Positions 1 through 39,788 of a stretch of 39,788 nucleotides of DNA are shown one piece after another. The notes under the pieces are model-generated. The model did no database searches. It was given only the letters and a program-made list of their open reading frames with translations, and had not been told where the DNA came from. Source of the stretch: Sphaeroforma arctica JP610 (lineage: Eukaryota); NCBI RefSeq assembly GCF_001186125.1, contig NW_014039797.1, forward strand, positions 1-39,788, read 5' to 3'. The position numbers and the translations under genes were made by a program. Numbering within the stretch: position 1 is the stretch's first letter; the number at the start of each line of letters is the position of its first letter.

Positions 1-60
1 TTTATATGTATATGTTTATATACATGTGTACGTTTGTGTGTGTGTGTATGTTTCGCTTTT
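1..60. repeat. (TA)n/(TG)n microsatellite tail
   Basis: Alternating TA/TG dinucleotides. Confidence 0.8.
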
Positions 61-1220
61 CGTTTACTAATTTGTATGTATCTTGTTATATATATTCCGT
101 ACAAGTTGCTAAACATTCTGTTCATGTTCGCATTCACATACAACATGTTCATGTGGAATACATGCGACCATTATACTGTGCGGTTCACTGTCAGCCTTCT
201 AAAAAAAAGGGTTTCTGAACACTTGAAGTTAAGGTATTCAATACATTCCTCTAACATGTAGTACAACATGCGATTACGATTCTCACAGCTCATCGTTGGC
301 TGAGTTCGTCCACGAATACAGTTGCCACCTCATATACATTCTATATATAGCGCATTCCGTGCAATTATCTCTTGTTTCCTTTGACTTGCACGAGTGAGAA
401 ATATCACCTTACGCAAAACTCCATCTGCCAGTACCTAAATGTACACAGGTCGACTAAATTCGCTAAGACTATCCAATATGTACCGATGCCACTCCTTTTC
501 TTTGACCTTAAATTATATTTGGGCTATATCGATTCGCAGTTGGAAATTGTAACATGCAAACCGAATTCACGTGAATTAAAATACACATTTGGCATCAGTG
601 AACACCAACTTGGACTGTGACCTTATAGTAATTATCCAGAACGATACCAGAAACTCTATTTGGAATGTAAGAACTTATCATCCTGCATGACCATATCGTC
701 GGCCTTTCACTTTCACTCCAATTTTATCTCCACAGCCAGTATCATTCCAGAAATGCAGGCCATTGATCACTCCACCGTTGTGCAATTATTGTAGAGTGCT
801 ATTTTTCTTCTATGTCATCCGCACCTAATATTGGTGGGACCATGTGCGCAGTCATTTGGATAATTCGTCACGCGCCCGTATTGGTACAGTGCCTCGATTT
901 AGCTATACTGAGGCGCTCGACTGAGATTACTTCGTTCATTTAAGGCACTTTGAGCAATCACCCATCAGCAAGCGGCGTAATCAGGCTAACATCACTTGCC
1001 TGAATACTCAACTGTGTATATAATCAGCACAATGAATAGGTACATACCTGTCTATACAAGACGATACTTTGCCCTTCGAAGAGTACTCTGTTGATGGTGA
1101 AAGCGCAACAACACTACAGCACCTTCTCGTTGACGCTCATCCAACGCCTTCTAAATTTATGTTGTATTTTACTTTGTTCGCGCAAACTACAGACGCAAGG
1201 CAGATTCGAATATTTCCAGT

Positions 1221-2342
1221 CTAATAGTTCCCATACACGCCCGGTGGATTGATCTTAAAACGATTACGCGAAGCCTTTGCGCGTTTCAACACTTCGTCAC
1301 GAAGCTTGGACGACGTCTCGCACCGTAGAACAAAGCTCCGAGGTTCCTCCTTGAACACCATCTCAATGTAGGCTTCATCGTCCTGTTGCTTGTTCTCCAC
1401 TGGATAAAGGGGGTCTACTTTTCGGCGATGTATGCTGACAATCTCATTGTACTCGAGATCTTGATCGCACAGACAATTCGAGCGCTCGCCAGCGCGGTCA
1501 TGGCAAAAACAGTCGCAGAACGGATGTATCAGATCCTCAGGACAATCATGGATCTCTTCGTAGTGTAAAGACATAAACGTGTAGTACAACTTTAGTACCA
1601 TACGAGTCTTATTATAATCCGGGCTTACCAGCCTATACTCGTCTGCGGTTTGCTTGTACGCTGTAACCGGCGAATTCACCGGCCTGACCGCTTCGCCCTG
1701 CCAACAGTGGAACTCCACATAGTTGCGCATCTCCAATTCCTCGGCTGTTTTGAGCCCATCTTTCGCACCCGAACCACGGGGTGACGCGGAAGTGTCCTTA
1801 GTTCCAAGGCTAAACTTAGCCAACCAATTGACCGCACTATCTAACAAGCTATCCATAGTCCCAGACGACTGCCTCCGCTCCGGTTCCCCAGCATTAGCGG
1901 CACGCTTGTAGTTGTTCACACGTGGGGGGTTGATGTTATTGTTACGCTCGTGCCCGCTTCGCCCTATCTCTGCTGGTTTAGACCCAGTACTGCGTTCAGG
2001 GTACTTTATATTGTTTTGATTGTCAAACTGTACGCGTATCTCCTTTGCCAATTGCCTTGAGGCTTCGTTGCGACGTGCGCTTTTCAATCGTGGTGTGTCT
2101 TTCGATATACCCGGGGCACTGCTTGTGGGATCGGCGTCTGTGTCACTGTTGGCCCCTGATGTGGTGATGCTGATAGTCGTATCACTAAGCTTGGGTTTCT
2201 CAGGTAAACAGGGGTCTAACAAGTCTCTATCTACTACACTGGGACTTGCTTCAGAAGGCTCCGTCACACTCAAACTTGGGGTATTTCCGTTAAAAGTCTC
2301 ATTTGTACCGACAACCACCTTTTCTGCCACTACACCCGTCAT
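1221..2342 (-). CDS. Hypothetical protein: Ser/Thr-rich disordered N-half, C-half with Cys/His cluster and possibly a PH-like fold
   Basis: Uninterrupted 373-aa ATG ORF with AT-rich upstream flank; HDCPEDLIHPFCDCFCHD..NCLC cluster; C-terminal RSFVLRCETSSKLRDEVL resembles a PH strand-helix end (weak). Confidence 0.7.
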   Translation of the reverse strand: MTGVVAEKVVVGTNETFNGNTPSLSVTEPSEASPSVVDRDLLDPCLPEKPKLSDTTISITTSGANSDTDADPTSSAPGISKDTPRLKSARRNEASRQLAKEIRVQFDNQNNIKYPERSTGSKPAEIGRSGHERNNNINPPRVNNYKRAANAGEPERRQSSGTMDSLLDSAVNWLAKFSLGTKDTSASPRGSGAKDGLKTAEELEMRNYVEFHCWQGEAVRPVNSPVTAYKQTADEYRLVSPDYNKTRMVLKLYYTFMSLHYEEIHDCPEDLIHPFCDCFCHDRAGERSNCLCDQDLEYNEIVSIHRRKVDPLYPVENKQQDDEAYIEMVFKEEPRSFVLRCETSSKLRDEVLKRAKASRNRFKINPPGVYGNY

Positions 2343-3111
2343 GCTTAACAGGTAACGATATACGAGTCAACTTGTATAATCTGAAGAGCACCAATAATAC
2401 TTTATTCTATCTCATAAAAATACTACTTTGCTACTACTACAAATACTTATAGTAATATGCTACAGAGACGCCCGGAATAGCATGTGGTATTATGATACTC
2501 AGCATCCAAAATGGGAGCCACGGTTGGAAGCAATTTTAACCATAACATAGTTTTCTATCTCTCTTTATCTTGCTGCTGTAGATTCTATAGATGTAAAATA
2601 TAGAATTTCGATTTTTGTCCTGTGTGTGTCTCGGACTAAATATTGACACAATAATCAAGGTGGACAAATTTTACAGGAATTTGTTACTCTAATAGCAAGT
2701 ATGAAGTCGCATATAGTTGTACAGATTATCGAGTTGTGGTCTGTTAACATTTGGACAAAATTCGAGGTGGATTCAAATAAAGTTAGACAAATGTCGAGCT
2801 TCTACTATAATTATCATAATTTTTCGATGGATTTGTCACCAAATTTAGTCATTTAGTACACAGGCGGGAAACAGAAACTTTCCCTGATTCCCAGAATCCC
2901 ACAAATCTACAATCCCGATTCCCAAATCCCACATGTTGCCGAACAAATCTAATCTTGTGCTTTCTATTTTTGGATGCCTTTCCAAAAGTGGGGCGAGGAC
3001 GCGAGGACTCCGAGGCCCAAGCCTCCATCCTCGAGCTCACGGCGTCGCGCCCAGTCCCCAGAGCCCACTCACTCAAAAGTCTATTTAATATTATTTTTTT
3101 AATAAATAGAG

Positions 3112-3150
3112 GGCCCAAGCCCCAAGGCCCCAGGCCCCAGGCCCCAGGCC
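3112..3150. repeat. Short tandem repeat of ~7-bp unit GGCCCCA
   Basis: ggcccaagccccaaggccccaggccccaggccccaggcc. Confidence 0.8.
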
Positions 3151-4618
3151 ACAGTGTGACCCAGACTGAAGGCAGAGGCTCCTCGAGTGGGGGGGGGATT
3201 ACTCTTTTGTCTTTTTTTAATAAAAACAATAAAATATACAGTGACCTTTTATAGTTGATAGTTCACGTCTTCACTTTGAGACATCTACCCTCTTTGGCGT
3301 TCATATGGCCGTGTTCTACTTTCCACTCAAATCGCTTACTGAAGAAGACGTCAGGCGACACATGAATCCCCCCGAGATTGGCGGTTTCCAACCAGATGTC
3401 GTGTGGGGAGATTTCAACTTCAAAGCCCGGAAGTATGGCCACGCATCTACAAATCACGGACTACGTATGAAAACGATTGAGACTACTCTGCGTAAGACGT
3501 GGCACTTGGACTACCTCTATGCTGGCGGCTCATCTGGTACTGAACATGCGTATCATCGACCTACCACCCCCGCCTCCCTCCAAACCTATAAGCTGACGGA
3601 CTACGGTATCTGTGGTGACCACACCTTTGACTCGATCTCCAGATACTTCCCACGAATCAAATCCATCGGCCCCCAACAAATGCCAGCAATGCCGTCGCCT
3701 CCGGACCAACGCCTCCCCTCCCATGGATATAACCGATATCGCCATCGACTGTATCACCTACGCAACAAATCCCGCGCGCGACTATTCCAAGCCGAAATCC
3801 GGGCGCATCAGAACCTACTACGGTCGTATCTCACTTTACATGGACCAGCGGAAGGGCTGCTACGAATCCTCAACCGCATCTGGTGCTATACCACTAACCC
3901 ACAAATCTTTGGAGGGTTATATTGTGACTTAAACAGACCTTGGGTTCAGCGGCTGCCAAACCACTCGTTCCGCCCACGTCTGACCGACCAAAGCAATGCT
4001 CGAATGTTCAAAGATATTGCGTACCAACGACGGTCTCCGCGCCAACCCTGCATACCGGGTACCGATGACACAGGCGTTACCCTCGCTGGCTACTTTGAGG
4101 CCCTATTCAACTCTACAAACCCGTACGTGGTTCCAATGGATACCGAACCCTCTCCTGATGTCCCTTCCACCATACGCCCCGACGATGTAATGGAGGCAAT
4201 ACTACGCTATCCCAATAAGGGACCTGGCCCCGACGGGATCCACATCCTTCTTCTGAAGGCCGCAGTGGAGCGCTCTACCGAACGCCTGACATTAGGACGC
4301 CCCGACGCCAATAGCCCACTGATTAGATTCCTTGCCGAAGCATTCACTCAGCTACTGAAGGCAGATACCTTCCCCGCAGCCCTGAACTGCAGCCTCCTGA
4401 CAGCGCACCCAAAGAAAGCCGATCCAGATATCACCTCCCCCGCCAACTTCCGCCCCATCACGCTTCCGCAAATAGTCAGACGCATCTTTGAAAAGTGCTT
4501 TATTAATCTGATTACGAGCCACCCCGGCTCTGCTACCCATGCTACCCAAGCTGGCTTCAAATCACGGTACTCCTGTCATACCCAAGCACTTGCCGCCATG
4601 GAATCTGAGACACAGTCG

Positions 4619-4800
4619 GAAGAGGAGTGGAACAACGACCGTCTGGACAATACCACAGCATACGACAAGGTTGCTCTCCCGCGCCTGTGGGTACTTCTGC
4701 GCCACGCTCAGAAGAGGAGTGGAACAACGACAGTCTGGACAATACCACGGCATACGACAAGGTTGCTCTCTCGCGCCTGTGGGTACTTCTGCGCCACGCT
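4619..4800. repeat. 90-bp tandem duplication (period 92) inside LINE A RT
   Basis: gaagaggagtggaacaacgac...gccacgct at 4619-4708 and 4711-4800; single copy in LINE B; causes a frameshift. Confidence 0.93.
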
Positions 4801-6401
4801 GGAATGCTCAAAAGCTGGATCAACTGCCTCCTCGTGCTATTTGAGAGGGTCCCTACCGAGTGACATACCGCGGCACGCTCTCGCCTCTATTCCATAGAAC
4901 GAATGGCATCCTACAAAGCTCGATCATTATTTACATGGATTCCTTAGCTGTCACGCTAGCTCGATTTCGGCCCAAGCTCCTCCGCCCTTATTTATTTGTC
5001 GATGACACATGGATCCAAGCCCCTCGATCGGTTTCGCTCCAGCCCTTCTTAGATGACATTGATGCGTGGGGACGCAAATCTGGCCTCGAACAGGGTGTCA
5101 TTAAACCCCGAGTACGATCTACCGACTTGCGACACGCGGCGCCAACCCTCCGTATAAATGGTGAACATATCACGCTGACGCTTGCAGACGCACCTTGGAA
5201 CCCACGTTACCTCCCCCTGAAACTGGCACCCACACATGCCGAACCGAAACACTTCAAATACCTGGGGTTCCCACTCTCTCACGGAGTACCAGGAATCAAC
5301 CTCACTAGACATATGGAATCCCTGGTTGCAGTATTGACCCCGGGTATCGCCTCCATCCGCGCTTATGGCTTCCATGGCTTCAGCTGGCGACACCCCCGCA
5401 ACCGACTGGTGCTGTTGTAAACATTCATCCTATCCACGGCTACATATGGCCTGAACATTGTTGCCTGGGCTCCGCCTATATGGAAGGATACGCTGGGCCC
5501 CCTGTTTGAGCGCTATAACTCAACACGCATCCAAGCAGCAGCCATCATCACGGGCACTAAATACCCTCGGTTTCCCAAACATCAAACAAACTTACTTCAC
5601 TTTTGCGACCTGCTCCCCGCGCGACCATTCGCGGACTACCTCGGAGGTTGCCTGGGAATACAACTCGACTCAATGGCCAGCACAAATCCACTTACCCTCT
5701 GACGCAACCCACCTGGGCCCACGAAAAACCATCACTGCGCTTCCCGTACAGTATCTATGCTCACCTGAAAACTGTACACAAAACCACGGGCGGGCGTACA
5801 CCCGACCATGTAGCCCTCTGCCAACGCTGTGACGACATCAGGAAGAACTCAACAAAACGTTGGTTCAACAAGGAGATCGCGGCAATGGCCCGGCGCCAAT
5901 ACTACTACCAACTGGTTATGAGTAAACCGCCAACCTCAAACCGAGACACAGCCAGACACGACAGCTCCAATCGCTGCTTCGAGTCTACACCAATCCGGCT
6001 CTGTGCTATGATTGTAACGAATACGTACATGTTCACATTGCTTGACTACCGTACCGACGGCTGTCTCTGCCCTGTCTGCCCCGGTAGCCACAAGTTCACT
6101 ACCAGCCACTTTACCTGCATCCAACAACTGATTCGACGCATCCTGGTAGGCCCGAAACTGCCGCCCATTGGCGCTGACCTCCTTCAGCAATTACAGGAGT
6201 GCCACGACTTCCACGGTATCTGGACCCTCCACGAACGCCTTGGATCTTTTCTCCAGCATGTTGAAGAAGCACTGTACCCTCACCCATTCCTGGCACATCA
6301 ACAGATGTTCCCTATACCCCTGCTAATCACGCTGTTGAAGTACTACTTCCAAATATCGGTTCAAACCAAATCATTGCGCTTGTTGGTTCCGACTATGGTA
6401 C

Positions 6402-6654
6402 NNNNNNNNNNNNNNNNNNNNNNNNNNNNNNNNNNNNNNNNNNNNNNNNNNNNNNNNNNNNNNNNNNNNNNNNNNNNNNNNNNNNNNNNNNNNNNNNNNN
6501 NNNNNNNNNNNNNNNNNNNNNNNNNNNNNNNNNNNNNNNNNNNNNNNNNNNNNNNNNNNNNNNNNNNNNNNNNNNNNNNNNNNNNNNNNNNNNNNNNNNN
6601 NNNNNNNNNNNNNNNNNNNNNNNNNNNNNNNNNNNNNNNNNNNNNNNNNNNNNN
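6402..6654. other. Assembly gap
   Basis: Run of N. Confidence 1.
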
Positions 6655-7719
6655 TACCATATGTTCATACATTATATCATACATACTTGCCATTTTTGAA
6701 ATAAATAATATTATCCCTATATCTCCTGATCGAGCCATCTACTAAAATAGCTCATGGCTAATATATGGCTTATAGCCTATCACACATGTGCATGATCGGT
6801 CCTACACTATTATTTCGGTCCATCGCCTCAACTAGGCTGAGTCCTTTCTCTCAGGTTCTGATGCCCTACAGCTACATACTACACCAGTCGTCGAATTCGG
6901 AAAATCGTCAAATTCGTACAGGATCTGGCGAATCAAAAAGGTAATATTGATAGTGAACGGCAGACAGAACTATAACAATGTGGCCACCTGGTGTTTGGCG
7001 TTCCACTTCGCAATTGGTCTTACCGGTTCTAATCGGTAGTTCCCAAAACGGTAGACCTTCTTAAAGTTTTTAAGAGCTGTTGTTTTTAGAGTTAGGAAAG
7101 GAAAAATTAAGCGCATGTTCAATATACAAAGTGATGCTGATCATTCGATCAATATGAGCTGGTCACTGAGTATACGATCTGTTATATTCAAGATCGCATT
7201 CTAGTGCTGGAAGGCTTGCATACACCAAAATACTATTGTAATGGTACGCTAGCCCGGAAAGCATGTAGACACAACTGTGTCATGTGTGTGTGTTTCGTCT
7301 TTGTAAGCAAAATAGAATACCAGAACCTGGCCAAACCGGCGTGATAACAATCCTGCACCCGTGGGTCTTCGATTTTTTTACCAATCGGTGGTATATATTT
7401 CTTTATGTCAATGTGGTACTTCGTATTTAACGCTTTGTCATAGATTAAATGTACAATCAGTGCCGCATGTGCTAGTGTCACTGGGGCCGACTCGATGAAC
7501 CAATCACATATTGACAATACCTGTACGCTGGGACTGTCTTAGGAGTGTAGTATATCGCCTCGTGCCCAATCCCAATCGTAGCGACAGGATTCCTGTACTT
7601 ATCGGTCGAAGACTTTTTGGTTGCTTGTACTTTTGCTAAAGATGAATTTTGAGCTAAACCAAATTGCCGCGGGAACTCCTCCTTTACGTTCCTAGCGACG
7701 CTGTCGCCCAGATGAAACG

Positions 7720-7929
7720 ACATGCATGAAACCATCGACACCCGCTCTCAACATCATCCCGACGCTACAAAAGCAGCTTTAATCCACTACCTCCGCACCA
7801 AGCAGGAGGCCCGCTGCAGACATGACCAAGTACCCAAAATTCTTACCCGCAGTATGGATGCTCTACTGCACCCCTTTGTATTCAACTCTACATGTAACCT
7901 ATCTCTTTGAAATAAATAATGATATCCCT
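7720..7929 (+). mobile_element. Short 3' fragment of a diverged LINE of the same group
   Basis: Ends ctatctctttgaaataaataatgatatccct, matching the 3' termini of copies A and B; preceded by a short C-rich ORF. 5' boundary approximate. Confidence 0.55.
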
Positions 7930-8172
7930 GAGTGACACCGTGAGTTCAGCACAGCAAATAGATTTTTCAATACAATGAGTACCTCTGTGACAAGTATATA
8001 TGTGAGACAACATTGAGTGTAGACCGTGCCCGTTCTCAGTGTATAAGTCTTAACATTACTCGTCCCACTGGGGTGGGTGGCAGATTGTAGTTTACCACAA
8101 GTTTTTAAAGCATTGCTCTTTATTGGTGATGAGGGCCGCCATTAAGTGCTTTAGTTAAAACTTCCCTGCGCG

Positions 8173-8799
8173 TGTAATAGCCTGGCCTCCACATTAGACT
8201 CTATGATATAAACGTACTCTTAAGCAGTACGTATATTATATACGTACTCTTAATAGTACGAAAAACTTAAGTTTCCTAAATGGTTTTTAACGGTTTTATT
8301 AATTAATACCTTTTCCATTTTACATATCAGATATTTGGATGAAGGCCATTAAAAGGCCCGATTAAACTGCTAAACATAAGAGTTGGTCTAGTTCTATTAA
8401 TAGAACTATATTTACTTTCCAACTTTATTTATATCTGAATACTTCGGTAGCGAGATGGTTCAACCGAATATCGGTTTCTAGGGACAATTAACGTTACCTA
8501 GTTGATCCTCCGATCAGCCAACCAGATGTGCCAGTCTGATGAAGGCTAAGTCGGTAATTCTTGATACGTGGCAAGATATTGGTTAAGACAATAACTAAGG
8601 ACATCAAAGAGCTTTTTTCTTTTTCTTTCTTTTTTCTAAAGATAGGATTTTATGAGTCTCTCAGATCCGCCGGCATACCTAACTTTACTAAATGTCTCAT
8701 TTCGTTCATTTACTTTGAAATTTTCACGATATTTAGAATTTACCTACACGTTTATTTACTCTAAGGCGTTAATATCGCCTTAATAGACCGAATCTTACA
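8173..8799 (+). mobile_element. Solo LTR of the Gypsy-1 family
   Basis: TGTAATAG...TCTTACA, collinear with 15065-15834; flanked by 4-bp direct repeat CGCG (8169-8172, 8800-8803). Confidence 0.9.
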
Positions 8800-9079
8800 C
8801 GCGCAAGTGTGATTTCAATGCGATCATTACGACTATGTTCTCTCGTGGACACGACCGGATGAATCCGTACATTGTTTACTTTTACATACAACACACTATT
8901 CAAACTCGTTGCAAATAATAACTAGCTTTGTCGACAAAATTGATTGAACATGTCCCCCGGTAAAAGTTTAATTACAGAGGTTAATAAAACTGTGGATGTA
9001 CTTGTAAAATACTTTCAGACTGGTGAAAGGGTTGTGAGAAGGCTCGTAGCGTATATCCGTCCTGCGCAAGAATAACAAA

Positions 9080-9372
9080 CATTAAGTTGTCGGAATAAAG
9101 AAAAGGTAGTTGTTAAAGTTGACTTCCTAGCCCATAGTGGTTACTTTTGACTAACCAAGCTGACAATATAATATCCATGCATTTACATTAAAGAAAATAC
9201 GTTTGAAAGTCAAAGTGCATAAAGTAAACTAAGTTTAGCCTCAGCCCTCTGTGGCAATAAGCAAAAGATAAGAGAATTTAAGACTGAGGCTATTATCTAT
9301 ATAGCTCTGCTCTAATCACTCACTAGTCTGGTCTGGATTTATTTGATGTCAGCGACTAAGATCACACAGAGT
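9080..9372 (-). repeat. Main part of putative 3' LTR of Gypsy-2 (continues at 18546-18586)
   Basis: 9149-9372 aligns with 22558-22756 (ctatatagct..tctaatcactcact.., agcaaaagat); left boundary approximate. Confidence 0.7.
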
Positions 9373-10622
9373 TACCCCCTTGTCAACTAATCTACCACGC
9401 ACGGACCATCTCTGGTAGGGCATACCAACCAAAACACGATGCAAACCTCGTCTTACCTAACCCGCAAATCCCGGCAAGCGCTAAAGAACCAGCGCGTGCG
9501 AACCCCGGACGACTCCACGTACCAACGGTCTTCCCGACACAATCATCCGACACGATGGTTACCAATACGCAGCCTTAAACTTCCACCACAGACTCTCCTA
9601 CGACAGGTAACGATATAGAAATGGCCGATATCAATAAGGAGAAGAGCCCAGCAGTATTGATTAAGGATGAACAATGTTAGGGCCAATGAGCATGCCGCAC
9701 TTCAACCCACAAGGACTTGACATGGACAACGCAGCACATGCAGATAAGTGTTTGAACGTTATATCGATTTTGAGTTAGATTGATGATATGTGTGTGGTTG
9801 AAACCTGGCATAACATCACATTTCTTAAACATATACGCTCGAACACACACTACCATATTCTACATCATACAACACGGCGTAATATCTTACATTCTTCACA
9901 CTGTAATATTGGCGTCTTTTCCAAACACCACCCATCGAAATTTGAACTTGTACACTCATCGTACGCTGTGTTTTTTGTGTTCCGTATGGTTGTGTTCAAC
10001 CTCCCACTCAAATCACTTACCGAAAAAGACGTCAGGCAATACATAAATCCTCTCCAGATTGGCAATTTCCAACCAGACGTTGTTTGTGTGGGGGATTTCA
10101 ACTTCAAAGCCCGCAAGTATGGCCCCGCATCTACAAATGACGGATCACGTATGAATACAATCGAGACTACCCTGCGTAATACATGGCACTTGGACTACCG
10201 CTATGCTGGCGGCTCAACTGGTACAGAACATACGTATCATCGGCCTGCCACCCCCGCTTCCTTCCTGACCTATAAGCTGATGGACCACGGTATCTGTGAA
10301 GACCACACCTTTGGACTCGATCTCCAGGTACTTCCAATGGAGCAAATTCATCGGCCGCAACAAATGCCACCAATGCCGCCGCCTCCGGACCAACGCCTCC
10401 CCTCTCATGGATATAGCCGATATCGCCATCGACTTTATCACCTACGCAACAAATCCCGCGCACGACTGTTCCAAGCCGAAATCCGGGCGTATCAGAACCT
10501 ACTTCGATCATATCTCACCTTGCACGGTCCAGCGGAAGGGCTGTTACATATCCTCAATCGCATCTGGCGGTATGCCGCAAACCCAAAAAAAAAAAAATTT
10601 CTTCGGAGGATTCTACTACGAC
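9373..10622 (+). mobile_element. LINE copy B, 5' part (APE endonuclease)
   Basis: FNPQGL...VVETWH...VGDFN; 9985-10622 aligns with 3305-3928 of copy A. Confidence 0.85.
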
Positions 10623-10877
10623 ATACCTAAAACCTGCATACAAGCAAGTTAAGAAATGTGCTGCGGAAAGCATGCCCATTCTTGTAAACACTATCTTACA
10701 AAATGCGACAAATGTGAAAAGACAAATGGCTACCACACTAAATCGTGTAACTTCAGACCCGACATTAAGTTGAACTGACGGTACTACCGGGTACAATCGT
10801 CACACAGACAGTACAACGACTCTTTAGATGAGCGTGTAATATTCCCTGTATATTGCAATGGAAATAAAATCCTTGCG

Positions 10878-13800
10878 TTGATTGATCCTGGTTCTGAAAT
10901 TTCATGTATATCCTATCGCTTTACATTAATGAAAGATATCGAAAGGAGAACACAAACAACTCACCTCATTTTAGCTGATGAGAAAACCTCCAAGTGTGAA
11001 ACTATGGCAACAGATGTGAAGGTCTCGTTAGCCGATGATAGGACTATCACTACCCAAGCTGTGATAGTTAAGATGTCACAGAAGTACGGCATTATAGTCG
11101 GAATGAGCGATTTACTCACTCTAGGTTTAACCGTAACTGGTTTACCAAATAATATAGATCCATTAAAAGATCAGTCAGACGATAACTGTCTGAAACCATA
11201 TAAGCCCCCGTCAGACACAATCAAGGCATTAATACCTGACTTTGAGGACAAAATCATGGATCTGATTCTAGTAAATAAGAAGATAAAAATCAAGGATTGG
11301 GCAAAATTCCGTTTTAACGACGGATATGTCAGCCTTGACTCAACCAAGGTGGACTTTACACAGTTGAAGTGCCCCTCAAGGGACTATGTATCCTGGAGAC
11401 ACGAGGCTGTGGTAAAAGAACAAGTTGAGAAATGGTTAGCAGATGGAGTGATAGAAATTAACTATCAACAGACGCCAGTTAACTTGGCATTGCTAGCTGT
11501 AGACCAACATAGCTCTGACGGATCTTTTAAGAAAGTCAGAGTATGTTTAGATGAGTCCGATAAACAAATTATTGCCGACTCATAGCTTTCACCTACCTCG
11601 TATTAACGAGCTACTGCAAAGGATAGAAGGTGCTACAGTATTTACAACTATAGACCTTACACAAGAATAACATCAAATGCAGATATATGAACCACATCGC
11701 AAATACTTTAGTTTACGTGGAAAGGTAAACAATACAGGTTTAGAGGAGTACCTTTTGGGTTGCACTCTATACCAGCATTCTTCCAACAAGCAATGGATGA
11801 AATGTTTGTAGACATGCCTAACGTGCAAGTCTACATAGATGACATAGTCATCTTTTCGAAAACTAAGGGCGAACACGCCGCATTAGTCAGATGAGTCCTT
11901 AAGAGACTCAACGAGCAAAACTTCAAGATTAACGAGAAGAAATGCCACTTCGCAATGAGCGAGATACAGCTCTTAGGCTATCGTATATCTGGGAAAGGTA
12001 TTAAGATCGATCCCGGAAAGGTAGAACACCTGTTAGATTGGCGAACACCAACTACAGGACGAGATGTGAACAGCATATGTGGGTTTGTAAACTTCTTTTC
12101 AGATGGAGTACCACACTTGGCTGATTACCTTAAATCTTTTGGACACTTAAGATGTCATAAAGGTAAACTAGGCGACTTGTGGACAAAAGAGTGTGATGAT
12201 GCGTTTAAAGCACTCAAACACGCCGTCCAACAAGCAACTATAGTACAAGTACAAGGGCCTTTTGATGCCGTGCCGTTTGAAACAGCAACGGACACTTCCG
12301 ACCTAGCCTTAAGAGGAGTATTATATCAGGTTATAGATAACAAACCTAGATATATACAATTATTTAGTCGAGCGATGAATGCTTCACACTTGAATTATCC
12401 TACTGTTAGACAAGTGCTATTAGCCATAGTGGCAGCTCTAACACACTTCTGAGATTACTTATATGGAACAGCATTTACGCTGATGTGTGATCAGAAATCT
12501 CTTCAATATATGAAAGAGATGAAACCCGACTCACAACTACTGAGTCACTGGCATGATACAATATCAAAGTTTTATTTTGATATAAAACAACTGCCAGGAA
12601 TACATAACCATTTACCGGATATGTTATCACGCTTCGTACCAGACTTTAATAAGTCAGTACGTGAGCTCTTAGCTACCGATTGGAAATGCAATCCACGGTG
12701 GTTTGATTTGGCTCAAAAGATATATCGGCCACATATCATAGATATGTTTGCTGCACATCATAATGCACAACTATCGAATTACAGGACTTTAAATCATCCT
12801 TTGGGAGACGCCTTTCAATTAGACCTCTCCAAACATAATGCGTGGGCTAATCCACCATGGCAGTTAATTGCCCAGCTATTAAATTACGTTCATATACATA
12901 AAGCTACCATTACACTGTGTTGCCACTTACGGAGTTTAGATCCGTGGCTCAATAAATTGATCAGCATGATACAATGCGAGCCAATATATTTAAATAGGGA
13001 AGTAGATACTTTCCTATATCAGGGTACCCGAGCCGTCCAGAAGACGCCCTGGAGACATACTATAATATGTCGTATAGATCCCATTGAAACAACCAAATGG
13101 ACCCCTTCTGAGACCTTTCTTAATAAGGTCAAAGAATCAGAGATTACACTCTCTACTAATTTGAATGTTAAGCAGTTCAATTACAATACAGTACGTGAAG
13201 TTTGTACACAAGAGATACAATCTACTATTGACACTACAGTTAAGAAGCGTCAATCTCTAGCTCGGACTTTATTTAATAATATAAAGTCTAAGTCCGAAAT
13301 CTTTCAACTCCTATTTTTAAAGGGATTAATGAAAGATAACCTGAAGTACATGCACATATAATGCGACTATTAAATAATTCGAGTGAAGCAAATGCGTATG
13401 AACGTACTAAAGATGCGCACGCAGTAGAGGGTCAGGAGTCTGAAAACACTACAGACTTAGAGCATACGCAAGTGGATTCTCAACACCCTACCTTTATTCT
13501 GGAAGAGCAGAATGATGAAAACATTATCGCTTGGCTGACGCAAAATCATAAGTTGAAGCACCAGAACGTAGTAGAAGCACTTAAAGATGCCAAGCGAAAT
13601 GGGTTAGCGCACCCTAAGCTGGCGACTTTAGTGGATAAATTATATCAGTTATGTACAAACTGTGATCTCAATCAGATCAGGCGCTATGGATTCGCACCAC
13701 TTAAGAGTGTGACCAAAGATTTTCCATGGCGCAGGGTCATCATTGATCTGGTTGACCTGCCTACGTCCGAGCACACAGGCGACCGTTACGTATGTCACTT

Positions 13801-14932
13801 CTTTGATGTGGCGTCACGGTTTAACTTGCTCTATTCATTAAAGGATAAGAATACGCAGACCGTGGCAGAGTTATGTCGCCAACTCTTTGCTGACCACGGG
13901 TGGCCAGGTATTATGTGCTCTGATAACGGTAGTGAGTTCTGCGATGACGTAATGGAATCGCTAGTACTTGTATCAGGTGTGCCATATAAACCGCAAACGC
14001 AAGGCACGAATGAAACGCGCCATAGAAGACTTAAGTTCTTCCTGCGTACTGCATTAACGGATGATGCAGATGATTGGCCGTACCACATTAAGTGGGTACA
14101 AACACAGATGAACGAGTGTGCTGATCCGGTTACAGGAACTACACCCGCTCACTATTTTCATGGTAGATATAGTGAGTTACAAATCTCCTTTAACAAGGAC
14201 GAACCTGATCACCATGAGTTACCATGGTTAGAGAAGGTATAACGTATTTATAACGTTGTATATCTTTGCTTGCGAGAAATACGCAATACAGCCTTATCAA
14301 AAAGGCAAAAGCGTTGGAAAACTACCAAGAAGATATCAGAGTATCAGGTCGGTGACAGAGTTAACATCCGTCAACGTAATTCCGATGCTACTGTATTAAC
14401 ATCTAAATGGATAGGTACATATATAATCTCTGTAGCAGACACTAAAAGTGGAACGTACGAGGTAAATAACCACGATGGTTCTAGTGCGTTTAATATAGGC
14501 ACAAGTCGTATTTCGACTACAAAGATTATACTCGCAAGAAGACCTGATTCTAATGTCCCTCTTGAACGCTCCGAATTTAAAGATATAATAAGGAGAACGG
14601 ATAAAGGAGGATATACATACTATCGTACTCGCTTTATAGATGTTACAATCGCTGAGTTGATTTCAGATGCTTTCGATAATCAAGACTATTTAAAATCATT
14701 TAATCGAAAATGGCGTAAACGCCTGCATAAGTCACAAGCTGAAGAAGATAGCATGTTTCCATCGTCTGAAGGCAAGGAAGTTAAAACTTACCCGCCTACA
14801 GCATTTATCCCGAGCTTTAATGCTCATCCTTCATATGTGCTTAAGACACTGAAGCGTAAGAAACGTCCAGTCGACCACCACGGACCTACTGGACCTAAGC
14901 CCAAAACTCACAGGGTAACCGAGAACGCTTAA
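10878..14932 (+). pseudogene. pol: Gypsy pol polyprotein with stops/frameshifts: PR-RT-RNaseH-MTase-IN-chromo-like
   Basis: LIDPGSEISCI (PR); KVRVCLD, PFG, YIDD at 11832, LLGY (RT); TDTSD, NYPTV, DQKSL, PDMLSR (RH); H..H..CTNC, IDLVD, SDNGSEF, GTNE (IN); KWIGTY. Confidence 0.93.
12678..13082 (+). other. Dam-like (DIRS-type) N6-adenine DNA methyltransferase domain in frame with RNase H
   Basis: DWKCNPRWF, IDMFAAHHNAQL (SAM-binding motif I), DAF, WANPPW (catalytic motif IV, 12849-12860), ITL..DPWLNKL. Confidence 0.88.
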
Positions 14933-15052
14933 GTTCTTCGCCTGAGAAACATTAACTATATGTTATGCTACTTAATGTTTCGATCCTTTTACTCGCTTTT
15001 TGGCCCAAAATCAGCTTGAGTGAGCAACTAGCCTCTCTTGGGTCTCAAAGCT

Positions 15053-15064
15053 GGGTGGGGGTTG
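15053..15064 (+). promoter_or_regulatory. G-rich polypurine-tract-like sequence
   Basis: GGGTGGGGGTTG directly before the LTR TG. Confidence 0.7.
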
Positions 15065-15834
15065 TGTAATAGCCGGGCCTCCACATTAGACTCTATGTTA
15101 TAAATGTACTCTTAAGCAGTACGTAAAATATAAATGTACTCTTAATAGTACAAGGAACTTAAGATTCCTAAATAGTTTTCAACGGTTTTATTAATTAATA
15201 CCTTTTCCATTTTATATATCAGATGTTTGATGAAGGCTATTAAAAAGCCCGATTAAAATGCCAAAGATAGGATTTGGAATAGTTTTATTAATAGAACTAT
15301 ATTTTATTACAAATCTATTTATATCTGAATACTTCGGTAGCGAGATGGCTCAACCGAAAATAGGTTTCTAGGGACTATTAATGTTACCTAGTTGATCCTC
15401 CGTTCAACCAACCAGATGTGCCAGTCTGATGATGGCAAGTCGGTAATTCTTAATAAGTGGAAAGTTATTGATTAAGATACTAACAAAAGACATCAAGAGT
15501 ATTTTCTTATTCTTTTTACTATTTTTCTTCTTCTAAAGATAGGATTTTATGAGTCTCTCGGGTTCGCCCCAACGAAACATACCATAGTTTCTAATAGAGC
15601 GACAACGAAACACTAAATAAAATCCCTTCGGCGAAAACAGTACTGAGAGGATTATATATAGGCAATGTCTCAGCCTCACAATCCCTCAGAGTATTGCTGT
15701 TTTCACGAAGCATACCTAACTTTACCAAAAGACTCATTTCGTTTATTCAGTTCAAATTCCACGATACTTAGACTTAACCTAAGCGTTTAATTACTTTAAG
15801 GCGTTAGTATCGCCTTGATAGACCGAATCTTACA
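15065..15834 (+). repeat. 3' LTR of Gypsy-1 (770 bp)
   Basis: TG...CA termini; homologous to 8173-8799 plus ~140 bp extra. Confidence 0.92.
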
Positions 15835-18545
15835 AATGTTCAAAGGTATTGCGTACCAACGACGATCTCCGCGCCAACCCTGTATACCGGGTGCCGATAA
15901 CACAGGCGCCACCCTCACTGGTTACTCTGAGGACCTATTCAATTTCACAAACCCGTACGTGGTTCCACCGGATAGCGGACCTTCGCCAGATGTAACGCCA
16001 GATACAACTCGCCATACGCCCCGACGATGTAATGAAGGTTATACTGCGCTATCACAATAAGGGATCCACATCCACCTCCTAAATGCGAAGCCGATAGCCC
16101 ACTGATTAAACTTCTTGCCGAATCATTCACTGAGCTACTGAAGGCTGGTACCTTCCCTGCAGCCCTGAACTGCACTCTCCTGACAATGCACCTGAAGAAA
16201 AAAATGATGCAGATATTACCTCCCCCGCCGACTTCCGTCGCAAATAGTCAGACGCATCTTTGAGAAGTGCTTCCTCAAGCTGATTACAAGCCACCCCGGC
16301 TCTGCTACTCATGCTACTCAAGCTGGCTTCAAATCACGATACTCATGCCATGCCTAAGCACTCGCCGCCATGGAATCTGAGACACAGTCGGAAGAGGAGT
16401 GGAACGACGACTGTCTGGACAATACCACGGCATACGACAAGGTTGCTCTCCCGCGCCTGTGGGTACTTCTGCGCCACGCTGGAATGCTCAAAAACTGGAT
16501 CAACTGCCTCCTCGTACTATTTGAGAGGGTCCCTACCGAGTGACATACCGCGGCACGCTCTCGCCTCTATTCCATAGAACGAATGGCATCCTACAAGGCT
16601 CAATCTTTGTCTCCCAGCTCTTTATTATCTACTTGGATTCCTTAGCTGTCACGCTAGCACAATTCCGGTCCAAGCTCCTCCGCTCTCATTTATTTGTCGA
16701 CAATACATGGATCCAAGCCCCACGCCTCAATCGGTTCCGCTCCAGCCCTTCTTAGACGACATTGATGCTTGGGGAAGCAAATCTGGCCTCGAACAGGGTG
16801 TCATCAAATCCCGAGTACGATCTACTGACTTGCGACACGCGGCGCCAACCCTCCGTATAAATGGTGAGCATATCACGCCGCCGAAAACTCGACGCTACCT
16901 CCCCCTGAAGATGGCACCCACACATGCTATGTCTAAACTCTTCAAATATCTGGGGTTCCCACTCTTTCACGGAATACCAGGGATTAACCTCGCCAGACAT
17001 ATGGAATCCCTGGTTGCAGTATTGACCCCGGGTATCGCCTCCATCCGCGCTTATGGCTTCCATGGCTTCAGCTGGCGACACCCCCGCAACCGACTGGTGC
17101 TGTTGTAAACATTCATCCTATCCATGGCTACATATGGCCTGAACATTGTTGCCTGGGCTCCGCCTATATGGAAGGATGCGCTGGGCCCCCTGTTTGAGCG
17201 CTATAACTCAACACGCATCCAAGCAGCAGCCATCATCACGGGCACTAAATACCCTAGCTTTCCCAAACATCAAACAAACTTACTCTACTTATGTGGCCTG
17301 CTTCCCAAGCGACCATTCGCGGACTACCTCGGAGGTTGCCTGGGAATACAACTCAACTCAATGGTCAGCACAAACCCACTCACCCCTCTGACGCAACCTA
17401 CCTGGGTCCACGACAAACCATCACTGCGCTTCCCGTACAGTATTTATGCCCACCTGAAAACTGTATACAAACTTAAGGGCGGGCGTACACTCCGAACATG
17501 TAGCCCTCCGCCGACGCTGTGACGACATTAGGAAGAACTCAACGAAACGCCGGTCCAAAAAAAGAGATCGCGGCAATGGCTCGGCGCCAATACTGCTACC
17601 AACTGGTCATGGACAAACCGCCAACCTCAAATCGGGACAAAGCCAGACACGACAGCTTCAACCGCTACTTCGATCCTACACTAATCCGGCTCTGTGCTAT
17701 GATTGTAACGAATACATACATGTTCACCCTGCTCGACTACCGCACCGACGGCTGCCTCTGCCCTGTCTGCCCCGGTGGCCACAAATTCACCACCAGCCAC
17801 TTTGCCTGCATCCAACAATTGATCCGGCGCATCCTGGTAGTCCCGAAACTCGCCCCTCCCCCTCCCCCACCCCCCCCTCCCCCCTGACATCTTCCAGCAA
17901 CTACAGGAGCGCCACAATTTCCACGGTACCTGGACCCTCCACGAACACCTTGGATCCTTTCTCCAGCATATAGAACTAACCCCGTACCCACACCCGCTCT
18001 AACACATCAACGGATGTTCCCCATACCCCGGTTAATCACGCTGTTGAATTACTACTTCCAAATTTCGGCCCAATTTAAGTCATCGCGCCTGTTAGTTTCG
18101 CCTATGATACTTCCGATCCAGGCTAACCAGCACATTCCGAGTGCATTCGTGGTCTGGTACGGCATTGTTTCACCCCCAACCTTGCTCCTCAACCGAATTA
18201 TGACGGATAACCTGGTCCTACTTGGCATTTTGTACTCTGCACTAACCCATCCCATGGTACTACACGGTGCAGATCCGATCCGTACCACAGAAGTGGGTAC
18301 GTTACTTAGTAGGTCAGCAAGCGAATACGTGGCACACTCGATGGTGTCAGTTTTTTGTCAGCACCGGCCTGAATTGACCCAGCGCGTATCCTCCATAGTC
18401 GACTCACTTGGCCCAAGCTTCAAACGGGAATTTATTGACCACTTCTTCCCATCGATCTTCCCCGAATCACTACAACGGCCATGATAGCCATACCATATGT
18501 ACATACATTGTAGCTATCTCCTTTGAAATAAATAATATTATCCCT
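15835..18545 (+). mobile_element. LINE copy B, 3' part (RT, zinc finger, C-terminal domain), degenerate
   Basis: Begins aatgttcaaag, equivalent to 4003 of copy A; collinear to the common 3' end TATTATCCCT. Confidence 0.92.
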
Positions 18546-21500
18546 ATTCCATTACATGCATGATATTTCATCTCAATCTCGTTTCACGACTTTATCAGTT
18601 ACTCGGTTACTCTTGGACGTTTGGGTTTACATGGACATTTCTTAGTTCCTTTTGGGAATAAGTTTATTTCGTGATTTTTGAATCTTGGAATCTACATCAG
18701 AACATTTTTTGTAGGTAAGATAGCATCAGCATCAGTCTTATTTTTGTGTAGGTGTTTGCGAAACTTCTTGTTAGGCTTTCAATATGTCTGGATCGATCAA
18801 ATGCTGATGGTGGTAGGTCGTATTGTGCCATCTGCAAACTTTGTTGTGTAATAAATCATGTCATCATGTTTGTACTTCTCAAGAACTTTTTTAAACTCGT
18901 AAAACATAAGATGTATTGCAGTAGCTTCACGTATGCGACGAATGATGATTTCTATAATCGGAATACGACGTGATCCGATTTTTAGAGTTTTAGAATCGTC
19001 AACATTGGTAACTTTGTACGTTCTGCTTTTTTTACCGGGCACTGAAATCTTGAATGGTCAATGTACTTAGCCGTAAGCACAATTGTGTCGGAATTACGAG
19101 CCATGATGTTGGCTATGTCGCCTACCTCAAACTCTGGGGGGGGTTTTTAAAATCATTCCATCAGTTTCTGTCTCTTCTTGAACGCAATGTACATCTCTCT
19201 CAAATAAGGACAGACTACGTCTCTGGTTCGACTCATCTTCTCTAACCATGCTAGGACATGATTTTCTTGAGAATCCATGATTTTCTTGAGAATAAAGAAC
19301 TTGCAACTCACTATAGCGGTCCCTGAAATAGCGAGCAGGTACTATACCAGTATCAGATGTATCCGATGTCTCGTTCATTTTTGTCTGTACCCAATTGATT
19401 GAGTAAAGCCACATGTAAGCATTGTCTCGCAATGCTCCACTCACGAACTTCTTCATCTTTCTGTGTCACACCTCATTCGCACCTTGTATCTGAAGTTTGT
19501 AAGGTACACCCATTTTATGGCATGATCCTGCAACGAGTAACAGTGTCACCATGACGTCACCGGAAAACTCACTACCGTTGTCAGAACATACTATGGCTGG
19601 CCAACCGAAATCTACGAAACACTTGTAAATGCACACAGCCACAATTTCTTTCAGACGACATAAAATGTTATACCTTGAAGCAACATCAAACACGTGACAG
19701 ACATGCTTCTCTTTCGTGTGTTCGGACGTGGGTATCTTAACCAAATCAATGATTACCCGGCGCCACGGCTTGTCGTCAGATACGCTTCGTAATGGAGCGT
19801 ATCTGTAGCGCTTGATTCGGGTAGCTTTGCAGTCGTTATATTCAAAATACACCTGAGATGTATATTGCTTGAGGTTCGGGTGTACAATTGCGTGCATTTT
19901 GCAATCTTTCTCAGTTCTAACCGTATTTATATGTTAAAAACAGGGTTTGCTATTTCAGAACGACTTTCTCGGAAGAATGCGATACATAAAAATCAGGAGG
20001 GAGTGAATTCCACAGCGTCAACACCTGGACTTGAAAACGTATCACCATCTGGATGTTCCAGAGTCCGGTATTGCGGCAATTGCGTATTATGATGAGCCAC
20101 AATCATATCTATGATATGTGGATCATATATGTTGTCTGCGATCTTGAACCACCTAGGATTGTCCATTCAATCCGTAGATAGTAACTCCCGAGCCATCTTG
20201 TTGAAGTCCGGTACAAAACAAGCGTGACAGCATATTCGGTAAGTGATAGTGTATACCAGGGATATGTGTTATGCCGAATGTGAATTTTGCAATCGTAACG
20301 TGTCACCAATTGCGAGTTGGGTTTCATGTCATTTAGGTGTTGCAATGACTTCTGATCGCATGGTACAATAAAGTGTGTACCATACAAGTAATCCTTGAAA
20401 TGAGTGAGTGCATTTACAATAACTACTAGCTCTTATTGCACTGTTGGGTAATTGATCTGTGATGAGTTCATAGCCCTGCTAAAAAAATGCACATATATCG
20501 GACTCCCATCAATCATTTGATACAAAACGCCGCCAAGTGCCATGTCGGACGCATCATTACTGGTGCTTGTTGGACCACTGTTTGAGCTGCTTAACGGTGT
20601 CATCATCTTCTTTGATCCATGAAGCTCTTAATTTATCCTTATGACATCTCAAGTGCCCAAAGGGTTTAAGGTAACTTGCTTAATGAGGAACTCCATCCGA
20701 CATAAAGATGACGAAGCCGCACATGCTGTTCACGTCCTTGCCAGTAGTAGGTGTTTTCCAATCTAATTAATATTTTACCTTTCCTGGAGCAATCATAATC
20801 CCCGCGCCTGATACCCGGTAACCCAACAGCTGTATCTCGTTAGCGCCAAATTGATATTTCTTGCTGTTGATTTTAAAATTGTATTTGTTTAGTCTGGCTA
20901 AGACCTCACGTACAACTTTGTCATGTTCCTCTTTGGTCTTGTTATATAATGATAACGTCTATGTATACTTGCACATTATCCATGTTCTGAAACAAATCCT
21001 GCATGATCCGTCGGAAGAATGCTGGCAACATCTGTAGACGAAATGGTGCTCCATCACTCCATCTTCCAACCAGGCCTTGGCCTGTTCTCTGACTACCTGT
21101 TCGTGACACCATGCTATATAGTTGCGCGTCAGACATTTCAACTCCGAAAATTAATCCTTTAACTTCTCTGTAAATTAGGGTGCCATCTCTTTCACAGTCA
21201 TAAAAGGCCAATATACGGACTTCAGTAGGTTGTCATCTTACTAATCCTTTTGTGTGTCTATGTTAGTAGGTAAACATGTGATAGATATACCTATTGACAA
21301 CATGTCTCCCATACCTGCTATCAAGTCGTAGTCTGGTGAGATGTTATAGAATACTGCTTTTGTGACTATGGTGCGCTGACTGATGAGCGTAAACCTCGGA
21401 TCTACAGCCGTGGCACAACATACTATCTCACTCTCGTCAGCTAACTTTAACATACGAGGTTCTGATTTTCGAGTTAGGGCGAGTCCAAACGACTAAAGCC

Positions 21501-22325
21501 ATTTAACATTAAAGTATAATATTAAAGTTGAAAAAAGGGCCTACGTGCCTTGAAAGTTGCACTTTCATTTTTACTGGTGGGCCGCCCATAGGTGCGTTTG
21601 TTTTTTATACGTACATTTCTCTAGAAATTTTACTCAGGACTATTAGTGCGTAAATGAAGTCACACTCCCTTTAACGGAAAAATAAAGTGTACTTAAAACT
21701 GTATATTACCATGCAGTCATATCTCATCCCCGTCGTCATCATTCTTTGTCTCCGCTGCCAGCACGTTCGTCGCGAGGCCGTTGTCGTACGAGACCGTTTA
21801 GCTGTAGGTGGCGGATATTCAGAGTCGGAATCTTCCTGATCTTCCTGCTCCTCTTTTGTTTTTGGTGAGGGACTCGCATCCGAATCGTCAACAGGGGTCT
21901 TCTTCCGATTTCTCCACGGTGAAACGCTTCTTCCTTTTAAAATCCTGCGGAAACTACGCGACAATTGGCAAAGTTTCTATGGTATCCGTCCGAATCCAAC
22001 GGCTCGTCAGTCATGGAAGAACCCTCCGGTTCTGTTTCTAACTCCGATTCCGTCCCTGATCGGGTTCGACTCCATAATGTAGGACCTACTGGTCCACGCT
22101 GCGAAGTCTTCTCCTGCGTCTCTTTCACGCCCTGACCTTCGGTTGTTTCAGTGGGCGCTGATTTCTTTTATTTCTTGGCGACTGTAGCTCTGCTACTTTT
22201 TGCCTCCTTTTCTTTTGTACCTGCAACCTTTTTTCCAGCTGCCATCTCCTGCATCGACTTCACCTCGCTTGGTGAGAATATCGATCTTTTAATGTTTTAA
22301 CTTCGGCGTCTTTCTCGCTGTCAGG

Positions 22326-22449
22326 GTGTATGTGAGTGTTTGTGTATATGAGCCAGCAGGTGTACGTGAGTGTTTGTGTATATGAGCCAGCAGGTGTATG
22401 TGAGTGTGGGTTTATATGAGCCAGCAGGTGTATGTGAGTTTTTGTGTAT
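22326..22449. repeat. 34-bp minisatellite, ~3.6 copies
   Basis: gtgtatgtgagtgtttgtgtatatgagccagcag starting 22326, 22360, 22394, 22428. Confidence 0.92.
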
Positions 22450-22509
22450 TCATGGCTTTGCAACTGTACATCTACGAGTGGACTTAGACGCCTTGCGATT
22501 TCCTCTTCG

Positions 22510-22799
22510 TTGATTCATTAAGTTGATAGCGTTATAGATTTAAAATATGTAAAAATCAGACCAATCAGGCTGACTACATAGTACCAACACGTATGTGTTA
22601 AAGGAAATAAAAGTAAATTCAGTTTAGCTTCAGCCCTCAGGAATGAGCAAAAGATTAGGGTGTTTAAGACTTAAGCTATTGTCTATATAGCTCCGTTCTA
22701 ATCACTCACTACTTCGGCCTAGATTTATGTGATGTTAGTAGCTAAAGATCAAGAGTATATTACATTAGATACATGATATGTCACTTCAATTTCATTTCA
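22510..22799 (-). repeat. Putative 5' LTR of Gypsy-2
   Basis: Aligns to 9149-9372 joined to 18546-18586; similarity stops at ...tttCA (TG on minus). Left boundary approximate. Confidence 0.68.
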
Positions 22800-23838
22800 T
22801 GCCTCGAAACAATCCTCCAATCGCAATTGATAGAAAAAATCAATAAGTTCAACTTTTGAAAAATAAATGAAATCAAAAATACCAAGTTGGTGCAGTTAAA
22901 TGTCTGCAATTATACCCCTTCACTTGGTATCTACCTCTCCATCCTATTGAAGGCATAGATGGACACACCTAGTAGGCTGGCTAGGAGGATTCAATATCAA
23001 GTCCTACTTCTCAGTGGATTATATTGCGATGAGAGTATTCAGAAATGTAACATGCGTCATCAGGCGTCAATTTCACCTGAGACTCTCCAATTATTTTGAT
23101 GGAAAACGTATCATTATAGCAAAAACCACCAGTATGATATACAATAGAGTTTCCACTCTCTATTATATATAACTGTACAATCAAATATTTAAAACTTATA
23201 ATTTGTTTGTTTGCATTTCTCAATATCCAAATCTAGATTATTAGATTATTTTGCAATTTCACAAATACCTATAATTACGTTTTAATGTATTCCAGTTTTA
23301 CAATCATTGAGCGTTTAAACGTTCATACGGTTATAAAATACGTTTATCATGTGCTTCTACTTTAGGAACTCGCTATATTACAGGTGCATGGAGGCGCTAC
23401 AGTAGGAACAGGCGGCTATACAAAGTCATCATGTCAGATACAAAAGATACGGAGGATCATTGTCTCTCGACCGACGGGTTAGTCTATACATTGGAGGTTC
23501 AATGTCTCGATCTCCGCAAGCACTGCCGGTTCAGTGCTCAATCTAAAATGTGAGTGAGAACCATCCAAATCTTTGCGTTGGTTGTGTAGCCCAACTTCCG
23601 AGGAAGGATCGCCAGAAACTGAGTAACTGAAAAAAGTGGGAGGTGCCTTGTGCATATCTACTCATACTCGTGCTTGGACACCTGGCGTGTCTTCCTCTAG
23701 TAGCACAAAGGAATCGTCCATCAGACCGTCATGAAGAATGTCCTTGATCACATGGTCCACTGTATCCAGTGTCTTGGAACGGAAGGAGAGTGGCTGTCGA
23801 GTCGAAACCCTCACCGAATAGTTCCAACTACCGTGTAG

Positions 23839-25634
23839 TCAGCGATGGCAAAGCCCAGCTGGCGGTCGATTTCCGACATCGTTAGCTGATGCTGTGAAAC
23901 CGGAGTATGTTGTGCTACGCTGGTCTGTGTGGTGTACGAACGTAGGGTCATCATTCTCGTCGGTCATATCTTGTGCCTGCATCCAGTTAGGACGGAACAC
24001 ATGCCGCTGTAACTCCACCGGATTGAGCGGTGTCTGATTGAGGCGATAAAGCTGTATACATGGTGCGTTCCAGGAGTAGCGCATTTGTGGGCACCTCTGA
24101 ACTAACCCATGTGATGTGCTTTTGTCAGCATCGGTCTCAGCTTGCATAAGTGTCTGGGTTGGAGTTGGCGGCTCAACGAGTTCAGAAGTAGTTGTACCGG
24201 CATGATAGGTTGAAATAATGTATTACTAGCTCGGGGTACAACCGAGCGCCACTCGCGGTGCAAAAAGGTGTCTGCTGTGTGGGGGGTAACGAGAAGGGTG
24301 TACTGTATAAGTGTAATTAGCTTAGTGAACCATGGCGCATTAGATCTGAAAGGAACACATACCACCACCACCACCACCACAGACGTATTGGGTAAATCGA
24401 GTAGTCATGTATGCAAGAACGGGTCAATGTCTCTCCAAGGAGAGTTCATGTAGCAATGATTGAAGAGAATGTTTATGTTTCATGCATCTTGGCCGTATGC
24501 TCTCGTGCCGTCTTTCGTATAGTATGTCACTAGCAAAGGGTCTTCATGGCTAGCGAAAAGTTCAATACCAAAGGTCTTCACGGCTGCTAGATGGGATCCG
24601 CCCAGTGGAAATTCATAGACCAGCTGTTGACGTCTGACGTATCATCTGGCACTACCCAATCTGTAAATTGTGCCGCAGGCATCCGTGTAGGTCCAGGTGT
24701 TATAGCGACACCTACAAAGGGCACCGTGTCCTTCTGAATATGAAGTTGTGCTTGCATCGGAAAAGAGACTGAAGTATCCACAACATTTTATCTGTGATAT
24801 CCAGACAATCACCGAAAATCGGTAGTGGTCCTGGCATATAGCACATATCAATACGAGCTTCATTAATATCTCAATACTGCGCATCCATCGTTGGTGCTTG
24901 ACAGAACGAGAGTGCAAGTAAGGGGCTGGGTTGGTGACAACGTTTTCCAACGGCTTGTGGTCCGAGAGAATAGCCGTATGTTGGATGAACCTATGGCAAA
25001 AGGATGTTGACTAAACGAATGGCCAGCATCTCGCGCGAAGTCTCACTGTAATTGAGTTTGATATGCTTCAACTTCTTGGAGAAATGTATCATGGGGTAAA
25101 GGTAAGAAAAACTACCGATAGTGATGCCTGCATCGCGAGGTCGTTCCGGAAGGCGTGACATATCTGGTGCCGGGGATTCCGATCGAATACGATTACGGTC
25201 GGGTGCACGTATCATACTGTCAATGAAAAGTTATCCCGAATAGCATACGTCGGGGTAGTAGTTGGTGAGGTTTGAGCCGTTACCTGGTTGGTAATCAGCA
25301 GTGTCTCAAAGGCCAGAACTCGATCCAAAACCTGTTGAGTCTGGGGACTGCAGTTTGGTCGGTTGACAGAGGAGCATCTTCGAACTGGCGATCAGAAAGA
25401 GGCAATGTGTGCAGTGGTTTTAATATTTCCACATCAACAGTCAACTTGCGATCGCCCTCGACACGGCCAGTCAATACGGTGGCAGAAATGTGATCCTGGT
25501 ATTCTAATGCTTGTGCATGTGGGCGCTGGACGGACTGTTTGTGCAGCACACATAAAGGGTATAGCCGCCGCCTTTGGAAACGTGGCCAGGTCGCTGAGCC
25601 GCGGCTGTTGTGAGGTATCATCTGACTCAACCAC
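23839..25634 (-). mobile_element. Third, divergent retroelement relic with RNase H and methylase remnants
   Basis: HFSKKL..LNYSETSREMLAI (RH); then WSMNFHW, GIELFASHE, QDA*, YMNSPW, CVPFRSNAPWFTKL..ADTFL; boundaries uncertain. Confidence 0.72.
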
Positions 25635-26085
25635 CCGTTAGTGAAAGTAGGTACCTGTGTGCGCTAATGATGAACGGATGTTGATATTGCTATCATTTGG
25701 TCATTGTCCAACCGTTCGTTGCCAGTATCGTTAATGATGTCCGCCCCCCCCCCCCCCCTTTCATGGAGAACTATTGTGACCTTACACTTACTTTAATCAG
25801 CAGGAGACGATTTTTGTAGCAGGAGACGAATTTTGTCTCCTACATACCTGTTCAATTTAGAAGGCTACCAGCTAAACTTTTTTTAAAAAATCCAAAATTG
25901 GACAAATTAATTCGGCTACCCCATTGGCTCACGACCTTAAATGCATTTACTTCAAACATTCAATTGTTTAGACTTGGCCTAAGTATATAAGAAATCAGTT
26001 ACTTATTGTTCGTCATCTTCACATTTTCCTTCGATACCAAACAAGATGAGAACTTTGCACATAGTATGGTTTCAACTTTTAGTAT

Positions 26086-26484
26086 ATGTCAACAACACAA
26101 ACACAAATAAAAGTTAATCCTTCAGAGTATAAAGATGAAGACTTGGTTAGGTTATGGGATATATCAGACGACTCAGCAACAGGCTCCACTCGCATAAAGT
26201 GTGCACAACTTACCCTTCTAGGCGACAAACACTGTCACTGGGATGCTGATCTTTACCTGGCGACTGTTGGCGACTTTGAATGGGATTTCAATTCAATTCT
26301 AAACCACTGTGAACCGCTCAAACCTCCTCTCATCCGCGGTGCTAAACCGGTTCCATACAAACCCGTGCACAAGGTAGAAAGCACAGTCGAGTTCCGCAAC
26401 ACCAAGATAGCTCTTGGATCATACTGTGTATTCGGAACCTCTTCATCCGTTCTCTCGCAGATGAGTTCGGTGAAGCATTGTTAA
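26086..26484 (+). CDS. Hypothetical ORF, possibly a transposon-associated fragment
   Basis: 132-aa ATG ORF after an AT-rich region with TATATAA near 25984; no motif recognised. Confidence 0.3.
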   Translation: MSTTQTQIKVNPSEYKDEDLVRLWDISDDSATGSTRIKCAQLTLLGDKHCHWDADLYLATVGDFEWDFNSILNHCEPLKPPLIRGAKPVPYKPVHKVESTVEFRNTKIALGSYCVFGTSSSVLSQMSSVKHC

Positions 26485-26755
26485 GTATGGGAACCATGAT
26501 GATTGACTCCTGGACACTCTATGATATTATACGCTAGTCCTACTTCTATGAGTCCGCAAGTGTAACCTGTTTGCGTTGTCGTCGCCTACCATCTATATAG
26601 GCACGAAAATTGGTAAATATGTGTTTGTGATAGTGGTGTATGCGAAGAAATGAGAAAAGTCATAGGCGACTGTGAAGTGAGACCGCTATGTTCTACGTTG
26701 CGGCGTGGCCAAATAGTGCGCTTTAATTGTTCTTACTACACACACATCCTTGAAC

Positions 26756-27030
26756 TTACTTATATTTGGCATTGATAGCATCGCGATCCTTGTTATAGCA
26801 TGTTACGAACGTTATTTCAGTGTCACTGATTGCGAATTTCGAAGATTTATAAGCATGTGTTTCTTCATATGTTCCCGAGAAGTGCATTTGATCATCATCT
26901 CCTTCAAAATACCCTTTTCTTAACATTTTTAATGCATCTATTAACTGCTTGTCGCCCGATTGTCTCAATGTATGGCTGCTTCAGAACGAAGTACTCATTG
27001 AGCTGCTACCAAAATAATCGTCCCATATTA
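26756..27030 (-). pseudogene. PIF1-family helicase fragment
   Basis: FW*QLNEYFVL..RQSGDKQLIDALKMLRKG...TFVTCYNKDRDAIN fits the PIF1 RQxD..L..LRxG signature and motif IV. Confidence 0.65.
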
Positions 27031-27810
27031 TCAACACTATAGTAGGAAAGTTTCTCATTTTATATATTTAATTCAATGTATGCTAATTATTGTTTCGACC
27101 TAAAACTTAATGTTAAATTTTGTGTATAGCTGTCGTACACATGTATTGAGCCCTGTGAGACAACTATAGATGATCTGGGTGGTACTTAGAAATAGGTCAC
27201 AAATAACCCGGACCGGAGATGTCCTTAAATTAACGAGATCAAAGCTAGCTCGAAACCAGAAACCTATGTATAGACCTCTAGTTTCACATACTAGGCATTT
27301 TTTAATGAGATGAAAGCCAGTGAACATATCTACCAACTAGCTGATCACAAAATTTTGAAGAGACCGTAGATGATAGCTAAGTTTTAGAAGGTTGCAGGTA
27401 TGTATGTACGTTGTATTAACAACCAACGCGGTCTCTGAGATTTGTAAGGCAATAGTATTCGCTCAAGCGCATACTCCTACTCATGAGAAACAATGCAGTA
27501 TTAGCGTTTTACAACGAAATAATAAGATTCACCTAGTCTGAATTTCTTGTCATATGTTTAGTTCTACTTTTAGAATGTGTGTGTGTACTCTCAAAAGTAT
27601 ACTAAACTTGACTGTAATTATCAGATACTAGCGATAAGGGTTATAGTACACTATGCACAGCCAAAAAAATACCTCTACGGGACTGTCTGAGGTACCTAAA
27701 AAGAAAACCAAATACAAGGAAACATGTATGTGTGGTGTACACGATTGTACACAAGTAGGTGATAGAGTGATAGAGATACCGAATTGCCTTGAAGCAGATG
27801 CACGCGCAAG

Positions 27811-30800
27811 ATGTTGGCTATTTTAATTGCAACCAGAGTTGGACGAAGACGGTGTAGTGCGTCTGCTACCCAAGGTGGAGGTAAGGGAAACAAAAACCAT
27901 GCGTCTGTCAACGCAAAACACTTTCGTCGTGGAGATCTTTATTTTAAGGGCGATTACACGATCTCAGCTGCATACGAAGCAAGGCCTTACCGCGAACATC
28001 AATGGGATCGCTATTATCAACTCGATAGCGTGACTCGTGTAGCGCCGAGCAATACAGGGGGCATTGTCAAGTGTATATGTACTCTGGGTGATGATGAATA
28101 CGGAGAGAATATTCGTTTTGAGAATGGGCATAAGCTGCCTTTAAACAAGAAGAGGTCATACCCTTTTGTTAAACGGCTTGTGTTCGATCCGAAGAAAGTT
28201 ATTGAGCACAACAAACAAATAGATCAGGCAGATGGATATACGGGATTAATGGTTCACCGTAGGCACTTTAAGTTCAATCATTTGGCAACTAGGCAATCCC
28301 ATACTATACTATTACTAGACGCAATACCTTACTTTCGAATCAATGATTATATTCAGACCCCATCTGTGCGTCGCTGTCCTTCCGAACGTCGTGAAACTGC
28401 CGGTTTTGTGTCACGGTTACACTATAGTTTAAGTACAAACAATGGACGGCCTGGACATGGGGATAAACGAAAGATCACTCCTCTCGAAGCAGCAAAAATA
28501 TTCACACCGATCTTCTATGAGCAACGGGATCGCATGCGTGAAGATATGGCTGAAGAACAAAAGGTTCCAGAAGTTGCAGCAATTGGTGATCATAGTGGGG
28601 TATGTAGTGCAAATTTCTTTAAGCGGATGGAGAACCCTGTATTCTGTAGGAAGCACACAGGAGAACCGAACTCAACTGTACTACGGCTACAATTCGAATA
28701 TCTCAATTTTAATCGTAGGCTTGCAAACCTGACGCTCTGGAGTCATAACGTGCCTTGACGTGTAGAAGCGGTAATGAACTCCGGAGAAACAGAGACTGAT
28801 GATGAGGAAAGGGATAATTGTGAATCACGCGAACGTCCGCAAAGATTCTCTGTCTAGGAGTAATTTGTTCTTTTTATGGACATTTGCACTGTTTGTAGAG
28901 ACAATATGGCCATTGCAGGTGCTCACTTTGATGTGTCAGAGAATACTGCCCACCGCTATTACGCTACATACTGTATCGCGCTCTCTTTGATATTCCAAGC
29001 CGCCAGACTTTCTCAACCCCTGAACAAGCGGCACTATGCACGCCAGTACGTACGAGAGAGGCACCAGACTTACAATAAGATGTCGCCTTGTACATAGGCG
29101 ACTGTACTGAACGAAGGATAGAGTCACCTTTACTCGGCTGTATTTGGTGAGTATAAAAACTGCACTACCATAAAGCATAATGTGATAGCTTCTGGTAACA
29201 CATACGTTTGCGACATCACAAAAGAATATTGTAGAGCTTCGACAGACAACGTAATTCGCAACAATGAACAATACGGGGGGAAGATCCGTGAGATGTCCAA
29301 TGCTTTAACATCTACATCGAAGCAAATTTATATATGATATTTGTATGATAAGGGTTTGACATATAGATCTCTTCAACTCAAATCTAAGCAAATTTTGCAC
29401 GAAAAGTCAGTAAATGTACATTGGATAGGTAGAATTGTCACAAAAATGTACATTTCTACATATTTGATCAATATTTCAGTACGTTTTTATCGGTAAATTG
29501 AGTGAATGTACATTTAGTGAGTTTTCCACATTTTTAATGTACATTTAGACAAAGGTGAATGACTGAGCCAGCCAACCTAGTACTTAGTTGGTTGGTCCAT
29601 TTATTCACCTATTCTACTACATTTTTTACATAACCGTACAACACTTTTACACCAGAGGTGAAAGCTTTAGAGACTTTTTCAAAATGAATATGCCAAACAC
29701 TGTAATTACAACGCTGTCAAGTGTAATGAAGGGTTTTACTTTTGCGCAGAGCGGGCTATGGATAATTCCAAATGTAAACACGGAGTTCATGACTTTTTAT
29801 GTCCCGATTGTGTGTCAATTGAAACTCTTTTGCCCGAAGGTTGAGACCTCCGTAAGAGAGACACTCAAGCGCAAGTTACATATACTACTATCCGATGCAG
29901 AATCTGTGCAATTAGAGACTGGTACTGTTTTTGGACCTCTTCCTACTAACATACCTGCACTACGCAATAAATCCGACGATATCGAGTTCATCGATTTCCT
30001 AAATGAGAATACACCGCTGCAACTTCCGAATGGTACCACTAAATTGGGCGTTATCGTGAAATATTCTTAGCTTGAATCTATCCTGCCGGGTTTAGGGATT
30101 ATAGATCAATAAAAATTTAAATTCCAGAATTATACTTTCACGGGGGCTGGCAGAAAGATGAGAAATAACTATTGATGCTCATCGATCATAAACAGAAGAT
30201 ACTCTCACAATGGTACTTAGAAGACATGATCAAGTATTACGGAAAGCGTGGTCAAAGTCTTCTTGATTCCGCCATGATTTACAGGGACAAGGAAGGAGGT
30301 CGAATACATGAAAGGTATTTATATATAGTCATGTATGCCCATAACCAGAATGCAGATGGTGTTCAAATGACTTCACAACAATCACTAATGCTACATGTGA
30401 GAATAGCTACCCATCTAAGAAAAAGTTGTTCTGCTCAGCAATATCGCACCAGCATTCTCTGTCGTAGACAATTTTTTGAATGCATCCAAGATTAATCGTA
30501 AGCTGAAAGACATCGGTGCCAATCTATGGCTATTTACGGAAGCACGGCGAGTGAGATATGTGTTAAATGCGCATTTTACAAGGTGAATTCGATGAAAAAT
30601 ATTACACGGGCCGCTGGATATCTTCAAAGCTTTGCGATGCTGAGACGATGTAACGGAGAAAGGCACAAATGTATCAAAAATAGTCCAGTGGCGTTCGCAA
30701 AAGTATCTAAAGATAATCAAGATGACGATACTGCTAAAGTGGTATAAGTTCAACGTTGTCTTTTACTTATTACTTTGTTATGTTATCATCTCTATTGCAG

Positions 30801-31977
30801 TATTCAATTTATGTATACTTCGACACAATCACATGATGCAGTAGCGAAATTAATTATGTACTGCAAAATTTGATTTGGAATATAAGAAGCCTAACATTAC
30901 TTTAATCGAGAGTGTTCCCGGAACAAGTAAATCGCAAACATACAGTGATATCACAGGTTCGTGGCAGGGGGATGTGATGTGTTTATATCAGTAGTCCAAG
31001 AATTTGTGTCGGGTACATCAGCTGTCCAAGATCTGCGTGCAGAACATAGTGCGCAAATAGCTGCGCTACAATCGTGCGTATAGAATTAGACACAACTATA
31101 CGAGATAACCTAGTTCCTCGATATTGTGAGAAGAGATATTGTAATATGAATGACAGTCTGCGTCTCATTGAGAAAGCTGCTCAGCAGTTTTGAGTGGTAT
31201 ATGCAAGATGTAAAAACAGTGAACAAAGTGTCTGCTGATGTGGCACTCATGCGTCTCTTAGCTGATGTTGGAAATGTTTCGGCCGCACGTCATGCAACGA
31301 CACTTGAGAACGTCAAAAAGGAGTATACTAAACAAAAGACATTGATTGGTCCCAAGGCACGAGATAATCCTAACTGCAAACAATGTCATTCTTGTGAGAG
31401 AGGATAGAGCGCCATCCCTGATATCTAAGGCGACTCGAGAACATGCAGAGAGCGAGAAGTGTTTGTCTTGTGCAGAAGACTTTGTCCTCATTTGATATCA
31501 TGTCAAAAAGTGTCAATCATTTGCAGATGATCCAACCAAACTCATCGAGTCATCTGGTTAAATAAACCAAATGAGTCTGCGATAGGAGTGGAGCCTCAAA
31601 TCCAATGCCCATGAGTAAAGAACCTCAAAAGCCAGAATCTGGGCCTCAAGGAGCGGATCTAGAGTCACTATTCTGAATGCCATTACGTAGAGGACCTCCA
31701 GTGCTAGATACCGAGTTCCACAAAGCGAATTTATAATTAGAGCCATGAGTTGTGCAATCTGATAGATTCTGTAAACAGTGAGCCACCTAGAAAGAAACAG
31801 AGGGAATCACACAAACATAAGCAATGTACAGTAGAAACTTGTGATGCTACACGAGGGTTCAAAAATATTGCAAGTCACAAGAAAGCGTCTACACAGTTCA
31901 CACAAAATCCCACCCAGTACATCGAGCGTGGTCTAATCGTGATAAGCTTCTCATGTTGTTGGCAGACATTGAGATGA
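27811..31977 (+). mobile_element. Degenerate large DNA transposase gene, Sola3-like DDD family (superfamily tentative)
   Basis: LIDHKQKILSQWYLEDMIKYYGKRGQSL (30172); frameshifted VVLLSNIA and WLFTEARRVRYVLNAHF (30425-30580) resemble SDNA and FTEAxxGKxxxDxHF; NKVSADVA region; Cys pairs up- and downstream. Inclusion of 27811-28758 is inferred. Confidence 0.55.
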
Positions 31978-32849
31978 ACACACAAAAGCATACACAATAT
32001 ATGTACTATTATATAGCTACTCTAAAATAGAGTTTTTTTAGCCGATCCGCTGGTATCGTCAGCGTTTGCAATTAAGTCGCTTACTAGTTGCTTTGTACTT
32101 ATTGACTCTTCGTTGATACCGGTTTCGCCGACCGCTTGCCTTAATTCCGTAGCTTCATGAATATGAGCTTTCTGGTACTGTTTCCTGTCGCCAACCTTGC
32201 TTGAGATCATTGTCTGACCTTTCTTCAACACACTATATCCATCCGCACGATGACTGAAACAGTAATTGTTGTGATTGCTCAAACCCCGAACGTTTATATA
32301 CATCCAGAGTTTTAGGTATTGTTCGCTGGGCTAGCAGTGACGATCACTCGTCACATGCATGACATCAAAAAAGCAAACATCACAGAAGACCGCAAATGGC
32401 ATTAAAAAGTGCATTCAAAGTTGACAACGAAATGGACTACAACACTCGCTAAATAAGCTAAGTACTGTTGTCTCATGACAATGAAATGGACATACAACAC
32501 TCGCACAATCAAGCTAAGTACTTTTGCCTCATTTAATGCTTTCCGGATGTCAAACACAACAGGTATGTCGGCCATTGATAATGCCAGCTCGGATTTCAGT
32601 CTATCCGTCGCTCGCTCTCAATCTACCTTACAATACAGCTTCGAGTTACAAATCTTGCAGTTTCTGTGTTCATATTTCACACACAGTCCATCAAGCCAAC
32701 AAGACGGTATTCTATATGACTTTTTTTAGCCGCACCAAGACAGGTTGAGCATCCCATGATTCCTCATCGGCAAGCTATGCTTGACGCAATTGGTACTTTC
32801 ATTCGTCTTACCATTGCCTGCTGCAACCAACCCAGATATGGGTTTCGAT

Positions 32850-32939
32850 TGATATACATACTGCACATATATATAAATATATAAATATGTGCTTACATGT
32901 ATATGTATATATATATATATATGTGCTTACATGTATATG

Positions 32940-32991
<52 letters not shown>

Positions 32992-33062
32992 CATATATGT
33001 ATATACACACACACACATATATATATACATGCATACATACACACATGCATACATACATATGT
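32850..33062. repeat. (TA)n/(CA)n microsatellite
   Basis: Dinucleotide runs. Confidence 0.95.
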
Positions 33063-33096
33063 TTTATATTCATAAATACTTCACAAACTTGTTGTC

Positions 33097-34218
33097 TCAA
33101 TCGTCGACGCTGGGAGTTATCGCTTCTTCTTTACCCACCGAAGGATAACGTCCAACACCCACGAATGCACTATCGTTCATTTCCACTATATCGCCATCCA
33201 CTCGAGGGTTTCCAGCTGAATTTGTGGATATTTCGTCATCGTCATGGTAGTACATCACACACTGCGCATCTCGCAACACGGTGCACTGCCTCGTTGAACA
33301 CGTTATGACAGTGCCATCAAGATCAACCATACACTGGTTGCACCCATCAAACCATCGTCTACAATTTTCTGGGATCGCTATTTCCGCGCCTTCCAAACAC
33401 GCGGCGGCGTGATACTCTTCTCGAACGCACGTGATATTGGTTTGCTTCTCCATACCTTGATCTTCCAAACATAGGAAAGTATTACATCCGTCCGAGTACT
33501 GGTTACAACCCTCGGGACACTTTTGAACGAAACAATCGCAAGTGCTACAACCTGTGTCGTCGACCATTAAAGACGTATCGCACGCTGGGCAGTCTAGTTC
33601 GGGGCAGTCCGGCTTGGGCTTACACGCGCACGCATTGCATCCATTATCCGTTTGCTGATATCCGTATAAGCAGGATATAGTACATAGATAGATGGGACAA
33701 TTCACAAGGTCATTGTCGTCCGGCGTAATGTATAAAGGAGTCGAAGGTTCGTTGTCTGCGTAGTCATCGATACAGAATGGATCTGTTGTTTCATAAGGCG
33801 TACATTTCTTCAAAGTACATCCAGCGAAGTCCCCGCATATGCAAAAGTTGCAACCGTCAAAGTACATTTCACAATCGTCGGGGCACACGCCTTCTACTGT
33901 CATCAGATCGCCTTTGCTCGTATCCACTGAATCCAGGTACAATTCGCACGCACATGTCTCACAACCCTTCTCGTCGCGAAGATATACCGCACATATACGA
34001 TCTTCTGGCTCGCATTTCGAGTGGGCGTACTCGCAAAGACATTCCGGTTGGCCTGTCTCTACACATTCCGTCGTGTCGCAGATGGGGTTGAATCCGTCGC
34101 GATCGCAGACACATGTATAACAGCCGTCCGAATAGACCTCGCAGTTCACAGGACAGAACTGTTCCTGCATGGTGCAATTTAGTGCCGAAATTTGAGTCTG
34201 AAGCATGTACAAAGACAT
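33097..34218 (-). CDS. Cys-rich acidic repeat protein with DGCN repeats and antistasin-like modules
   Basis: Four CxxY/W(F/S)DGC(N/Y)xC-type units; CPIYLCTISCLYGYQQTDNGCNACAC antistasin pattern; no clear in-frame signal peptide. Confidence 0.85.
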   Translation of the reverse strand: MSLYMLQTQISALNCTMQEQFCPVNCEVYSDGCYTCVCDRDGFNPICDTTECVETGQPECLCEYAHSKCEPEDRICAVYLRDEKGCETCACELYLDSVDTSKGDLMTVEGVCPDDCEMYFDGCNFCICGDFAGCTLKKCTPYETTDPFCIDDYADNEPSTPLYITPDDNDLVNCPIYLCTISCLYGYQQTDNGCNACACKPKPDCPELDCPACDTSLMVDDTGCSTCDCFVQKCPEGCNQYSDGCNTFLCLEDQGMEKQTNITCVREEYHAAACLEGAEIAIPENCRRWFDGCNQCMVDLDGTVITCSTRQCTVLRDAQCVMYYHDDDEISTNSAGNPRVDGDIVEMNDSAFVGVGRYPSVGKEEAITPSVDD

Positions 34219-35234
34219 AGGAGAACCTGGTGATGTTATGCGGCAACGAGGTACTCTCTTCAGACGAATGCTCTACGAAAAACAATTTGCTATCGATGTA
34301 CGAAGATAAGCAGTAGTCACAAAGAAATAAAAAAGGTATCGTGATTAAGACACCAGCCTAAAGAACATGGTGTAACTCAGCGAATATTGGAGGTATGTGC
34401 ATATAGTAAGACTTCAATATTGAATCATCAGGCACTTTGTTCAAGGCATGAGCTTAAGCGAAAGGTTTTGAGAGCAGACGCAAATACAGCGCTTCATGTT
34501 TTCTATTGAAGAACACAAATTAACTCGGACGAGCGCATGCTAAGAACTACATGGTTGGATCCAGGAGTTCAATCAATGTATACCAAGGCAAGACACGCTG
34601 TTCCATGCATATGAGTTTCAGACGAATACACTTATGGTTTCTATAAAGATATTTCAACATTCGCAATAACAGAGAAAGGTATCAAAAATGCACATATACG
34701 TAAAAAATATATGAATGCCTCAGATCAAGCAAATAAAACATCCAATGATCGATTCTCATCTTGAATAGAACGATGTAGATATGCAAACGTTTAGAACTCG
34801 AAATACGAACCCAACACAACGATATACGAGTGATTGCGTGTTTGGTAGACATACAGAAAAATCTAGACATAGGAGTACATCATTGAAGCTATGGGTGTGT
34901 TGAGACGTTACGAGAAACATCACAAAAATTATTTCATGGATAAACACCGAATGCTATATAATATCAAACATTCACGCAAACAAAAACGATGCTCATTCAT
35001 AAAAAAAAAACAAAAAACTAAGTGCATACAAATACGGAAATGCCCGACAGATATAGATCATATTCGAGTGTACAATTTTTCTTCTTCTCTCGAATATATC
35101 CACAAATTAAACGAGTACAAACATGAACTTTGAAGACCTATAAGACGAACACACTCTATATGATATATATAGATATTTATATAGATATACAGACATACAG
35201 ACAGATAGACCGACCTACAGACCTACATATATAT

Positions 35235-35444
35235 TGAGATCCGAAATCAATTGCTAGTTATCGTTAGAATTCTTTTAATTGAAGAATGATATGAAGTTGT
35301 TAAACAATTTAAGTTAGGATTAGGGCCCTAGTATATATTTGTGTACGTGATAATGTAATGTTTTGGTTCACGATAATTTTGATAATATCACATAGCCAAA
35401 TTCTACTCCAAAGTTCGATACTCCGGGCCCTGGGGCCGATCACA
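35235..35444. mobile_element. 210-bp solo-LTR-like insertion in (TA)n
   Basis: TGAGATC...GATCACA imperfect inverted termini, ATATAT on both sides. Confidence 0.55.
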
Positions 35445-36433
35445 ATATATATATAAACATATACATACATACACACGCACGCACGCACGCATCCACGCAC
35501 ACACACATACGCGAACGCATCCACACACGTACACGTACACGCACACACACACACACACATATATATATAGACATGTACAAACACATACAAGCAAACAAAC
35601 ACACACAACATACACGCACATATATCTATATATACATTATATGTCTGTCTGTGCAGACACAGTCACTAACACAAACACTAACAAAAAACAGACACAGACA
35701 CAAGAGACACAGAAATACAGAGACATATATATATATGTATATATATACATATATATATATATATGTAACACACAGACACACACATATATATACATCCATC
35801 CATACATTCATATGTACATACATGCATACGTGCATACATACACAGACACAGACACGCACACATGTATACTGTTATATATATATATATTTATATCATATAT
35901 AGCTTGACTGTAATACGTTTAGACAAATATATATGTTTGCTTCTGAATATTAAAAATACTCTCTCTCTCTCTCTCACACATACATACATAACATTATACA
36001 CATACAAACTTAATCGTAATACTTCTCGACAAATAGATACGTTTGTTTCTCAATACCAAATCCACAAACAAACACATATATACCTAACAGTATACACATA
36101 CAACATAATCGTAATACTTCACGACAAGTATATACGTTTATTTCTCAATACCAAATCCACAAATACACACACAAACACACACATATAAATTTGTGTATCT
36201 GTATTTGTATTGTCACTTGTATGTATGTACATATGCACACATATACACACACAAATATATGTATAAATTATATATTATTGCTTGTACACACACACACACT
36301 CTCTCTTCCTCTCTCTCTCTATATAATATATATAAATATATATACATACATATATACATGCACACATACATAAATACTATATATATATATACGTACATAC
36401 ATATATATATATATATACACATATATACATATA

Positions 36434-36958
36434 NNNNNNNNNNNNNNNNNNNNNNNNNNNNNNNNNNNNNNNNNNNNNNNNNNNNNNNNNNNNNNNNNNN
36501 NNNNNNNNNNNNNNNNNNNNNNNNNNNNNNNNNNNNNNNNNNNNNNNNNNNNNNNNNNNNNNNNNNNNNNNNNNNNNNNNNNNNNNNNNNNNNNNNNNNN
36601 NNNNNNNNNNNNNNNNNNNNNNNNNNNNNNNNNNNNNNNNNNNNNNNNNNNNNNNNNNNNNNNNNNNNNNNNNNNNNNNNNNNNNNNNNNNNNNNNNNNN
36701 NNNNNNNNNNNNNNNNNNNNNNNNNNNNNNNNNNNNNNNNNNNNNNNNNNNNNNNNNNNNNNNNNNNNNNNNNNNNNNNNNNNNNNNNNNNNNNNNNNNN
36801 NNNNNNNNNNNNNNNNNNNNNNNNNNNNNNNNNNNNNNNNNNNNNNNNNNNNNNNNNNNNNNNNNNNNNNNNNNNNNNNNNNNNNNNNNNNNNNNNNNNN
36901 NNNNNNNNNNNNNNNNNNNNNNNNNNNNNNNNNNNNNNNNNNNNNNNNNNNNNNNNNN
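36434..36958. other. Assembly gap
   Basis: Run of N. Confidence 1.
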
Positions 36959-37674
36959 AATTAATTACTACATAATTATTACTATATATATATATAATAT
37001 ANACTATATATNTACTATATATATATAATACATATATATCTATATATATATATACATACATATATATATTATAAATTTCAATATATATATATATATATAG
37101 TTATGTAAGTGTATGTAATTATACATATATGTCTATATATACTCATTCAGATAAAGATGGAGGCAAAAATAAGAGAGAGATATATATTTATATATACATT
37201 ATTTATTAAGATTAAAAATGTATAATTTGCATGTATCCACGTAGGGAAGCATACAAGTAAGCACACATACGCATGCGACACCTTGAAAGAGACACTCACA
37301 GGAGAACAGCATCAGTCACGTGGACCTGTTGCCACGTTGCAGGTCTTCACAGCCGTTGGAAAATGTATAAAACATAACCTGCGTCCATACATCAGCAACA
37401 CTACATGAACGCTTACACATAAGTGCATCTAAATTTCGATCAAATACTACAATGCAGCTATCCAAAGGCGAACAATGACCATGAATCATACAGTCATACA
37501 AATAAATTTCTTGAATTTGTCATTCTATGTCTGCCCACAAGGACCAGACGCAATGCGGGGCATTTTTGGAAAGAAACATTCTTGTTTAAACAACTATACA
37601 CTATGACACTTAGGACTGTAGCCACGAACATTCTCGGATAAACTCGTAGTAAGTTGAACGAATATACAACGATG

Positions 37675-38451
37675 TCATACCGCCAAATTGTTGTCAGGGA
37701 TACATTCGCATTGCGCACATCCTCGTAAATCGGTGGTAAAACCAGCAGTACATTCCAGCTCGCACTGCGACGAAGGTTCAGTCGCGGAGCAGGTGCATAG
37801 GGGATCAACTGTCTGTTCTTCATCACACACGGCAGTTGAACAGTCGAACAAATCGCCCTCAAAGGTACATCCACAGGTATTGCACCCGTCGAAGTATTCC
37901 AGACACCCTGGTGGGCAGTGGTCTTTGCACATTTCGTTGTAATCACTGTCGTTCCAGTCCAAGAACATCTGCCTGTCTGCTTCATCCACATCTGTCCACA
38001 GAATGTGATAGTAGCACATATTGATAGACAATGTGCCATTCTCCTCTTTCCCTGCAAGTACATACGTACCCCCGTCGATGAAGTCATCGGGGCCGAGGTC
38101 ACATGAGTTGACATTATTCGAGTGGCTCGAATTACTCAGAGGGATAATAAGCACCTCATTAACTGCACCTACTTCGATGTCAGCTATAGTTTTGGCCAAA
38201 AGTTGTAGTTCCTCTACTTGTACGTCGACAGTCACCACCGCGAGCCAGTCTGAGAAACACAGCTGTTCTTTAATGGTAACGTAGGGACAACTGCATGCAC
38301 TGCATGCTTGCGTATTGAATGTGACTATGGCTACAAACAATAGCAAACTAGCACTAACGATCCTGGATGGACCAGTAGTAGCGAGGTTCCGTCCGCCAAG
38401 CATCATGACTATGTGCCCGCGTTGTGAACTCGGCTTCTGTGATATCAACAT
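37675..38451 (-). CDS. Secreted TIMP/NTR-domain protein with C-terminal DGCN and antistasin-like modules
   Basis: Hydrophobic segment SLLLFVAIVTF, then A|CSCPYVTIKEQLCFSD, SC..GGTYVLAG..LSINMC..W; CPPGCLEYFDGCNTCGC; CELECTAGFTTDLRGCAQCEC. Start may be the ATG at 38406. Confidence 0.88.
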   Translation of the reverse strand: MLISQKPSSQRGHIVMMLGGRNLATTGPSRIVSASLLLFVAIVTFNTQACSACSCPYVTIKEQLCFSDWLAVVTVDVQVEELQLLAKTIADIEVGAVNEVLIIPLSNSSHSNNVNSCDLGPDDFIDGGTYVLAGKEENGTLSINMCYYHILWTDVDEADRQMFLDWNDSDYNEMCKDHCPPGCLEYFDGCNTCGCTFEGDLFDCSTAVCDEEQTVDPLCTCSATEPSSQCELECTAGFTTDLRGCAQCECIPDNNLAV

Positions 38452-38595
38452 ACAAATTGCATATTAAATTTATGGCCTTCCTCTGCGGATTTTAACACAA
38501 AAAGTTCGAATTTGTTACATATTTGGCTATTTTTCTTCTATATTGGAGTGTTACTGACCTGTGTACGGCATTATTAAAATTGTGTAAATATGCTT

Positions 38596-38700
38596 GAAAT
38601 TTTCATGGCCCTCTGGATTAGGGTCACTGCTAAATTTACGATTTCCGCTACGACACCTGATTTCTGCTCGCGACCCTAATCCAGAGGGCCGCGAAATTTC
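38596..38700. repeat. Inverted repeat / MITE-like hairpin
   Basis: GGCCCTCTGGATTAGGGTC (38607-38625) is the exact reverse complement of 38672-38690; imperfect extension GAAATTT. Confidence 0.85.
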
Positions 38701-39569
38701 TATTGACTCTGCGATGCTCTGTTAAAAATGATATTTGTTTTTAAAATATATATCCATATATATAAATATGTATTTAGCTCTATGAAATAGCTGAAATAAG
38801 TAAATATAAAGATATTTTTATTTCCAAACAAAAAAACGAGTTTCGTTATATCAAGAGACCAGTAAATATATTTTGTACATATTGGGTTATTTAAATATTT
38901 TTATAAATAATAGGAGCAGACAACATCAAATATTGGACGGAGGAACCCAGAGATTTTTTACTTTGTATAGAGGTTGACCCAGAGGTATATTAAAAATTGT
39001 ATTTCATTAGAAGCTAGATGACTCCAACTCTCCGTTTTGACGAGTAAGAAACGTATGCTTAATCTCATCCCGATCGGACTATTGGTTCCAAAGTTATGAA
39101 ATATTTCAGTTTGTACCAGAACTGGGTCGAACTAGGCATTTAATAAGTCCAATCCATACCCAACAGAGTACAGACCTTTCTGGCATTATACATAGTATAC
39201 AACTTTATTGGTCTATGTGGGGTAGGTAATATGCGCGCGTACAGCGAGTTTGGAATTTTGGATGTGTATTTCGGGTACCTCGTATTCTAACCAGTACCTT
39301 TTATACCAGTGAGAATGTGAGCTACCCGAATTCAAAATTTTTATGTTCAATTTTCAGATTGCTATGCTTTCATCACTAAAAGCATAGCTATTAACTATCA
39401 AGACCCTACAAACTATATTTAACCCAAAAATGGAATAAAGTGTAACTATCTTCGCCAATTTGAGACCCAGTGCAAGAATATGGAAAAGCCCAATACAGAA
39501 AACACGATATGATACCAGCGGCAGCGGGGAAGTATTTAGGTTGAAGACTTGAAGTGAATACAGTATTTA

Positions 39570-39788
39570 CACACACACAAAAATACAAACACACACATAG
39601 TCAGACAGGCCTACTTACATACTTCCGTATATACATACTTGCATACAAACAAACAAACACACACACACACACACATATATATATATGTATATATGTATAT
39701 ATATATATACATACACACACCAATATATATACATACAGACACAAACCCACACACGCACACGCACACATACACACAAAACACATGCATA
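39570..39788. repeat. (CA)n/(TA)n microsatellite
   Basis: Dinucleotide runs. Confidence 0.9.

What the first reader, a model, noticed from the sequence alone, without database searches (positions are those of the whole stretch)
12483..14242. Ty3/Gypsy LTR retrotransposon with a DNA adenine methyltransferase between RNase H and DDE integrase
Seen: one stop-free frame runs from the RNase H end (DQKSL..PDMLSR) into a ~135-aa domain with IDMFAAHHN, DAF and WANPPW. A linker and an HHCC + D,D,E integrase follow, in an element with aspartic protease and a TG..CA LTR. Known: RT-RH-Dam-like methylase is the hallmark of DIRS tyrosine-recombinase elements, which lack protease and DDE integrase; canonical Gypsy pol has no such domain; NPPW/Y/F is the amino-MTase catalytic motif. 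Inference: a Gypsy lineage that methylates its own cDNA or target DNA (6mA or 4mC), perhaps acquired from DIRS. In several unicellular eukaryotes 6mA marks active chromatin, so self-marking could help escape silencing. I cannot confirm this is unreported.
Basis: partly seen in the sequence, partly recalled or inferred. Interest (0 to 1): 0.9.

Follow-up and report, generated by a model that had tools for sequence, protein, structure and literature searches.

The report
Gypsy retrotransposon carrying adenine methyltransferase domain
A decayed copy of an abundant Gypsy-type jumping gene does carry an adenine-methyltransferase-like domain between its RNase H and its integrase, which likely helps mark its new DNA copies with methyl-adenine, but a May 2026 preprint already described this kind of element, so it is a good example and not a first.

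Summary
A stop-free frame (12453-13358) runs from the RNase H end into a Dam-like domain (Pfam PF05869; DMFA and NPPW motifs; AlphaFold pLDDT 94, methyltransferase fold). An HHCC/D,D,E integrase and a TG..CA LTR follow. This copy is dead: it has stops and frame breaks, and its 5' LTR and most of gag are lost. Four intact single-ORF relatives (PR-RT-RH-Dam-IN) and contigs bridging the RNase H-Dam junction rule out a chimera. The domain is as conserved as RT and integrase (64-71% versus 27-31% for linkers). RT and Dam trees both place it in one clade with Abeoforma whisleri proteins. That paper reports 6mA enrichment on such insertions but no activity in E. coli. Three small additions: the integrase ends in a degenerate chromodomain-like fold, though the preprint says this lineage lacks one; the closest solved structure is the RNA cap methyltransferase PCIF1, so the substrate is open; and two Copia-type proteins with Dam turned up. 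Already known; low to moderate interest.

The parts
8173..8799 (+). Solo LTR of the same family (627 bp, TGTAA..TTACA, flanked by CGCG on both sides); not this copy's 5' LTR
   Evidence: 88% identity to the 3' LTR, flanks; varied flanks behind 8799-8800; unique sequence 8773-9546
9985..10625 (+). Left part of the LINE into which the element is inserted
   Evidence: 86% to LINE copy at 3304-3905; junction
10650..10760 (+). Probable remnant of the gag C-terminus (Cys/His-rich, zinc-knuckle-like); inferred
   Evidence: translation; not tested by profile
10845..11108 (+). Aspartic protease
   Evidence: Asp_protease_2 E 0.0033, gag-asp_proteas E 0.0034 (below gathering); intact relative P0001 E 1e-6
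11397..12110 (+). Reverse transcriptase (YIDD), broken by stops and frame breaks
   Evidence: (RVT_1 E 4.8e-9)
12180..12632 (+). Ty3/Gypsy-type RNase H, one internal stop
   Evidence: RT_RNaseH_2 E 5.5e-18
12675..13088 (+). Dam-like (PF05869) amino-methyltransferase domain with DMFA and NPPW motifs; fused about 14 residues after RNase H
13089..13545 (+). Poorly conserved linker, with the frame break near 13340
   Evidence: 27-31% identity to intact relatives
13547..14239 (+). Integrase: HHCC zinc-binding domain and D,D,E core
   Evidence: (rve E 7.8e-8), alignment
14336..14548 (+). SH3-like integrase C-terminal domain (predicted)
   Evidence: model residues 32-102 match SH3/Tudor/KOW barrels and foamy virus and RSV integrase, Z about 6
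14570..14740 (+). Degenerate chromodomain-like fold at the end of integrase (predicted; aromatic cage not kept)
   Evidence: clade profile vs chromodomain profile 97.4%, E 1.5e-11; window family alone 1.3%; SUV39H1 chromodomain Z 7.2, rmsd 2.1, 57 residues
15047..15064 (+). G-rich polypurine-tract-like stretch before the 3' LTR
   Evidence: sequence
15065..15834 (+). 3' LTR (TGTAA..TTACA) with a 140-bp insert
   Evidence: (varied flanks before 15065)
15835..18110 (+). Right part of the interrupted LINE
   Evidence: 78-87% to LINE copy at 4003-6401
18700..21510 (-). Second, more decayed copy of a related DAM-LTR family (PR-RT-RH, Dam cut short at 20047-20172, integrase)
   Evidence: (64% DNA identity)

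Best explanation
This is a dead, 5'-truncated copy of a repeated Ty3/Gypsy LTR retrotransposon whose Pol carries a Dam-like methyltransferase domain between RNase H and integrase, and in working copies that domain likely puts N6-methyladenine on the element's new DNA during reverse transcription. Shown: the architecture, the methyltransferase fold, the conserved motifs, purifying selection, and membership of one RT-and-Dam clade with Abeoforma whisleri elements. Inferred: Pol is packaged and cut by its protease. The domain sits about 14 residues after RNase H and about 150 variable residues before the integrase, so it probably stays on RT-RNase H, as in DIRS, and meets nascent cDNA or the RNA:DNA hybrid. 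Inferred, following the preprint: the marked insertion is then maintained by host AMT1 and stays transcribable. Odds: identity as an ichthyosporean-lineage DAM-LTR about 0.95; the cDNA-marking mechanism about 0.5.
For: Four intact single-ORF pols PR-RT-RH-Dam-IN among 1030 candidates. Dam identity to the two closest is 71% and 64%, against RT/RNase H 61-72%, integrase core 54-65% and full-length linker matches 27-31%. 19 of 30 listed differences between this copy and others in the domain are synonymous, against 26% expected (p 1.5e-5). NPPW in 16 of 18 clade members. AF2 pLDDT 94.5; best viral matches are phage DNA N6-adenine methyltransferases (E 7e-9, TM 0.73-0.80). RT tree: 13-row all-Dam clade, SH-aLRT 99, inside the LTR group and apart from Dam proteins without integrase; the Dam tree recovers the same clade, 96/88; it includes A. 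whisleri proteins. The preprint reports more 6mA and more expression on DAM-LTR than on other LTR insertions in A. whisleri and S. arctica.
Against: No activity has been shown: DAM domains from DIRS, DAM-LTRs and an adintovirus did not raise 6mA in E. coli. Iyer et al. call DIRS1 domains likely inactive and PCIF1-derived. The close intact relative P0001 has CPPW, and 6 of 9 other LTR-type Dam domains depart from NPPW. The best solved-structure match is the RNA enzyme PCIF1 (Z 10.7), above T4 Dam (Z 7.7). The 6mA enrichment is a correlation and could follow from insertion site or transcription. The synonymous count uses only the rows the tool showed (35 rows hidden) and mixes decay of this copy with family divergence.
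Confidence: 0.55

Rival explanations
1. The domain keeps the fold but works without catalysis, for example as a nucleic-acid- or SAM-binding module that helps RT, packaging or targeting; the 6mA on insertions comes from host AMT1 alone.
Against: NPP(W/F) in 17 of 18 clade members and NPP(F/W/Y) in 33 of 41 DIRS-like proteins; D-x-F-A and N-P-P are among the most conserved columns of 166 rows.
Confidence: 0.25
2. The domain is an RNA methyltransferase like PCIF1: it would methylate the element's own RNA (cap-adjacent or internal adenosine) or the primer inside the particle, not DNA.
For: PCIF1/CAPAM is the top solved match by Foldseek (E 4.5e-5, TM 0.70) and VIA-align (Z 10.7, rmsd 2.9, 132 residues), followed by KsgA/Erm RNA enzymes; Iyer et al. 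place DIRS domains in the PCIF1 clade; a DNA-only E. coli read-out would miss it.
Against: Among predicted viral structures, phage DNA N6-adenine methyltransferases score better (E 7e-9) than viral PCIF1-like proteins (E 7e-6); the 144-residue model covers only PCIF1's catalytic core (492-652); a shared fold shows no substrate; 6mA DNA is enriched on these insertions.
Confidence: 0.15
3. The domain makes N4-methylcytosine rather than N6-methyladenine.
For: The NPP(Y/F/W) motif is shared by both kinds of amino-methyltransferase (established knowledge, recalled).
Against: Named nearest structures are adenine enzymes; the preprint's data concern 6mA.
Confidence: 0.04
4. Assembly chimera, or a DIRS fragment nested by chance in a Gypsy copy.
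For: The assembly has N gaps and nested repeats.
Against: Intact single-ORF relatives from several sources; contigs from runs X1, X10 and X14 bridge the RNase H-Dam junction; a second copy in the window has the same junction; RT and Dam trees agree.
Confidence: 0.01

Closest known systems
Ichthyosporean DAM-LTR lineage (Fernandez-Moreno et al., bioRxiv 10.64898/2026.05.21.726589; Pirum gemmata, Abeoforma whisleri, Sphaeroforma arctica)
   Same: Ty3/Gypsy RT, DAM domain in Pol, NPP pocket; RT and Dam both group with A. whisleri proteins; same proposed mechanism.
   Different: The preprint says the lineage lacks chromodomains; here the clade has a divergent chromodomain-like end on integrase. 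Whether this exact family is in their set could not be checked (supplement closed).
DIRS tyrosine-recombinase retrotransposons (RT-RH-MT pol; PMC3783388)
   Same: PF05869 domain directly after RNase H.
   Different: This element has an aspartic protease, a DDE integrase, direct TG..CA LTRs and a Gypsy-type RT and RNase H; DIRS lack protease and DDE integrase.
PCIF1/CAPAM cap-specific adenosine methyltransferase (PDB 6irx, 6irw)
   Same: Closest solved fold of the domain; same clade according to Iyer et al..
   Different: 12-14% identity; only the catalytic core is shared; cellular RNA enzyme, not mobile.
Phage DNA N6-adenine methyltransferases of family PF05869
   Same: Best predicted-structure matches.
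   Different: Stand-alone phage proteins, 13-19% identity.
KnitGypsy-Dnmt3 (PMC5890265) and EpiLTRs (preprint)
   Same: LTR elements with a DNA methyltransferase in Pol.
   Different: Those carry C5-cytosine methyltransferases; none was detected here.

Membership tests
Ty3/Gypsy LTR retrotransposon | Pol order PR-RT-RH-IN with DDE integrase | tested here: met
Ty3/Gypsy LTR retrotransposon | RT groups with Gypsy elements | tested here: met
   inside the 55-row LTR group (SH-aLRT 99), rooted on 20 Dam proteins without integrase; no named reference elements were in the tree
Ty3/Gypsy LTR retrotransposon | Direct LTRs with TG..CA ends and short target duplication | tested here: met
   3' LTR plus a solo LTR of the family with a 4-bp duplication; this copy's own 5' LTR is lost
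Ty3/Gypsy LTR retrotransposon | gag ORF and tRNA primer-binding site | tested here: inconclusive
   deleted in this copy; no full element fetched
DAM-LTR, ichthyosporean lineage | PF05869 DAM domain in an LTR-type Pol | tested here: met
DAM-LTR, ichthyosporean lineage | DAM and RT group with ichthyosporean elements | tested here: met
   clade includes A. whisleri P0005, P0006, P0007; the hosts of the other rows are unnamed
DAM-LTR, ichthyosporean lineage | No chromodomain (as stated in the preprint) | tested here: inconclusive
   No Pfam Chromo hit for the window piece, but the clade, including A. whisleri P0007, has a divergent chromodomain-like region; this refines the description rather than excluding membership
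DAM-LTR, ichthyosporean lineage | Host is an ichthyosporean encoding AMT1 | not testable with these tools
   no genome held; inferred from nearest named relatives only
DAM-LTR, ichthyosporean lineage | Insertions enriched for 6mA | not testable with these tools
   reported in the preprint; no modification data here
DIRS | Tyrosine recombinase, no protease or DDE integrase | tested here: not met
   protease and DDE integrase present
DIRS | RT-RH-MT order | tested here: met
Amino (N6A/N4C) methyltransferase | Rossmann-like methyltransferase fold | tested here: met
Amino (N6A/N4C) methyltransferase | NPP(Y/F/W) catalytic motif | tested here: met
Amino (N6A/N4C) methyltransferase | Methyl transfer to DNA adenine | not testable with these tools
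   negative in E. coli for related domains
Chromovirus-type integrase | Chromodomain at the integrase C-terminus | tested here: inconclusive
   clade profile 97.4%; model matches chromodomains at Z 5.4-7.2, under the tool's Z 8 caution line; window family alone 1.3%; cage residues not kept

The most novel reading that the evidence does not exclude
The Dam-like domain is an active PCIF1-like enzyme whose true substrate is the element's RNA or the RNA:DNA hybrid inside the particle. That would explain the failed E. coli assay. The lineage would then be a chromovirus-derived element combining a methyl writer with a repurposed chromodomain, one of several captures that also reach Ty1/Copia.
Probability: 0.15. 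Interest if true: 0.7.

Novelty: already known. Interest (0 to 1): 0.3.

Why it matters
If the domain is active, a retrotransposon writes its host's 'active chromatin' mark onto its own copies, and the long-open question of what the DIRS/LTR Dam domain does becomes testable. That idea and this lineage are already in a 2026 preprint, so this window adds an example and not a discovery. Useful extras: intact family proteins (P0001 with CPPW, P0002 with NPPW) form a natural pair for assays; the PCIF1 likeness says RNA and hybrid substrates should be tried; a divergent chromodomain corrects the published description; Copia-type carriers would widen it.

Tried and rejected
No whole genome is held, so there was no genome-wide copy census, no target-site survey and no AMT1 check. 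The near-length protein search found nothing (0 of 327 candidates); relatives appeared only among longer proteins. Sequence searches of the PDB found no significant methyltransferase: PCIF1 at E 0.92-1.2, nothing with a smaller profile. The ESM Atlas was unreachable, so most relatives have no taxon. The metagenome scan gave 19 loci of 176 pattern matches, none a complete element with LTRs. No RNA holder was listed; X14 and X20 are only guessed RNA, so nothing is said on expression. Summed contig depth is not a copy number and was not used as one. ApT content is not raised across pol or the LTRs (0.9-1.0; Dam domain 1.4): uninformative. The Dam tree leaves the donor unresolved; no one-clade test was run (bootstrap had not settled). 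Foldseek on the integrase C-terminus gave only Tudor-like hits, none at E 0.001 or better. My 26 'no Pfam Chromo' control pols were not clean: 5 scored strongly and 4 weakly against the chromodomain profile, which shows that Pfam misses such domains. No complex prediction was run. Rejected: the upstream LTR as this copy's 5' LTR; chimera; DIRS membership.

Full report
Observation. The frame 12453-13358 (+) is open for 302 codons. It starts in the RNase H C-terminus and runs into a domain with IDMFAAHHN, DAF and WANPPW. Pfam gives Dam PF05869 at E 9.1e-5, below its gathering score; a profile of relatives gives 1.8e-46. Protease, RT, RNase H and an rve integrase with HHCC and D,D,E lie in Gypsy order. 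The integrase is in another frame (break near 13340), and the protease frame has 7 stops up to 13361, so this copy is dead.

Surroundings. The 3' LTR is 15065-15834 (TGTAA..TTACA), preceded by a G-rich tract. The LTR at 8173-8799 is 88% identical but has CGCG on both sides, so it is best read as a solo LTR. The element interrupts a LINE (9985-10625 and 15835-18110, compared with the copy at 3304-6401); about 70 bp of the LINE, the 5' LTR and most of gag are missing. A related decayed copy lies at about 18700-21510 (-), with the same RNase H-Dam junction, and a third, distant Dam remnant at 24249-24575 (-). In four public runs the family is highly repeated (48,011 contigs laid in X1).

Not a chimera. 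Four intact single-ORF pols with PR-RT-RH-Dam-IN were found among 1030 longer candidates. Contigs from X1, X10 and X14 bridge the RNase H-Dam junction. An exhaustive search with the domain found 402 proteins at E 0.001 or better, of which 150 were listed. Among the 284 proteins then held, 184 had an RT match; 26 of these had Dam plus integrase (19 after dropping 7 cluster-mates) and 45 had Dam without a detected integrase.

Selection. Identity to the two closest intact relatives is 71% and 64% for Dam, 61-72% for RT core and RNase H pieces, 54-65% for the integrase core and 27-31% for full-length linker matches (one 24-residue linker match reaches 54%). Of 30 listed differences between this copy and other copies within the domain, 19 are synonymous against 26% expected (p 1.5e-5); 35 rows were not shown by the tool, so the figure is rough. 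NPPW stands in 16 of 18 clade members, NPPF in 1 and CPPW in 1 (P0001). This copy has private substitutions at several otherwise conserved columns, as expected after decay.

Fold. AlphaFold2 with 77 sequences gives pLDDT 94.5. The best solved match is PCIF1/CAPAM, the mRNA cap adenosine methyltransferase (Foldseek E 4.5e-5, TM 0.70; VIA-align Z 10.7, rmsd 2.9 over 132 residues), ahead of KsgA/Erm (Z about 8) and T4 Dam (Z 7.7). Among predicted viral structures, phage DNA N6-adenine methyltransferases are best (E 7e-9), then viral PCIF1-like proteins (E 7e-6). The fold fits an amino-methyltransferase but does not name the substrate.

Trees. The RT tree had 75 rows: 19 Dam+IN, 20 of 41 DIRS-like, 31 of 107 Dam-less Gypsy, 4 others and the window's RT read with X at breaks. 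The window lies in a 13-row clade in which every row has Dam (SH-aLRT 99), inside the LTR group. The Dam tree (76 rows, 145 columns, bootstrap not fully settled) recovers the same clade at 96/88. So one capture was followed by joint inheritance. The clade holds three Abeoforma whisleri proteins, the only rows with a named host. The donor is unresolved. 'DIRS-like' here means RT-RH-Dam without integrase; the tyrosine recombinase was not checked.

Integrase end. The clade's C-terminal profile matches a chromodomain profile built from 62 other elements (97.4%, E 1.5e-11); 8 of 13 clade proteins also score on their own at E 0.03 or better (Z=1000), but the window, P0001 and P0002 do not. The model of the window's own C-terminus (pLDDT 76) has an SH3-like barrel and a chromodomain-like fold (SUV39H1 Z 7.2, rmsd 2.1, 57 residues; tied with others and under Z 8). 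The cage residues are not kept in the alignment. I read it as a degenerate chromodomain.

What is in print. bioRxiv 10.64898/2026.05.21.726589 (whole main text read; supplements closed) describes DAM-LTRs in five lineages, one of them ichthyosporean (P. gemmata, A. whisleri, S. arctica). It infers capture from DIRS, finds more 6mA and expression on DAM-LTR insertions, proposes marking of RNA-DNA intermediates followed by AMT1 upkeep, and reports no activity in E. coli. PMC4738411 (passages) puts DIRS domains in the PCIF1 clade and calls them likely inactive. PMC3783388 (passages) defines DIRS. PMC5890265 (passages) covers DNMT-carrying elements. PMC12695648 (passages) shows 6mA on expressed genes in ichthyosporeans. 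Searches. The preprint's main text has no 'copia', and searches listed no paper on Dam in Copia; its supplements may say more.

Mechanism. Most likely, Pol is packaged and cut; Dam stays on RT-RNase H (short spacer before it, long variable linker after it) and methylates adenine on nascent cDNA or hybrid, so that new insertions enter the host's 6mA-marked, transcribable state. The anatomy, fold and conservation are shown; catalysis, substrate and benefit are inferred (about 0.5). Rivals: binding only (0.25), RNA methylation (0.15), 4mC (0.04), chimera (0.01).

Verdict. Real, well supported, and already described as a type and probably as a lineage. Interest 0.3.

Noticed in passing
proteins P0122 (2098 aa) and P0123 (522 aa): Ty1/Copia-type pols (RVT_2) with a Dam domain at two different positions: between the gag zinc knuckle and protease in P0122, and just before RT in P0123. 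The preprint's main text does not mention Copia. Each is a single-member cluster on one contig; LTRs not checked.
   Followed up: partly
proteins P0021 and P0046: Long pols with EEP endonuclease, Dam, RT, RNase H and integrase zinc domain (protease detected in P0046), on a very long RT branch; P0021's cluster has 5 members. May correspond to the preprint's odd Euglena-like or virus-like elements; not resolved.
   Followed up: partly
proteins P0014, P0023, P0028, P0128, P0175, P0176, P0182, P0194: Dam-carrying LTR pols, most with a chromodomain, scattered among Dam-less chromodomain elements (one named from Rhizopus delemar) in the wider RT group next to this clade; hosts unnamed. Could be further captures or losses.
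   Followed up: partly
window 24249-24575 (-): Third Dam-like remnant (E 1e-14), 26-30% to any relative, with an RNase-H-like stretch about 400 bp upstream; no integrase detected.
   Followed up: partly
window 8169-8172 and 8800-8803: 4-bp duplication CGCG around the solo LTR, inside a CG run; one site only, so no target preference can be claimed.
   Followed up: no
window 3245-6401, 9985-10625, 15835-18110 (+): Two copies of a GC-rich LINE (endonuclease-like GDFN, RT, C-terminal Cys/His stretch), 78-87% identical.
   Followed up: partly
window 33097-34272 (-) and 37675-38463 (-): Cys-rich ORFs with antistasin-like repeats; the second begins with a TIMP-like Cys pattern (resemblance recalled, not tested).
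   Followed up: no
window 8213-8260 and 8389-8408: Short palindromic stretches inside the LTR.
   Followed up: no
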